From the NCBI GenBank assembly GCA_016840855.1, contig JAEORO010000069.1, positions 64,001-128,000 on the forward strand: a DNA stretch of 64,000 nt. The letters run 5' to 3'. The notes below the pieces were generated by a model. That model saw only the letters and a program-made list of their open reading frames with translations. It had not been told where the DNA came from and ran no database searches. The position numbers and the translations under genes are program-made. Below are positions 1-64,000 of the stretch, piece after piece. This DNA is from Candidatus Thorarchaeota archaeon. Lineage in GTDB: Archaea; Asgardarchaeota; Thorarchaeia; Thorarchaeales; Thorarchaeaceae. Numbering within the stretch: the first letter of the stretch is position 1; the number at the start of each line of letters is the position of its first letter.

Positions 1-39
1 GGTGTTAAATGGACAAAGAAAAAGCTTGCTGTCATATAA
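1..39 (+). CDS. Possible 3' end of an upstream gene (GVKWTKKKLAVI*)
   Basis: Frame open from the window edge to TAA at 37-39; too short to assign. Confidence 0.3.
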   Translation, partial: GVKWTKKKLAVI

Positions 40-129
40 CTACCGGAAATATCCAATTTTCTAAAATGATTTCAGGAGATAAATTATAGAAAAGATTGAA
101 GATTGGGTGTGAAATCCTGAAAGCAATCG

Positions 130-765
130 GTGAATCTAGTGAAGTATCATGATGAGCTTCTTGAGTTAGAAGGAACAGGTATAACTATCTCGCGTATAAT
201 TTCCAGACTTACGCCAGCTCCGCTCATAAACCTGTATATTGGGATTATATTTTCGATATCATCACCAATTGGTTTGGGACCTGTTCTTGATGCCGCATCA
301 TCAATCATTATTTGTATAGTCATAATGGTCGTGCTCCCTGTTACACCTATTATCCTTGAAGCTTTGAAAGGGAATGTGGACTTGGATGTTTCCAAGCGTG
401 AGAGTAGAACTAAGTTCTTTTTGTTTTCAATGATGTGCTATGTTATAGCATTCGCAGTATATGGCATACTGAGATGTCATATTATGAGCACGCTTGCTGT
501 GACTTATTTTACTGTCACTTTGGGAGTTACATTGGTAAGCTTGAAATCGAAGATATCGGTTCATGGAGCAGGAGTTGGAGGTCCAGGTGCCGCATTGATC
601 TATGTATATGGTCCTTTTGCTCTCATTGTTGGCATCATATGGGCGCTTGTAATTTACTCAAGGGTTACATTGAAACAGCACACTCTCATGCAGTCAATTG
701 CTGGAGTATCACTTGGAGCAGTAATCGCGTGGATTACGTATTTCTACATCTATATCCCAATATGA
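130..765 (+). CDS. PAP2-superfamily integral membrane protein
   Basis: Multiple hydrophobic helices; C-terminal KISVH...YSRVTLKQHT resembles PAP2 motifs C2/C3. Confidence 0.65.
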   Translation: MNLVKYHDELLELEGTGITISRIISRLTPAPLINLYIGIIFSISSPIGLGPVLDAASSIIICIVIMVVLPVTPIILEALKGNVDLDVSKRESRTKFFLFSMMCYVIAFAVYGILRCHIMSTLAVTYFTVTLGVTLVSLKSKISVHGAGVGGPGAALIYVYGPFALIVGIIWALVIYSRVTLKQHTLMQSIAGVSLGAVIAWITYFYIYIPI

Positions 766-871
766 TAAAAATGCACATTCAATTATTTTGTACTAAATCA
801 GTTCATATGTGAACTTTCAATTTCTATCCTGAAGCCAGAGAGCTATCTAACCATAGGAATGTCATCCGACA

Positions 872-2110
872 ATGAATGATCAAGTAATTTGTCCCACCTG
901 TGGGAAACGCGTCAGAAGAGGATCGACATTCTGCATAGGTTGTGGAAACAAAGTGCCTGAAGATTTGCCATCAGCGCCACCTGAACCAACACTCGAAGAG
1001 TCTGAGATATTAGATGAAGCCGATAAATTGCCGGGTTTAGATGAATCTGCTTTAGATGAAACTCCTGCTGAAGAACCTATTGCAGCAGATTCGGAGGTAT
1101 TACCTCCAGTTGGAGAGGATTTCAGTTGGGATGATGGAGAATTATCATCAGTTGAATTGAAACCAATTGAAGAAGATATTTCATTCGTTGAGGAATCTTC
1201 TACTGAAGAAGAGTCCGAGGTATCGATTGAAACTTCAGAGGAAGAGCCTGAGCAAGAAGAAGGAAAGAGTACTGATATGTCATGGGAGGAAGGTGTTGAA
1301 GATGTCAAAGTGGGAATGCCATTCACGGAGATAGAACCTCCCAGGGTTTATGATGAGGAGATTCCAGTAACGACGGAAGAGGCTCTAGATCACCTATTTC
1401 CTGAAGGAGCTCCAAAGGAGCTTCGCGAGGAAGCAAGAGAAGCTGTTGAACACCTATTTCCTGAGGGGAGAGGAACTACTACAAAAACGTTCATTGATGT
1501 GGTCGTTGGAAAACCATCAAAGATTGATTTGAAAGGACCTCTCCAAGAGTTAGAAACTCCTGTATGTCCGAATTGTGGCGTTGCTCTCACCTCAGATGAG
1601 TTTGAGTATCCAAGCTATGTCTTTGAGGCTATGGGCAAAGCAAGGATTGATCATGGGGAACAACTCCTCCATGAGAATGAACACGAAAAAGCGATTGAAT
1701 CTTTTGAAATAGCCAAGATGCTTTTCGAAAGAGCAAGAAATGAGAAGGGCATCGCAGAAAGTACAAAGAGAGTTGATATTGGATATGATGCGATGGCCAA
1801 GTTCCATTTTGACCAAGGCGAGAACCATATGAAGGTCAACGAGTACGAATGGGCGATTGTTCAATTTAGGAAGGCAAGAGAACTCTATATGTTCAGCACC
1901 GATGCTAAGAAGCGAGCTCGTTGTTCAGAAAAAGTTAGAGAAGCGTATATAGAATGGGGAAAAGATTTGGAATCCCAAGGAGACCAATTATCCAAGCAGG
2001 GGAGTTCCCGGGATGCATTAGCCAAATATCAAGAAGCCGCAGCTAAGTATAGAGAGGGCGATGATCAAAAGAGGCTGAAAGGCCTTGACAAGAAAATCAG
2101 GAAAGCGTAA
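872..2110 (+). CDS. Zinc-ribbon / acidic disordered / TPR-like helical repeat protein
   Basis: N-terminal CPTCG...FCIGCG, long Glu/Asp-rich region, CPNCG, C-terminal A-x-x-x-F/Y-x-x-A helical repeats. Confidence 0.7.
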   Translation: MNDQVICPTCGKRVRRGSTFCIGCGNKVPEDLPSAPPEPTLEESEILDEADKLPGLDESALDETPAEEPIAADSEVLPPVGEDFSWDDGELSSVELKPIEEDISFVEESSTEEESEVSIETSEEEPEQEEGKSTDMSWEEGVEDVKVGMPFTEIEPPRVYDEEIPVTTEEALDHLFPEGAPKELREEAREAVEHLFPEGRGTTTKTFIDVVVGKPSKIDLKGPLQELETPVCPNCGVALTSDEFEYPSYVFEAMGKARIDHGEQLLHENEHEKAIESFEIAKMLFERARNEKGIAESTKRVDIGYDAMAKFHFDQGENHMKVNEYEWAIVQFRKARELYMFSTDAKKRARCSEKVREAYIEWGKDLESQGDQLSKQGSSRDALAKYQEAAAKYREGDDQKRLKGLDKKIRKA

Positions 2111-2115
2111 GATTG

Positions 2116-3039
2116 CTAGTCTTTCCTCGGTTTGAACCCTGTGAGTCGAAGTATATTATCTCTAAAAATCAAATCAACATCTTCCTGTTTATAATTAAAT
2201 TTAGGTAACAAAGACTTGACTGCATTGTACTGCTCTTCTAGTATGTTATATCTAAATCCACGAGGAAAGAATGAAGAATCAGTCCCAAAAACAACTCTGC
2301 AAGAAGCCCCTGCTTTCAAGGCACGTTCAAAGATTTTAGTTATTGTTAAGTCCACCTCTTGATAGTTCATCCAGTTGTTGCTACCACTTGTATCCATCAC
2401 AACATTATGAGTCTGATACATGAGCATCAATACCTCGCGGAAAAATCCAGCTCCGAAATGGGCAATCATGAAGTTCAAATCGGGAAAATCAAGTGCAGGC
2501 TTTTGTATATCTAAGGGGTTTCCATAACGAAGGTTAGCCTGAGTCCCTATAGTTATACCAAAATGAAGAATAACCAGTAGTTTTTGCCTAAGAGCTTCCT
2601 CAAAGATTGGGTATACTCGATCATCATACACATGGAAATCCCAAGAGCTGGGGTATAATTTTATTCCTTGAAACTCATCCTTTCCAGCTCGTTTCACGTT
2701 TTCTACTGCGTTTTCATCAGCAGGATTGATATTAGCATACCCTAGAAATCGACCTGGAAACCGTTTTCTAGTCGCATTAAATTCATCCCAGACCTCTTCT
2801 CCAATCATCATACCAATAGCTGTAATTCCATACTTATCTAATTCATCAGCCCACATCTGACCAGCATCCCAAGTTTCATCAGGGATTGTAAGTTTTGGCA
2901 TATCAGTCTGAAAAGCGACTCTATTCTGCATTCGCTCAAGTGAAGCTCCGCTCTCTATCCATCGTTTAATTGTGTTATATGTAAAGAAGTGCGCATGACT
3001 GTCAATCACTTCAGTTCCAATTTTTGATATCACAATCAT
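2116..3039 (-). CDS. Amidohydrolase family protein (Amidohydro_2-like)
   Basis: IDSHAH, GIKLYP, ILHFG, IAHFG, FGTDS motifs. Confidence 0.85.
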   Translation of the reverse strand: MIVISKIGTEVIDSHAHFFTYNTIKRWIESGASLERMQNRVAFQTDMPKLTIPDETWDAGQMWADELDKYGITAIGMMIGEEVWDEFNATRKRFPGRFLGYANINPADENAVENVKRAGKDEFQGIKLYPSSWDFHVYDDRVYPIFEEALRQKLLVILHFGITIGTQANLRYGNPLDIQKPALDFPDLNFMIAHFGAGFFREVLMLMYQTHNVVMDTSGSNNWMNYQEVDLTITKIFERALKAGASCRVVFGTDSSFFPRGFRYNILEEQYNAVKSLLPKFNYKQEDVDLIFRDNILRLTGFKPRKD

Positions 3040-3124
3040 CCTATCCCTAAGATTCTCTATAGCTATTCTAGTTCGAGCTCATTAGGTAATAAGAACTCAC
3101 TTGTGGCATGGATTGGATTTTAGG

Positions 3125-5296
3125 TTAAATCCAATCGCCAGTTTCGAGCTTTCGAGGAAGATACTCATCAGTGAGATACTCGAAACTGTGGCTAGCAAAG
3201 GCTTGAATCTCTGCCTTCTCTTTAAGCCTCAACATTAGTTCTAAATCTTCAACCCATGGTTTATTTCGTTTAACAAATGGTTCTTTCAGCATATCTTTGA
3301 CTCGTTTAATATCAGTAGGCTGCATTGGAATCCTTACTGCTTTAGGAATCTTATATTCATCCAAATCACGACTTAGGACACCAAGAAGCTTAAGCTCAGG
3401 GGTAGCAATGAATGGAGATTCGTAGCTAAGTCTCTTACTTCCTCTGAGAAAGACCGAATATATGTAGTGACCATAAGGATCAGAGTCAACAAGTGCAAAA
3501 GCTGGTATCTCAAGCTCTTTAACAAGCATCTTTAGAAAAGCTCTGGTAGCAATATCTCCTGAACCCTTACCAGTTATCACAATACATGGTTGACGATTCC
3601 AATATTTCGCTTCTGCTAGTCGCATAACTGCAGCATCCTTCTCAGATAATATGATGAACTCGGCATCACTTTCGACTATCTCTAGCTGGTCCAAGAAGGG
3701 TGTAACAGCCCATCCACCTGTACCCATCTTTGTAAGATCGATAAGATCACCGCCATCCCGAATAGTGACCCGACCCATTGCGGAACCACGAGCAGATGCC
3801 ACGACATGAATACTATCACGTGTGGTCTGAATCATTGAAGCAACGTCTTCAATGATCTTATCGCTGTACTTCTGTTCTCTAAATAGATTAACATCACTGT
3901 AGTAAACTTCTCTTTTGGTAGCATGTAAATTAGATTTGAGAAGGTTAAACACAATCTCCATCACGCGCGCGGTTCTTGTTGCATCAACAACTGATGCAAG
4001 CGAGTGATATGGACGAGATATTGTACGCATTCCCAGAAGGAGTAAGTCGCGTACCTCATCCCATACTATGTTGTCACCAGACCTGCTTGGGATATCAAAT
4101 GCAGGCCTGCCAGTCAACATGGTTTCGTTTAGAATATCGATTGCTGTATCTATAATCCTCTCAGTTGTATCATCTGCTGTGAGGTTTACAACTTCGACGG
4201 TTTCAATAATAGGTTCTACACTTTCACCAGGTTCTTTGGAGGCTTGAACTCGCTTCTCTGCAGCAGCCCAGTTTTCCTTCATCTCATCGGCTAAATTCTT
4301 GATGGTTGTAGGAACACTCAACCCCGATTCCTTTCTTGTTGGTTTGGGCTTCTTTTTTGGTGGTGGTTTGAGTGTCTTTGTTGGTCCTTTAACTGGAGGA
4401 GCTTTCTTACCAGGAACAGCTTTCTTTGATGGTTTCTCTTTTGTTGGTTTTTTCCGAGGTTTGGGTTCTATCACTGTTTCTTCCTTCTCTGGCGTCGTCA
4501 TTGTTTCTGTCGAAGTTGCAGGTGTAGGTGTAGGTGTAGGGATCGGTTCTACGGTCAGTTCAGCTAGTTCCTGTTCCCGAACCATATCTTTTGCAGCATT
4601 AACAATTGACGCTGCTCTCGCGATACTAAGGCCGCCAACTTTCTTTGCGACATTCTCAGGTGAGGCTCGAGCCAACCGAGCAACAGAATCATAACCAGCA
4701 CGCTCCATGGAAAGAGCAAGTTTAGATCCTAAGCCAGGAACATCTGTGAGCGATAGTTTCGGAGCTCTGATTTCCTCTTCTGGAGCCTCTGGCTGAGGTT
4801 CAGAAGGCTCTGTTATTGCAGGAGTTGATACACTTCGTTTCACCAGATCTTTTGCAGCATCTGTAAGTTTCTTTGCTCCGGCTTGACTAAGTCCCTCGAC
4901 TTTCTTCGCTAGTGAAGGAGGTCTTGCGCGAGAAATCTTTTCTACAGTTTCATATTTTGCTTTGATGAGCTTTTCTTGAAGTTTGGATCCTACACCAGGA
5001 AGGTCAGTTAAACTAAACGCACTTTCTGGTAGTTCGGTCGGAACCTCTTTCTTTGGTTTGGGTTCTTTCTTCTGCTTTTTCGACACAGCCTTCTTTTTAG
5101 GAACTACTTTCTTCTCAGAGCCTTTTTTTGACACACGTTTTGGTTTCTTTGAGCTTGCTGCTTTTTGGTCTGGCTTCTTTGTTTTCTTCTTTGTTGACTT
5201 TGCTTTGGTACTCTTCTTCGTCTTGGGCTCTTCAACAACCTCATTCAGTGTTGCTTGAATTGTAGTTGACTTTTCCTTGGCTTTTTTACGGCTCAC
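3125..5296 (-). CDS. top6A: DNA topoisomerase VI subunit A with long N-terminal extension
   Basis: ATKREVYY catalytic Tyr motif, SEKDA and DSDPYG TOPRIM motifs, KAEIQA; overlaps the top6B stop. Confidence 0.92.
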   Translation of the reverse strand: MSRKKAKEKSTTIQATLNEVVEEPKTKKSTKAKSTKKKTKKPDQKAASSKKPKRVSKKGSEKKVVPKKKAVSKKQKKEPKPKKEVPTELPESAFSLTDLPGVGSKLQEKLIKAKYETVEKISRARPPSLAKKVEGLSQAGAKKLTDAAKDLVKRSVSTPAITEPSEPQPEAPEEEIRAPKLSLTDVPGLGSKLALSMERAGYDSVARLARASPENVAKKVGGLSIARAASIVNAAKDMVREQELAELTVEPIPTPTPTPATSTETMTTPEKEETVIEPKPRKKPTKEKPSKKAVPGKKAPPVKGPTKTLKPPPKKKPKPTRKESGLSVPTTIKNLADEMKENWAAAEKRVQASKEPGESVEPIIETVEVVNLTADDTTERIIDTAIDILNETMLTGRPAFDIPSRSGDNIVWDEVRDLLLLGMRTISRPYHSLASVVDATRTARVMEIVFNLLKSNLHATKREVYYSDVNLFREQKYSDKIIEDVASMIQTTRDSIHVVASARGSAMGRVTIRDGGDLIDLTKMGTGGWAVTPFLDQLEIVESDAEFIILSEKDAAVMRLAEAKYWNRQPCIVITGKGSGDIATRAFLKMLVKELEIPAFALVDSDPYGHYIYSVFLRGSKRLSYESPFIATPELKLLGVLSRDLDEYKIPKAVRIPMQPTDIKRVKDMLKEPFVKRNKPWVEDLELMLRLKEKAEIQAFASHSFEYLTDEYLPRKLETGDWI

Positions 5297-7296
5297 TCAA
5301 GCTCACCTTCTTCAATAACTTCTTCTTCATCATCTAGAGGGATGTCAGCAATAAGATCAGTTCCAAAAGCGTCAGTTTCAGTTTCTTCTTGATCTTCAAC
5401 AGTTTCGAAACCTGTGATTGAGTCCCTTATTTTACCTGCAATTGTTTCAGCATCAAAAAGAGGTTTCTTCTTACCATCATTGGCAATGGTCACCAGACTC
5501 TGTGCAAATTGGTCAGCATACATTGCAAGAATTCCAGCTCGTTTTGCCTTTCTTCGAGCTGTTTCACGTCGTGTTATGAATCTCCTAAATTTACGTCCTG
5601 CATCTTCAAGAGCGAGTTTAATCTCTCTAAGAAGCACCTCATCCTCTGCAAGAGCTTGTTTGCTCTGGCCCTTGAACATGACGTGAACATATGCTCCAGC
5701 AACGTGAATGAATACCATAACAGGACCACGAGGAATTCCATTGTCAAAAGTCTGCAGTTTATAGTTCCTCCAATTTACTGATGCAGTTGCTTTCCAGGTA
5801 GCACAATCACTATTATCTCTTAATTTTGGTACTCGATTTACAAACCTCCAAAGGACCATAGGTGCTGAAGAGGCAGGTTTTATTTCACCGCCATAAGCAA
5901 TGCAAACCTCGATGGCGAAAGAAAGACCTTTTCCAGATGTAGGTTTTCTTGTTACTGCAGCAACAAAGTCAGGTTTGTAGGCCATCTTTATTGTCTGTTC
6001 AAATATCTCTTCACCAACAGGAACAACTGTATCTGTAGGAGGAGCAATATAGTCCTCACTTGAAAAAGCTCGATAAAGGAGCTCGACCTCAGTCTTCGAA
6101 AGAGTGTCGGTAGGAGTTGTCATTTTAAGGTCATCTAGATGCCTTCTTCTGAGATCCTTACTAGCGTTCGATACAATTGTCTTTGCTTTATTAGTGCTAA
6201 GTCGACAAAATGCTTTGGTTAGAAAGCTTCTAAGATCAGGTTCTCTGGTTTCTCTTAAGAGATCTTGGAACTCACCAATCCTTATACTTGCAGGGTGTGG
6301 TTGAGCGTATTTTGGCTCTTCCGGAAAAGTACTAACTCTACGAGGATGTATGTGAACTACACCGTATGGATCAATGAAAATAATCGTGACATGGGAGTTC
6401 AGAAGCGAGGCCATCTCAGCATAAATGTCAGCATAACCTCGTCGGTATTGGATATTCAAATAATACAATCTAATGTAGGTGCCATGGTGAAATGGAAGAT
6501 CCATATTTACTGGTCCGCCAACATGTTCCTTTGTGTTTGCAGTAGTTGTGTAGAAGTTGGTGACAGTAGCAGTATCAGAGTGGAATCTTTTCGATATCGT
6601 GAAGATTGGTTTTCCAGTGGTATTCTGAGCATCACTGAAGGCTGAAGGTGCACCAAATCCTTGACTTCCTCTTGTTTGTCTTAGTTTCTCAGACTTACTT
6701 GACGCAAGATAGATGCCAAATTTCTCAAGGTCATTCGGGACCATACCAACGCCAGTATCAAAACAAGTGAACTCGTATACTTTGAAACCTTCTTCATCAT
6801 CAATAGATACTAAATCAGGCATTTGCACTTCCTTTAATTCCATAACGACTATTGGCTCTCTCTTTGACAATAATGAACGTAAAGGCATTACAAATTTTCT
6901 GAATTCTGTTATTCTTTCATCAATAGTTTCTTTTCGTCGCTGCGGAATTTCTATTTCCTTTCCAGCCTTCACATCTCTTTCAAGCTGCTTACTTAGGGCA
7001 ATGGTATCAATTTGGCCTTCTTCAAGTTTGGCTCGGACCTCAGCTATAACAGCGGGATCTAGTTGATCTTGAAGACGTGGGTGCCTTTTTGTCTTCCACC
7101 ACCAGCTTTCAAGCGCATCGATAGCGTTGTCCAAGAACTCGATCGCATATTGGGTATGCTTGTTAAGACCAGTTTCAAATCCAACAAGCTGCGTACGTTT
7201 TCGCATGAATTTTGCAATTGTCCCCTGCTTGATGTCTCCTGTTTCGACCTTGGCTGGGGCTGGTGTTGGATTTGAGTTCGATTTCTTATCGGACAA
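5293..7296 (-). CDS. top6B: DNA topoisomerase VI subunit B
   Basis: GHKL motifs EFLDNAIDA, DTGVGM, QTRGSQGFG; H2TH region; RFVNRVP and transducer FKGQSK. Confidence 0.93.
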   Translation of the reverse strand: MSDKKSNSNPTPAPAKVETGDIKQGTIAKFMRKRTQLVGFETGLNKHTQYAIEFLDNAIDALESWWWKTKRHPRLQDQLDPAVIAEVRAKLEEGQIDTIALSKQLERDVKAGKEIEIPQRRKETIDERITEFRKFVMPLRSLLSKREPIVVMELKEVQMPDLVSIDDEEGFKVYEFTCFDTGVGMVPNDLEKFGIYLASSKSEKLRQTRGSQGFGAPSAFSDAQNTTGKPIFTISKRFHSDTATVTNFYTTTANTKEHVGGPVNMDLPFHHGTYIRLYYLNIQYRRGYADIYAEMASLLNSHVTIIFIDPYGVVHIHPRRVSTFPEEPKYAQPHPASIRIGEFQDLLRETREPDLRSFLTKAFCRLSTNKAKTIVSNASKDLRRRHLDDLKMTTPTDTLSKTEVELLYRAFSSEDYIAPPTDTVVPVGEEIFEQTIKMAYKPDFVAAVTRKPTSGKGLSFAIEVCIAYGGEIKPASSAPMVLWRFVNRVPKLRDNSDCATWKATASVNWRNYKLQTFDNGIPRGPVMVFIHVAGAYVHVMFKGQSKQALAEDEVLLREIKLALEDAGRKFRRFITRRETARRKAKRAGILAMYADQFAQSLVTIANDGKKKPLFDAETIAGKIRDSITGFETVEDQEETETDAFGTDLIADIPLDDEEEVIEEGELE

Positions 7297-7621
7297 TGTA
7301 ATTCGCTCCTAATTAGGAATCTATTGTGCATCCTCTGTCAATTCGCTAGGATTGATTTCCATACGAAACGGCATTCTGCGCTGAATAGTCGGATTTCTCT
7401 TATTGTATATTAATCATTTCTGTCACTAATCCCTTCAAAACGCCTCTTTCTGTTATTTGGTACTAAATGAAGCACTTTTGAAGTCATAGATAGATTAGTA
7501 GAATGGTTAAAATCATATTAGAACACGTGTTCTAAACTTATCGGTCATGAATTGATATAGGAACAAACTTTTCCGAGGAACGCACGTCGATATCATGAGC
7601 ATAATTATGAAGTCTACAATC

Positions 7622-8404
7622 ATGTCTGCAATTGCCTTGAGATCGATTCCGATTATCAAATCAGGAGATGATTTGACTACATTAATTCTTGAATCAATTA
7701 AAATGGAAGGAATCAGCCTAGAAGATGAAGATGTTATAATCATCGCTTCCAAGATTGTTTCAAAATCTGAAGGAAGACTAGTTCGAGCATCAGATATCAG
7801 TGTTTCAAAACAGGCGGAGAAGATTGCTAAAAGAAATGCATTCGACCCAGTTCATGTGGAGCTTGCAATACGCGAATCAGCAGCGATACTCAAGATTGAT
7901 GGTGTGCTGATCACAGAAACACAATCAGGACTAATCTGTAACTTCAGTGGAGTCGACAAGTCTAACGCGCCTGTGGACGAATATGTTTTGCTACCAAAAA
8001 ATCCAGACTACTCTGCAGAACAGCTGCGTTTAAAGCTCGAGGGAAAAACTGGAGTGAAATTAGCTGTTATAATCTCAGACTCACACGGTAGACCTTGGAG
8101 AAAGGGATTGGTCAATGTAGCTATTGGATGCTCGGGAATTAATGCCTTCAAGTATAACAAAGGAAAAAATGATCTCTATGGAAGAATCTTGAAACGATCA
8201 ACTGTATGTCAGATTGATGAATTAGCTGCATTTGCTGAGCCATTGATGGGACAGGCTGGTGAAAGAGTTCCAGCTGTAATTATTAGAGGATATAGGTATT
8301 CGAAGGGGATGGAAAGAGCGGTAGATATCAATAGAGCAAAAGAAGATGATGTTTCACTACTAACTGAAAAAGAGAAAGTGATGGGCTCAAAAAAGAGCCC
8401 TTAA
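7622..8404 (+). CDS. cofE: Coenzyme F420-0:L-glutamate ligase
   Basis: IPIIKSGDDL, ASKIVSKSEGR, SGVDKSN, ISDSHGRPWRKG, DELAA motifs; start chosen at ATG 7622 (ORF opens at 7595). Confidence 0.9.
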   Translation: MSAIALRSIPIIKSGDDLTTLILESIKMEGISLEDEDVIIIASKIVSKSEGRLVRASDISVSKQAEKIAKRNAFDPVHVELAIRESAAILKIDGVLITETQSGLICNFSGVDKSNAPVDEYVLLPKNPDYSAEQLRLKLEGKTGVKLAVIISDSHGRPWRKGLVNVAIGCSGINAFKYNKGKNDLYGRILKRSTVCQIDELAAFAEPLMGQAGERVPAVIIRGYRYSKGMERAVDINRAKEDDVSLLTEKEKVMGSKKSP

Positions 8405-8414
8405 GTGAGTCTTA

Positions 8415-9257
8415 TTATCCTACTTTTTGTCCACATGAGTTGCAGAATCTTGCACCTTGCGGATAAGGTGTCCCACAGTTCATGCAGAATCCAGCTTGAG
8501 AGCCAGCAGGTACACCTGCACCTCTTACTGTCACAGAATCTGGCTGACCATCACCATCTCGATCGGTATATTGAATAGTCATGGAACCATGACCTCCGCC
8601 TTCATGTGCATGTGCACCTCCGGAGCCACCTTCGATTACGCCTCCGCAATTGGGGCAGCTTGGAACGTTTCCAGCATTTGTTCCGCAATACGGACATTTG
8701 CCTTGATTCTGTGCAGATGAAACATTAGCAATTATTGAGGGAATTACTTTCTTTTGTTTGAAATGGAATTCCATCGCACCTCCAGACTTGAGTTCTACAA
8801 TAAGCCTCTCGCCGCTTTGAGTGGCTTGACTAATGGCGATTAGAGGTAGAGCCAAACTCTCGGTGTTGCCATTTTGATCCTTGTTATAGTAACTCTCAGC
8901 AGTCCAAGAAGATATAGCGGTCCCAACAGCAGCATAAGTGATGCCCCTTGCTAGTGATCGTGTGACATGACGGCCAATGCCACCCATTTGTCTTCCTGCA
9001 CCTTCAAGCAGAGCTGCTCCAGCGACTGCGCCAGCAAGAGCGCCCCACTTTTTCAATCCGCTTTTTTTGGAAGGTTTCTTATACCAAACTAGACGGACGT
9101 CGGTAAGCTCTAGTGAGCCATCCTCTCCATCAAACTTCACATCTTTTTCGCGGACCATCTTTCTCTCGTAACTCATAGTACTTAGACCTGAGTCAGAATA
9201 AGAAACGGTTAGAAATTGCGGTCTATCAGACAATAGTATGCACCGATTGGAAATCAA
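8415..9257 (-). CDS. PH/GRAM-like domain plus double zinc-ribbon protein
   Basis: GSLELTDVRLVW beta-strand motif; CPYCG...CPNCG and FCMNCG...FCNSCG ribbons; true start probably MSYERK. Confidence 0.6.
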   Translation of the reverse strand: MISNRCILLSDRPQFLTVSYSDSGLSTMSYERKMVREKDVKFDGEDGSLELTDVRLVWYKKPSKKSGLKKWGALAGAVAGAALLEGAGRQMGGIGRHVTRSLARGITYAAVGTAISSWTAESYYNKDQNGNTESLALPLIAISQATQSGERLIVELKSGGAMEFHFKQKKVIPSIIANVSSAQNQGKCPYCGTNAGNVPSCPNCGGVIEGGSGGAHAHEGGGHGSMTIQYTDRDGDGQPDSVTVRGAGVPAGSQAGFCMNCGTPYPQGARFCNSCGQKVG

Positions 9258-9300
9258 CGAGAGTAAGTATTAACTTTGTGCTGGCAGATAAAATGAAAGG

Positions 9301-9323
9301 GAGGCTACAAGAAATGCAGCCTC
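9301..9323 (-). terminator. Hairpin terminator downstream of the MFS gene
   Basis: GAGGCT...AGCCTC inverted repeat followed by a T-rich tract on the minus strand. Confidence 0.45.
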
Positions 9324-9333
9324 TTAGCTGAAT

Positions 9334-10842
9334 CTAATCTTCAAGGAGTATTCCTTCAGAGAGCTCCTCTAATCCACCAGCCTCTGGTTCTATCGGAGGC
9401 GATATAGCATCACCATTCGCCCAGGTTTCACCATCCGGTTCAGGAGGATCATGTCTAAAGCCATGGACTATTAACACGACCCCCGTCAAGGATACGAGAC
9501 CGCATGAAGCAAGTGTCAATGGGAATCCAATGATTGTTATCAACCATCCGAATAGAGCTATCTGAGGTATCGCAAACAAGGTTGCAACGGTTGGGAAGAG
9601 AGAGTACATGGAGTTCCTAATTTTATTCGGAATTACATCCAAAAGCACACGTTGTGTAAGGATCTCAGCAAAACCTCCAAAGAAACTGGTTGAAACAAAT
9701 GTTGTGAATATGAGAGCAATTGGAACAATATTCTCTGCAGGGAGACTCAAGAGTTGTATTTGGGTGAAAGGCCAGTAAAGGGTCCAGAGGCTTGTACTTG
9801 TATCAGTTGGTGGGAATAGTAGCATGATAGCAGCAAAAACCCAGAAGAAGACAAATCCACAGGTTTGCATAAGACGAAACCGTGGAATCCACTTCTTTGG
9901 TTCAAACCTGCGGGACCATATACCTGAGCGCTCTTGGGAGAAGATACCAGGAATAAAAAGTAGAGTCCTGAAACTTGCAACACCGACATCTGTGATCAAA
10001 TATAGGTAGTACATCGGAAATAGAATGAGGTTTCCCCAAACCATAATGCTGCTTACAGCTAACATGCTCCCTACTGCGATGTATCGAATAAATGCATGTC
10101 TGAAGAGATAGCTGACGCCACCTTTGAGTATGGAGAGGTATTCACCCATCTCTGGGCGTTGGCCTTTCTGAGCTCTTTGCTCCTCTACTTCAGGAAAGTC
10201 TCGTACGAGTCTGAAGACAAGCATCGCAAACACAAACGATAGGACACCTTGTAGTTGGAAAACCCAAGCTCTTGAGAATGCAGCAGCCATAATACTCCCT
10301 GGAATCAAAGAAGCTGTAGCTACTATCTGCATTACCATGCCCATGCGTCCCCAGAAAACGCCATACTGCTTTCTATCTGAGTCACCGGGCATAGCGATCC
10401 GATAATTATTGTCGAACCATGCACCCCATGCTCCACTGGATTGAGACTGCGCAAGGCCTTGTAGAGCATAAACCAACACAAGATACACGTAAGGAGTATC
10501 AACAGTCACTATGGAAATCATGAGAAATGAGATTCCATAGGTCACATTTGCACCAGCAATGATGTACCTCTGACCAATCCAATCACCAATAGCTCCAGTT
10601 GGATAGTCCAAGATAATTTGGACAACCATCTGAACCACAACCAAAGTCCCTACCAAGCCGATACCTTGGAGATACATTCCAGGACCGCCGCCAAGTGCCT
10701 CAGCAACAAAAATCACATAGAATGTCGTAGATAGGAAGAAAGTGAGATTAGCCAATGGCCCTAAAATTCCCATAATTTGTGCCAGTTTCACGACCTTGTC
10801 TGTGGCGTCCGGCAAACCAAGAAAGGATTTCATTCTACTCAT
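9334..10842 (-). CDS. MFS transporter
   Basis: ~12 TM helices; DYPTGAIGDWIGQR (MFS motif A). Confidence 0.88.
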   Translation of the reverse strand: MSRMKSFLGLPDATDKVVKLAQIMGILGPLANLTFFLSTTFYVIFVAEALGGGPGMYLQGIGLVGTLVVVQMVVQIILDYPTGAIGDWIGQRYIIAGANVTYGISFLMISIVTVDTPYVYLVLVYALQGLAQSQSSGAWGAWFDNNYRIAMPGDSDRKQYGVFWGRMGMVMQIVATASLIPGSIMAAAFSRAWVFQLQGVLSFVFAMLVFRLVRDFPEVEEQRAQKGQRPEMGEYLSILKGGVSYLFRHAFIRYIAVGSMLAVSSIMVWGNLILFPMYYLYLITDVGVASFRTLLFIPGIFSQERSGIWSRRFEPKKWIPRFRLMQTCGFVFFWVFAAIMLLFPPTDTSTSLWTLYWPFTQIQLLSLPAENIVPIALIFTTFVSTSFFGGFAEILTQRVLLDVIPNKIRNSMYSLFPTVATLFAIPQIALFGWLITIIGFPLTLASCGLVSLTGVVLIVHGFRHDPPEPDGETWANGDAISPPIEPEAGGLEELSEGILLED

Positions 10843-10848
10843 GAATTT

Positions 10849-10956
10849 TCAGCACCCAATCGTTAGATTGTGATCTTTGTATGAACTTGAAGTTGATACC
10901 CTTCCTAGACTTGCCTGCTTAGTAGCCACATATGCAAGTTCTGGTTCACGTTTCAT
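10849..10956 (-). CDS. Micro-ORF P8, 35 aa (MKREPELAYVATKQASLGRVSTSSSYKDHNLTIGC)
   Basis: Hand-translated; AAAGGAAG upstream; T-K-Q-A resembles the TQA motif of the upstream peptides; ends 6 nt before the MFS ATG. Confidence 0.45.
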   Translation of the reverse strand: MKREPELAYVATKQASLGRVSTSSSYKDHNLTIGC

Positions 10957-10977
10957 GTCTGTCAACTTCCTTTGGAT

Positions 10978-11038
10978 TGCAACGACCCTCGGATCACACA
11001 AACGAGGGCCGCTGCAGAATCTCCACCTTAGGAGATTC
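10978..11038 (-). ncRNA. Structured RNA element: two abutting hairpins
   Basis: GAATCTCC/GGAGATTC 8-bp stem (11017-11038) directly followed by 14-bp stem TGCAGCGGCCCTCG/CGAGGGTCGTTGCA (10978-11016), with G-U pairs only on the minus strand. Confidence 0.5.
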
Positions 11039-11087
11039 GGAGATAGGAGATTTGTTCAGTGTAACTCTAATGTGAAATAGCATTGCT

Positions 11088-11210
11088 TTATTCTGACACG
11101 CTAAAACCGGCGTTACAAAGTGCTCCAAATGACTGAACACAGATCGTCTTATCCTCACTAGCTAAGCACAGCTTCGCTCTTGAGAGGATACCTGGTTGTG
11201 TCATAGTCAT
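11088..11210 (-). CDS. Micro-ORF P6, 40 aa (MTMTQPGILSRAKLCLASEDKTICVQSFGALCNAGFSVSE)
   Basis: Hand-translated; lies downstream of a TTTATA box and a palindrome. Confidence 0.35.
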   Translation of the reverse strand: MTMTQPGILSRAKLCLASEDKTICVQSFGALCNAGFSVSE

Positions 11211-11223
11211 CACATCGCCAGTT

Positions 11224-11270
11224 TTGGTTTATACAACCAACCATATTTTGTTAATGGTTTGGATATAAAC
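11224..11270 (-). promoter_or_regulatory. Putative internal promoter (TTTATA) with palindrome TTGGTT-N5-AACCAA
   Basis: Perfect inverted repeat at 11224-11240; TTTATA at ~11264-11269 on the minus strand. Confidence 0.45.
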
Positions 11271-11371
11271 ATTATTCTTAAAGCATTATTTTGTATCCTG
11301 TACTTAAAATTGCAATTATGTTGATATTTCAAACCAATTTTGTGAATATTAGACAGGACACACATGCGTTT

Positions 11372-11440
11372 CTACCTCCTGAAGAAGGCGGTTGTGATTG
11401 CTTGTGTTGTCATAATCTGTTTCTTGTTTCTGTTTGTCAT
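11372..11440 (-). CDS. Micro-ORF P4, 22 aa (MTNRNKKQIMTTQAITTAFFRR)
   Basis: GGAGGT 6 nt upstream of ATG; shares TQAIxxAF motif with P1/P3. Confidence 0.6.
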   Translation of the reverse strand: MTNRNKKQIMTTQAITTAFFRR

Positions 11441-11444
11441 TTCG

Positions 11445-11540
11445 TTACCTCCGATAGGTATATGCATGGATGATAGCCTGAGTTCGACACAGACATCTGT
11501 TTGGTAATTTGGATTTGAGATCGTATTCAGATGAAGCCAT
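11445..11540 (-). CDS. Micro-ORF P3, 31 aa (MASSEYDLKSKLPNRCLCRTQAIIHAYTYRR)
   Basis: GGAGTGTGA upstream; TQAIxxAY motif. Confidence 0.6.
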   Translation of the reverse strand: MASSEYDLKSKLPNRCLCRTQAIIHAYTYRR

Positions 11541-11556
11541 GATTTTTCACACTCCA

Positions 11557-11685
11557 TTATAGGTTGGTCACAAGATATGCTATTTCTGAGACTAACTGAC
11601 CAGTTCTATGACCACTATGTGACCAATCACCTTTCATAGATGGATCGGTAGATATCCAGCAGATTTGTTTCTCAATGTGTTCCAT
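11557..11685 (-). CDS. Micro-ORF P2, 42 aa (MEHIEKQICWISTDPSMKGDWSHSGHRTGQLVSEIAYLVTNL)
   Basis: AAGGTGA SD overlapping the P1 stop; C-terminal AYL shared with P1. Confidence 0.5.
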   Translation of the reverse strand: MEHIEKQICWISTDPSMKGDWSHSGHRTGQLVSEIAYLVTNL

Positions 11686-11690
11686 GCTCA

Positions 11691-11798
11691 TCACCTTACG
11701 ACAGTCAAGTAGGCATATGTCAGAGCCTGGGTTGTAAAAACAGCACCACTTTTGTTCTTCAGCGCAGATATGTTTCGTGAGTTAGTTGTTAGAGCCAT
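11691..11798 (-). CDS. Micro-ORF P1, 35 aa (MALTTNSRNISALKNKSGAVFTTQALTYAYLTVVR)
   Basis: First ATG after a TATATATA box; TTQALxxAY motif. Confidence 0.6.
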   Translation of the reverse strand: MALTTNSRNISALKNKSGAVFTTQALTYAYLTVVR

Positions 11799-11800
11799 GA

Positions 11801-11838
11801 TATTTCACAAGAAATACTGCTCAGTTTTGGTATATATA
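11801..11838 (-). promoter_or_regulatory. TATA box (11831-11838) and operator-like palindrome TATTTC-N4-GAAATA (11801-11816)
   Basis: Seen directly; spacing fits a short-leader archaeal promoter for the micro-ORF array. Confidence 0.55.
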
Positions 11839-12054
11839 GCGGAGCCACGTGAGAGGGTCACGAGAAGGAGTCACAATTTGTGACTATGAATTAATGAAAG
11901 GACAGAGCTAGAAACCATTGTCTTGTATGAGAAAAGAGTATCATATGTTTCAAAAAAACCATTATTCGTAGCAAAACCGACTTGATAGTCAAACATATTT
12001 AGCGGCATTGTCGGACCAAAAACACACCTAGAATCAATCCAGAGGTAGATCATA

Positions 12055-12936
12055 TTGGAGATTAAGAAAATCGCTGTTTTAGGCGCAGGTCTAATGGGAA
12101 ACGGAATTGCTCATGTATGTGCGCAAGCCGGGTATGAGGTCAAGATGCGTGACATAGACCAGAAGTTCATCGACAAGGGATTGTCCACTATCAAGAAGAA
12201 CTTGGAGAGAGGAATTGCGAAAGGAAAAATCACTCAGGACGAAGTTGACACAATTCTCACGAGAATCCATGGAGTCTTAGATCTTGAAGATGCGGTCAAG
12301 GATGCTGATCTTGTTATCGAAGCAGTTCCAGAAATTGTCAGTCTAAAGCTCGACATTTGGAAAGAGGTTGATACATTTGCACCAGAACATGCAATTCTGG
12401 CTTCTAACACATCTAGTATTAGTATCACCCAAATGGCTGCAGTCACAAAAAGACCAGAGAAGTTCATAGGAATGCATTTCTTTAACCCTGTTCCGATCAT
12501 GAATCTTGTAGAGATTATCAAGGGACAAGCCACCAACGATTCAACAGTGCAGATAATTGAGGATGTTTCAAAGAAGATTGGCAAGGAAACAGTACTTGTC
12601 AATGAAGCTCCTGGATTTGCAGTCAATAGACTACTTGTTCCAGCATTGCTTGAGGCTGTATTTGCCATCCAAGAGGGGGTAGCCACCGTTGAAGACATGG
12701 ATAAAGCGATTCATCTTGGGCTGAATTGGCCAATGGGTCCATTAACTCTGCTTGACTTTGTAGGTCTTGATACAACGTTACACATAGCAGATTACTTCTT
12801 TGAAGAGTTTAAGGACAGCAAATATAGGGCACCAACTCTATTGCGAAAAATGGTACGAGCTGGCTGGTTTGGTAGAAAATCAGGCATGGGTTTCTATGAC
12901 TACTCCGGCGAAAAACCCAAACCAAATAGATTCTAA
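12055..12936 (+). CDS. hbd: 3-hydroxybutyryl-/3-hydroxyacyl-CoA dehydrogenase
   Basis: GAGLMGNGIA, EAVPE, ASNTSS, GMHFFNP, PMGP, GRKSGxGFYDY. Confidence 0.93.
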   Translation: MEIKKIAVLGAGLMGNGIAHVCAQAGYEVKMRDIDQKFIDKGLSTIKKNLERGIAKGKITQDEVDTILTRIHGVLDLEDAVKDADLVIEAVPEIVSLKLDIWKEVDTFAPEHAILASNTSSISITQMAAVTKRPEKFIGMHFFNPVPIMNLVEIIKGQATNDSTVQIIEDVSKKIGKETVLVNEAPGFAVNRLLVPALLEAVFAIQEGVATVEDMDKAIHLGLNWPMGPLTLLDFVGLDTTLHIADYFFEEFKDSKYRAPTLLRKMVRAGWFGRKSGMGFYDYSGEKPKPNRF

Positions 12937-12944
12937 TGGAATTT

Positions 12945-12968
12945 TGACTGGTCTATGTTGACCAGTCA
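12945..12968 (+). terminator. Hairpin terminator
   Basis: TGACTGGTC-N6-GACCAGTCA followed by TTCTATTCTTTT. Confidence 0.55.
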
Positions 12969-13010
12969 TTCTATTCTTTTACATGAACAAAATACTTAGC
13001 ACCAATCATT

Positions 13011-13877
13011 TTGGAACAAGCAAGGGTGTTTCTTTTGAAATACAAAGAGAGCAAGTACATTGGATTTGATGGAATTAGGATGTTCTTAGCACTCTGGCGC
13101 CCCGATGATGATAAGCCAAGAGCACTAGTGATTGCACTACATGGATTGGGCAGTCATGCCGGAGATATGAAGAATATTGGGGAATTTCTCTCGGAGAGAG
13201 GAATTGCTGTCTTTGCACCTGATATGCGAGGGTTCGGACATTATTCTGGGACAAAAGGACATGTAATGAGTTTTGAAGAGTATGTAGAGGATATTCAAAA
13301 CTTGGTTATGCAAATAAAAGATCAATATCTGAACAAAATAACATACTTATTTGGCGCATCTTTAGGCGGTGTCAACGCAATAAGGTATGTTTTGAGATAT
13401 CCGAGGGTTGTCGATGGACTTCTTCTCCAATGTCCAGCTGTGAGCCAGAACCTGAAAATTGGGACTGGAAAACGGTTTGCGGGTAATATTCTCTCTCTAT
13501 TGAATGTGAAGAGATATGTGGATATTGGCATAGATTACGCGGATGTTTCCAGGAGTCCTGAAAATATTGAAAGACTTGAAAGAGACCCGCTTCGAGTCGA
13601 CATGGTCACTCCTCGGTTTGGCATTGAAGCACTGAAAGCATCAAAGGATGCGTTCCAAGCAGCCTCCGATATTACAATGCCAGTGATGATTCAGCAAGCG
13701 GGAGCTGATAAATTAGTTATTCCTGAAAAGACTAAGGAATTCTTTGATGCTCTAAGGTCAACCGATAAGACCTGGATGTTCTACGAAGGTCTCTATCACC
13801 AACTTCATGAAGAACCAGAGAAAGAACAAGTACTTGGAGACCTACATAGCTGGTTAGATAAACGCCTTCCAACCTAA
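13011..13877 (+). CDS. Lysophospholipase / monoglyceride lipase-like alpha/beta hydrolase
   Basis: HGLGSH, DMRGFG, nucleophile GASLGG, D..V and YHQLHEE. Confidence 0.88.
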   Translation: MEQARVFLLKYKESKYIGFDGIRMFLALWRPDDDKPRALVIALHGLGSHAGDMKNIGEFLSERGIAVFAPDMRGFGHYSGTKGHVMSFEEYVEDIQNLVMQIKDQYLNKITYLFGASLGGVNAIRYVLRYPRVVDGLLLQCPAVSQNLKIGTGKRFAGNILSLLNVKRYVDIGIDYADVSRSPENIERLERDPLRVDMVTPRFGIEALKASKDAFQAASDITMPVMIQQAGADKLVIPEKTKEFFDALRSTDKTWMFYEGLYHQLHEEPEKEQVLGDLHSWLDKRLPT

Positions 13878-16693
13878 TCTTTTTTTGACTCACGATGGTG
13901 CCCAAAAATTATATGCGGCGGGATTAAAAGCGCGGGGATACAGGTCACAAGAACGATACACCAGTCAATCAGGTTTATTGGTACGGTTTCAAAGAGCATA
14001 GCCAAAGGAGGGAAATAAATTGTTGCGAGAGTCAAAATAATTGACAAGGCAACAGCACCCATTAGCACCTTTGATTTACGCATTTCAGTCCTCCAGACTG
14101 GGTGATACTCATCCCGGCAATTCCATACAAACAGTAGTTCAAAGCACACAACACTAGCAAATACTGCAGATCGCCCATGAGTCAAGACATAAGCCCATGA
14201 AATTCCAGTTATTGGAGATATGTCAGAACTCCATATTACAGAGGGACCAGTAATGCCTGGAATCCAACCCCCATATGCCCATAATGACCAAATGAACACA
14301 CTAATTGATGATATGAATGCAACAGCACCAGCCGTAACAATGAAAGTAATCATACCACGGTCCATCATTTTAGCGCCGGGTTTCCGAGGAGGTCTATCCA
14401 TTACTCCAGATTCGGGAGGATCAACTCCAAGTGCTAGGGCAGGAAAACCATCAGTGGCGAGATTGAGCCAAAGTATCTGTATCGCGGTTATTGGTAGTGG
14501 TAATCCAAGCATCACAACTGTGAATATTAGAAATACTTCATCGAAGTTTGCGGCTAGCAAAAACCGAACGAATTTTCTAATGTTGGAATAAATCTCACGA
14601 CCTTTCTCAACTGCAGAAACAATAGTAGCAAAGTTATCATCTGTGAGGATAACATCCGACGCTTCTTTCGTTACATCAGCTCCTCGGATACCCATTGCGA
14701 TACCAACATCTGCAGTTTTAATTGCAGGCGCATCATTGACACCATCTCCAGTCATTGCAACAACTTGAGAATGTGACTTCAGAGCACCTACAATCTGTAG
14801 TTTATGTTCTGGAGCAACTCGAGCAAATACATTGCAGCGTTGAACTACTTCTTGAAACTTGCTGGGTGCCATCTCATCCAGTTCTGCACCACTGACCACC
14901 TCACCATCGACATCAATCAATCCAACGTCTCTAGCAATCGCTCGTGCAGTGAGCATATGATCGCCAGTAATCATAATTGGTCGAATTCCAGCTATCTTGC
15001 ATATTTCTATAGCATCACGAACTTCTTTTCGAGGTGGATCAATCATCCCAATCAATCCAACAAATATGAGGTTTCGTTCGACTTTTTCTGGTTCCCAATC
15101 AGCTAATTCGGATTCTAATGGACGGTATGCAAACGCTAGAACTCTCAGAGCTGCTTCTGCAAATCCAGCGTTTATGTGGATTATTGATTCTCTCTCTTCG
15201 TCAGATAACTCCCTAATATCATCATTTTCATAAATATGCGTACAGAGTGGAAGAAGAACTTCAGGAGCTCCCTTTGCATTAGCGACGAGGTTTCCATCTT
15301 CATCACGGATGATTGATGTCATTCGCTTTCTTGCAGAATCAAATGAGATTTCTGTTAATTCGGTATTACGGGACAATGTATCAGCATGAGACAGTCCTGC
15401 TTTTTCTGCAAGAACAAGAAGTGCTCCCTCAGTTGGGTCGCCAACAACACTATAATCGGCTTTTCCTGATGGATCTGGTTGTAACACAGAGTTACAACAA
15501 AGCTGCCCAATTTCAAGAAGTCTAACGACATGTGGATCTCCCATCACGCCATAATCTTCACTAGCACGCGTAAATTTTCCAGACTTATTATATCCCACCC
15601 CAGAAACTGAAATAGTCATTCCATTTACGAACATTGTTGTTGCAGTCATTTCGTTCTTTGTGATAGTCCCAGTCTTGTCTGAACAGATTATCGTCGTAGA
15701 ACCCAGCGTTTCCACTGAGGGGAGCCTTCTAACAATAGCATTCCTTGCCACCATTCGTTGTACGCCAATTGCAAGGGTTATTGTAACAACTGCAGGTAGA
15801 CCTTCAGGGATTGCAGAAACAGCAAGCGCAATAGCAGCTAATAATGCTTCCATGATTGTTTCTGCAGCATTCTTTATGACTTCAGCACCAAAGACAATAA
15901 TACAGAGAAATATGATGAGTATTCCAAGTTTCTTACCAAGGTCCTCCAAGTCAATTTGTAGTGGAGTCATGGTTTTTTCGCTACTTTGAACGAGTTCAGC
16001 TATTTTTCCAAACTGCGTTCTCATGCCTGTTGAAACAACTACAGCTTGGCCCTTCCCAGCAGTGATAGTAGTGCCTTGGAAAACCATGTTTTTCATATCG
16101 CCTACAACAGGTTTGCGAAGATGAATCGGATCACTCAGCTTTCGAACAGCAACAGATTCTCCGGTGAGTGGAGCTTCATCAGCCGATAAGCCCACAGCAT
16201 AGATAACTCGTCCATCTGCTGGAATAAGGTCACCAGCTTCAAAACCAAGAAGGTCACCGGGTACAACATCGCGAGCATCGATCTCAGTCCAGAGTCCATC
16301 TCGCATTGCTCGGGCTTTAGGTGCTGCCATCTCCTTTAGCGCTTCAAGCGCTTTTTCAGACTTGTATTCTTGCACAAAACCAAAGATGGCATTGAATACC
16401 ACTATCGCAGAAATGACAAGAGCATCAATCACACCGCCTTCATGGTCAGATGCTCCAGCGGATAAAACAGTGGTAAGAAGTGAGATGACAATTGCAATGA
16501 GGAGGATGATTACCATAGGATCCATAAATTGGTTAAGAAACATACGTAGGGGATTAATTCCCCCAGTTTCAACAAGCTCGTTAGGTCCATATTCCTTTAG
16601 CCTAACCCTTGCCTCTTTATTTGAGAGACCATTAGGTGATGAATCAAGACGTTGTAGTACATGTTCAACGTCGTTACTATACCACTCAGTCAT
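13874..16693 (-). CDS. P-type ATPase, type IIA (Ca2+-transporting-like)
   Basis: TGES, PEGL, DKTGT, KGAPE, MITGD, GDGVNDAP, NLATDG. Confidence 0.95.
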   Translation of the reverse strand: MTEWYSNDVEHVLQRLDSSPNGLSNKEARVRLKEYGPNELVETGGINPLRMFLNQFMDPMVIILLIAIVISLLTTVLSAGASDHEGGVIDALVISAIVVFNAIFGFVQEYKSEKALEALKEMAAPKARAMRDGLWTEIDARDVVPGDLLGFEAGDLIPADGRVIYAVGLSADEAPLTGESVAVRKLSDPIHLRKPVVGDMKNMVFQGTTITAGKGQAVVVSTGMRTQFGKIAELVQSSEKTMTPLQIDLEDLGKKLGILIIFLCIIVFGAEVIKNAAETIMEALLAAIALAVSAIPEGLPAVVTITLAIGVQRMVARNAIVRRLPSVETLGSTTIICSDKTGTITKNEMTATTMFVNGMTISVSGVGYNKSGKFTRASEDYGVMGDPHVVRLLEIGQLCCNSVLQPDPSGKADYSVVGDPTEGALLVLAEKAGLSHADTLSRNTELTEISFDSARKRMTSIIRDEDGNLVANAKGAPEVLLPLCTHIYENDDIRELSDEERESIIHINAGFAEAALRVLAFAYRPLESELADWEPEKVERNLIFVGLIGMIDPPRKEVRDAIEICKIAGIRPIMITGDHMLTARAIARDVGLIDVDGEVVSGAELDEMAPSKFQEVVQRCNVFARVAPEHKLQIVGALKSHSQVVAMTGDGVNDAPAIKTADVGIAMGIRGADVTKEASDVILTDDNFATIVSAVEKGREIYSNIRKFVRFLLAANFDEVFLIFTVVMLGLPLPITAIQILWLNLATDGFPALALGVDPPESGVMDRPPRKPGAKMMDRGMITFIVTAGAVAFISSISVFIWSLWAYGGWIPGITGPSVIWSSDISPITGISWAYVLTHGRSAVFASVVCFELLFVWNCRDEYHPVWRTEMRKSKVLMGAVALSIILTLATIYFPPLAMLFETVPINLIDWCIVLVTCIPALLIPPHIIFGHHRESKKD

Positions 16694-16848
16694 TTTGAAT
16701 ACTCCGAGTGCGAAGAGAATTCTACTCTGAGATGGTTATGAGCGCGGGGCACCTGAACAAAAACCTATCGGAGTTGGTAAAATCACAATTCGAAAATATT
16801 AAAGATAATCTGAGAGCGAAATGTTATTCGAATCAAAAGGTGATCAGT

Positions 16849-17469
16849 TTGTCTGAAAAATCGAAGTATAATTTCAAATGTTTAGAGAGTAAATGCGAAA
16901 CAAAAGCATGTCATATCAGACCTAGAGTTGGAGTCACTATTGGCGATCTTGCTCGCTGGATGAATCAGGGATATATAATGAATATCCTTCCGGGCATAGC
17001 GATTCACATGCCAGAGTCTGACAAGGACTCATTCTACTTCGAAACAGGTCGGAAGCCTCTAGCAAGTGATTCAGAATCAACTTCATGCATATTTTATAAT
17101 GAACAAGCAAATGCCTGTGAAATAAGATATGGCAGACCAATCTCATGCCAAACATATCCACTCGAATTCAACGGTGAAAAATATACCCTAAGTAGTAAAG
17201 ACTGTCCGGGTGTGGGACAAGGAGATGTGAGTAAGGAGGTACTTCAAGATGCTAGAAAGTTAGCCGAGCAAGAATACAAGGAGCGAATAGAAACCATGGC
17301 AGCACTTCCAGCAGTTTACTCTGTGATGATGAATCAAATGATACGACAGTCAGCGGAAGCGATGCAAAATCTTTCAGAAGAAGACCGCAAGAAGATGGAT
17401 GAAATCATTACAAAATCAAGAGGTGAACCAGCAGCTGAAGAGAGTCCATCTAGTGATCAATCAGAATGA
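16849..17469 (+). CDS. YkgJ-like cysteine-cluster protein
   Basis: FKC...C...C, CIFY, CEIRYGRPISCQTYP, CPGVG; start set at TTG after AGGTGA (ORF opens at 16708). Confidence 0.75.
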   Translation: MSEKSKYNFKCLESKCETKACHIRPRVGVTIGDLARWMNQGYIMNILPGIAIHMPESDKDSFYFETGRKPLASDSESTSCIFYNEQANACEIRYGRPISCQTYPLEFNGEKYTLSSKDCPGVGQGDVSKEVLQDARKLAEQEYKERIETMAALPAVYSVMMNQMIRQSAEAMQNLSEEDRKKMDEIITKSRGEPAAEESPSSDQSE

Positions 17470-18559
17470 GATCTCGCGGCATGAAGGTTAGTAACTCGGG
17501 TCCATTCTCACGTACACAGATCAATTCCTCAATTCTTATTCCGAATTTCCCTTCCAGATAGATTCCAGGCTCAATACTATGACACATACTAACCTGTAAT
17601 TCTTTTGGACTACCTCTAACTAAGTAGGGAGGTTCATGAACTTCAAGTCCAATTCCATGGCCAAGGCGATGAGTAAAAAATTCACCATATCCAGCATCAT
17701 CAATTACTCTACGCGCGATACCATCAGCAGTTCCACAGGACATTCCTGGTATAATCTGCTTCAGAGCTGTTTCTAATGCTCGAAGCACGGTTGAATACAC
17801 TCGTTCAAGCACATCCGTCGGGTCGCCTGTAACTCCTACTCTGGTCATATCAGTATTATAACCATCTAATGAACAACCGCAATCCATTAGAACCACATCA
17901 CCTTTCCTCAATTCACGGCTACCAGAAACTGCATGCGGAAAAGCACTATTCTCACCAAATTGGACAGCAGCGAATGTAGGAGTAGCTCCTTGACAGCGGA
18001 CTTCATCGTTTACTATCTGCCTCACTTCAATTTCAGTCATTCCCAAGTTTGCTTTCTGAAACGCTCTTTGGACTGCATTACTAATAATTTGACCTGCTTG
18101 TTTCATCAACTGAATCTCACTATCTGATTTCTTAAGGCGCATGGTATCAATAATGGAACTCAATGAGGCGGATTTGTTAAAACCACCTATAGCAGCTTCA
18201 AGTGCCCAATATACGTTGAGGGGAGTATGGTCATCGAATAGGACAGACAACCCTCTGCCCTTTCCTCCAACGAGGTCTGTCACAATTGCATAGGGATCCT
18301 CATCATCCGCCCAAGATACAAACTCATTAATCCAAGTATTGGAACGAAGATTGGAAACTTCGAATGCAGGAGCAATGATTTGTGTTTCTGAGTCTTTCAT
18401 TATCAGAAGAGCAAGGAGTCGTTCATGCATCTCATATTCGAAACCTGTTAAATACTGAAAACTTGGTGAAGGTGTAAGAATGCCAAAATCAAAATTTGAT
18501 GTTTCAAGATGTCTGCGAATTTGTTCGATTCTCTTCTTGTAAATAGATTCATCGAGCAT
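17450..18559 (-). CDS. pepQ: Xaa-Pro dipeptidase/aminopeptidase (M24)
   Basis: DCG, DMTR, HRLGHGIGLEVHE, IEPGIY, GIRIEE. Confidence 0.9.
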   Translation of the reverse strand: MLDESIYKKRIEQIRRHLETSNFDFGILTPSPSFQYLTGFEYEMHERLLALLIMKDSETQIIAPAFEVSNLRSNTWINEFVSWADDEDPYAIVTDLVGGKGRGLSVLFDDHTPLNVYWALEAAIGGFNKSASLSSIIDTMRLKKSDSEIQLMKQAGQIISNAVQRAFQKANLGMTEIEVRQIVNDEVRCQGATPTFAAVQFGENSAFPHAVSGSRELRKGDVVLMDCGCSLDGYNTDMTRVGVTGDPTDVLERVYSTVLRALETALKQIIPGMSCGTADGIARRVIDDAGYGEFFTHRLGHGIGLEVHEPPYLVRGSPKELQVSMCHSIEPGIYLEGKFGIRIEELICVRENGPELLTFMPRDLILIDH

Positions 18560-18608
18560 TTGTACGCTCTCACAACCAGAGATATCATAGAACCCTGTCT
18601 ACATAACA

Positions 18609-20066
18609 ATGCCGGTCACATCAATCGGGATTGCAAGAACTACAGTTAATAGGAGGACCAAGAGCCATCGAGAAACAGGAATGACCGAGACCGACCCTCT
18701 AGCAAAGAAGAATGAAGCTCGTCGACTTCCCTCTAGAGTATATCTTGTAGGTGCGCTAACTCAGTTCGGAGTGGGTTTGCATTCGCCATTTCTTCAGGCA
18801 TATCTTATTGATATGCAAGAAGCGCTAAGGGGAGTTCAGAATTTTATTGAACAAGGAGCATTTCGTAGTGTTGGAAATGTTGCACCAACAGTTCTCCAAC
18901 CGGTTTGGGGGGTAGCATCAGATAGAGCAAGGAACACAAGGGCATTTGTTGCATTTGGAACTCTGACAGGACTCCTTGTCGTATACATGTTCTTGTGGGC
19001 ATCAACACCTCTAGAGATGATCATTCTTTATGCCATTCAATCAATCCTCTTCAGTATACAAATACCAACCTGGCTTTCATTAGTTGGAGGATTGATGGAT
19101 GAAACAAACAGAGGCAATGAACTAGGCAAATTGGGTCTAGCAACAAATATTGCGTCACTTTCTGCGACACTAGTTTCAGGGTTCATCGCAGTTTTACCCA
19201 CACTTGCTCCATTCCTTCGAAATCTCTTTGGACCACTTGGTCTACTACTGTTCCCACTTCATATGGATGAACAGGCATTCAGAGTTGCGTATTACGGTCC
19301 ATTTTTCTTCACTGCAGTTGTAGGAATCATCTCATCAGTCTTGTCTTTAACAATCAAAGAACATCCTAAAACTAATGATAAATCTAAGAAATTCCCTCCA
19401 ATCCATCGATTATTATCTCAGCCTGGAGACTTTCGCAGATTTTGCTTCATTGCTGTGTTCTTTTCATTTGCTATGTCTATGGCATGGCCATACTTCATCA
19501 TAGTGCAGAAATCTTGGTTAAATAACACCAATCTCGAAATCGCAATTGCATCAGCAGTTATGACAATATCAATTGTTATATTCACAATGCCATTTGGTCG
19601 ACTTAGTGATAGAGTGGGGAGGAAGCCTTTAATCCTTCTTGGAAGAGGTTTCCTTTTTCTTGTACCTATAATGTACGCATTTGCTCAAAATGTATATTAT
19701 GTCTATGCGGCTAATATTCTCGCTGGGTTTTGTACAGCATCGGGTATGAATGCAATTACTGCGTACATATACGATATTTCACCAGAGGATGAAAGAGCAT
19801 CCCATCTTGCTGTTTATAATACCTTTATTGGAACTGTATATCTTGTTGGTTCATTAATCGCAGGAGTCCTTGGACAGACCATCTTTGAGTTATTTGGAGA
19901 TGCTCGATTTTCAGTCTTCCTTATGCTTATGTTGAGTGGAGTTCTAAGGTTTTTTGCCGCTTTCTTGTATATGTTAATCAAGGAACCAAAGGAGTACTCT
20001 ACTACTTTGTGGCTCGAACTTCGAGCACGTTTACCTGGTAGACGTCATGATGCAGATTTCGTTTAG
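18609..20066 (+). CDS. MFS transporter
   Basis: WGVASDRA and GRLSDRVGRK motif A copies; ~12 TM; start may be 18681. Confidence 0.9.
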   Translation: MPVTSIGIARTTVNRRTKSHRETGMTETDPLAKKNEARRLPSRVYLVGALTQFGVGLHSPFLQAYLIDMQEALRGVQNFIEQGAFRSVGNVAPTVLQPVWGVASDRARNTRAFVAFGTLTGLLVVYMFLWASTPLEMIILYAIQSILFSIQIPTWLSLVGGLMDETNRGNELGKLGLATNIASLSATLVSGFIAVLPTLAPFLRNLFGPLGLLLFPLHMDEQAFRVAYYGPFFFTAVVGIISSVLSLTIKEHPKTNDKSKKFPPIHRLLSQPGDFRRFCFIAVFFSFAMSMAWPYFIIVQKSWLNNTNLEIAIASAVMTISIVIFTMPFGRLSDRVGRKPLILLGRGFLFLVPIMYAFAQNVYYVYAANILAGFCTASGMNAITAYIYDISPEDERASHLAVYNTFIGTVYLVGSLIAGVLGQTIFELFGDARFSVFLMLMLSGVLRFFAAFLYMLIKEPKEYSTTLWLELRARLPGRRHDADFV

Positions 20067-20133
20067 AATAGGATAGACTTAAGGAGATGTAGTAGAATCC
20101 TCATCGCCGAACAATTGAGAGGATTGCATTAGA

Positions 20134-20487
20134 TTGGAGAAAGAGCCCAGCTTTGAAGATAGTTGGAAGATAGAAATAAGAAGAGGCATTCTTCAATATG
20201 CAGTTCTTGCCATCGTAAATCGCCATGAGAAGGGAATACATGGTTATGGGATTGCGCGTGAACTTGAGGAGAAAACTGATGGTCTCCTTCAAGTTAAGGA
20301 GGGGACTCTTTACCCAATACTTCACCGGCTTCGGAAAGAAAGACTATTGAATGTGCATTCGGAAAAATCTGAATCAGGGCCTAGCAGGAAGGTGTATGTC
20401 CTGACGGGAGAGGGAGACCGCGTTTTTCGTCAGTTGACTGTTCTTGTTGGGGACATCTTTGAAAAATTGGAGGCGCTCAAGAAATGA
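20134..20487 (+). CDS. PadR-family transcriptional regulator
   Basis: HGYGI, EGTLYPILHRL, RKVYVLTGEG. Confidence 0.92.
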   Translation: MEKEPSFEDSWKIEIRRGILQYAVLAIVNRHEKGIHGYGIARELEEKTDGLLQVKEGTLYPILHRLRKERLLNVHSEKSESGPSRKVYVLTGEGDRVFRQLTVLVGDIFEKLEALKK

Positions 20488-20930
20488 GTGAAAATGATAT
20501 CGATCGTGTAATTGAGAAATACTTGAAGAGGATTACTAAACTATTACCAGATAGTTTTGAAACAGAGGATCTTCTAGATGATTTGAGGTCTCACATCTTT
20601 GAATCTTACAGAGTGAAAACAGAAAAGAGTCCGGATGAGGATAAGCAGATCCTGATTGCTGAGGTGCTTGAGGAATTAGGTTCTCCTGAGGAAATTGCCA
20701 ATGAATATGGTCAGGAGCAGGTTAAGAAAGATGAGGAAAAGAGCACGAGTGATAAATGGATATATTATACAATGCGTCTAGCTTTAGCAGTACTTGTAGT
20801 GGTCTTAGCATCATGGGCAGCTTCTATCATTACTGGAGGCGCAGTAGACTTTATGCTAGCAGTCATTGTTTTGCTTGCTTTTGCTGTTCTTGAGTGGTTA
20901 GTTAGGACACAACAAACAAAGGATGCTTAA
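20484..20930 (+). CDS. HAAS-domain membrane protein (PadR partner)
   Basis: YLKRI...DLRSHI...LGSPEEIA followed by two TM helices; ATGA overlap with padR. Confidence 0.8.
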   Translation: MSENDIDRVIEKYLKRITKLLPDSFETEDLLDDLRSHIFESYRVKTEKSPDEDKQILIAEVLEELGSPEEIANEYGQEQVKKDEEKSTSDKWIYYTMRLALAVLVVVLASWAASIITGGAVDFMLAVIVLLAFAVLEWLVRTQQTKDA

Positions 20931-20932
20931 TC

Positions 20933-21502
20933 ATGCCTGTAAAAACATTTTACTTCGATAATGCGTCTCCGAACCATACGGAAAAGGTTCTAACAATAGT
21001 TAGAGAGCATCTCATCGAGAATCCTGCTATTGAATATGTTGTTGCTGCAACAACTGAAGGTGCTACTGGTATTGCAGCAGCCAAAGAATTCACAGATAAG
21101 AAGGTAGTAGTTGTATCACATCAAACTGGATTCGCAATCGAGAATAAGAACGAGCTCAGTGATGAAAATAAACAAGAAATTGAAAAGTTTGGAGCAAAGG
21201 TACTAACTGCAACGCACGCTTTTGCTGGCGTCGCTCGGAGCTTTAGAAAAGAATTAGGTACTTGGATGACTACTGAAATCGTTGCTGTGGCTTTGAAAAC
21301 TTTCGGTCAAGGGACGAAGGTTTGTGCAGAGATTGCCATGATGGCAGCAGACGCAGGCTTGGTCCCCGTTAACAAAGATATTGTATGTGTCGCGGGGACG
21401 GGGAGAGGAGCAGATACTGCATGGTTAATTAGAGCTGCATACTCTCACAAATTTCCTAAAATGAGAATGAAAGCCTGCTTGTGCAAACCTATAGAATTCT
21501 AA
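20933..21502 (+). CDS. Pyruvate kinase C-terminal-like domain protein (COG1751-like)
   Basis: [36 protein letters not shown]. Confidence 0.8.
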
Positions 21503-22539
21503 CTGAATAAATCATGAAATCGAGAGAGATACTCTTTCTGTTCCTTATTGATTTTCTGAGGAATGTGAATGTTCACTCTAACAAGCTGATCTCCACTCCG
21601 ACCATCCTCGGTATGGACACCTTTGCCCTTCATGCGGAAGAGGGTTCCGCCTCCAGTACCTTGTTTTACTTTAATCATACTATTTCCCCACATTGTTGGT
21701 ACTTCAACATCTCCGCCTAAAACTGCTACTGAGAAGGGGATGTCAGTTTCAAGGTAGACATGAAGACCTCTTCTTACAAAGAGCTTGTGGGTTTCCACTG
21801 AGAACATAAGAATGAGATCTCCTGGAGGACCACCTCGAGCACCAAAATTACCTCCACCTTGGATGCGTATCCCCTGTCCATCTTCTATTCCAGGAGGTAT
21901 AGGAACTGTGGTTTCTTTCCGTTCATCTTGCAGTCCCGCCCCCTTGCATTTGGGGCATGGCGTATCAATTGATTCTCCAAGTCCATGACAGGTTGGACAT
22001 GTCTGCGCAACACTCATGAACCCACCCATTGACCTCACAACTTGCCCCTGACCATTGCAGGTCCTGCACGTTATAGGCGCAGTACCGGGTTTGGCTCCAC
22101 TTCCGCCACAATTCTCACAACTGACCTTTCTTTTGAAAGCAATCTCCTTTTCAGTCCCAAAGAATGCTTCATCAAAACTTAATTTGATTGTCATTCGTAA
22201 CGTTTGACCAGGAGATGGACCCGCTCTTCCTCTTCGTCCAAAGCCGATATCGCCAAACCCTCCAAATCCACGAAATAGAGAACTAAAGATATCTCCAAAC
22301 CCATCCATGTTAATACCTTGAAAATCTGCAGTACCGTAACGATCGTAGTTTGCACGTTTCTCAGAATCACTTAAGACATCGTAGGCTTCATTGATTCGTT
22401 TCAGTTTCTCCTCTGCGTTTTTGTCAGGATTGCGATCTGGATGATACTGTTTGGCTAGACGACGATATGCTTTCCTTATTTCATCCTGGGTTGCACTTCG
22501 ATTTACACCCAGAATGTCATAATAATCATCTTCTGCCAT
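21499..22539 (-). CDS. dnaJ: Chaperone DnaJ
   Basis: J-domain HPD, G/F region, four CxxCxGxG repeats. Confidence 0.96.
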
Positions 22540-22562
22540 AGAGTATCACCCATGATTTGGTA

Positions 22563-24452
22563 CTATTCTAAATCTTCAAAGTCAACATCCACAACATCTT
22601 CATCATCTTCTTTTGATGCTTGTCCAGATGTTGAATCAGTGGCTCCAGCACTAGCCATCGTGCTTGGATCAAATCCCATGGTGCCGGGTCCTGCAGGTCC
22701 TGGTCCTGCACTTGCATATACCTTTTCAGAAATCTTGTAGATAATCTGCTGGAGTTCATTGGTGCCGGATTTCATTTTCTCAAGATTGTCAGACTCTATT
22801 GCTTTTTGCAACTCAGCTGCTTTAGTCTCAAATTCCTTCTTAAGATCCTTAGGTACTTTGTCACCTAAGTCCTTGAGAAGCTTCTGACCCTGATAGATCA
22901 TTTGGTCAGCATCATTCCTAGTTTGAACAGCATCCTGACGCTTTGCATCGTCCTCAGCATATTTCTCTGCATCCTTAACCATTCGTTCCACATCTTGGTC
23001 CGAGAGATTGGTACTTGCAGTGATTGTAATAGATTGCTCATTTCCTGTTGCTGTGTCTTTAGCTTTGACGTTAGCTATTCCATTTGCATCGATATCAAAT
23101 GTAACTTCAATCTGAGGTGTAGCTCGTGGAGCCGGAGGTATACCTACGAGCTGGAATCGTCCTAAGGTCATATTATCAGCAGCCATTTTTCGCTCACCCT
23201 GAACAACATGAATATCAACAGCTGTTTGACCATCAGCTGCAGTTGTGAACATCTTGCTCTTTCTAGTTGGAATAGTTGTGTTCCGATCAATGAGAGGTGT
23301 AGCAATGCCTCCTAAAGTTTCGATGCTGAGTGTGAGTGGGGTCACATCCAGTAGCAGAATATCTTTGACAGATCCAGACAAAACTCCAGCTTGTGCGGCA
23401 GCCCCAAGAGCCACACACTCATCTGGATTGATGCTTTTGTCACCTTCTTTTCCAAACAGATCGCGAATGACATTCTGAATCATTGGCATACGTGTAGCTC
23501 CACCTACCAATAGAATCTTGTTGATTTGTTCAGGTTCGAGTTTTGCATCTCCGAGAGCTTGCCGTATTGGACCAATAGTGGCGTCAACCAAATCATCTGT
23601 CATTTTTTCAAATTGCGAACGGGTTATATCTAAATTGAGGTGTTTGGCACCACTTGCATCTGCTGTGATATATGGCAGATTAATGTTTGTCTTCATCACA
23701 GTTGAGAGTTCAATCTTTGCTTGTTCAGCAGCATCACGAACTCTTTGCATTGCTGAGAGATCTTTGGATAAATCAACACCAGTTTGATTCGTGAACTCAT
23801 CAACCATCCAATTGATTATTCGATTGTCCCAATCATCTCCTCCAAGTTGTGTATTTCCACTTGTTGAAAGAACTTCATATACAACCTCGCCTTCAACTGC
23901 GCCGATGTCCAAGATTGAAACATCAAATGTACCTCCTCCTAGGTCATAGACTAGGACTTTTACCTCCTTGCTTTTATCAAGACCATAGGCCAACGCGGAG
24001 GCTGTAGGTTCATTCACAATCCGTTCAACTTCAAATCCAGCTATTTTTCCAGCGTCTTTTGTGGCTTGTCTTTGACTATCATTGAAATAAGCAGGTACGG
24101 TGATCACAGCTTTTTGTATTGACTCACCAAGAAATGCTTCAGCATCGTTCTTCATCTTTTTCAAGATCATAGCTGAGATTTCCTGAGGAGTATATTCTTT
24201 ATCACCAATCTTAACCGTGTAATCCTGCCCCATCTTCCGTTTTATTGATCGAACAGTGCGGTCAGGCATTGATACTGCCTGTCGCTTTGCCAGCTCTCCA
24301 ACGATGATTTCACCATTTGGAGTAATTCCAACGACTGATGGAGTCAAACGCTTCCCTTCAGCATTTGGGATTATAGTTGGTTTTCCACCTTCCATATAGG
24401 CAATACCACTATTCGTTGTCCCCAAATCTATTCCAACAATTTTACCAGCCAT
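22563..24452 (-). CDS. dnaK: Chaperone DnaK (Hsp70)
   Basis: [32 protein letters not shown]. Confidence 0.98.
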
Positions 24453-24454
24453 TT

Positions 24455-25066
24455 CTATTCACCACTTTTTTCATCATCTAAATTTTCTTCAGCACTTATT
24501 TTGACAGCAGGGACATCATGACGATTCACACAGACAACAGCAGGACGCAAAACTTTCTCTTTTAACATGTATCCTCTCTGATATTCCTTGAGAATTATTC
24601 CATCCGGTTTCTCTGGATCGTTCATCCTTTGTACAGCATGCTGATAATAAGGATCGAACTCTTTCCCAATAGAGTCTATAGGACGTACTCCTTCCATTGA
24701 TAAGACCTTGCTAATCTGCTGTTCAATTGCACTTATTCCAGTCCTTGCTGCGTGTGGATCATTCGCGAAATCTAACTCAAGTGCTCGCAGAATGTTATCA
24801 TAAATACCAAGAACTTTCAAGAGGATCTCTTCACTTGCAAACTTGGCTGCTTCCGAAAATCGTGCATCCATTCGCTTCCTATAGTTATCGAATTCTGCTT
24901 GTAGTCTCTGAAGTCTATCAAGAAGATCACTCGATTTTTCACACTCTTCATCAATCTGTGAGAGAAGAGGGTCTTCGGGAGAAAGTTCAATGGTGTCATT
25001 ATTTTCTAGATCATCGTCAGATAAATCCAATTCAATCTCATGATCTTTCTCGTTATTATCCTTCAT
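24455..25066 (-). CDS. grpE: Nucleotide exchange factor GrpE
   Basis: [32 protein letters not shown]; start set at MKDNN. Confidence 0.93.
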
Positions 25067-25270
25067 TCTACAGTCACACTGCCTAGTCCTAGTTTGCACT
25101 GACTGACAAATCATGCAGAAAGGGATCGTAATTGAGGGACTGATTCGATGTTTCAGCTCCCCTTGGTGACTTGGACCATTCCGTATCTAAATAAAGAAAA
25201 ACCTTTCGACATGGTAAAATTTGAAATAACCGAAAACAAAATCAAGGGGATTTTCTCGATTTCAAACAAC

Positions 25271-26017
25271 ATGCTAGACCCTGAGGATTTGAAACACGCA
25301 AAGCAACTAATAGCTAAGAGCACGAGAATAATCGCTTTCACAGGGGCAGGTATTAGTGTTGACTCAGGCATTCCGGATTTCCGATCTGAGGGAGGTCTTT
25401 GGGAACGATATGACCCTCATGAGTATGCAACTATTGAAAGCTTCATGCAAAACCCTACGAAATTTTGGACAATGGGTCGGGAACTGGTTGAAACGATACT
25501 CAAAGCTAAACCTAATGCAGCCCACAAAGCTCTCGCCAAGCTTGAAGCGGAAGGGAAACTAATTGGTGTGATAACTCAGAACATCGATAATTTACACCAA
25601 GCAGCTGGAAATAGAAATGTTGTTGAGCTACACGGGAATTATCTCCGCGCATACTGCATTGAATGTAATGCAGAATATGTAGGTGAAACAATACACCAGA
25701 GTGTTGCAAATGGTGAAATTCCACCTAGATGCGAAAAGTGTGCCGGAGTTCTAAAATCAGAGGCCATCTTATTTGGAGAACCGTTGCCAGAGATACCAAT
25801 GTCAAAAGCCATTGAGATGTGTCGTGATACTGACCTAATGCTTGTCATTGGGACAAGTCTCTCTGTGTATCCTGCAGCTTTTTTGCCCCAGCTCGCCAAG
25901 AACTCAGGTGCGAAGATCATTCTAGTAAATCTCGAAGGATTGAACCGTGATTCTGTAGCTGATATTGTCTTGAGAGGACGTGCATCAGATATTATACCTA
26001 AAATAGTAGATCACTAG
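25271..26017 (+). CDS. cobB: NAD-dependent deacylase (sirtuin)
   Basis: TGAGISVDSGIPDFR, TQNIDNLH, HG, two CxxC, GTS; start set at MLDPE (ORF opens at 25148). Confidence 0.93.
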   Translation: MLDPEDLKHAKQLIAKSTRIIAFTGAGISVDSGIPDFRSEGGLWERYDPHEYATIESFMQNPTKFWTMGRELVETILKAKPNAAHKALAKLEAEGKLIGVITQNIDNLHQAAGNRNVVELHGNYLRAYCIECNAEYVGETIHQSVANGEIPPRCEKCAGVLKSEAILFGEPLPEIPMSKAIEMCRDTDLMLVIGTSLSVYPAAFLPQLAKNSGAKIILVNLEGLNRDSVADIVLRGRASDIIPKIVDH

Positions 26018-26349
26018 GAAAGCAATGTATAAGCAAACCAAGAATAGACTCCAAGCACTCCTGGTATGACTATGACTGACAGGAAGATCGTAATAACTCC
26101 AAGGATGTATTGATTGTTGTCCATCATCCATAAACCCAGATACGAGAAAGCATAGGATATGACACATGTTGTGAATCCCAATAGAATGACAGGGAGAAGA
26201 GGTACCGCAATTGCGAGGTATCCTCCTGCTTGCGACCAAAGAACACCTCCGATTCTCAAAATAACAAAAAAACCTCTAACAGCTAGATACACGATAACTG
26301 ACACAAAAATACCAACATGAGAAAACTGTAAGCGTGCAGGAACGTACAT
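26014..26349 (-). CDS. Small hydrophobic membrane protein (3 TM)
   Basis: Three hydrophobic segments. Confidence 0.55.
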   Translation of the reverse strand: MYVPARLQFSHVGIFVSVIVYLAVRGFFVILRIGGVLWSQAGGYLAIAVPLLPVILLGFTTCVISYAFSYLGLWMMDNNQYILGVITIFLSVIVIPGVLGVYSWFAYTLLS

Positions 26350-26411
26350 ATTCGATTCGGCGCACTATTGTTATTAGTTCCTTTTTACGCTTTCTAAATC
26401 GGATAAAGCGA

Positions 26412-27425
26412 ATGTCTAAATCGGAACAAGGAATTCGTGAAAACCTAATGATAGATACGTCTTGGAAACTCGCAAGCATTGGGCAACTATCTATTCTTCT
26501 CGAGGCAAGTTCGCCAAAACCCGGAAACGTGAATAGACAATTCGGATTCTCAGATACAGATTATAGGCACTTCCTTGCAAGTGCCTCACTAATGGGAAGA
26601 GGTCTTCACCTTAGTGCCTCCAGAGGAGAAGCGCTAGCTGGTGGACAGTTGAATCCATCCAAACTTAGAATCGGAGAATTAATTCATCTCAGTACCTTGG
26701 ACACATTTACAGGTATTAACAAAAGGAATACAATACTTGGCACAATTCTTCTCTACGTTCCACTCATCATAGCAACAAGTGCATCAATCACAGAAAATGG
26801 ATGTTTTTCAATACAGGATTTACAAAACTGGTTGAGGAGGATTACAGAGAATACATCAGTAGAGGACACACGGAATCTATACAAAGCATTCCATCTAGTA
26901 AGATCAACAAATCCCAGAGCTGAAAGCTCAGCAAGTTGGACAGAAACTCATAGCAGGTATGATATCGATAATCCTCGTGTATTAGCGAATATTATTGAAG
27001 ATGAGCTGACTCTTTATGAGCTTTTCAAGCTATCAGCGGAAGTTGATGAGATTAGTAGTGAATGGGCTAATAATTTCGATTTGACTATCACCAAAGTTTT
27101 TCCATATCTCGATAATATAACTGATAATCTTGAGAACTTGGAGGAGGGAATTGTACAAACATTTGTTTGGTTACTTTCATTACGACCTGATGGGCTCATT
27201 GTGAAAAAAGCAGGCATTAAGCGAGCTGAGAATGTCAGGAAATTAGCTGAAAGGACAATGAATGCCTGGAATCATGATACTGGCTCACTTGAGTTAATGA
27301 AGAAGTTGGATGATGAGTTGCGTAGAGAGGGAAATGTTTTGAATCCAGGAACAACAGCGGATCTTGTATCAGCAGGTATCTTCTGCAAACTTGTTGCACT
27401 TGATTTTTCGCGAGAACTACCCTAG
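26412..27425 (+). CDS. citG: CitG-like triphosphoribosyl-dephospho-CoA synthase family protein
   Basis: LEASSPKPGNVNR, NTILG, PDGLIVKK, NPGTTADLV; exact start uncertain. Confidence 0.85.
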   Translation: MSKSEQGIRENLMIDTSWKLASIGQLSILLEASSPKPGNVNRQFGFSDTDYRHFLASASLMGRGLHLSASRGEALAGGQLNPSKLRIGELIHLSTLDTFTGINKRNTILGTILLYVPLIIATSASITENGCFSIQDLQNWLRRITENTSVEDTRNLYKAFHLVRSTNPRAESSASWTETHSRYDIDNPRVLANIIEDELTLYELFKLSAEVDEISSEWANNFDLTITKVFPYLDNITDNLENLEEGIVQTFVWLLSLRPDGLIVKKAGIKRAENVRKLAERTMNAWNHDTGSLELMKKLDDELRREGNVLNPGTTADLVSAGIFCKLVALDFSRELP

Positions 27426-27602
27426 AATCCCACTATAAACGACTACTGCAATAATGAATAGTATAGCAGCAGATGGGATAAGCATCATCATACCTTCTTG
27501 TCGTTTCCGTAACCGAACTTCATTTCTTGGACCAAAATAATATGCCAAAAGAAGAAACACTCCAAGAATAATCAAGAAAGCCGCAAGTCCTTCATGAGCC
27601 AT
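27417..27602 (-). CDS. Small 2-TM membrane protein
   Basis: Two hydrophobic helices with a basic loop. Confidence 0.7.
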   Translation of the reverse strand: MAHEGLAAFLIILGVFLLLAYYFGPRNEVRLRKRQEGMMMLIPSAAILFIIAVVVYSGILG

Positions 27603-27735
27603 AAAATATCGCCTGCCAGGGTCATTTCATTTCTTGTTATTAACATAATCATATTATTTCCTATCAGGATTTAAAGGTGGAATAGCTCGTTCAATAAATA
27701 GATAGCACAAGGAAAATTCATGTGTTGAAAATATT

Positions 27736-28002
27736 TTACACAAGAACTTGTCTGAAAACATGTTCAAACTTCATGCGTAATTCTCGAGCTCGTTCTACAT
27801 CAGCGGCATATAATGGCTGACGCATATCAGTAAGATTTGGTATTTTCTTGCATAGCTTTTGACCCATTAGTTTTCTTAAAGCAAAACTAACAGTTCTTGG
27901 TGCAAGGTCAACTCTACTGCTGATATCTTTAGGAGTCATAGGACCTTCGGTAGTCAATCTGTCCAAAACAATTATTGCACTGCGGGGTAGCTCAATGGAC
28001 AT
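27736..28002 (-). CDS. Winged-helix (MarR/ArsR-like) regulator, paralog 1
   Basis: GPMTPKDI...LAPRTVSFALRKL...PNLTDMRQPLY. Confidence 0.85.
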   Translation of the reverse strand: MSIELPRSAIIVLDRLTTEGPMTPKDISSRVDLAPRTVSFALRKLMGQKLCKKIPNLTDMRQPLYAADVERARELRMKFEHVFRQVLV

Positions 28003-28151
28003 GGAATCTGTACCATCCCGTATTTTGTGGTCCTTTCTGTTCCCACATAATATTTGCACGGAGTAATTAATAAAGAAACGCTTTACAGCAGTTTTATCAA
28101 ATTGGAATAGCTACTCAAAAATGAGATGCCTAAATTACTCATTTTCATGTA

Positions 28152-28460
28152 CTAGTGAGTGAAAGAGTGACCAGATGGCCTAAAGGAAGATGATATTTGT
28201 GAGATCAGACCTGAGTCAAACCGAAGCTGGAGTTCTTTGACTCGATCCATATTGATATGATAGATTGGTTGACGCATGTCTGCCAGATTGGGTGTCTTTC
28301 GAATTACACGTTCACGAACGAGAGTTCTAAGTGCAAAAGAAATCGTGCGAGGCGCGAGCCCTACCTTTTCAATGATGGTCTTTGGAGTCATTGGTCCCTC
28401 GGCTGCAAGGCTGCCAAGGACTAAAATCGCACTGTTTGGAAGCTCCATAGACATCTGCAA
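28152..28460 (-). CDS. Winged-helix regulator, paralog 2
   Basis: GPMTPKTI...LAPRTISFALRTL...PNLADMRQPIY; clearly homologous to its neighbour. Confidence 0.85.
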   Translation of the reverse strand: MQMSMELPNSAILVLGSLAAEGPMTPKTIIEKVGLAPRTISFALRTLVRERVIRKTPNLADMRQPIYHINMDRVKELQLRFDSGLISQISSSFRPSGHSFTH

Positions 28461-28578
28461 CTCACAATCCTACGGCATTGATAAATTCAAAATTTGAATA
28501 TAAGCAGTCTGTTCTAAGCATGATTCAGTTACACATTCCTGTATAATAGGATTCAAGAACTCCGAAAGTAAATCGAAA

Positions 28579-29571
28579 TTGAACATCATGGCGCACAAAG
28601 TGTTTGTTACTCGGAAAATTCCTCAAGAAGGCATCGACATGCTCACAAGCAAATTCGATGTCTCTATTTGGCAATCTGAATATCCTCCCACAAAAAATGA
28701 GATAATTGAAATGGCAGCAGACTGCCAGGGACTAATAACTCTCCTCTCAGACCCTGTTGATTCGGAACTGATCGCAAAACTTCCTAATCTAAGAGTGATT
28801 GCACAGTACGCTGTTGGTTATGACAATATTGATGTGAAAGAAGCATCAAAGAGGGGAATCCTAATCACCAATACTCCAGGAGTCCTAACAGAAACTACAG
28901 CAGATTTGACTTGGGCATTAATATTAGCTACAGCAAGACGTATTGCTGAAGCCGACAGATATGTCAGGAATGGAAAATGGCATGTGGCATGGGGACCTCA
29001 ATTGCTACTAGGAATTGATATTCACGGTGCGACTCTAGGCATAGTTGGCATGGGGAGAATTGGGCAAGCTGTTGCAAGAAGGGCAAGAGGATTCGATATG
29101 AGAGTCCTCTATCACTCCCGAAGTCGCAATGATGATGTTGCTGCTATGGAGAACCAAATGAACCTCAAACCAGCCAAATTGGAAACTCTTCTTCGTGAAT
29201 CCGATATTGTGAGTCTGCATGTTCCTCTTACCTCTGAAACCTACCATCTCATTGGGAAGAAAGAGATAGAAATGATGAAACAAGGTGCCATATTAATCAA
29301 CACCTCTAGAGGACAGGTTGTCAATCAAGAGGCATTAGTAGAAGCTCTTTCAACTGGAAAACTCGGAGGTGCAGGGATTGATGTATTTAGGGAAGAGCCA
29401 ATTAAGGAGGATGATCCATTGTTAGATCTTGAAAATGTGGTCCTTGTCCCACATATAGGAAGTGCCAGTAGAAAAACAAGGACAACAATGTCTGTAATGT
29501 GTGCAAGGAACGTTATTGCTGCTTTGAATAATGAGAAGCCGCCAAATATTGTAAACCCGGAGGTATTCTGA
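28579..29571 (+). CDS. gyaR: Glyoxylate reductase / D-2-hydroxyacid dehydrogenase
   Basis: VGYDNID, GMGRIG, INTSRG, DVFREEP, PHIGSA. Confidence 0.88.
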   Translation: MNIMAHKVFVTRKIPQEGIDMLTSKFDVSIWQSEYPPTKNEIIEMAADCQGLITLLSDPVDSELIAKLPNLRVIAQYAVGYDNIDVKEASKRGILITNTPGVLTETTADLTWALILATARRIAEADRYVRNGKWHVAWGPQLLLGIDIHGATLGIVGMGRIGQAVARRARGFDMRVLYHSRSRNDDVAAMENQMNLKPAKLETLLRESDIVSLHVPLTSETYHLIGKKEIEMMKQGAILINTSRGQVVNQEALVEALSTGKLGGAGIDVFREEPIKEDDPLLDLENVVLVPHIGSASRKTRTTMSVMCARNVIAALNNEKPPNIVNPEVF

Positions 29572-30105
29572 TTGAGTATCGAGTGTATTAAAAAATTGAT
29601 GTCACGACAATCAATTAGAAGATTTACAAGTGAACCTATTCCTGATTCAACAATAGAAGAACTAGTAAGTATAGGAACTAGGGCACCGAGTGCAGGGAAT
29701 CGTCAGCCATGGAGGATTATTATTGTAACAAATAAGGATTTGAGGAAACATCTTGCAAATGATGCATTTAACCAAGATTTCATTGCTGGTGCACCGGTCA
29801 TCTTTGTCATATGTGCAGTCCCCGAAGAGTCAGCTGAAAGATATCATGATCGTGGAAGAACCCTCTATGTCTATCAAGATACAGCAGCTCTCACTTTGAA
29901 CATTCTATATGGCGCACATTTTCATGGGTATGGAGCGTGCTGGATAGGAGCGTTTGACGAGGATGCAGTTTCAAAAACTCTCAAAATACCATTCAACATG
30001 CGACCTGTTTCGATGATACCAGTGGGCAAAATTGATGGAGCTTGTCCACCTCTGCGACAAAGAAGAAAATCCTCTGAGATTATTATACAGGAGAGTTTTC
30101 CCTAA
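29572..30105 (+). CDS. Nitroreductase family protein
   Basis: RQSIRRF, APSAGNRQPW, GACWIGAF. Confidence 0.9.
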   Translation: MSIECIKKLMSRQSIRRFTSEPIPDSTIEELVSIGTRAPSAGNRQPWRIIIVTNKDLRKHLANDAFNQDFIAGAPVIFVICAVPEESAERYHDRGRTLYVYQDTAALTLNILYGAHFHGYGACWIGAFDEDAVSKTLKIPFNMRPVSMIPVGKIDGACPPLRQRRKSSEIIIQESFP

Positions 30106-30198
30106 CCAAATTTAGTTTTAATTTGTTGAATTATGAAGTGACAAATGGAACTTCAGATTGGCTTGGGGTAGGTCCTGACGAGCTTCACTATTTGAAAC

Positions 30199-30235
30199 AA
30201 GAAAAAGAAGGGGGATGGGGGCAAAGCCCCCATGT
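30199..30235 (-). terminator. Hairpin terminator of the large S8 gene
   Basis: CATGGGGGC-TTT-GCCCCCAT stem then CTTCTTTTTCTT on the minus strand. Confidence 0.65.
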
Positions 30236-30264
30236 TCCGTTAAACTATACTTCCTCTGTAGCTA

Positions 30265-33200
30265 CTACTTCTTCCTAATTAGGAAGAGTATCAACAGCAC
30301 AACAACACCAACACCGATTCCACCAATCAATCCAATAAGGAGTGGATCAAAAATCACCTCACCTGTTGTAGGTGTGGTTGGTGGGGTGGATGTAGTGGGT
30401 GGCGGTGTTGTGACTGGCACATTACCTGCAGAGAATGGACCACTGATTGAGTCTACGTATAGAGCCATTGGACCGTATGAGTCTGGTGGACTCTCAGCAG
30501 TACCGAGTGGTTCGCCGTCAACTATGATTCCAAGGTCAACGCTGTATACTCGTACTCTATAGTAGTAGTCGCCTTCAAGCCATCCATCCGAATCCCAGAC
30601 AAAGAACGTTTCAGTCAAGTTCTGCCCTAAGAGCTGGTATGTATCGCCTCCATCTGAGCTAAGCCAGACCATGTAGAAGATGGAATCATCCTCGTTTCGG
30701 TCTGTCGCTGAGAATGTGAAGTTATAGCGATCATCACCAAGATCGATAGCATCATTGATTGTTAGTTTCGGTCCGAAGAAGTTACGGAAGGTGACTTTTC
30801 CAAAGTCAATGAGCCAGACGACATCAGTTTCAGTCCAGCAGTACAGGTAGATGTCCATAGTCTTGTTGACTAGTATGTTATAGGTGTCATATGTGACAAG
30901 ATCTGTAGCACTTGGCAAGTCAATTGAAACCCTTGTGTCAACTTCAAGCATGTAGCTCTGATGGTTGTATGCCCAAGCCCAGCAGAACACACGGATGGCA
31001 ATGTACATGTCAGCAGGAGAAATGTATGTACCAGTTTCAGCTGCTCCACCGCCTCCGTTGTCCACAGACAGGAGCGCAGCTCCAGTGTTATCTGGAACCT
31101 CATTAAGCTCTACAAGCCCGTTAGAATTGAGATCATTCCATTCATAGACATCGAATGATGGGTCTGCACTGCCTTGTGCATCTAAGGTCACGACGACTGT
31201 GTCACCTGCAGATATGGGACCGACAGTTTGCCAGATGTAGATATCAGTGCTGGTCAATGGAACTGGCCAGGTATCAGCACCTTGGGGATCTGCATATGTA
31301 CCTGTTGGATGTGCATAAAGACCACTCAAGAGACTCAGTTGTGTACCAGTAATGACTGAGTATTCCGGAAGTCCAGCCACATCTGGAATGGTCCAATTGG
31401 TTGTCACGACAATATGGTCTCCAATCAACACATCATCCTCGGAGATGCTTGTTGGGGTTGTCATATCTTTAGCAGTCCACTTGAAATCGTTCTCAGCTTG
31501 CGTCAAGGCTGTTGGGCCATAGACCTGGAACGTAATTTTGATGGGTTCCGGTACATCCGCACCATCAAACACGTGGATGTTGTATTCAAACCAGTATGTA
31601 CCATTTATCAGATAGCCAGGATCCCAAATAATGGTGTTAGTCAAATCACCTGTTGGTTGTGGGTCAAATGGACGACCACCATCATTTGTGCCTGTGATAG
31701 TAGCACCGAGTTCATCCCTTAGTTGCATGTCAACTACAGTTCCTTGGTTCATCCACTCAGCTCTCATGACGAGAACTGATGCATTGATTGCATCGTTGTA
31801 CGGAATATCGATGTGGAATATTGTGAAACCACCGCCCTCTTGAGTACTGTCTGTACCAGGAGTGAAGTGTGTTATCGCTGTTCCACTATCGTATGGGGTC
31901 ACTTCGGGACCTGCTCCATCGACAAGGACCATTTCAGCACCCGCTGCACCATCAAGAGGCATCTCGACAGTGTAGGAGTATGGTATCTCGTGAGTGAAGC
32001 CACCAGCCACAAATGTGATTGATCCCTGATGGAATCCGTACTCAGCATCTGCATCTACAGTGAGTGTTGCATTGACACCAGTTGTGCCATCGTCAGTAAT
32101 AACGACATCAGTATCGGGTGTCTGTGCCCAGATCTGTATTGTCACATCTACAGTCACTCCACTAGCACCAAACAGAATCAGTGTTGGGTTGTAACTGAAG
32201 AGATTTGACAATGCAACAGGATCAGCAACACGGAAGGTGAGCAGATTAGGTTCATCACAGCGCTGTACATAGACAAGATAGTCACCATCTGTACCGTTCC
32301 AGAAGTTCAATTCTGGTCCACCAGCTGTGTCACTCCAATCGAACAGACGACCTGTAATGCCCATATCAGATGCATCAAATGCAACCTGGATAGTCGCGTA
32401 TCTAGCAGCAAGGAAGGCAGTCTGTTCTGGACCAGTCATGTTGTCAAAGAGATTGAAGTATCCAGACCTAATGACATTGGTAAGAGTGTCATTGTATGTG
32501 TAGCCAGTGAGTGAGAACTCAAGCTTGGAACCTTCAGTGTAGTACCACGGTTGTGGTGCTGAACTGAAACTAGCAGTGTTTGCGCCATTTCCAGCATAAT
32601 CGTCTATGTTCAGAGTGATTGTCTTCACTTCTGATCGAGTGACTGTGCCAAAGAATATGTCGCTTGACTCTAGACCTACAGGATCAAACCAGTCCTCGTA
32701 GTAGATGTCATCAAATGGAGCCCAATAGGGTACCCAGTATGCCCATGACTCAGCAATCTGTTCAGCATAGCTTGCAAAGCTCTCTGATTCGAAGATGAAT
32801 TCAGATGTGTATCCTTCTTGGATAGCCCTGCATGCAGCCTCAGCATTGATGAAGCCGTGGCCTTGTACAGCTGGGTCATAACCCATGTCATCAGCAGTTG
32901 ATAAGAGAATGTCTTTTGTTAACTGCGGTGATGGCATTACAGCTCCGTGGTTGTCAGCCCAAGCTTCCATGATTAAGGCAGATACACCTGCTGCAAGTGG
33001 ACAGGAAAGACTTGTTCCAGACCAAGAGAGGAATGTAGGACCAGCATCAAGCCAGTCATTCTCTGATGGTTCCGGATTATATCCGAAGAATCCAGGAGCC
33101 ATTACATCAGGCTTCACGTAGCCAGTGTATGCTGGACCTGTAGCTGAGAAGAATGCTTGCTGATAGTTTGGTTGGTATGGATAGTAGGAGTTGACATAGT

Positions 33201-35097
33201 AATGGTTTGCCATGGTCGCACCAACGCTAATCACAGAGAATGTGCCGCCAGGTGTGCCCATTGAACCATAGTCACTACCTTCATTGCCCGCAGAGAACAA
33301 AATCAGCACTCCAGGATAGGACGGTGCCAATACACCAGGTACTGATGCAAGGTCCCACACCATTGAGTAAATTCTCAACTGAAGGTACATGCCACCAGGA
33401 CCCCAACCCCAAGAGTTGGAAACCATGTGAGCCCTGTGACTTGGTCCATCACCAATGTATTCCCAGTAGCCAGAGGTTTCATTCAGAGTGAAGCCCATGG
33501 CCCAAACTTGAGCAGCTAAATCACCACCTGCGGATATTCCTTTAGAGGCAATGATCTTAGCACCAGGAGCTACACCGGGTAGATAATAGAGTGTTCCATT
33601 ACCGTAGATGTCATGACCATAGGTACCAGCTGATGCAATTGCAGAAGCTGTCCAGTGGCCGTGATCGGTTGATGTTGTGAACAATGAGTTCCATGCCATA
33701 CCATCATCAGCGATACCGAAGAACAGGCCAGGATCCTCAGTCAAGTAACCAAGACTGTCTAATGCCCAGCTTAGTGAGCCAAGACCACAATCCATTACGC
33801 CATCATCGTCAACATCAGCTGTAAGAACGTTATTTCCTTTATTGAAGACGTAACCTTCAGCAATATCATCAACGAAGCTCCAATCCATCATTCCTGTGAT
33901 TAGATCTCTGTCAGCAGTGACATTGAGGTCTATCTCATAGGGTAGATATGGTGTACCAGCGGGATGTTGTGATCGAATTGCCCAGTTCCACATTCGAGTC
34001 CATGCAAGTGTGCCATTCCAGTCAATAATTAGATCATCATCATAAATCATTGAAGGAGCGAACACTTTTGCATAACCATCAATCTTCTGTTGGTATGCCC
34101 AACCGAATGTGTAATTATCAGCTGTAGGAGCAGGAATCTCCCAGTCCTTCCACATCTCATGGTAGACAAACTCAGAAACATTGTTTCCACCCCATGCCCA
34201 CTCATATAGACCGATGAAACCAACAACATCACCTTCTGGGTAACCATCTCCATATGGAGGTCGAACGCCCATGAGGTTTCTATGACTACCTTCCATGTTA
34301 CAAACTGGATCCCAGCCTGAAACATCAAGATAGTATTTACCGCCCATCTCGTAAGTCAGAAGATATCCAGCTTCGAGCCAAGCAGTTGTGTTTTCTACAT
34401 AGGTACTGTTTGCGATTACCATCTCAGTCAAACCCATACTTGATGGGTCATAGGACATTGGGTATGTACCATTGTTGTACTCAGCATTCCTTAGGTCTTC
34501 TTGGCTGAAGTCGACACCAGAGTCGACGACACCTACGATGACGCCATCTCCAGAATAGCCAGTAGCATATGGTCCAGTAGCGCCGATTAATTCGTTGATA
34601 TAGAACATATCAGGATTAACCAGGTCTGCCAAATCCGTTGCCGGTTCAGGCGCTCGGATGTAGTCAGCTTGGATGTATTGAATTCCATCAAAAGATGTCA
34701 GCTTTTTCAAAGCAGAAATCGAGCTTACATCAACTGATGCCACCCTCAAGAGTTTTAGATCAATCTGCCATCGTACCTTTGCAACATCTGCAAGTACGGA
34801 AGCATCAAATGAAGGTGTGAGATACAGCAAAAGCTTTGTGTCACCACTTGTTGTTGTGACTACACTATCATCCAAAACACCTGTTTCGATATAGGATGTT
34901 ATTATTGGATCAACTTTCTCCACCGGGAAGTTTTCCTGTAGACGTTGTGCCCACTTTTGGATAAACTCCTTTTGATAATCGGTTGGAGCTGCTACCTGGG
35001 AGTCAACATTGGCGAGAGGTGCGAATGGCACAAGTGCCATGCTTATAACGAACACACCACAAAGAAGTAGAACCGCAGTTTTTCTCAGGTTATTCAT
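30265..35097 (-). CDS. Large secreted, C-terminally anchored subtilisin-like (S8) serine protease
   Basis: Signal peptide; VVDSG (Asp), DHGH (His), SAGNEG, SGTSLSCP (Ser); Thr/Pro linker, TM, RKK tail. Confidence 0.9.
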   Translation of the reverse strand: MNNLRKTAVLLLCGVFVISMALVPFAPLANVDSQVAAPTDYQKEFIQKWAQRLQENFPVEKVDPIITSYIETGVLDDSVVTTTSGDTKLLLYLTPSFDASVLADVAKVRWQIDLKLLRVASVDVSSISALKKLTSFDGIQYIQADYIRAPEPATDLADLVNPDMFYINELIGATGPYATGYSGDGVIVGVVDSGVDFSQEDLRNAEYNNGTYPMSYDPSSMGLTEMVIANSTYVENTTAWLEAGYLLTYEMGGKYYLDVSGWDPVCNMEGSHRNLMGVRPPYGDGYPEGDVVGFIGLYEWAWGGNNVSEFVYHEMWKDWEIPAPTADNYTFGWAYQQKIDGYAKVFAPSMIYDDDLIIDWNGTLAWTRMWNWAIRSQHPAGTPYLPYEIDLNVTADRDLITGMMDWSFVDDIAEGYVFNKGNNVLTADVDDDGVMDCGLGSLSWALDSLGYLTEDPGLFFGIADDGMAWNSLFTTSTDHGHWTASAIASAGTYGHDIYGNGTLYYLPGVAPGAKIIASKGISAGGDLAAQVWAMGFTLNETSGYWEYIGDGPSHRAHMVSNSWGWGPGGMYLQLRIYSMVWDLASVPGVLAPSYPGVLILFSAGNEGSDYGSMGTPGGTFSVISVGATMANHYYVNSYYPYQPNYQQAFFSATGPAYTGYVKPDVMAPGFFGYNPEPSENDWLDAGPTFLSWSGTSLSCPLAAGVSALIMEAWADNHGAVMPSPQLTKDILLSTADDMGYDPAVQGHGFINAEAACRAIQEGYTSEFIFESESFASYAEQIAESWAYWVPYWAPFDDIYYEDWFDPVGLESSDIFFGTVTRSEVKTITLNIDDYAGNGANTASFSSAPQPWYYTEGSKLEFSLTGYTYNDTLTNVIRSGYFNLFDNMTGPEQTAFLAARYATIQVAFDASDMGITGRLFDWSDTAGGPELNFWNGTDGDYLVYVQRCDEPNLLTFRVADPVALSNLFSYNPTLILFGASGVTVDVTIQIWAQTPDTDVVITDDGTTGVNATLTVDADAEYGFHQGSITFVAGGFTHEIPYSYTVEMPLDGAAGAEMVLVDGAGPEVTPYDSGTAITHFTPGTDSTQEGGGFTIFHIDIPYNDAINASVLVMRAEWMNQGTVVDMQLRDELGATITGTNDGGRPFDPQPTGDLTNTIIWDPGYLINGTYWFEYNIHVFDGADVPEPIKITFQVYGPTALTQAENDFKWTAKDMTTPTSISEDDVLIGDHIVVTTNWTIPDVAGLPEYSVITGTQLSLLSGLYAHPTGTYADPQGADTWPVPLTSTDIYIWQTVGPISAGDTVVVTLDAQGSADPSFDVYEWNDLNSNGLVELNEVPDNTGAALLSVDNGGGGAAETGTYISPADMYIAIRVFCWAWAYNHQSYMLEVDTRVSIDLPSATDLVTYDTYNILVNKTMDIYLYCWTETDVVWLIDFGKVTFRNFFGPKLTINDAIDLGDDRYNFTFSATDRNEDDSIFYMVWLSSDGGDTYQLLGQNLTETFFVWDSDGWLEGDYYYRVRVYSVDLGIIVDGEPLGTAESPPDSYGPMALYVDSISGPFSAGNVPVTTPPPTTSTPPTTPTTGEVIFDPLLIGLIGGIGVGVVVLLILFLIRKK

Positions 35098-35189
35098 TTT
35101 CTATTTTTCTCCTCACGTTTTAAGTGGAGAACAAGTACATCATGAAGGACAAGCCATCTCCGCATCGATGGTGTCTCCTCTAGACGCAT
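35094..35189 (-). CDS. Putative 31-aa uORF (MRLEETPSMRRWLVLHDVLVLHLKREEKNRK) coupled to the S8 gene
   Basis: GGAGGT SD just upstream; its TGA overlaps the S8 ATG (ATGA). Confidence 0.4.
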   Translation of the reverse strand: MRLEETPSMRRWLVLHDVLVLHLKREEKNRK

Positions 35190-35538
35190 AAAAACCTCCA
35201 AAACTGGCCATGCGGTGGTCAGTTCTCTCCTCTAAAGCGTTCTCCACGGGTATGTGATTAGTCCTCGTCAGCAATATAGTTACTATTAAGCATTGTGCAA
35301 GAATTATACTAACAAGAACGGTTCATTTTCCCCCAATGAGTCTACACCAATTTCATGTTACGTAGATAAGAAGAAAGAGAGCCCATATCATCTATTATCT
35401 TAAAAAAGAAGTTATGAGGTCCGGAAATAGCCTTTGTGTAGGCATATACACTACCTTCTAAAACAATTTTCGAAAGAATCCATTAATCAATTTGTCGTCA
35501 GAAATATCAGGCATTGATTTGAAGAAGCGAAATCCGGA

Positions 35539-36654
35539 TTATTGGCGAACAAGTTTCTTTATTGAATCAACAATCTCATTCACCATGATTATGGCTCCAA
35601 TCATCTCGACTTTCGGTTCCTCTCCATGGGAGTCACCAACTTCTCTGGCAACCCGAGTCATAGAACGACCTAGACTCTCTATCAATGAAACCAATGCTCG
35701 TTTGCCACCATCGCTCTGATTACTCGATTCAACTTGCGAGATAAGGTCAACAAGATCAGAAATGACACTATCAGAAACTTCAGCAGCAGTTTCAGCTCTC
35801 CGTCCTAAATCATCCCATTTCATTTGGGCATCTTTCAATTTACTTGACAACTCAACAACGATATTATCATCAGCAAATGCAGGAGAGGTCCTAGTTGCTC
35901 CTTCAGCTGCAAGGCGTAAATCAGCTATTTCAGTTTCTAGAGATTCAATAAGAGCATCCTTCATCTTCAACTTCTCAAGAAGGCTTTCACTAGGAGCCGG
36001 AGCTGCAGCAGGGACTGTTTTAAGTTGCTCTTCCATTATTGCGATTGACTTTTCTCGCTCTCCAACTTCAGCTTTAATTGTTTCAAGTTCTCCTTCAAGT
36101 GCAGTGAGTGAATCCTCCTTTTCTGAGAGAAATTCATTGAGCCGTTTATTCTCTGCTTCCAGTTTTTGGAAGGCATCTTTTGATGTCTTAGCTTCCTCCT
36201 TTATATCTCTGAGCTCATCTTGTAGAGAAACAAAATCTGGATCAGGTGGTGAGATAACATAGTAGCTGATGATTGAGATAATAACAACAAATACAGCTAC
36301 ATATATGAGAGAGCTCCAAATAGAGCCAAAGAAGAGGTTAGTCAGGAGTTGCAGGAAATTTCTGAATGTAGCCGAAGAACCAAAACCTAATAGCTGACCA
36401 AATGTAGCATAAAGTACTGCAATTATTGCAACTCCAAAACTAAGGACTCCTATGAGAAGCATAATGTTGCGTTTCAAGGCGTTTTGAGGAAGGTGTCGTT
36501 GGTACAAGAACAACAAGACCGACAGCGTTAGTAAAGGAATAACGTAGGGCAACGAAGCAACAACGTCATCCATGGGAATACCAAATACAACAAGCACTTC
36601 ATATCCTATGGATGTGATATAATCAGTCATAGGGAATCCTCCAGTGTGAAACAA
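35539..36654 (-). CDS. Membrane-anchored coiled-coil protein
   Basis: Three to four N-terminal TM helices then a long heptad-rich region. Confidence 0.8.
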   Translation of the reverse strand: MFHTGGFPMTDYITSIGYEVLVVFGIPMDDVVASLPYVIPLLTLSVLLFLYQRHLPQNALKRNIMLLIGVLSFGVAIIAVLYATFGQLLGFGSSATFRNFLQLLTNLFFGSIWSSLIYVAVFVVIISIISYYVISPPDPDFVSLQDELRDIKEEAKTSKDAFQKLEAENKRLNEFLSEKEDSLTALEGELETIKAEVGEREKSIAIMEEQLKTVPAAAPAPSESLLEKLKMKDALIESLETEIADLRLAAEGATRTSPAFADDNIVVELSSKLKDAQMKWDDLGRRAETAAEVSDSVISDLVDLISQVESSNQSDGGKRALVSLIESLGRSMTRVAREVGDSHGEEPKVEMIGAIIMVNEIVDSIKKLVRQ

Positions 36655-36722
36655 GAACCTGAATCCTCTTGGAGGATAAAACTATTCTTTGTATTGCTTT
36701 CCAACGCATAAAGACATCTCTA

Positions 36723-36755
36723 GCTACTCAGACTCCTACAGAGAGTCCAAGTAGC
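36723..36755 (-). terminator. Hairpin downstream of the 36759-37049 gene
   Basis: GCTACT..GACTC / GAGTC..AGTAGC imperfect stem. Confidence 0.4.
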
Positions 36756-36758
36756 CTA

Positions 36759-37049
36759 TCACTTTCTCCATAGAGCAGCTTTTTCGACTTCGTGGTCGGT
36801 TATGGCAATTTCAAGCGCTTTTAGAAATCTTGTAGCCTCATCTATTGAGAGAAGAAACGAACCCTTGACGTTTCTATCTTCGCCAATCGAGAGCCGTATT
36901 TTTCCATCATTCACCCAGCCCTCAGAAGCTTGTTCTGGCATGCTTACCTGAAGCTCCAACCATGTTCTTCGAGTTTCCTTGGTTTCACGATCTTCGAAGA
37001 AATGTTTTAGCTGAAGACGCCGCTCATATGATTGTGGTTTTTCACCCAT
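36759..37049 (-). CDS. Small hypothetical protein
   Basis: 96-aa ORF with GGAGTGA SD; beta-strand plus C-terminal helix pattern. Confidence 0.75.
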   Translation of the reverse strand: MGEKPQSYERRLQLKHFFEDRETKETRRTWLELQVSMPEQASEGWVNDGKIRLSIGEDRNVKGSFLLSIDEATRFLKALEIAITDHEVEKAALWRK

Positions 37050-37130
37050 TTCATTAGTTCACTCCGTTTCAGGATGACATAGTGTCTATCCGTCACTATA
37101 ATATTAACATGAACAAATTTACGCACGTTT

Positions 37131-37145
37131 CTCGGAATTTCCGAG
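37131..37145. promoter_or_regulatory. Palindrome CTCGGAA-T-TTCCGAG in a divergent intergenic region
   Basis: Perfect inverted repeat ~15 bp upstream of a TTTAAG TATA-like box. Confidence 0.45.
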
Positions 37146-37203
37146 CTAGACTTGTGAGCTTTAAGAATACTAGAAAGCACTCAAGAAAACCCTTATCTTA
37201 GGT

Positions 37204-40155
37204 TTGGAGGTCGTTCGATTGGAAGGACATTCTAAGATGCGAACTATCCGTAAATCCCTCTATCACCGTTTTGCAGCTCTTCTGCTTCTGAGTCTACTAT
37301 TTACACCAATCGCCATCTTTGGAACCGGTATGAATGATACTGTAGAATATCATACTGCAAACATTAAGCCAGACCTGGCTCAGGCGTTGAGCACGATGGA
37401 ATCTAGTAGTTACATCTCAGTCATTGTAGAATTTTCGGATACACTATTAGCTGACCAGATGGCGGAAAGAATACAACTTAGTGGTTTGAAAAGCGTTCAC
37501 ATAAAATACGCATTTCATCTGATTCCAATGATTTCATTATCTATCAGAGTTGATGAAATTAATGAACTTGCTAAGTTAGCTTTTATTGAAGAGATTCATT
37601 TGAACCAGAAAAGACAATTAATTGAGAACTCTGAGCCACCAGAAAATTATGTCTTGGCTGAGAACGGGAATGGATATGTTCACTTTGATTCGATTCTTTG
37701 TGCAGACCAGTTGTGGGCAGAGGGAGTCAACGGTACTGGTGTTACAATTGCAGTTCTGGATAGTGGTGTCTGGGGAGAACATCCCGATCTTCAAGACCGG
37801 TTAATTGGATTCAAGGACCTGATTAAAGGACAGGATGACATGAATCCTGTAAATGGAATTGATGCCTATGATGACAATGGACATGGGACAGCGTGTGCAT
37901 GGAATGCAGTAGGTGATGGAACAGCTAGCGGTGGCATCCTTAAGGGAATCGCACCTGGAGCTGATCTTTTAGCAATTAAAGTTCTTGATTATGCAGGCGC
38001 AGGCGAGGATGATGTTATTGCTCAAGGTATTGAGTTTGCTATAGAGCAGAATGTGGACGTCATAAGCCTCAGTCTTGGCGGAGAGTGGCTGGAAAGCACT
38101 TTCCTTGTTGAGGCATCTGTGGGTGAGATTGAGAATGCAATTTCAGCAGGAATCTCAGTAGCTGTAGCTGCTGGAAATTCAGGTCCAGCGGCGCTCACAA
38201 TAAACTCTCCCGGTGTTGCTGAGAAAGCGGTTACAGTTGGAGCTTCATATGGTGATAGTGGCGTAGTAGCATTTAGCAGTGTTGGACCAGTATTGAGGAC
38301 AGTGACAGATCCATTAGGGTACACTGCAAAACCAGATGTTGTAGCACCAGGATATCAAATAGTATCAGGAAGAGGGAACAATGTTAACCCAGACGAATAT
38401 CCAACTTATAATAGCAGTCAGTTTGGGTCAAGCTACACCCGCTGGTCTGGAACATCTGCCTCTACTCCATTGGTGGCAGGCATGATTGCACTCCTTATGC
38501 AAAAGCATTTGGCCCTTGCGCCTATTGAAGCAAAAGTAGCTCTGATGAGTTCGGCTACTGATCTTAACGTTGATCCAATGATACAAGGATGGGGATTAGC
38601 CAATGTTTCACGAGCATCTCAATTTCTCAATAGCACATCACGAGATATTACATTGATGACTCCGAGAAGCATACCAACACTCCCATGGAGTAAACAAGTG
38701 CTTATTGTAGGCGATGATCGTCCGCCTCAAAATGTGACAATTATCTCAACACAATCTGTTGGTTTAGTGGACATCACAATCTCTGGGAATGCGAGCCAAT
38801 TCCTAGATACAAATATAGACCAGATATGGGTATCAACAGGTTACTCATATTTTGGAATCGAGCTCAAACTACCTGAAAACACTCCACTTTCATCTGCAGG
38901 AGTTTACACTGGACAACTCAATCTAAATCAAAGTAGCAGCATCATCGCATCCATCGACATCAGATATTCAATCACACTTTTCGGTGGCAGATTGATGGTC
39001 GATATGGAACATCATTCTAGTGGTGTGGGTGGGGATATTGATGATCCATCTTATTATGGCTACTTCACAGAATACCTAAGAGAAAGGGGAATGGTTGTAT
39101 CAGAGTTTGGCGATGCTGAAGATCTCAGACGGAGCTATATCGACTTCAATACTATTTCGAGTGCGGATGTTTTCATGATTATGGATACAGAAACTTCATA
39201 CTATCAAAGTGAGGTGTCAGCACTGCACACATTCGTTGAAAATGGAGGAACACTCCTAGTTTTTTCAGAATTCTATAATCAGGTTACAGGAGAAGCATCC
39301 TTTGCATTTGACGACTATAATGCAATTCTTGAGCCATTTGGGATACAATGTGAGGAACGTACAATTGGGGCAGGTCTCAATAATTCGGGAATTATCTATG
39401 GAGCTGATTATGGGGGATTTGTTGAGAACGATCCTCTTATGAATGGTGTAAACAACCTCTACGTCCTTCAAGGTAGTACGCTTCATGTCAACCCTGAGGT
39501 GTCTAACGCGACAGGCTTGTTCTGGGAAGATGCTGGAAGGACACATGCAATTGTTGCTACTGCGGAGTATGGCCGCGGTCGTGTCTTTGTGATTTCAGAT
39601 GGGTCAACTTTGTACGATGATGTCTTATATGATGCAATAAACGCAGGTGCTGACAATCTACGACTTCTAAGAAACTTAGCCACTGCAATCATTCCAGAAG
39701 CCCCTAGAATCTTTGATGTCGAACTAAATGTCGGAGAGTTTGGTCAAGACGCAAATGTAACTGCGTATATTTTTGATGAGGATCTCGAAGATGTTACAAT
39801 AAGTGTGATTGGACCACGAGGAGAGAATCTCACAGGGACAATTCTTGAAGAGCTAGGCTATAAATTTTCGACCACCTTTATCTTTAATGGAGGAGGTTTC
39901 TTCTCAGTCCAAGTTAGAGCTACTGATTCATTGGGGAATGTAAGGTTTTTCCAGAAAACAATCTTGATACCTGTCGATGCAGCTGATGATCTTGTAATAT
40001 TGACAGTCATCTATGTGCTTCTTGGGGTTGTAGGAGTTGGTCTTGGGTACGTACTTCTAACAAGAATTAGGAGTCGACCAAAGCGGCCTCAACGTCCTAT
40101 TGAACCACAACGGGACGAGGATGAGTGGGAACTCCCACCACCAACTATCGAATAG
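37204..40155 (+). CDS. Secreted, C-terminally anchored S8 serine protease with C-terminal DUF4350/GATase-like domain
   Basis: VLDSG, NGHGT, AAGNSG, SGTSASTP; FVENGGTLLV and YGRGRVFVISD; C-terminal TM. Confidence 0.9.
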   Translation: MEVVRLEGHSKMRTIRKSLYHRFAALLLLSLLFTPIAIFGTGMNDTVEYHTANIKPDLAQALSTMESSSYISVIVEFSDTLLADQMAERIQLSGLKSVHIKYAFHLIPMISLSIRVDEINELAKLAFIEEIHLNQKRQLIENSEPPENYVLAENGNGYVHFDSILCADQLWAEGVNGTGVTIAVLDSGVWGEHPDLQDRLIGFKDLIKGQDDMNPVNGIDAYDDNGHGTACAWNAVGDGTASGGILKGIAPGADLLAIKVLDYAGAGEDDVIAQGIEFAIEQNVDVISLSLGGEWLESTFLVEASVGEIENAISAGISVAVAAGNSGPAALTINSPGVAEKAVTVGASYGDSGVVAFSSVGPVLRTVTDPLGYTAKPDVVAPGYQIVSGRGNNVNPDEYPTYNSSQFGSSYTRWSGTSASTPLVAGMIALLMQKHLALAPIEAKVALMSSATDLNVDPMIQGWGLANVSRASQFLNSTSRDITLMTPRSIPTLPWSKQVLIVGDDRPPQNVTIISTQSVGLVDITISGNASQFLDTNIDQIWVSTGYSYFGIELKLPENTPLSSAGVYTGQLNLNQSSSIIASIDIRYSITLFGGRLMVDMEHHSSGVGGDIDDPSYYGYFTEYLRERGMVVSEFGDAEDLRRSYIDFNTISSADVFMIMDTETSYYQSEVSALHTFVENGGTLLVFSEFYNQVTGEASFAFDDYNAILEPFGIQCEERTIGAGLNNSGIIYGADYGGFVENDPLMNGVNNLYVLQGSTLHVNPEVSNATGLFWEDAGRTHAIVATAEYGRGRVFVISDGSTLYDDVLYDAINAGADNLRLLRNLATAIIPEAPRIFDVELNVGEFGQDANVTAYIFDEDLEDVTISVIGPRGENLTGTILEELGYKFSTTFIFNGGGFFSVQVRATDSLGNVRFFQKTILIPVDAADDLVILTVIYVLLGVVGVGLGYVLLTRIRSRPKRPQRPIEPQRDEDEWELPPPTIE

Positions 40156-41425
40156 GACCAAAGGTCGATTCTAAATACTCTCGCAATCGTTCGTGTCGAG
40201 GTCTGAGAAGAGGCTTTTCATCTAGAATAGCTCCAGACTCTACTCTTTCGAGTATCTCATAACCTAGACGAGCACCCATGCGTGATGATATCACCTGACC
40301 ACCAATAAGTCGACCATCGTCAGATGTAATCAATGCCATCTTGGCAAATTCAGTAGAATCTTCCAGATAGTGGACCCTTGATGTAAGAGCCATTTGGTTT
40401 GCAGTTGTCGATGAATGCCCTATAACTGCAATATCTGTATCAAAGATTCTATCATACTGGAAACGTCTTAAGATGTCACTATACAATTTGGTACCACCAG
40501 CTGCAATGACTCCAGCTTGGCGACCAGCTCGTGCTGCAACACTACCAATTGGGAGGAGGAGCGGCTTTCCAGTTAGGGAGTCTTTCATCTCCACGCAATC
40601 ACCGACTGCAAATACATCATTGGCAGAAGTCTTCATGGTTGCATCTACAACGATTCCACCAAGCTGCCCAATCGATATACCTAGTTTTTCTGCAATCTCA
40701 GTGTTTGGTCGTACACCAGTCATAAAGAGAACTGCATCGCATGTAATTGTATCATCACCCAAAACAAGTCCTTCAACACGCTTTTTCCCAATGACAGAGG
40801 CAGGTGATTTCCCAAGGTGAATGTTAAGATCATCTGGAAGTCTTGACTGAAGTTCGACACTCATAGGTTCTTCCAATTGTTTTCTCATTAAACGAGAACG
40901 TATGATGAGATGAACGCTCTTGTCAAGTGAATGAAGTCTCTCAGCAGTTTCAAGACCACTAAAACCAGCTCCTACGACTGCAACAGAATTCATCCCTGAT
41001 AATTGTTGACCAATTTTACTTGTATCAGCCATCGTCTGTATTGTAAAGACTCCTGGTAGAGTTTTGCCTTGAATATCAGGTACAGCAGGAGCGCCTCCGG
41101 TAGCAATGATGAGACGATCATATTTGAGAGTGCTTGTCCCTTTAGGGCCATTAATCTGAATTTGTCTAGACTTAGTATCTCCATCGGTTACATGAGTGCC
41201 TGTCATTATGGAAATGCGCTTCTTGGACAGTGCGGCAAAAGACCAATCTTCAATTCCGAGATCTGAAGTATCAGGAAACTCAATCGCCATAGAAGCTCCA
41301 GGTTTCTTATGAGATTCCAATGTTTCTTCTGTGATAATAGTGATTTCAGACTTGGCATTGAACATCCGAGCAGCTACCGCTGCTGCGGCACCACCGGGGC
41401 CATAACCAATGATTAAGATTTTCAA
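40145..41425 (-). CDS. FAD-dependent pyridine nucleotide oxidoreductase (NADH oxidase/rubredoxin reductase-like)
   Basis: GYGPGG, ATGG, VGAGFSGLE, TS..DVFAVGDC. Confidence 0.85.
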   Translation of the reverse strand: MKILIIGYGPGGAAAAVAARMFNAKSEITIITEETLESHKKPGASMAIEFPDTSDLGIEDWSFAALSKKRISIMTGTHVTDGDTKSRQIQINGPKGTSTLKYDRLIIATGGAPAVPDIQGKTLPGVFTIQTMADTSKIGQQLSGMNSVAVVGAGFSGLETAERLHSLDKSVHLIIRSRLMRKQLEEPMSVELQSRLPDDLNIHLGKSPASVIGKKRVEGLVLGDDTITCDAVLFMTGVRPNTEIAEKLGISIGQLGGIVVDATMKTSANDVFAVGDCVEMKDSLTGKPLLLPIGSVAARAGRQAGVIAAGGTKLYSDILRRFQYDRIFDTDIAVIGHSSTTANQMALTSRVHYLEDSTEFAKMALITSDDGRLIGGQVISSRMGARLGYEILERVESGAILDEKPLLRPRHERLREYLESTFGPIR

Positions 41426-44400
41426 CCTGCCTCACCTCTTCGTCGTCGCATTATGATCAGAAATACACAACCCGTAATAACAATTGCAGCTCCAATTATT
41501 ATCGCAGTGTAGTCCTGTACAATCGTAAGAGTTGCGAAATTCAACTCGGTTCCAGGTACTGCTTGCCCTATAGCGATTGCAAATACTTCATGATTACCAA
41601 GTTGGAAATAAGAAGGAGTTATATCGAATTCATAGATCCCAGTACTACTTGTAAGAGTGAAATTGAGCCATGGCCCAGCTTCGGAATGAAATGCAACATA
41701 AACCCTTGATGCAAGATTATATCCTGCCAGGACCAACTCACCAGATATTAAATCGTTCATTAAGAATCCAACTCTTATGACAGTACGATCAAGGATAGCA
41801 CTTGTAAAAGCTAACTGTGGACCAATTTGTGTAGAGAGTAGAATCAGTGGCAAGTAGAGAACATAGCTTTCAGAGGTTATGTTAAAAGATATGCTGTTTA
41901 AAGACGAAGTGCCAATCAGTTCTTCCGGAACTGTGACTATGAATTCGCTTTCACCAACCACTGATGAAGAGTTCAAATTCTCAAGAGGCCCATTTACGAT
42001 ACTCCATGCAGTTGTCTGAAGGTTCTTTGGTGTGTCACGATCATTAGTAAAGACATGAAGCCTCATCGAACCATCATTAAACTCCAGCCAAAGATTCTTC
42101 ATAACTGGGAGTAATGTATCCGTGAGAGTTCCGGTTCCAGACACATCAACATTCGACATTGTTGAATTATGCGTTCTCACTGATATGATACCGCGGGTTC
42201 CAAGATTGATGCCATCAATTCTGAGAATCACCGACGTATAATCGGTCCACCAGTCTGCGACTAATGAAGATGATATATAGGCAGTTCCATTCCAATCATA
42301 GACCTTTGCAGACCCTCCAGTCACATTGACCACAATATCGGCACCATTGATTCCTGTACCTGCATTTGAATCTGTATCCCAATTTATAGATAGAATATTC
42401 GTCCCCTGGAAATCAGGAGTATCTCTCATTGCAATTGCAAACGCAAGTGAATCGTTATCCAGGAAGGATTTGACAGAAGTGATGTCAAGACCTCCAGGTA
42501 CTGAAAGATCAATTGAATCTACAAAGAGTTCATCTACACCAAACCAATCGGAGTACGTTGCATTGTCGACACCAGGTGAGGCAAGAACTTGAGTTACAGA
42601 CCACAGTGCATCAACAAGCCCGTGTCCCCATGATGTCGATGCATATTCATAGTGGTTTGTTTTTCCTCCGGCACCATTGACCAGTACAGAATAATCCAAC
42701 CACGCAGAGTTCTGTCCTGATGCCTGACGAATGAGAGCTAAAACTCCTGCAACGTGGGGTGATGCCATACTGGTCCCATCTTTTGAGGTCCATAAGTCAT
42801 ACGCCGATGTGCTAGCTGCTATTATGTTGTCCCCAGGAGCGGCAACGGCTGGTTTTGGAGACCCATCGACTCTAGGACCTCTGCTGGATTCAACCATAAT
42901 GTTTGAACTTCCTTCGCTGTATGCGGCGACCGCCACAGCGAAATCAGCTGTGGCAGGAGAGCTGATGGTTCTTTCCGAATCAAGAGAGGTTTGGAATGTT
43001 AATTGGGTAGTTTCCCATCGTCCGTCCCATGCAAACGCATCAACCCATATGAGTTCACCAGAATCATTTGTGACTGTGACATTCCAAACGCCATTTGTCC
43101 ACAGATGGTCTTCTGCAGAAACTTGGATTATCACATTATTTATTCCACGAATACTGACATCAGCGAAGATATAGGCGCGTAGATTGCTATCTTCATGTTC
43201 CCAAGATTGTCCAACTATAGACGAGAAGGCTCCAAGATCGATTGGATCACCTGAAGGTGGCGTTAGAATGACATGCTCATCGTTATCTGAAGAATGCCAT
43301 AATAGGCTTAGAAATGGAACCCGTGAAATCATCACATCATCCACATTCATCAAAGCAGAGCCTGAAGTCCCAAGAACGGATGAGAATCGAGCATGTTTGT
43401 TCTTATTACCAAGATTCCCAGCAGCAGCAGTAGTTAATAACCCATGGCGTAAGAAAGCCTCTGAAACAGCAAGGTCTTCAACATCAGTCCCATCTAAGAA
43501 TCCGAGATAAGAAGAAAATGACATGTTGATAATATCCGCATCATTTTCAATTGCAAAAGATATGCCATCTAAAATGTCAGCAGATAAGAGCTGACTCTTG
43601 ATGATTATCAGATCAGCTCCAGGAGCAACACCAACAAATGATGTCATCCCAATTTGACCTCCCGCAATAGTAGAAGCTACGTGAGTTCCATGACCGTATT
43701 CATCACCAATAGATACTGCTTGAGTTAGGTTAACACCCCTTACATACACATCTGAATTTGCTTGATCATATAGAATTGCTACCTTGGATTCATTTAGAAG
43801 AATAGCATTCTCGACACCCAGGGTAATAACATTATCATCATTTGCGTCAATACCACCAATCCAACGGTCTCCAGACGCATAACTGAAGCCAGGAGAGCTA
43901 TCGACATTAATGTACATGTAATCAGATGAATAACTAAAATCTGGACCAACAGATGAGTCAAAAAATGCTCTAATTGGCCCTTCGTTGAGATCGGGGTTAG
44001 AATTGTTGTTAAGATCTAAGTAGTAGTCTGATCCACTTTTAATGGTTTGATATTCGTGAGAAGAGCCACGCCAGAAACTAGGATGTGTCCAAAGAGCACC
44101 CGTATCAAGAACAGCAATAGTGACCCCAGAACCATCGACAGATCCCCCATCCTTGTGCAGATTGATCCAAACGGCATCAGCATGAATAGCTGGCACAGAG
44201 GAGCTTATGGATGGCGTGTATTGTTTCGTGCCAGAGGTAGCTCGTATCAAGCCAAGTTCTGATAATTTTGTTAAGGAGTTGATATCATATACATATGCAG
44301 AATAAATACGGCCAACACTGATAATTGTTGAATCTCTCCTGGCGAAACAGATGCCTAAACTCTCAGCGTATAGGATTTCTGCATTGGTCAAAGTGGCAGT

Positions 44401-44616
44401 AAATTCAAGGAGAGCACGCGCACCGGAAGTTGATGAATGAACCTCCATTTTTAGACGTGACTCGATTAATGGTTCTTGAGTACTATTAACAGAGTTAACC
44501 TCGAATCGTGTTGCTATGGATGTAGGCGCAAGGAAAAATGGCAATAGCAGGATTATCAGAATGATGTATCTTTGGTACATTGGAGTCCCTCTGTGGCGGG
44601 TTGATGACCGTCTCAT
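41422..44616 (-). CDS. Secreted, C-terminally anchored S8 serine protease with large insertions
   Basis: VLDTG, GHGTHVAST, AAGNLG, DGTSMASPHVAG; C-terminal TM plus RRRR; start probably MYQRY. Confidence 0.9.
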   Translation of the reverse strand: MRRSSTRHRGTPMYQRYIILIILLLPFFLAPTSIATRFEVNSVNSTQEPLIESRLKMEVHSSTSGARALLEFTATLTNAEILYAESLGICFARRDSTIISVGRIYSAYVYDINSLTKLSELGLIRATSGTKQYTPSISSSVPAIHADAVWINLHKDGGSVDGSGVTIAVLDTGALWTHPSFWRGSSHEYQTIKSGSDYYLDLNNNSNPDLNEGPIRAFFDSSVGPDFSYSSDYMYINVDSSPGFSYASGDRWIGGIDANDDNVITLGVENAILLNESKVAILYDQANSDVYVRGVNLTQAVSIGDEYGHGTHVASTIAGGQIGMTSFVGVAPGADLIIIKSQLLSADILDGISFAIENDADIINMSFSSYLGFLDGTDVEDLAVSEAFLRHGLLTTAAAGNLGNKNKHARFSSVLGTSGSALMNVDDVMISRVPFLSLLWHSSDNDEHVILTPPSGDPIDLGAFSSIVGQSWEHEDSNLRAYIFADVSIRGINNVIIQVSAEDHLWTNGVWNVTVTNDSGELIWVDAFAWDGRWETTQLTFQTSLDSERTISSPATADFAVAVAAYSEGSSNIMVESSRGPRVDGSPKPAVAAPGDNIIAASTSAYDLWTSKDGTSMASPHVAGVLALIRQASGQNSAWLDYSVLVNGAGGKTNHYEYASTSWGHGLVDALWSVTQVLASPGVDNATYSDWFGVDELFVDSIDLSVPGGLDITSVKSFLDNDSLAFAIAMRDTPDFQGTNILSINWDTDSNAGTGINGADIVVNVTGGSAKVYDWNGTAYISSSLVADWWTDYTSVILRIDGINLGTRGIISVRTHNSTMSNVDVSGTGTLTDTLLPVMKNLWLEFNDGSMRLHVFTNDRDTPKNLQTTAWSIVNGPLENLNSSSVVGESEFIVTVPEELIGTSSLNSISFNITSESYVLYLPLILLSTQIGPQLAFTSAILDRTVIRVGFLMNDLISGELVLAGYNLASRVYVAFHSEAGPWLNFTLTSSTGIYEFDITPSYFQLGNHEVFAIAIGQAVPGTELNFATLTIVQDYTAIIIGAAIVITGCVFLIIMRRRRGEAG

Positions 44617-44887
44617 GGCCGCACTGATATGCTTTTGTGTTGAGTCGCATTTGTTATTACTTTAATGATTATTCGTTCTTAGCGACCCCTTTGTAACTAT
44701 AGATGTTTTCGCGTCAATTCAAACATATCTATTGCAGACAGATCTAATGCGAATCTGGAGTTAGACAGAAGATAGTCAATTGTAGGGTAGTTTTTCTAAT
44801 ATTCAAAGTCGGATTAAGATAAACGGAAGGCATTGATAGGTCTTATAACCAAATGTGAGGAACCGCAGAAGGCATGGAGTATATCAA

Positions 44888-46552
44888 ATGACATCTCCAA
44901 AAGAGATTCTCAAAATCCTTACAAAAGGAGAGAATCGAATCACAGAGTTCAAGAGAAAACTCACTCGGTCTGATTTGAAGACAGAAAGACGGCAGAAGCT
45001 AGTCGCACGAATTCGCTACATGACCTATGAAAGTCCATTTGAGGGGCTTTTCCTTGTTGGAATCGAAGATATTGGTGGAAAAGAGTGGAAAGTGCATGGA
45101 ATATCTGAGAATTCCTTGAAAACTTCAGAACGTGTACTTGCAGAATTGTGTGAAGAAGCAGGAGTAGAGATTGTCGAAGAGGAACGTATTGAAACTCCAC
45201 AAGGGCTGGTTGGAACATATCTCCTGAAAAGATTAGCTACTCCTGAAATCAAAGAGACCTGCTCAATAAATGTTGCAGGGAGAGTTAATTCGGGGAAATC
45301 AAGTCTCATTGGAGCTCTCGTGACAGGACGTCCGGATGATGGAAGTGGCAGTGCAAGATCTTTTCTACTAACACACCCCCAGGAAATTACAAGGGGACAA
45401 ACTGCGGACATTCATCTAGCATTCATGGGTTTTGATGAAAAAGGCAATAGCATATACCCTGAGAATCCGTTAAACAAACAAGATTCAGCCAGAGTTCTAG
45501 ACCAATCTGTTAAGATTATCACCTTTTTTGATGCCCCGGGTCACAGAGAATACAGTAAAACAATGATTAGGTCTATACTTGGTGCAGACGCACAATATGG
45601 ACTCGTGTTAATACCAGGTCCCGAAGAAGCATACCTTATTGGTCAAGAGGAAAAGAACTATGGAGTTCCAAGACTTGATGAAATAACTAGAGAACATATG
45701 ATCCTAATGGCAAATCAACACGCTCCATTCATCATCATGATATCGAAGATTGACAAGACAAGCCCTCAGGACCTTGAATTAGTTATGAATGTTGTACGAA
45801 CTAGTTTGAAAGAAGTTGGTCGAATCCCAGTTCTTGTTCGTACAAGTGACGAAATACCCCCTGTAGTGGGGGAGCTCAAATATCAGGTGATAGTTCCAAT
45901 ATTTCTGACCTCAGCACTAGACCCAGAGTCACTAAACCTAGTCACACATCTTCTAAGATTACTTCCTGCAAATTCAAACCATATAGCTTTAACCGACCCT
46001 GCTCGTGCATATGTGGATAAAGTATATCGAGGCATTAAGGGAACCAATGTTGTGGTCACAGGAACTATAAAATCAGGTGTATTCAAGAAAGGACAAACTT
46101 TGAAGATAGGACCCGATAGTGGAAATACGTTTCAAGAGGGGAGATTGTTTAGTATTGAAATGTTCAAGAAACGAATTAGGGCTGTTAAAGCGGGAGACCT
46201 CTTTGGCTTTGATATTAAAGATGTAGATAAACATCTGGTTCGGAGAGGACAAATGATTACAGATCCTGATTTGAACCCAGAAAGCTGTAAGACTTTTGAA
46301 GCGAATATTGTAGTCACTCGTCATCCAACAAGAATTTCTGTTGGGTATTCACCTGTTCTTCAGGCTCATACAATTCAACAAACAGTTATCCTAAGGAAAA
46401 TATATGATGCTGAATATTTGTGTGTTGGAGATTTTGCTCGAGTCAGGTTGGAGTTTATGACTTCGCCCGAGGCGTTAAGTGAAGGGGATAAGATTGTTCT
46501 GAGAGAGGCTAACACTCGAGCTATAGGAACTGTAACAAAGAAAATCAGGTAA
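44888..46552 (+). CDS. GTPBP1/GTPBP2-like translational GTPase
   Basis: N-terminal EFKRKL domain; GRVNSGKS, DDGSGSAR..L..HPQEITRGQT, DAPGHREY, SKID; EF-Tu-like domains II/III. Confidence 0.88.
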   Translation: MTSPKEILKILTKGENRITEFKRKLTRSDLKTERRQKLVARIRYMTYESPFEGLFLVGIEDIGGKEWKVHGISENSLKTSERVLAELCEEAGVEIVEEERIETPQGLVGTYLLKRLATPEIKETCSINVAGRVNSGKSSLIGALVTGRPDDGSGSARSFLLTHPQEITRGQTADIHLAFMGFDEKGNSIYPENPLNKQDSARVLDQSVKIITFFDAPGHREYSKTMIRSILGADAQYGLVLIPGPEEAYLIGQEEKNYGVPRLDEITREHMILMANQHAPFIIMISKIDKTSPQDLELVMNVVRTSLKEVGRIPVLVRTSDEIPPVVGELKYQVIVPIFLTSALDPESLNLVTHLLRLLPANSNHIALTDPARAYVDKVYRGIKGTNVVVTGTIKSGVFKKGQTLKIGPDSGNTFQEGRLFSIEMFKKRIRAVKAGDLFGFDIKDVDKHLVRRGQMITDPDLNPESCKTFEANIVVTRHPTRISVGYSPVLQAHTIQQTVILRKIYDAEYLCVGDFARVRLEFMTSPEALSEGDKIVLREANTRAIGTVTKKIR

Positions 46553-48239
46553 ACATTTGCGCTGAAATCGTGAATCCATCATCTGGAAAAAGTGCTTCAC
46601 TTCTTAGAATATTCCTCTCCGAGGTAATAGAATGAACAGGCCAGATAGAGATGTTTTCCTTTGCTGCAGAGTCAAGAAGAGCAGATCTCCAAGTTGCTGG
46701 CGCTGAAACAATGGCAACAGAATCTGTACTTGTTCGGAAGACTGTTGATTCAATACTGTTTTGCTTTACAACGGATTGTACAACATCTGCACTTCCTCGA
46801 AGGATAAAATCGCTTTCCATTCCGATATGATTGAAAGACGGCAAGAATATGATTTTTCCTTTTGCAAATAAGCTATCTACAACTTGGGGGGATCCAATCA
46901 TTGTATTGGTGATGACATCAGTTTGACCAAGTATCAGACGGTCAAGAACAGCTTTTTCGTTAGCCATGAGAGGAGAATCAGAAAATAAGATTGATGATTC
47001 GAAAGTACCTGCAAATTCAGTTCGCACACCTAGTATTGCCAGAGCTCTATGGAGTATATTTTTTCCATGAGAAACCAGTCCACCAGAGGAAGGATAAACA
47101 TCTTCAAAATTCAACCAATATTCTATCGCTGACACTGGTAGCCCATTTCCAGGTCTTATACTCAGTGAATTCACTTTCGAGCCTTCAATAAATGATACAG
47201 TTGCCCAATCCGCCTTTGTTGGCTTTTCAAAGAATAACGATATTTGTAAATCAAGTGGAGTGGGATCACAGATGACTCTTGGCGCTAGGTGAATCGATTC
47301 AAAATGGTCCCGTTTCAAATCTATTTTCCGTGGTTTTGAAAGGTTCTGACAGAATCGACGTATAATATGATATTCCTCAGTTCCAATTGTGACATTTACA
47401 CTGTCATGAATAATCCTGATTGCAGATTTCCAATCATATTTTTGAGAATGCAAGGAGGGAGTCTGTTGAATAAGGGAATACAATCTAGTAAACCCGGCAC
47501 TGGTATAACAATCAACATGCTTGATCATGTGGTTCACTATTGACAACCATTCTGTGTTCTTACTGAACTTTGACCAGATTTCGTGGAATGCCTTTCTTTC
47601 AGGCTCCTTTAATAGAGCTAAAGCAATAGCGTTACCAACTAAAGAGGCAATCTGAGATTTGGATTTCTCAGAATCAAGATGTGTTAGAAAAGCTGTTCTG
47701 ATAATCAATCCTTCAGTCCACTTCGCCTTTAATGCTGATTCTTCAAAGAGATATTCACCACTATCAGATATCTGAAGTCCAAAGCTTTGCTTGAATTCGT
47801 CTGAGCTTGTTCTAGTGACAAAGATATCGGGAAAAATGGGAGGTGTTGAGTTTAATACGCGGGCAACTTTTCGTAGTGCTTTAGCTAGCGAGTCCCTAAG
47901 TTCTTGAGTGGCTTCAATACGTAGTTCCTCAGGAGTGAGCTCTCTAGGTTTCTCATACTTTGCTATAAGTTTTGAAGTCGCACGAATTTTGTTGTACATT
48001 GATACTTCTACATTTTCCCCAACGAGCATCATTCCGACGGAGTTGAAGAAATAGATACGCACTCTGTCAAGTGAGATAACGGATACAAGGAATGCAATTC
48101 CCTTTAGTTGCCGGAAGTGCTTTCGCATAACAGATGCTTTCACACGAAGAACTTCTACAGCCATAGCGCCAGTTTCCTTGAATTGTTTCTCACCAAAAGT
48201 AGCTATCTCTTTTGGGACTTCCCTGATGCTTTTTGACAA
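46545..48239 (-). CDS. Hypothetical protein
   Basis: 564-aa ORF with GAGGAG SD before TTG; no motif recognised. Confidence 0.75.
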   Translation of the reverse strand: MSKSIREVPKEIATFGEKQFKETGAMAVEVLRVKASVMRKHFRQLKGIAFLVSVISLDRVRIYFFNSVGMMLVGENVEVSMYNKIRATSKLIAKYEKPRELTPEELRIEATQELRDSLAKALRKVARVLNSTPPIFPDIFVTRTSSDEFKQSFGLQISDSGEYLFEESALKAKWTEGLIIRTAFLTHLDSEKSKSQIASLVGNAIALALLKEPERKAFHEIWSKFSKNTEWLSIVNHMIKHVDCYTSAGFTRLYSLIQQTPSLHSQKYDWKSAIRIIHDSVNVTIGTEEYHIIRRFCQNLSKPRKIDLKRDHFESIHLAPRVICDPTPLDLQISLFFEKPTKADWATVSFIEGSKVNSLSIRPGNGLPVSAIEYWLNFEDVYPSSGGLVSHGKNILHRALAILGVRTEFAGTFESSILFSDSPLMANEKAVLDRLILGQTDVITNTMIGSPQVVDSLFAKGKIIFLPSFNHIGMESDFILRGSADVVQSVVKQNSIESTVFRTSTDSVAIVSAPATWRSALLDSAAKENISIWPVHSITSERNILRSEALFPDDGFTISAQMFT

Positions 48240-48351
48240 AACTGATTCTCCTCACTAGTGAAAAGGAAAGACCATTCCTGATAAAGATAAGTAAATTCTG
48301 CTCATTGCGACATCCTTAATTTGATTAATTTTTACCAAATTCTGATTTAGA

Positions 48352-48507
48352 ATGCAATACGACTTATCTTTCATCATCATTTGGTGGATTGTTCCAATTA
48401 TAATCCTTGCAGGAAGAGCGGCTTTTGCCGGATATCGCGCGAAGAAAAAACGTGATGAACTAAAACGACTAGAAGAGAGGTCAACGCCATTTACCAGTAA
48501 ATTCTAA
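48352..48507 (+). CDS. Small single-pass membrane protein (51 aa), missed by the ORF track
   Basis: MQYDLSFIIIWWIVPIIILAGRAAFAGYRAKKKRDELKRLEERSTPFTSKF; fills the gap; TM followed by basic stretch. Confidence 0.65.
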   Translation: MQYDLSFIIIWWIVPIIILAGRAAFAGYRAKKKRDELKRLEERSTPFTSKF

Positions 48508-48518
48508 GGATTGTTATT

Positions 48519-48995
48519 TTACGCTGCTATTTCATCACTTTCATACATTGGCATTAGAATGTCTCTTGTTGGAGTTGTATTCATAACTACATCAAGTGTT
48601 TCATCATTCCTCAGAAGGATGCAACCAAGGAATTCATACTCAAACTTGTCGAGTCGGATATTAACGCCTCTTCTAGGGACTTGTGTTAAGAGAAGAATGA
48701 TAGAGAAGTTGCCTCGCGGTAGCTGGTTGAGAATGCCACGCTTCATATCGGGTTCGAGTTCGCCTTCAAGTTGCCGTGTCATTATTCCTCGTTCAATGAA
48801 GTTGTAGCGAATCCTTTCGAAATCTCCACTAGAGCTCTTCTTTGGTCTGATGAAAGAAATTGAGTATCCCAGACGCTTAAGTGAATTATAGCCAATGAGT
48901 GTCCGGAATAATGGAGGACTTAGTGTGTCAAGTTCTACCTTGCGTAGCTCTACTATGTCTCCGTTTCTTCGTACTTTCAAGTTCATAGTGTTCAC
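48519..48995 (-). CDS. Hypothetical protein
   Basis: 158-aa ORF co-oriented with ogt. Confidence 0.6.
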   Translation of the reverse strand: MNTMNLKVRRNGDIVELRKVELDTLSPPLFRTLIGYNSLKRLGYSISFIRPKKSSSGDFERIRYNFIERGIMTRQLEGELEPDMKRGILNQLPRGNFSIILLLTQVPRRGVNIRLDKFEYEFLGCILLRNDETLDVVMNTTPTRDILMPMYESDEIAA

Positions 48996-49025
48996 GCATC
49001 CAACCCGAAGGTCCCATGTTAGAAA

Positions 49026-49565
49026 TTACGGAATCCTTTGTAAAGCCTTCTGTGAAAAATCTCCGCGAATCACACCCTCGCGAGCCAATAATTCAATTTT
49101 TTTGTCGATACCGCCTGTGTAACCACCGAGACCAGTCGTTGACACAACACGATGACATGGAATAACAGGACCGAGTCTATTTATTCGCATGACGTTACCA
49201 ACAAACCTCGCTGCACCCGGTAGACCAGCTCGCTTTGCAACCTCTCCATATGATAATGTTGAACCAAACGGGATTTTCAAAACTACCCTTAGAACAGCTA
49301 CTTGTTTCCTTGTAAAACCAGTCAGGTCTAATTTGACATCACGTGTAGGTGCATTTCGTTTGCCTTCATAAATAGCAAAGATCGTTTCAAGAGTAGCTAT
49401 ATGATCTGCAGCAGCATCACGAAGCAAATTCCTTCCACCTATAGCATCAATCGCATCAGATTCGTCATCATAGGGTCGTGAACTAGTGTATAGTCCGTAG
49501 GGAGAGAAAACTCCAGCAATATATTTTCCTTCTTTCTTTAGAAGACTAAGGACTCTTTCAGCCAT
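49026..49565 (-). CDS. ogt: Methylated-DNA--protein-cysteine methyltransferase
   Basis: IPFGSTLSYGEVA, AARFVG, IPCHRVV, GGY...K..LL..EG. Confidence 0.92.
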   Translation of the reverse strand: MAERVLSLLKKEGKYIAGVFSPYGLYTSSRPYDDESDAIDAIGGRNLLRDAAADHIATLETIFAIYEGKRNAPTRDVKLDLTGFTRKQVAVLRVVLKIPFGSTLSYGEVAKRAGLPGAARFVGNVMRINRLGPVIPCHRVVSTTGLGGYTGGIDKKIELLAREGVIRGDFSQKALQRIP

Positions 49566-49581
49566 TTTCGGACCTCGGGAA

Positions 49582-50469
49582 TTAGGCATATTTGTTTAAT
49601 TTCTTTGCTACAAAAGAAAGAATTGAACTTAACTCTGGATCACTCTTTTTTGAGCCAATTGGCGCCCAACCACCATCTTCATTCTGACTCTGAACTATCA
49701 ATTCGATGCCACCACGGAGGACTTCTTTCTCTGGATCTGAGTTGGGTTTACCAACAGCTGTCAAATCAGCCATGTCAAATGTGGATTGATTCTCGACAGA
49801 TTCCTTTAGATGTTGAAGTAGTGCTGCTCGACCATCTTGATACACTTTGTTATCGGGCTTGATACCGATGGCTTCAAGTCCTTGTAGAATATTGCCAGTG
49901 GCTAGTGGATCTGATTCCTTGTGACCAATATAATCAGGCCAATGACCATCTTCATGTTGATTATATAGTAGAAAATCTCTGGCTCTTCTTAATCGCTCTT
50001 CATCATCATAATTCACAAGACATAAAGCTTCAAGCGCTTTACCTGTTAACCAAGTAATGCTTTTTGCAACAGGATACCAGTTCCTACCAATGCCACCATA
50101 CTTATCATCAATGTATGGATCCAGTTTTAGAGTTTCACTAAACCCACCATCATTTTTTTGACGTGAAACTAAAAATTTGACCATTCCATCGATTATGTCA
50201 GGCCATTTGGATTTGTATCGAGCTATAAGAGCCAGAACTTCTGCAGTTTCTTTGACCGAGCTAGGGTGTCCTAGAATAACACCGAAAGGGATTCCGCCAT
50301 CTTGATTTTGGATTCTTCTTAATTCATTCATGAGCTCTTCCAATTGATTTTCAGTCAGATCATTTCCAGCTGATGCAACACGTAACTTGTCAGCAATGTT
50401 TCCATGTTTTAATATGTAATTACGATGATCATAATGAAGCTTGATTCCCATTTTATTCAGGTTCTCCAT
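49582..50469 (-). CDS. Prenyltransferase/squalene-cyclase (QW-like) repeat protein
   Basis: QNQDGGI, QKNDGGF, QHEDGHW, QNEDGGW repeats. Confidence 0.8.
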   Translation of the reverse strand: MENLNKMGIKLHYDHRNYILKHGNIADKLRVASAGNDLTENQLEELMNELRRIQNQDGGIPFGVILGHPSSVKETAEVLALIARYKSKWPDIIDGMVKFLVSRQKNDGGFSETLKLDPYIDDKYGGIGRNWYPVAKSITWLTGKALEALCLVNYDDEERLRRARDFLLYNQHEDGHWPDYIGHKESDPLATGNILQGLEAIGIKPDNKVYQDGRAALLQHLKESVENQSTFDMADLTAVGKPNSDPEKEVLRGGIELIVQSQNEDGGWAPIGSKKSDPELSSILSFVAKKLNKYA

Positions 50470-50590
50470 TCTATGTATCTACAATCTCGGAAAAAAAACG
50501 AGATTGCAAAATTAGAGTGTTCAAATAACCAATAATGTTGAGATATGTATACTTTGAGTTTGAGGAGATATTAAGGTTACCCGAGCTGAT

Positions 50591-50860
50591 TTATTCATCC
50601 TCGGACTCGTAGAACTCCAGTATTTCCTTACGACGCTCCCGTCGCTCATCCTCTGTCATCTCATCAGATTTCCGTGCATCCTCCTCTACGACGATAATTT
50701 TCTCGCGCGGAGTATGCTTTATTCTGTGTTCCACCTTGTACTCCGGAGGTGAGCGTAATGTCTTCTCATTCCCGCATTCTCTACATTTTAATACGACAGT
50801 CTTTTTTCCTTCCTCTTTTTTCGGAAGCATAAGTGCGCCACATTTTTCACAGAATTCCAT
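50591..50860 (-). CDS. RpoM/TFS-like N-terminal zinc-ribbon protein lacking the C-terminal ribbon
   Basis: MEFCEKCGALMLP...LKCRECG, then a charged helix. Confidence 0.75.
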   Translation of the reverse strand: MEFCEKCGALMLPKKEEGKKTVVLKCRECGNEKTLRSPPEYKVEHRIKHTPREKIIVVEEDARKSDEMTEDERRERRKEILEFYESEDE

Positions 50861-51035
50861 AAGATGTCTCCCCGTCAGTGAGATTGGTTCGCGATTTCGT
50901 AGCTAAAAGTCATTTAAGTTTGACGTTTTGGATTTTTCTTACATGAGTTGTGTGAAAAGAAAGATATTCAGAAAGAAAGACTTATGACAAAGAGTCTTCG
51001 AGCCGGGTTTGGCAAACATTTGATTTAAGCTGGAG

Positions 51036-52376
51036 ATGTTGGAAATGGTACGAGTAAAGCCATTCAAAGCATATAGATTTAACAAAGCCAAAGCTGGAGA
51101 TCTATCCAGATTGGTGACCCCACCCTACGATATCATCAAAGGTGATATGGTCGATAAATTTCAGTCATTATCTAAGTACAATATGGCGTGGATCATCAAA
51201 AACAAACCTGAAGCAAAAGACACACCCACATCAAATCAGTATACTAGAGCGAGGGACCATCTAAACAAATGGATAAATGATGAAATTCTCATTCATGATG
51301 AGAAAGAGTCATTCTATGTATATGGTCAGGACTTTGAAATTGATGGCAGGAAGATGTTACGATTTGGATTCATTGGATTGATTGAGCTAGAGGAGTTTGC
51401 CACGAGTGCACCAAGAAGTGGCATATTTTCAGGAGTACTTCAGCATGAAGAAACCTTACCCAAAGACATTGAGGATAGGTTGAATCTCTGCAGAAGCGCA
51501 ATGGCTAATTTTGGGCAAATCTTCGTCATCTATCCGGATCATGAACGAGTTATCGATACAATCCTTGAGAGATATATGGAACATGAGCCAATATCAGATA
51601 TTGTGGATGGTGATCGGGTTCGTCACAGAATCTGGAGAATTGACAATGAGAGTGATACAAGAAAAATTGTTGAATTGATGGAGAGTAAGTATATCATCAT
51701 AGCCGATGGACATCATAGATACAAGACAGCTTTAGCACTAATGAAAGAACATCCAGAACTAGAATCAGCAAAGTATAGAATGCTTACTTTCGTAAACATC
51801 TCAAATCCAGGACTTGCAGTTTTACCAACACATCGGCTTGTGCAGAATCTAGAGGTATTTTCTAAAGAAAAACTCCTCGAAGAAATTAACAAGTATTTCG
51901 ATATCGAGATCTTTGGCACAACTGAGGAAATGTTTGAATTAATGAATAAAAAATTCCAAAGCGGTGATCATTCCTTTGGACTTTTCGTGAATGACGGTAA
52001 TTTCTATGTTCTGACACTTAATGATCTTTCAATAATGAATAGCCTTCTATCTGAAAAGTCTAAAGAACTTCGTAGCCTTGATGTAGCCATTCTTCATACT
52101 TTGATTCTTGACAAAATGCTAGGCATCGATAAGCACAAGCTTGAGCAAGGCACCATGAAAGGCGGTGGTTTTGTAACCTATATAAAAGGAATAGGGGATG
52201 CGGTAGAGGAATCAATAAAATCAGTCCAGAAAGATGGTCAAGCCGTCTTCTTTATGAACCCGACAAGGGTTTCTGAAGTTGAGGCTGTATCGAAGAATTT
52301 CGAGTGCATGCCTCAAAAAAGTACATTCTTCCAGCCAAAAGTTTGGACTGGATTCACAATAAACAAATTGGAGTAA
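51036..52376 (+). CDS. DUF1015-family protein (ParB/Srx-like fold)
   Basis: PPYDII, HEETL, IIADGHHRY, PTHRLV, MPQKSTFFQPK. Confidence 0.88.
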   Translation: MLEMVRVKPFKAYRFNKAKAGDLSRLVTPPYDIIKGDMVDKFQSLSKYNMAWIIKNKPEAKDTPTSNQYTRARDHLNKWINDEILIHDEKESFYVYGQDFEIDGRKMLRFGFIGLIELEEFATSAPRSGIFSGVLQHEETLPKDIEDRLNLCRSAMANFGQIFVIYPDHERVIDTILERYMEHEPISDIVDGDRVRHRIWRIDNESDTRKIVELMESKYIIIADGHHRYKTALALMKEHPELESAKYRMLTFVNISNPGLAVLPTHRLVQNLEVFSKEKLLEEINKYFDIEIFGTTEEMFELMNKKFQSGDHSFGLFVNDGNFYVLTLNDLSIMNSLLSEKSKELRSLDVAILHTLILDKMLGIDKHKLEQGTMKGGGFVTYIKGIGDAVEESIKSVQKDGQAVFFMNPTRVSEVEAVSKNFECMPQKSTFFQPKVWTGFTINKLE

Positions 52377-53471
52377 GTGGGAACAATGACAAAGAGAGTG
52401 TATAACTTCTATGCAGGACCTGCAACACTTCCTTTGCCAGTTCTTGAGAAGGCAAAAGAAGAGTTCTTGGATTTTGCAGGAACAGGCATGTCTGTAATAG
52501 AGATTTCCCATCGATCAAAAGAATGGGAGAAAGTGATGACTGATGCAACCAATCTAATAAGAGAATTAATGGGAGTCCCAAATGACTATAAGATTCTCTG
52601 GTTGAGTGGCGGAGCATCAACTCAATTCTTTATGGTCCCATTGAACTTGCAGCTTCCTGGAAAAGCGATGGAATATGTCAGCACAGGAGGCTGGTCATCA
52701 AAGGCCATTAAAGAAGCCAATATTTATGGTGAGGTCAAAATAATAGCTTCATCTGAGAAGGAGAATTTCTCATATATACCGAAGGATGTGGAATTCAGCG
52801 AAGACATTGCGTTTGGGCATATTACAAGCAACAATACACTATATGGAACCGCATGGGGATATATGCCAAAAGTACCCAAAGATGTCCCTCTAGTTTGCGA
52901 CATGTCATCAAATATTATGGATCGGTCAATTGATGTCAAAGACTACGGTGTAATCTATGCAGGAGCTCAAAAGAACCTTGGACCAGCTGGAGTCACTTTG
53001 GTAATTGTCAGAGAGGATCTACTAAATCGAGTTCCAGAGCATACTCCGACAATGCAAAAGTGGAAGATTCATGCAGAAAATGACTCTCTGTATAACACGC
53101 CTCCAGTGTTCCCAATCTACGTATGTAAACTTGCATTAGATTACATGAAAGAAATTGGCGGAGTCAAAGAAATTAACAAGAGGAATGTGAAGAAAGCCAA
53201 ACTTCTCTATGATGTGATAGACTCCTCGGATGGATTTTACAAGGGCCATGCTAGAAAGGATTCCAGGTCTCTTATGAACATAACATTCACCATGTCCTCG
53301 CCTGAGCTTGAGGATAAATGCGTTAAAGGAGGAACCGCAAGAGGATTGATTGGTCTCAAAGGGCATCGTTCAGTTGGAGGAATGCGTGCTTCAATCTATA
53401 ACGCCATGCCTTTTGAAGGAGTAAAAGAACTAGCAGAATACCTCAAAGAGTTTCAAGCTGAGAATCAATGA
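52377..53471 (+). CDS. serC: Phosphoserine aminotransferase
   Basis: NFYAGPATLP, SHRS, GGAS.QF, AGAQKNLGPAG, NTPP, GHRSVGGMRASIYNA. Confidence 0.95.
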   Translation: MGTMTKRVYNFYAGPATLPLPVLEKAKEEFLDFAGTGMSVIEISHRSKEWEKVMTDATNLIRELMGVPNDYKILWLSGGASTQFFMVPLNLQLPGKAMEYVSTGGWSSKAIKEANIYGEVKIIASSEKENFSYIPKDVEFSEDIAFGHITSNNTLYGTAWGYMPKVPKDVPLVCDMSSNIMDRSIDVKDYGVIYAGAQKNLGPAGVTLVIVREDLLNRVPEHTPTMQKWKIHAENDSLYNTPPVFPIYVCKLALDYMKEIGGVKEINKRNVKKAKLLYDVIDSSDGFYKGHARKDSRSLMNITFTMSSPELEDKCVKGGTARGLIGLKGHRSVGGMRASIYNAMPFEGVKELAEYLKEFQAENQ

Positions 53472-53476
53472 GGTGG

Positions 53477-53505
53477 ATTAGGAGAGGGCTCGATCCCTCT
53501 CCAAT
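53477..53505. terminator. Hairpin between convergent genes
   Basis: GGAGAGGG-CTCGAT-CCCTCTCC. Confidence 0.55.
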
Positions 53506-53844
53506 CTATCTTTTCTTACGTTTCCGAGAGAATTTACTGACTGCTATCTCTAGCTCTTTTGTCATCTCTGGTAAATCAGCGGGGTCCATAATTCCCTTAT
53601 AGGTTCGACGCATTAAAACTCCACTTACATTCACATCGATATTCCGCATTCCACGTCTTTCAAAGAAATTCTTCAAAGCAGTTGCAATGGGGATGAGGAC
53701 ACCTCCGGGAAGTCTACGTGAAAGGAATTCTTCACAACAATTGCAGTCTATCAAAATGAGTGTGTTATCATTATCGACAAGAACTTCAACAGGCATGTGT
53801 TTCTTGTGTCCCAAGTCAAGTGTGAATTCCCCAAGTTGCTTCAT
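53506..53844 (-). CDS. Hypothetical protein with CxCC motif
   Basis: 112-aa ORF, IDCNCCEEF. Confidence 0.7.
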   Translation of the reverse strand: MKQLGEFTLDLGHKKHMPVEVLVDNDNTLILIDCNCCEEFLSRRLPGGVLIPIATALKNFFERRGMRNIDVNVSGVLMRRTYKGIMDPADLPEMTKELEIAVSKFSRKRKKR

Positions 53845-53956
53845 CGTCGATACCTTGTGTTTGATTTGTCGTTAGTTTCGCATTTATACTATGCTCATAT
53901 AAGACCTGCTCAGGCTGCATTTGATATAGTAGCACTATAGATTTGAGTCCTTTTCA

Positions 53957-56596
53957 TCATAATTCTCTCCTCGGTTTCCTTCTGCTACAAACGATAGCCA
54001 AGATAATCAATCCCAGGACTGCGGTCAGAAGTATTGCTAACCGAAGGTAATCTGGTTCTTCAGGAGGAGGTACTGTGGATGTAGGACCACCAGTTGTTGG
54101 GCTGGTGGTAGAAGTAGTGGTAGGTCCTGTTGTTGTTGTCGTTGTTAAGTCTGTCACGGTGTAGCTATACGTTCCAGAAACCGACCAATTACCAAGAGTA
54201 TCATTTGCATAGAATCGATAGTAAACTATCGTACCATCTGGGAGTGCTGGAATTGTAGCTTCATAGTAAGATCCAAGCCATGTCATCGTGAGATTGAACC
54301 ACATAGTTCCATTGAAGTATGACAATATGACTGTATCAACACCTGAGGCGTCAGTGACTGTGACATTTACCAAGACGGATTCAGTCGATTTGGGCGTGAA
54401 AGGTGTTCGGTCATGGTTCCCTATCACGGGCCCAGAAACATCTGGACCAGGAACTAGGGAGATTAAAGCAGCCTCAACATCAAGCTTACCACCACCCCAG
54501 TCAGCATTAGGCACAGCTCCAGTATAAACATCACTTGTAGCAGTCGTTTCTAGAATAACTTGCATTTGATCGCCTACTGATGAATTTGCTTGAAGCAATA
54601 GAGCAGCAGCTCCTGCAACGTGGGGACCAGAAGCACTTGTTCCACTGAACAATCGATAACTGCCAAATTGTTTACCAAAAGGAAGAGTTCCATAGTCGTT
54701 GTACCATGAAACCCATGCAGATCCATATGCATAGTCAGAGATTATGTCATATCCTCCAGGAGCAGCTACATTTTGTTTGTTGACACCATCAATCCTTGGA
54801 CCACGGGATGAAAAGTCTGCGCGATCACCAATTATTCCTCCGCCAACTAGGTTTCGTGTTCTATAACTCGCGACACTAATCGTGCGATCAGCAGTTGAAG
54901 GCCAAGTTATTTGGTAGCTGTCAACGACATCGTTAATCCAAATACATCCACCACTCCATCCAGTTTGAATATCAGAAATGTAGGCATGAATTGTTGCAGA
55001 ATCAGGCGTCGATATATTGAGTCGATAGTATGGGACTAAAGCGGTATTTGGAAGACTTCCATACAACTTGATGGCAAGCATCCTTGTACCCCTCATAGAA
55101 ATTGATGTGAATGATTGTACATTAACACCAGGGATGATGTTTGGTTCCACAAACCAAGCCCATTCGCCAAGACCAGGATGGAGGTAGATGGTAGTCCCAT
55201 TTATCCACAGACTGAAATTACTTGTCAAGAAATCAGTGGGGTCAATTGTGAGGACTGTTATATAAACCTCATATATGTACTCAAAGAAGGTAATATTGTC
55301 TGGTTTTGGAACTGAGAAATCAATGAGATGGGGAGTATTAGGAACAGTGGTAGCCATAGCATGTTTATTTTTTCCCCCAAGATTACCACTGGGTGAAATT
55401 ACAGGAATGCCATCCGCTACTAGCTCGTCAATCATCTGTTCAACCTTAGAACTTCCATCAAGGTATTCCCATGTCCAAGAACCGACCTCAGTAAGAATGA
55501 CATCAGCACCAGTGTTATTCGCTATTGTAAGACCTTCTTCTATTGTCAACCAGGTATTTTGGTTACCTATGACACGAATCATCAGCAACTCAGCATCAGA
55601 CGCGACTCCAACATAGTCGCGATAATCAAGCTGTCCACCAAGAAGTATACCAGATACTGCGGTACCATGACCACCCCCGTATGGACTATCATCAGTGTGA
55701 GTACTAGTTGTAAGATTCGTGCCACGTTCCCACATCTGAATGCTAGGAGTGGAACTACCATCTTTTTCAAAGATGTACTTGGTCTTGGGTGTTTTTAGCA
55801 TCACTAGCTGTTCTCCAAGATCAAGGAGTCCGTTACTAGAAGTGTCATTCACAACAAAGAAGGGTTCTCCAGTGTCAGGATATGCATTTTGCGTTACATT
55901 GTCCATCCATACCCATTCTTTTCGCACGTTGAAAACCCCATTATTGTCCAAGTCAAGAAAATAGAGAGCTTCATCAGCCATGATAGTGCCATCAGAATCA
56001 ACATCAATACCATCAGTTCCATTATCTAACTGACCGTTTGAAATTTGGTCAAACCATGAATATTGACCGCCATCAGCGAACCATAGATCTGGATGCTTCC
56101 AATCAACTCCAGAATCAAGATCAGCAACGAGGATACCTTGTCCAGTGATATTTCTACTAAGATCATCCAACATTGCATTGACATTGTCCGCATTTATCTC
56201 CGGAATGGATAGGTCTCGAGGTGATTCTAGGAATTGTGCATGTGTCTGAGCAGCTATTTCAGCAACTGCACCCATGTCTATCAAAGCCTGTAGATTTTCA
56301 GACGAACCAGTCATTAGGTAATACGGACCAATGTGACTTTCACTTGCACTTCCCAAACTGAATTTCAGATTCAAAGATGTAATGATATTAAGAAAACTTG
56401 TTGAAAGATCCCGATTGAAACTTACTACAACTGGTATCCGCTCTCCATAGACTGAAGCTAATGCATCGAGATCTATTTTAATCGGCGCAATCTGGGTTGC
56501 CTTAATCTCCTCTTTCGGTAGTGAAAAGAATAGAACTGGAACACATGACAAAACAAGACATAGAAGCAAAAGCGTGCTTTTTACTTTCTTATCCAA
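53957..56596 (-). CDS. Secreted, C-terminally anchored S8 serine protease (paralog of 41422-44616)
   Basis: DLDSG, GHGTAVSG, SGNLG, SGTSASGPHVAG; Ig-like domain, Thr-rich linker, TM. Confidence 0.9.
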   Translation of the reverse strand: MDKKVKSTLLLLCLVLSCVPVLFFSLPKEEIKATQIAPIKIDLDALASVYGERIPVVVSFNRDLSTSFLNIITSLNLKFSLGSASESHIGPYYLMTGSSENLQALIDMGAVAEIAAQTHAQFLESPRDLSIPEINADNVNAMLDDLSRNITGQGILVADLDSGVDWKHPDLWFADGGQYSWFDQISNGQLDNGTDGIDVDSDGTIMADEALYFLDLDNNGVFNVRKEWVWMDNVTQNAYPDTGEPFFVVNDTSSNGLLDLGEQLVMLKTPKTKYIFEKDGSSTPSIQMWERGTNLTTSTHTDDSPYGGGHGTAVSGILLGGQLDYRDYVGVASDAELLMIRVIGNQNTWLTIEEGLTIANNTGADVILTEVGSWTWEYLDGSSKVEQMIDELVADGIPVISPSGNLGGKNKHAMATTVPNTPHLIDFSVPKPDNITFFEYIYEVYITVLTIDPTDFLTSNFSLWINGTTIYLHPGLGEWAWFVEPNIIPGVNVQSFTSISMRGTRMLAIKLYGSLPNTALVPYYRLNISTPDSATIHAYISDIQTGWSGGCIWINDVVDSYQITWPSTADRTISVASYRTRNLVGGGIIGDRADFSSRGPRIDGVNKQNVAAPGGYDIISDYAYGSAWVSWYNDYGTLPFGKQFGSYRLFSGTSASGPHVAGAAALLLQANSSVGDQMQVILETTATSDVYTGAVPNADWGGGKLDVEAALISLVPGPDVSGPVIGNHDRTPFTPKSTESVLVNVTVTDASGVDTVILSYFNGTMWFNLTMTWLGSYYEATIPALPDGTIVYYRFYANDTLGNWSVSGTYSYTVTDLTTTTTTGPTTTSTTSPTTGGPTSTVPPPEEPDYLRLAILLTAVLGLIILAIVCSRRKPRREL

Positions 56597-56716
56597 AAAC
56601 CTGTCCTCCTCGGATTTTCATTATCGATTGGAACGAGTCCGATATACCAATCTCCCTAATTAGATGCGTAATACTTGTTTTTGCCTATTAATCTTCGTAA
56701 ACGCAAAAGAGGTCAT

Positions 56717-58219
56717 TTAAAGAGGATTGATTTCATCTGAATTTGCTGTGGTTTCATCGCCTTCCTTTTCATAACTGGATTCACTAGTTGGAAGGACATT
56801 TGCATAGAAGCCGGGTTCTTCATCATCTCTGCTAATCTTTTGTCCTTCGTATAATGATGTTCCACCACTCACCAGATATGACACACATATGCAAATTACG
56901 AGTGGAATGACAAGATCAAAGGAGAGACTCATTTCAAGCATCATGATTGTTGTTGCTACAGGAGTATTAGTCGTTGCAGCAAGGACCGCGCCCATTCCTA
57001 GCACCATGAACGCAGGGACATTTGCAGGGAAGAAGATTTCACCAAATAAAGAACCTAACATAGCGCCAACAAATAGAGATGAGGCTAGAACACCTCCAGA
57101 AACCCTACCCGCAACAACAAAGGATGAAGCAAAGAGCTTTCCAAACAGGAGGATTACAATAACATGAGCTGGTTCTGGGTGCGAAGCAAGCGCATTGATT
57201 ACTTCGTATCCCATTCCAGCAATAGTTAAGGAGGGATTGACAAAGAGAGACGTAATGAAAATGACGCCACATGCAAGAAGTGATCCAAGAATTGGATCAA
57301 CCCAATCAGGAAGCTTCAATGTGAAAAAGTTCCGAGTCGCCATCAGACTCACTGCGAAAAGAATTGAGATTGCACCAGCAATAACACCGAAGAGCACCAG
57401 TAAAGGAACTGTCATCAGTGAGAAACTAAATGCAGCACTAAATGTGAATAATGGTCCTGCTCCATTACCAGTAAGAAACGGATAGAGTCCAATGAACACA
57501 ACAAAAGAACTTAGTGCTGCGATTACAGTGGGCACAAAATAACCAAGTCGTGCGTCTCGTCTATATGGAGCTTCAGTTGCAAACAAAGCTCCTCCAAGTG
57601 GTGCCATGTATATACCGGCGGTTGCTGCAGCAGACCCCATCATCAGAAAAACCCTGAGATGTGCGTCTTCACGATATCCAAGTCTTCGACCAATTGCATT
57701 CCCTACTCCTGCACCAATTAATACAGCGGGGCCCTCACGACCTACAGGATTACCGGACCCAATGGAAACTGATGTTGCTATTAGCTTTGTTATGGTTGTA
57801 CCTTTTCTGAGTGATCCTGGTTTGTGTGTTAGCTCAATTGCCTTTGATATTCCACTACCTTGAATCTCGTTCCTGCCAAAATATATGAGTACGCCAGAAA
57901 ATGTTCCACCGATGAGGGGAGCCAAGAAAATTGGTAGAATTGAGAAAGCTAGTGTTGCTGAGTCAATGAGAACTTGAAGTAGCACCATGAATAAACCGCA
58001 TGCGACACCTACAAGAATAGATGCAGGAACATACATCTGATAGAATTTAGAGAAGTGAGCAAAGTGAAATAAATCACGTAGAGGAAGTACATTCTCTACA
58101 AAGTCATCACTTTCTTCTCCGGTCAAATTAACCAATCCTATAGTTATTGCATACTTGTTTAGGAAATCTAGTATTGCGCTGTCTTCGTCAAACTTATCAC
58201 TTTCTGAGATTGATATCAC
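56717..58219 (-). CDS. CLC-family chloride channel/antiporter without CBS domains
   Basis: GSGIS, GREGP, APLGGALFATE, GGVLA, TSLY. Confidence 0.9.
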   Translation of the reverse strand: MISISESDKFDEDSAILDFLNKYAITIGLVNLTGEESDDFVENVLPLRDLFHFAHFSKFYQMYVPASILVGVACGLFMVLLQVLIDSATLAFSILPIFLAPLIGGTFSGVLIYFGRNEIQGSGISKAIELTHKPGSLRKGTTITKLIATSVSIGSGNPVGREGPAVLIGAGVGNAIGRRLGYREDAHLRVFLMMGSAAATAGIYMAPLGGALFATEAPYRRDARLGYFVPTVIAALSSFVVFIGLYPFLTGNGAGPLFTFSAAFSFSLMTVPLLVLFGVIAGAISILFAVSLMATRNFFTLKLPDWVDPILGSLLACGVIFITSLFVNPSLTIAGMGYEVINALASHPEPAHVIVILLFGKLFASSFVVAGRVSGGVLASSLFVGAMLGSLFGEIFFPANVPAFMVLGMGAVLAATTNTPVATTIMMLEMSLSFDLVIPLVICICVSYLVSGGTSLYEGQKISRDDEEPGFYANVLPTSESSYEKEGDETTANSDEINPL

Positions 58220-58234
58220 ACTGGCGACACTTCA

Positions 58235-58726
58235 TTGACATCACCCAGAGACACCAAGTCCAATGGAAAAAAAAGCAACAAACCGGACTTGACACTCGAG
58301 GAAGTTCAAGATAGGCTAGATGAAATCTCCAAAAGACTAGCAAGACTGGAAGAACTGATTGAAAGGGTAGGACCGGGTATCGACGAGGTGCGCAGCTCAG
58401 CTAAAATCATCCGGGAAGGGTTTGAATTCTATGATGGAATGGTTCGACTGATGAGTAAATTTACAAAAGCTGAACGCCTTGAGTCAAGATATGGAGATTT
58501 GAAGAAGGACGATATAAGCTGGAGAATAATTCAAATTCTGGACAACTCTCGTCCTCTTAATATCAGTCAAATTACAACATCAGTGAGAGCTGAAAGGGGG
58601 ACGGCTTCAAGAAGGATTGTAAGAGAACGAGTTAATGATCTTGTTAAGCGTGGAATTCTTCAAATAATCGAGGATGAAGACGACCGAGCAAGGTATTTCA
58701 CACTGATGAGGGATCAACTAGACTGA
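58235..58726 (+). CDS. Coiled-coil plus winged-helix regulator
   Basis: N-terminal heptads; LNISQIT..VRAERGTASRRIVRERVNDLVKRGIL. Confidence 0.75.
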   Translation: MTSPRDTKSNGKKSNKPDLTLEEVQDRLDEISKRLARLEELIERVGPGIDEVRSSAKIIREGFEFYDGMVRLMSKFTKAERLESRYGDLKKDDISWRIIQILDNSRPLNISQITTSVRAERGTASRRIVRERVNDLVKRGILQIIEDEDDRARYFTLMRDQLD

Positions 58727-58778
58727 GGTGGTACCTCGGAACATGCACATATGACTCCGTCTTAGTCGCAATCTATAT

Positions 58779-60050
58779 TCACAAAGCTGCACCATTGTCT
58801 TGTTTTAGCAACGATTTGATGAATAAATCAAGTCGCCAATAGTAGAATTCATGTTCGCGATATTGAAACTTAAGTAGAGTCCAGATTAGTAAGATTTGTG
58901 AAACCAAAGCAACTGTGTAGACAACTGCAGCGATGTACCAATCGATTGTCAGAACTTGCATTGCCCTGAAGACCCATACTGATTGATAGAGTAGAGAGAA
59001 TGATATGAGATAGGCTACGAAGAGGATAGTTACTCCATTCTTGTTTTCCAGTCCATCATAGAATCGCATGAAAATGATAATGACAAAGACAAGGAAGAAG
59101 GGCACATAGAACGAGAATGATTTCTTGCTAATCAACATATAAACAAGTGAAAATAGAACAATTGTTGCCTCCGGACTGAGATAATGTAGTCTATTAGACG
59201 TCATGAAAAGAAGTGCAAGAGTGAAGAGGCATACAAGCACTATGATATGAGGTAGATACCAAGGAATACTTAGTCCAATCGCGTCAAATATCACCCACGG
59301 GTTTGCCCCTACTGGATAATATCCAGCTTCAGCCGTAAATGGCATCAGAACATCAGCGCCTAATGCTATAAATGGCAGATATCCAATAAGTATCAGACCC
59401 AGCGTGAGAAAACCATTACGAATGGGTTTCTTCATCAGCAGAAATAGGGGTATGAAGAAGACTAGTATCAGGAACTTTGTGACCAAGAAACCAAGCCCCA
59501 TGAAAATAGCAGCTTTCCATTCTTGGTTTCGATGAATCAGTAGCATTGAGAGAATAATGAAGAAGGCGGAGATCACTTCATCCTGATTCCAAAAAGTGAT
59601 GAAAACCCATGTGAGTGGAACGTAGGAATAAATCCAATAGTACATGTGTTTGTACTTTATATTCCATGTTTCAGAAACGTAAATGCCACCAATAATCAAT
59701 GTTAGGAAATCAAAGACGACGAATAGCGATAGTACAGATACAGGTTGATTGTAAACCAAGTATGGTAGTGAAATCAAATATGGGAAATATGGAGAATAAT
59801 GGCTTTCGAAATCAAGATACGGCATGTTTCCCTGTATGACTTGATTTGCTTGATACCCAAAAATGTTATTCAAGTCGCCAGTTCCATGATGTCCAGCAAC
59901 ACCGAACCAATAAACTATAGAGAGTACTCTTGTCACGATAAAGCCAATCGCTAGTATGAGATAATACCTCTTCTTGTCAATCTTCTCAAAATCAATCGAA
60001 ACTAGTCCTATGAAAAGAATGAGTATTGTTCCAAAAACCATAAGGAGCAT
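58779..60050 (-). CDS. GT-C fold (GT87-like) polytopic glycosyltransferase
   Basis: GNMPYLDFESHYSP, NQDE, GLGFLVTKF; ~11 TM. Confidence 0.7.
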   Translation of the reverse strand: MLLMVFGTILILFIGLVSIDFEKIDKKRYYLILAIGFIVTRVLSIVYWFGVAGHHGTGDLNNIFGYQANQVIQGNMPYLDFESHYSPYFPYLISLPYLVYNQPVSVLSLFVVFDFLTLIIGGIYVSETWNIKYKHMYYWIYSYVPLTWVFITFWNQDEVISAFFIILSMLLIHRNQEWKAAIFMGLGFLVTKFLILVFFIPLFLLMKKPIRNGFLTLGLILIGYLPFIALGADVLMPFTAEAGYYPVGANPWVIFDAIGLSIPWYLPHIIVLVCLFTLALLFMTSNRLHYLSPEATIVLFSLVYMLISKKSFSFYVPFFLVFVIIIFMRFYDGLENKNGVTILFVAYLISFSLLYQSVWVFRAMQVLTIDWYIAAVVYTVALVSQILLIWTLLKFQYREHEFYYWRLDLFIKSLLKQDNGAAL

Positions 60051-60355
60051 TGAATTACTGAATATTGTCGTTGTTTTTCACTCCACATTGAGGTCTATCT
60101 ATTAGATGCAGAACTTCATAGAATCGCTTTTGAGCAAAGTCATGTTTCTTCAACGGGGACGAATTCCTTGTATAAGTTCTTTCCCATAGAAACTTTTGAA
60201 ACCACATAATGAGGTATTAGATGAACACAAATCCTTTCTCAAACAACCTCTAGAGAGAGAATTATTTCCTAAGTTACTAAGTCAGATACTGATACCATTA
60301 ATCTTCGTTTCACTTGTTTGCTCCTACATGTACTTTACATGGTGGTAACTCTGCA

Positions 60356-60396
60356 AAGTGGTCACTTATTTCCACTTTATATATAGTCAGTGACCA
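60356..60396 (+). promoter_or_regulatory. TATA box (TTTATATA) bracketed by the inverted repeat TGGTCACT-N22-AGTGACCA
   Basis: Seen directly ~30-60 bp upstream of ATG 60423. Confidence 0.55.
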
Positions 60397-60422
60397 GTCA
60401 ATAATATACATAGTGAAAGAAA

Positions 60423-60851
60423 ATGAGTAACGATTACGACGAAGATCCAAAGTCAAAATCCAAAACAAAACCAAGACCAGGTGATGAAAGAAGACATCAA
60501 AAGAGTGATGCTCAGGAGCTTAAAGAAGTCGCAGAGGCGCTTCCTGAACTCTTTCAAGCTCTCAACGATGCTATTCCCAAGTTGATTTCTGGTTTAATTG
60601 GCAGTGTCTACAGTCCCGATGCTGCTGGTAATATGGCAACAGGTATTGGTAAGTTCTATAGTAATTTAATAGCTGAGGGAATCCCAGAGGATGTAGCTCT
60701 TGACATGACCAAAAAGTTTGTTGGAGCTTTAGACTTCACTAAGTTGATGAGTATGATGGGCGATGAGACGACGGTTGAAATCAAAGGTAAGAGAATGAAA
60801 AAACGCGATTTTGATGAATACGATGACGAGGATGAAGAGGAGTCTGAATAG
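60423..60851 (+). CDS. Hypothetical protein (FYxxLxxxGIPxxxA motif)
   Basis: KFYSNLIAEGIPEDVALDMT; acidic C-terminal tail. Confidence 0.75.
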   Translation: MSNDYDEDPKSKSKTKPRPGDERRHQKSDAQELKEVAEALPELFQALNDAIPKLISGLIGSVYSPDAAGNMATGIGKFYSNLIAEGIPEDVALDMTKKFVGALDFTKLMSMMGDETTVEIKGKRMKKRDFDEYDDEDEEESE

Positions 60852-60853
60852 TA

Positions 60854-61147
60854 ATGGGAACAGTGAGATCCATTGCTTCCATGACTGGAACAGCTATTGG
60901 CGGTGGGTCAAAACTCCTATTCAAAACATGGTGGTCACTTCGTAAAGGAAAAGTTGAAGTCAAAAAGGGAGCTAAGGTTTTTTATAAGACACTTAGACAA
61001 AACGGTATTCCGCAAGAAGAAGCAAGGCAAATCACCATAGCATTCGCAAAACCAGCATGGGAAATCCTCAGTATTAGAGGAATATTCAGAGTGGTCAGAG
61101 AGTTCGATGAAGATAATGAGATACCTGTGATGCCTTTCGGTTTCTGA
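60854..61147 (+). CDS. Hypothetical protein (same FYxxLxxxGIPxxxA motif)
   Basis: VFYKTLRQNGIPQEEARQIT; 2 nt after the preceding gene. Confidence 0.7.
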   Translation: MGTVRSIASMTGTAIGGGSKLLFKTWWSLRKGKVEVKKGAKVFYKTLRQNGIPQEEARQITIAFAKPAWEILSIRGIFRVVREFDEDNEIPVMPFGF

Positions 61148-61193
61148 TTTAATTATTGGCTTTGTGAAATATATTCGTATATCAATGATTAGA

Positions 61194-61667
61194 CTATTTC
61201 ACAACAAGAACAGGACCAAGGGCACCATTCACCACTCGTTCGGTGATACTGCCTATACCGGATCTCGATAATCCATCTAAGCCCTCAGAACCAATTACTA
61301 TTAGGTCGACACCTAGATTTTGAGCCTGAGCGATGATTCTCTCACTAGGAGACCCCTTATCAAGAATTAGCTCAACTTCAATGTTGTATTCTTTGGACGC
61401 AAGTTTGGTGCCATCAAGCATTTTTTGCCCTTTTATTTCATATTTTCTTATAGCTTCATCGAAAGCTGTGTTTGACATTAACGAGAATTGTTGTACGACA
61501 GATGTAGGGACAACATGAATGATGTAGAGCTTTGACTTTGTCATTTCAGCTACCTCGAAAGCAACTGTAGCCGCTCGAGCTGAACCTTGACTACCATCAA
61601 TAGCTAGCATGACTTTGTTAGCACTACAAAAAATATGTCCTGGTGCACAATATAGAACGTCGGCCAT
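61194..61667 (-). CDS. Universal stress protein
   Basis: MLAIDGS, G.P..RII..A....DLIVIGS.G, GSITERVV...GPVLVVK. Confidence 0.9.
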   Translation of the reverse strand: MADVLYCAPGHIFCSANKVMLAIDGSQGSARAATVAFEVAEMTKSKLYIIHVVPTSVVQQFSLMSNTAFDEAIRKYEIKGQKMLDGTKLASKEYNIEVELILDKGSPSERIIAQAQNLGVDLIVIGSEGLDGLSRSGIGSITERVVNGALGPVLVVK

Positions 61668-61788
61668 AGAGAATCTCAGTGCATGTTCATTATAATTAAC
61701 TTGTGTTTTGGTCCTTCAGTGCATAGGTTTAATTTCATCCTATGATTCATACACTATACAATGTTAATTCCATGGAGGAGAGTCGACA

Positions 61789-63156
61789 TTGACAGTTGCA
61801 GATATTTATGAATACCATGAAAAAAAGAAGTTTCCAAGCCATAAGGGAGCAATCGCAGGGCTCCTTATTGTCTTTGGAGGTTTCATAGCATTAGGAGTCT
61901 ATGCTCTATATATGATCTTAGATAGTCTGACCGGAATCATCACTAGTTTCTTGCCACTTTTGGCTGGTAACATGTGGTTGATAGGTGCAGCACTCCTAGG
62001 AATAATTGGTCTTAGCTTAGCCATGGGTCTTCTTGCATCTCTTGCTGCAAGACGTTTGGGAGGAACATTGATCACCATTGGTGCACTTTTCATGAACATC
62101 CTAACATGGGGAATAGTCATTTTCCTGCTCGCTACTGGCATTCTATCTATATCACAAGTTGGTGAATGGTGGCCAATTATGATACCAGGTTTGATAACGC
62201 TATTCATCACCCTTCTTCTCTTCACGGTTTTTCGAGACAGAATCAGAAGAGCTGGAGAGATAATCAAACTGACTGGACAAGTGACCCTAGATGAGAAAGG
62301 AACCTTTATCCCACCATTGTTGACAATGATTTTCACTCTTGTTTCAGCTATATTATTTGCAAGTATTTTAGCCTACTTTATGCCTCAGGTCCTTGAGCTG
62401 GATTATGTGTTTACTCCTGAGAGAGACTGGCCATATGCTATTGGTGTGGTTGTCTATCTATTTGTAACAATTTTCTTTTACAACTTTGCTTATTCGACTA
62501 CTTCAGCTATCACATACATTTACATGCGCGGCCGAGATCCAACCCTTGGAGATGGTGTAAGATCCTCGCTCGGAGTTCTTGGTGCGCTTGTTGTGTTAAG
62601 TATCATGAGCGTAATTATTGCTATAGTCAGGCTTGCCATCAGAGGTGCTGCTAGTAGATCTCAGAGCGCGATTGGGAGAGGAGTTGGATATGCAGCCGAG
62701 GGTATCATTGGTTGGGTATGGGCGCTAGTCAATTACTTCACAATCCCAGCTATGGTTGCGGAAGAGTTGAGTGCAACTAAAGCCATCAAAAGAAGCGCGG
62801 GTTTAGTCCGTAAGAACTTCGTTGATGTGCTTATCAAAGAAACAGCTGTAAGGTGGGCCTTTGGTGTTCTAGCATTTATGATCTTCTTTGGTTTTGCAGC
62901 TTTTGGGGCATTGTTCGGATGGATCTATTCTAATGGAGATATCATGATCACAATTGTCATGACTATGGTGTTCGTAGTCTTTGCATCGATACCTAGCACT
63001 CTTGTCTTGCGTACATTCGACATTGTCTATGTAACACTACTTTATGTCTTCATCAGACGCAAAGAGGGTGAAATTACTGGCAAGACAGCTATTCCTTCAT
63101 CCCTGAACCAAGAACTTGACAGAGCATACACTAGAGCACAACGAAGTGAGGAATAG
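61789..63156 (+). CDS. Polytopic membrane protein, choline-transporter-like (SLC44/CTL or DUF6159-related)
   Basis: ~10 TM; RIRRAGEIIK...FIPP; VNYFTIPAMVAEELSATKAIKRSAGLVRKN. Confidence 0.55.
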   Translation: MTVADIYEYHEKKKFPSHKGAIAGLLIVFGGFIALGVYALYMILDSLTGIITSFLPLLAGNMWLIGAALLGIIGLSLAMGLLASLAARRLGGTLITIGALFMNILTWGIVIFLLATGILSISQVGEWWPIMIPGLITLFITLLLFTVFRDRIRRAGEIIKLTGQVTLDEKGTFIPPLLTMIFTLVSAILFASILAYFMPQVLELDYVFTPERDWPYAIGVVVYLFVTIFFYNFAYSTTSAITYIYMRGRDPTLGDGVRSSLGVLGALVVLSIMSVIIAIVRLAIRGAASRSQSAIGRGVGYAAEGIIGWVWALVNYFTIPAMVAEELSATKAIKRSAGLVRKNFVDVLIKETAVRWAFGVLAFMIFFGFAAFGALFGWIYSNGDIMITIVMTMVFVVFASIPSTLVLRTFDIVYVTLLYVFIRRKEGEITGKTAIPSSLNQELDRAYTRAQRSEE

Positions 63157-63167
63157 TTTGAATATCT

Positions 63168-63206
63168 GTGTGATGGTAGAAAAACCATCACACCTCTATT
63201 ATTTTT
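63168..63206 (+). terminator. Hairpin terminator
   Basis: GTGTGATGGT-N6-ACCATCACAC followed by a T-rich tract. Confidence 0.6.
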
Positions 63207-63267
63207 AACAACATATAATTCAGAAGAGTCTAAAGCAATCTACAAGACAAACCAGTAGGTGAAATTG

Positions 63268-64000
63268 ATGGATCCTAAAATCGCATCAGCAAATGCTTTA
63301 GAATCAGTGCTTGAGGCAAGTCCAGGCGAATCGATTCTTATTGTCACAGATGATGTTCGTAAAGATGTAGCTCATGCATTCGCAGAGGGAGCTCTGAGCA
63401 TAGGACTTTGGACACGGATGGTTGTTTTAGAAGCAAAACCTAACGAGTTTCGCAAGGAGATACCTCAACATCTTGTCGAGATGATAAATTCGCACAACCC
63501 CCCTGATATCTACATCAACATTCTGAGAGGAATAACTGAAGAAACTCCATTTCGAATCAAAATCATAAACTTAGAAACTAGGAAAGGTCGGTCTAGACTG
63601 GGTCACTGTCCAGGAATAGAGATGGATATGTTGACAGAGGGAGCTTTGTCCTTAACTCGAGAAGAAAATGCAGAGATGCAACGCAGAGCAAAATCGCTGC
63701 TAGCTCTTCTCCAAGATGTGGATTCCGTCCATGTAACTTCTCCGTCTGGTTCGGATTTTACAATAAGTGTGAAGGGACGTACCTGGTTTAGTGACACCTA
63801 TCTCAATTGGAAAGATATGAAATGGATGAACCTCCCGACAGGTGAAGTACTCATCGGACCAGTGGAAAACTCAATGCAAGGCATTCTGGTCTGCGACCTT
63901 GCTGTAGGAGGATACGGTCCACTTAGCAAGCCAATCAAAATCGAAACTAGTGCTGGAAAGGTCACGAAACTTGAGAGTGCGGACAAGGAAGTACTCAGGG
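63268..64000 (+). CDS. Aminopeptidase (M29/aminopeptidase T-like), truncated at the window end
   Basis: Hand-translated MDPKIASANALESVLEASPGESILIVTD...GHCPGI...SPSGSDF...NLPTGEV; AGGTGA SD. Confidence 0.8.
   Translation, partial: MDPKIASANALESVLEASPGESILIVTDDVRKDVAHAFAEGALSIGLWTRMVVLEAKPNEFRKEIPQHLVEMINSHNPPDIYINILRGITEETPFRIKIINLETRKGRSRLGHCPGIEMDMLTEGALSLTREENAEMQRRAKSLLALLQDVDSVHVTSPSGSDFTISVKGRTWFSDTYLNWKDMKWMNLPTGEVLIGPVENSMQGILVCDLAVGGYGPLSKPIKIETSAGKVTKLESADKEVLR

Follow-up and report, generated by a model that had tools for sequence, protein, structure and literature searches.

Chained micro-ORFs in Candidatus Thorarchaeota: a lineage-restricted family of candidate micro-protein genes behind a common operator-like promoter

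Leaders are a familiar feature of the bacterial resistance genes erm, cat, cmlA and tet(L), while TnaC, SpeFL and the CPuORFs of fungi and plants represent nascent-peptide arrest or conserved-peptide uORFs. Another kind of small-peptide locus encodes the multi-peptide leaderless bacteriocins aureocin A70, garvicin KS and enterocin L50, which are hydrophobic or amphipathic, membrane active and exported by ABC transporters. To our knowledge, archaeal small proteins have barely been catalogued, and we know of essentially nothing on those of the Asgard archaea, the closest prokaryotic relatives of eukaryotes. In bacteria, leader-peptide attenuation is reported to govern mef(E)/mel (PMC4335068), and leaderless short ORFs are reported to serve as attenuators where mycobacterial operons begin (10.1101/834739); nascent-peptide arrest and conserved-peptide uORFs are the subject of further reports (PMC11890864, PMC5587730). 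In Sinorhizobium meliloti, the leader peptide peTrpL is reported to act in trans on a multidrug efflux operon as well (PMC7298713); since it acts in both ways, cis and trans roles appear to be compatible. Termination-reinitiation is reported to couple translation in archaea as well as bacteria (PMC6728339). For Haloferax volcanii and E. coli, such coupling is reported to require that the genes overlap or lie very close together, and pairs this close show an enrichment for subunits of heteromeric complexes (PMC10666635).

The locus described here lies on the minus strand of a 64,000-nucleotide stretch of Candidatus Thorarchaeota DNA (assembly GCA_016840855.1, contig JAEORO010000069.1, positions 64,001 to 128,000), hereafter the window. 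A first-pass annotation had proposed a polycistronic cassette of four micro-ORFs at this place, three of them (P1, P3 and P4) sharing a motif near the C terminus. Our analysis upholds the proposal for these three ORFs, which are under purifying selection, are chained by Shine-Dalgarno (SD) motifs and follow a TATA promoter, and does not support it for the second ORF (P2), for a general link to MFS genes or for RiPP-type precursors. Like the mef(E)/mel leaders, the cassette ORFs are short, lie 5' of genes for efflux-type MFS proteins, one of which resembles Mef(A)/EntS, and of a gene with an acetyltransferase domain, and carry their conserved residues near the end of the ORF. Unlike those leaders, they form series of two to four homologous ORFs joined by SD-in-stop junctions, not alternative hairpins; their peptides, of 20 to 35 aa, have a conserved N terminus as well, the same cassettes also occur stand-alone, and the host is an archaeon.

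Members, distribution and coding signature of the family

All four minus-strand ORFs listed by the annotation are present at its coordinates, and P1, P3 and P4 are homologous micro-ORFs. P1 (11691..11798) is a class I micro-ORF of 35 aa, MALTTNSRN...TTQALTYAYLTVVR (profile E = 5e-10). P3 (11445..11540), a further micro-ORF of the family, encodes 31 aa ending in ...RTQAIIHAYTYRR (E = 7.9e-8), and its start context, TGTGAAAAATCATGGCT, is a copy of that of P1. P4 (11372..11440), a class II micro-ORF of 22 aa ending in ...TTQAITTAFFRR (E = 2.5e-6), starts 4 nt past the P3 stop, at an internal ATG within a 61-aa frame. Orthologues of P3 read MALTKNDNRSV..QTRAITHAYTYRR, and those of P4 have the C-terminal end ..ISTRAIAEVYFRR. 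The C-terminal motif shared by the three peptides is not a chance resemblance. Over six frames of the 3,361,515-bp genome, TQA[ILVM]..A[YFW] has 3 matches, all within the P1/P3/P4 locus and each beginning 11-13 residues ahead of a stop. A profile of the family retrieves 10 copies at 5 loci with E <= 2.5e-6 from the 109,357 stop-to-stop frames of the same genome, the best match outside these copies having E = 3.2.

The profile finds the family in 72 of 76 genomes of the same family-level lineage, across 16 genera of Candidatus Thorarchaeota, and in 0 of 224 genomes elsewhere in the phylum. Matches at the DNA level were obtained in 24/24 genomes of the same genus; the 15 further genera are reached by the peptide profile and not by DNA search. 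Class I peptides begin with MALTTN and are always encoded by the first cistron, while class II peptides (20-35 aa) begin with MALAK. The C-terminal motif, S-T-x-A-[ILV]-x-x-A-Y-x(1-4)-R, runs up to the stop codon, and a basic linker of variable length separates the two conserved ends. Each genome holds several paralogous copies that vary in this middle part. The peptides (20-35 aa across the family) are hydrophilic (mean GRAVY -0.56 to -0.75), with a net charge of +3 to +9 and about 0.06 Cys per sequence, and on GRAVY and charge no transmembrane helix of the kind found in AcrZ or type I toxins was recognized.

Pfam returned 0 families at E <= 1 for P1, P3, P4, P2, the downstream frames ORF5 and ORF6 and one class II peptide, and PDB profile searches with A1 and A4 gave 0 matches at E <= 1. 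The ESM Atlas held no usable match for P1 and one for a natural fused form at 0.77, below the lead threshold. The exact peptide sequences of the source genome are missing from a collection of 15 billion proteins, and no such peptides were found in titles and abstracts of the literature on Thorarchaeota and other Asgard archaea. By these searches, the P1/P3/P4 family is previously undescribed and restricted to one family-level lineage of Candidatus Thorarchaeota. An origin from mobile elements or viruses was rejected, as an exact-pattern scan of viral contigs gave 0 matches and orthologous positions are kept across species. AlphaFold2 modeled a natural fused form (8-row alignment) as two helices, residues 20-39 and 64-72, with low confidence (pLDDT 61, pTM 0.24).

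The argument that differing synonymous codons betray selection on the peptide is borne out in 212 unique copies. The invariant Thr is encoded by ACC (87), ACT (80), ACA (39) and ACG (6), and the invariant Ala by GCT (107), GCA (64), GCC (22) and GCG (19). Diversity at these codons is 0 at positions 1 and 2, partly by construction because the sequences were chosen by a protein profile, and about 0.65 at position 3, where the freedom is not built in. The motif Ser is encoded by TCN as well as AGY. Over whole ORFs, diversity by codon position is 0.33/0.27/0.45 in class I (73 sequences) and 0.44/0.38/0.62 in class II (63 sequences), with the order 3 > 1 > 2 in both, although these counts overstate independence, 24 species of a single genus having contributed related loci. 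The MALAK of class II is kept as a peptide with free synonymous sites (Ala GCA 30, GCT 21, GCG 10). In P1 and other class I ORFs, codons 2-6 are kept at synonymous sites too, which points to a nucleotide-level constraint at the mRNA 5' end, and in P1 the first seven codons are kept as nucleotides.

That constraint, together with the conservation of the promoter block as nucleotides and the nature of the P2 region (see below), is what might be expected if the ORFs were incidental to a conserved DNA or RNA element, be it a promoter, an operator, a structured RNA or a repeat. Against such a view, third positions are free at invariant residues throughout the 212 copies, members differ in length by whole codons only within an ATG-to-stop frame, and the profile crosses into genera that the DNA search does not reach. 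Moreover, the only Rfam match at E <= 1 in positions 9000-14000 of the window was a chance miRNA match outside the cassette region. Because of the codon statistics, by which selection acts on the peptide of the P1/P3/P4 family, we consider it scarcely credible that these ORFs are not genes.

P2 (11557..11685, or 11557..11694 from a GTG start; minus strand), which had been counted among the cassette peptides, is an open frame that does not belong to the family. Its codon-position diversity (0.34/0.35/0.38) lacks periodicity, and its frame relative to ORF1 differs by lineage (18, 5 and 2 loci for the respective frames). In 24/25 loci, which are related, at least 75% of the spacer is spanned by an ORF, versus 40% of shuffled spacers. 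Within P2, at 11565..11625, lies a conserved element in which TGGTCAC repeats are followed by GTGACCA (minus strand: TGGTCAC-N4-GTGGTCAt-N6-TGGTCAG ... CTCAGAAA.AGCATATC.TGTGACCA). Its blocks are invariant in 26 loci. RNAalifold proposes a pairing of TGGTCAC with GTGACCA, and as both arms are invariant, covariation speaks neither for nor against it. The element also occurs in other genera, and in 10 loci it stands between the promoter and a GNAT-domain gene, 9 of them lacking a class I ORF. It may be an operator array or an RNA element. Judged by periodicity, frame and recurrence of the blocks in leaders free of class I, P2 is not a peptide gene of the family, and its frame, although kept open, overlies a separate conserved cis element.

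Promoter, chained starts and the stretch before the transporter gene

The TATATATA box that had been noted ahead of P1 is indeed found at 11831..11838 on the minus strand, 32 nt 5' of the P1 ATG, and is nearly invariant in 75 loci. In the same 75 aligned loci, conservation begins abruptly at a palindrome, GTCACAAATTGTGAC (11870..11884, minus strand), which marks the 5' edge of the promoter block and resembles an operator; a further GTGACC half-site lies at about 11854-11861. A promoter of ~90 nt, with a GTCACA-N3-TGTGAC palindrome and a TATA box, is common to all cassettes. The layout recurs across 16 genera (outside the genus of the window, 16 of 20 loci have a TATA-like box 36-40 nt ahead of the ATG), and it also precedes two unrelated genes of the source genome. 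The palindrome would be the site bound by a regulatory protein. One candidate for that protein is the TrmB-like regulator encoded at C86:32598-33428 of the source genome, which carries a GTCAC palindrome of its own. With the usual archaeal spacing between TATA box and start, the distance to the P1 ATG would leave a 5' UTR of roughly 10 nt.

The stops of P1, P3 and P4 overlap SD motifs (AAGGTGA, CGGAGGTAA and AGGAGGTAG), as the first-pass annotation had claimed. Across 220 unique contexts, the distance from a stop to the following start is -4 to +7 nt with few exceptions, and most cassette junctions fall at +4 to +7 nt. The annotation had also cautioned that the terminal Arg residues may reflect the SD sequence, and rightly so: the final codon is AGG in 172/219 copies, versus 13% of Arg codons genome-wide, and the penultimate one is AGG or CGG in 124/219, which together yield GGAGG. 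For the two Arg residues, which make up part of the C-terminal conservation, the SD and not the peptide is thus the explanation. A search with a conserved 16S anchor did not find the 16S rRNA 3' end in the assembly, and the anti-SD is accordingly assumed. The spacing of SD-in-stop junctions predicts that the cassette ORFs are translationally coupled, the arrangement having the sequence features of a termination-reinitiation operon. Like the reported termination-reinitiation pairs, cassette ORFs have stop-to-start distances of -4 to +7 nt and an SD within the last codons of the preceding gene. The cassette differs from ordinary genes of Haloferax volcanii and E. coli, in which -4 and -1 overlaps predominate, in that its distances are mostly +4 to +7 and its partners are all micro-ORFs, with coupling a prediction.

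The cassette points toward an MFS gene on the same strand, as had been described. This gene, MFS-A (9334..10842, minus strand), encodes a transporter of 502 aa (Pfam MFS_1, E = 1.8e-19; no NCBIfam family). All 20 relatives at >= 72% identity for which upstream sequence exists have the cassette upstream; over the whole family, it precedes 25/71 genes with at least 700 nt of upstream sequence. P4 and MFS-A are ~530 nt apart, and within this gap lie a TATA-like box, another coding ORF of 41 aa and a covarying hairpin. Next to P4, the AT-rich spacer termed ORF5 (11210..11365, minus strand) is non-coding, with a codon-position diversity of 0.39/0.38/0.34 that shows no periodicity and a net length that, in 11/19 orthologues, departs from the length in the window by a number of nucleotides not divisible by 3. 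The spacer contains a conserved block, AATGTTTATATCCAAACCA, and a conserved TTTATAT box (11263-11269) that may serve as a promoter. It is followed by ORF6 (11088..11213, minus strand; 41 aa, ..DKTICVQSFGALCNAG..), a second and unrelated kind of small protein, whose diversity is 0.32/0.29/0.51 overall and 0.29/0.23/0.55 in the C-terminal half (20 loci). Downstream of ORF6 lies an RNA-like element (10979..11086, minus strand; no Rfam match) composed of an invariant CTCCTATCTCC (11039-11049), an optional hairpin (11018-11037) and a 13-bp hairpin (10979-11015). The loop core of the latter, GTGTGAT, is invariant, every position of its stem is paired in 19-20 of 20 sequences, and both-sided changes occur (CG>GC in 4/20, CG>TA in 4/20).

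Downstream partners and the role of the peptides

The annotation had placed the peptides upstream of an MFS gene whose product might export them. This link is not general. Only one of the five loci of the genome adjoins an MFS gene, most cassettes lack an adjoining transporter, and efflux-type MFS genes are coupled in two locus types. Downstream partners vary between two MFS families, a peptide ending in EVLALEAT, a GNAT-domain protein or a terminator alone. The MFS-B transporter is DHA3-like, with EntS, Mef(A) and Tap among its relatives, and another payload is a GNAT-domain protein of 464 aa; orthologues of neither were found in the source genome. The commonest architecture closes with another small peptide, rather than with an enzyme or a transporter: this EAT peptide is acidic, 35-40 aa long and ends in EVLALEAT. 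In relatives, eight cassettes made of class I and one or two class II ORFs close with Arg-Arg-TGA followed by a hairpin and a T-run, and no downstream ORF is coupled to them. A cassette ORF lies directly upstream of the payload at the junctions with MFS-B (start at +5 nt from the upstream stop in 17/18) and with the EAT peptide.

At class II/EAT junctions, the stop is TAG in 23/29 and the two ORFs are in frame in 22/29. Natural fusions of ~70 aa, with Gln in place of the stop, make up 6 of the 14 cluster representatives read; the contigs that carry them are short, metagenomic and of unknown taxon. In one fused lineage, identity has fallen to 53% and the frame is still open. Recoding of the TAG was rejected, since neither a PylS match nor a tRNA with a CUA anticodon was found in the genome. 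ARAGORN detected 24 tRNAs, none with CUA, and one tRNA-Sec, in a genome that is 92% complete and whose intron-bearing tRNAs may be missed. On this evidence, TAG is taken to be a stop, and the ~70-aa forms are taken to be genuine TAG-to-CAG fusions. A complex prediction for a class II and an EAT peptide returned no answer (score 0.02, mark 0.32) and counts neither way.

Separately, of 122 cassette loci searched, 15 have a RimJ-like GNAT gene (189 aa) ~0.9 kb downstream of the cassette, which is of one subtype. A functional link was not retained and the association is treated as synteny; at C256, the one locus examined, a gene on the opposite strand intervenes.

Could the peptides be exported as signals or antimicrobials, RiPP-like or unmodified, with the MFS protein as exporter or immunity pump and class I, class II and EAT peptides as the cargo? 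Tandem homologous genes for cationic peptides of ~30 aa with a net charge of +3 to +9, several paralogues per genome with a variable middle, and the efflux-type MFS genes coupled in two locus types would fit. However, a scan that took in ORFs of 110 aa or more lying no farther than about 5 kb from the five loci of the genome covered 21 neighboring proteins, none of a maturase, peptidase or ABC exporter family. They comprise an F420 ligase, a zinc-ribbon protein, MFS, a 3-hydroxyacyl-CoA dehydrogenase, an S33 hydrolase, an ABC ATPase, a TrmB regulator, a methyltransferase, profilin, GNATs, desulfoferrodoxin, PALP-PadR, AhpC, DUF6935, PolX, URO-D and four family-less proteins. The ABC ATPase is encoded on the strand opposite to the C86 cassette, at a distance of ~2.5 kb. 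RiPP-type precursors, raised by the annotation, also find no support in the peptides, which have almost no Cys and no leader/core layout: conservation falls at the two ends, with a variable stretch between them. These hydrophilic peptides showed neither a signal nor a double-glycine leader, most cassettes have no transporter alongside, and DHA3-type MFS pumps are known to us for small-molecule substrates, not for peptides of 30 aa. The cassette shares with leaderless bacteriocins its tandem homologous genes for cationic ~30-aa peptides, the absence of a leader and, in places, an adjoining transporter, and differs from them in the hydrophilicity of the peptides and in that most cassettes have no transporter. 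Export is, in our judgment, quite improbable.

A serious rival is a role in cis, as leader or sensor peptides: a ribosome held at the stop would cover the next SD and start, or would control reinitiation in another way, and so gate translation of the payload. The last 12-14 residues contain the conserved motif, which extends to the stop, peptides of 20-35 aa are short enough to fit mostly inside the exit tunnel, and the SD-in-stop spacing is tight, most strictly before MFS-B. The payloads, DHA3-like MFS-B and the 464-aa GNAT-domain protein, are of resistance type, and an efflux or acetyltransferase setting is where bacterial cis-acting leader peptides occur; mef(E)/mel (PMC4335068) and the mycobacterial leaderless short ORFs (10.1101/834739) provide bacterial precedents. 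Both the ending of the motif at the stop and the position of cassettes before efflux-type MFS and acetyltransferase genes count against the peptides being products. Yet eight cassettes have no payload to gate, and 9 of the 10 GNAT-gene loci have kept the promoter and TGGTCAC element and lost the class I ORF. The distance from motif start to stop is 12 residues in 78 copies, 13 in 84, 14 in 48 and 15 in 2 (n = 212), constant inside subtypes and not family-wide. Class II ORFs vary from 20 to 35 aa while their MALAK N terminus is kept as a peptide, Gln replaces the stop in the fusions, and in the window a gap separates P4 from the MFS gene. We regard a cis-acting role as doubtful. A more specific form of it, which we find unlikely, would have the ribosome on class I and II ORFs detect a small molecule or translation inhibitor and pause at the stops, gating an efflux/acetyltransferase regulon, with free-standing copies as decoys or as peptides acting in trans in the manner of peTrpL.

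Our preferred reading, to which we give an even chance, is that P1, P3 and P4 are translated micro-protein genes, co-translated within an operator-controlled regulon, and that the peptides themselves are the products. Transcription would start from the common archaeal promoter (palindrome, GTGAC half-sites and TATA box) with the short 5' UTR predicted above, one RNA would span P1 to P4, and the first cistron would begin near the transcript 5' end. The 20 sequencing runs that a search listed were all DNA and bear neither way on expression of the locus. Each later cistron would be started from the GGAGG within the last two Arg codons of the previous one, 4-7 nt upstream, and the peptides would therefore be made by translational coupling, at a minimum as a pair of class I and class II. 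They would be end products acting in trans and not leader ORFs only; the payload-less cassettes, the architecture ending in EAT and the open class II/EAT fusions speak for peptides as end products. The cassette may be one unit of a regulon whose other outputs would be two efflux-type MFS transporters, the acidic EAT peptide and the GNAT-domain protein.

Relation to described peptide systems

With ~30 residues, ~10 copies per genome and its presence in 72/76 genomes of its lineage, the family constitutes a statistically strong small-protein case. It also offers a rare wealth of regulatory anatomy, with a promoter and putative operator, a second leader element, SD-in-stop chaining and defined outputs. 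These features provide experimental handles on an uncultivated lineage, where peptide-dependent translational control in archaea and the stimulus of an efflux regulon become testable.

As in peTrpL, very small peptides head an operon and would be tied to efflux genes. PeTrpL is a bacterial peptide of 14 aa from a classical trp attenuator, and the cassette peptides have no sequence similarity to it. With arrest peptides and CPuORFs the cassette peptides share a length class of 20-35 aa, a conservation that is concentrated at the C terminus up to the stop and a position upstream of regulated genes; the cassette departs from them in a motif-to-stop distance that varies by two residues, in payload-less cassettes and in stop-to-Gln fusions. 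At the level of titles and abstracts, we found no arrest peptide from archaea. If the sensor reading were true, the cassette would, on that literature, give archaea their first described system of peptide-dependent translational arrest, and it would represent an Asgard counterpart of the bacterial resistance leaders and of the eukaryotic conserved-peptide uORFs.

The micro-ORF region and its surroundings

The micro-ORF region lies in a gap of 1,212 nt between two divergent genes, a 3-hydroxyacyl-CoA dehydrogenase gene on the plus strand (12055-12936) and the MFS transporter gene MFS-A on the minus strand (9334-10842; Pfam MFS_1, E = 1.8e-19). Behind a minus-strand TATA box (TATATATA, 11831-11838), the four minus-strand micro-ORFs were found where the first-pass annotation had placed them: P1 at 11691-11798, P2 at 11557-11685 (11557-11694 if read from a GTG start), P3 at 11445-11540, and P4 at 11372-11440. 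The stops of P1, P3, and P4 fall, as it had claimed, within Shine-Dalgarno (SD) sequences (AAGGTGA, CGGAGGTAA, and AGGAGGTAG). The array does point toward the transporter, but P4 is not directly coupled to it, since about 0.5 kb of minus-strand features intervenes, namely the non-coding, AT-rich stretch "ORF5" (11210-11365), a 41-aa ORF (ORF6, 11088-11213), and a conserved RNA-like element (10979-11086). A conserved TTTATAT box inside "ORF5" (11263-11269, minus strand) may act as an independent promoter driving ORF6 and MFS-A. ORF6 (..DKTICVQSFGALCNAG..) shows coding periodicity (diversity of 0.32/0.29/0.51 at codon positions 1/2/3 in 20 loci of the window's type), is unrelated to the TQA family described below, and has neither a Pfam family nor an exact match in a 15-billion-protein collection. 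The RNA-like element, about 140 nt upstream of the MFS-A start, combines an invariant, anti-SD-like CTCCTATCTCC with an optional hairpin and a 13-bp hairpin; the latter pairs in 19-20 of 20 sequences, with both-sided (compensatory) substitutions and an invariant loop core, GTGTGAT. It has no Rfam match and is a candidate cis-regulator of MFS-A. Among MFS-A-family genes whose available upstream sequence extends to 700 nt or more, 25 of 71 are preceded by co-directional family ORFs, and a cassette precedes all 20 close orthologues (at least 72% identity) with upstream sequence.

A lineage-specific family of coding micro-ORFs

Sequence comparison establishes a new lineage-specific micro-protein family, predicted to be expressed as SD-chained cassettes under a common promoter that carries an operator. 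Translating the 3.36-Mb assembly in six frames gives three hits to TQA[ILVM]..A[YFW], all of them in the micro-ORF region and each beginning 11-13 residues before a stop. Used as a DNA query, the 601-nt region matched 24 of 24 same-genus genomes (2-8 matches each) and none of 16 more distant ones. About 90 matching places were fetched, oriented on the conserved promoter, and read as ORF chains. A profile, A1, was built from 50 peptides and used for genome, phylum, and cluster-representative searches. Its hits in this genome number 10, spread over five loci (three in the window, two each on contigs C10, C256, and C86, and one on C107), and all have E <= 2.5e-6; with 109,357 frames searched, the first hit below these has E = 3.2. 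Across the phylum, where it gave about 500 matches altogether, it recognizes 72 of 76 genomes of the same family (16 genera) and none of 224 from other families. Among 1.84 billion cluster representatives, 53 proteins match, nearly all of 29-42 aa; one match, a repetitive protein of 1,927 aa, is regarded as spurious. The 15-billion-protein collection holds no exact match to the peptides of this genome, and the peptides have no relative in Pfam, PDB sequences, or Atlas.

Class I ORFs (starting MALTTN, always first cistron) and class II ORFs (starting MALAK) share a C-terminal S-T-x-A-[ILV]-x-x-A-Y motif. Judged by codon usage, P1, P3, and P4 are coding. In 212 unique motif-anchored copies, which were chosen by protein profile and come in many cases from related species, the Thr and Ala of the motif are invariant, with no change at codon positions 1 and 2 and a diversity of about 0.65 at position 3 (Thr: ACC 87, ACT 80, ACA 39, ACG 6; Ala: GCT 107, GCA 64, GCC 22, GCG 19). 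This bears out the earlier argument from synonymous codons; the preceding Ser also uses both TCN and AGY. Over whole ORFs, diversity follows the order 3 > 1 > 2 (0.33/0.27/0.45 in class I and 0.44/0.38/0.62 in class II), and members differ in length by whole codons. A purely non-coding explanation is contradicted by these codon data and is scarcely credible.

Two nucleotide-level constraints overlie the peptide-level selection. In 172 of 219 copies the stop is preceded by AGG, compared with an AGG share of 13% among the genome's Arg codons, and in 124 of 219 the codon before that is AGG or CGG. To a large extent the two terminal Arg residues thus reflect a GGAGG serving the following cistron, as the first-pass annotation had cautioned. 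Cassette-final ORFs with nothing to initiate still keep the Arg residues, as AGG CGC. The second constraint freezes synonymous sites in class I codons 2-6 (GCT in 106 of 107, CTA in 93, AAC in 93); the class II MALAK terminus is conserved as peptide, with synonymous sites free.

The peptides have 20-35 aa, a net charge of +3 to +9, a GRAVY of -0.56 to -0.75, and almost no Cys; the structure model predicted for a natural fused form (see below) is weak. That the peptides are exported as signals or antimicrobials is improbable, as this fits such hydrophilic molecules poorly and no maturases were found among the neighboring proteins scanned at the five loci of this genome. The same observations speak against the proposed RiPP-like precursors exported by the MFS protein and agree with the remark that no modifying enzyme adjoins. 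Upstream of the lone class II ORF on C107, another small ORF (about 24233-24370, minus strand) ends ..LDSLYYDYARIK, and its counterparts at loci L117 and L122 end ..ESLYYDYCAWR; these may represent an additional, more remotely related class.

The P2 element and the shared promoter

P2 does not belong among the peptide genes, contrary to its initial assignment: it lacks codon periodicity (0.34/0.35/0.38), and the reading frame of its region differs between lineages. The region consists of invariant nucleotide blocks, TGGTCAC-N4-GTGGTCAC-AGAA-N2-TGGTCAG ... CTCAGAAA.AGCATATC.TGTGACCA. In other genera, the TGGTCAC...GTGACCA element also precedes relatives of MFS-A. Behind the shared promoter, it further occupies the 5' leader of a gene whose 464-aa product carries an N-terminal GNAT domain (10 loci: L011, L077-L083, L086, L087); in nine of these loci the class I ORF has been lost. 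At L078, a class I N terminus is fused in frame to a P2-type frame. An ORF is kept open across the P2 spacer in 24 of 25 loci, versus 40% of shuffled spacers; it may thus be of importance that ribosomes pass through the element, whatever peptide sequence results. We favor a putative DNA operator, because the GTCAC/GTGAC half-sites are common to the promoter palindrome. An RNA role is a less favored possibility, as the arms are invariant and offer no covariation for or against pairing.

In 75 loci, promoter conservation begins abruptly at ATAGTCACA-N3-TGTGAC and continues through TGTGACCC, GTGGCTTCGCTATATATAC, and CTTGTGAAATATCATGGCTCTAACAACTAAC. Among 20 other-genus loci, 16 have a TATA-like box 36-40 nt before the ATG and nine the exact GTCAC...GTGAC palindrome, the rest mostly reading GTAAC for GTCAC (by eye). 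The same operator-plus-TATA layout, TAGTCACA-N3-TGTGACCC plus TTTATATAC, precedes two unrelated genes of this genome, for a membrane protein of about 370 aa and a protein of about 430 aa (promoters at C196:~7580 and C240:~24648, both minus strand), so that the cassettes look like members of a wider regulon. On C86, a TrmB-family regulator gene (C86:32537-33428, L203:4537-5428; Pfam TrmB E = 7e-19) lies 1.3 kb from the micro-ORF cassette and is directly preceded by a TGTCAC-N7-GTGACA palindrome; its product is a candidate for the predicted operator-binding factor.

Cassette architectures and possible roles of the peptides

Five architectures were read. The window's type (A) comprises class I, the TGGTCAC element, a class I-like ORF, class II, about 0.5 kb, and MFS-A. 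In type B, class I (optionally with the element and a further small ORF) and class II precede MFS-B, a DHA3-like transporter related to EntS, Mef(A), and Tap that starts 5 nt after the stop. Type C, the most frequent among the loci read, carries class I, class II, and a 34-40-aa peptide ending ..EVLALEAT (EAT peptide); type D has the element alone before the GNAT-domain gene; and type E, checked in 8 loci, ends after class I and one or two class II ORFs in a hairpin and T-run, with no coupled downstream ORF. Stop-to-start distances at 220 unique junctions fall, with few exceptions, between -4 and +7 nt. Class II-to-EAT junctions use TAG in 23 of 29 cases and are in frame in 22 of 29; 6 of 14 cluster representatives read are fusions of about 70 aa with the stop replaced by Gln, one fused lineage having diverged to 53% identity. 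Pyrrolysine machinery was not found in this genome; ARAGORN in default mode reports only 24 tRNAs in the assembly, and a tRNA-Sec is present (anticodon TCA, 35074-35164).

A RimJ/RimL-like GNAT of 189 aa (Pfam Acetyltransf_3) is syntenic with one cassette subtype, about 0.9 kb downstream (L021, L026, L036, L039, L040, L042, L043, L047, L050, L051, L064, L094, L098, L107, L109, L113, and C256:6250-6819 of this genome); at C256, the sole locus checked for this, an opposite-strand gene intervenes. N-terminal acetylation of the peptides by this enzyme is a thought suggested by their conserved Met-Ala N termini.

We favor, with about even confidence, the reading that the peptides are end products, because cassettes without a payload (downstream gene) exist, because the payload met most often is another small peptide, which in some cases is fused to class II, and because both peptide ends are under amino acid-level selection while length varies. 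The short spacers fit the termination-reinitiation coupling known from archaea, where such closely spaced pairs are reported to be enriched for complex subunits (PMC10666635). Cis-acting leader or arrest peptides are the competing, less likely reading. In its favor, the motif ends at the stop, the stop overlaps the next SD, and the payloads are efflux pumps and an acetyltransferase, a setting like that of bacterial leader peptides (PMC4335068; 10.1101/834739).
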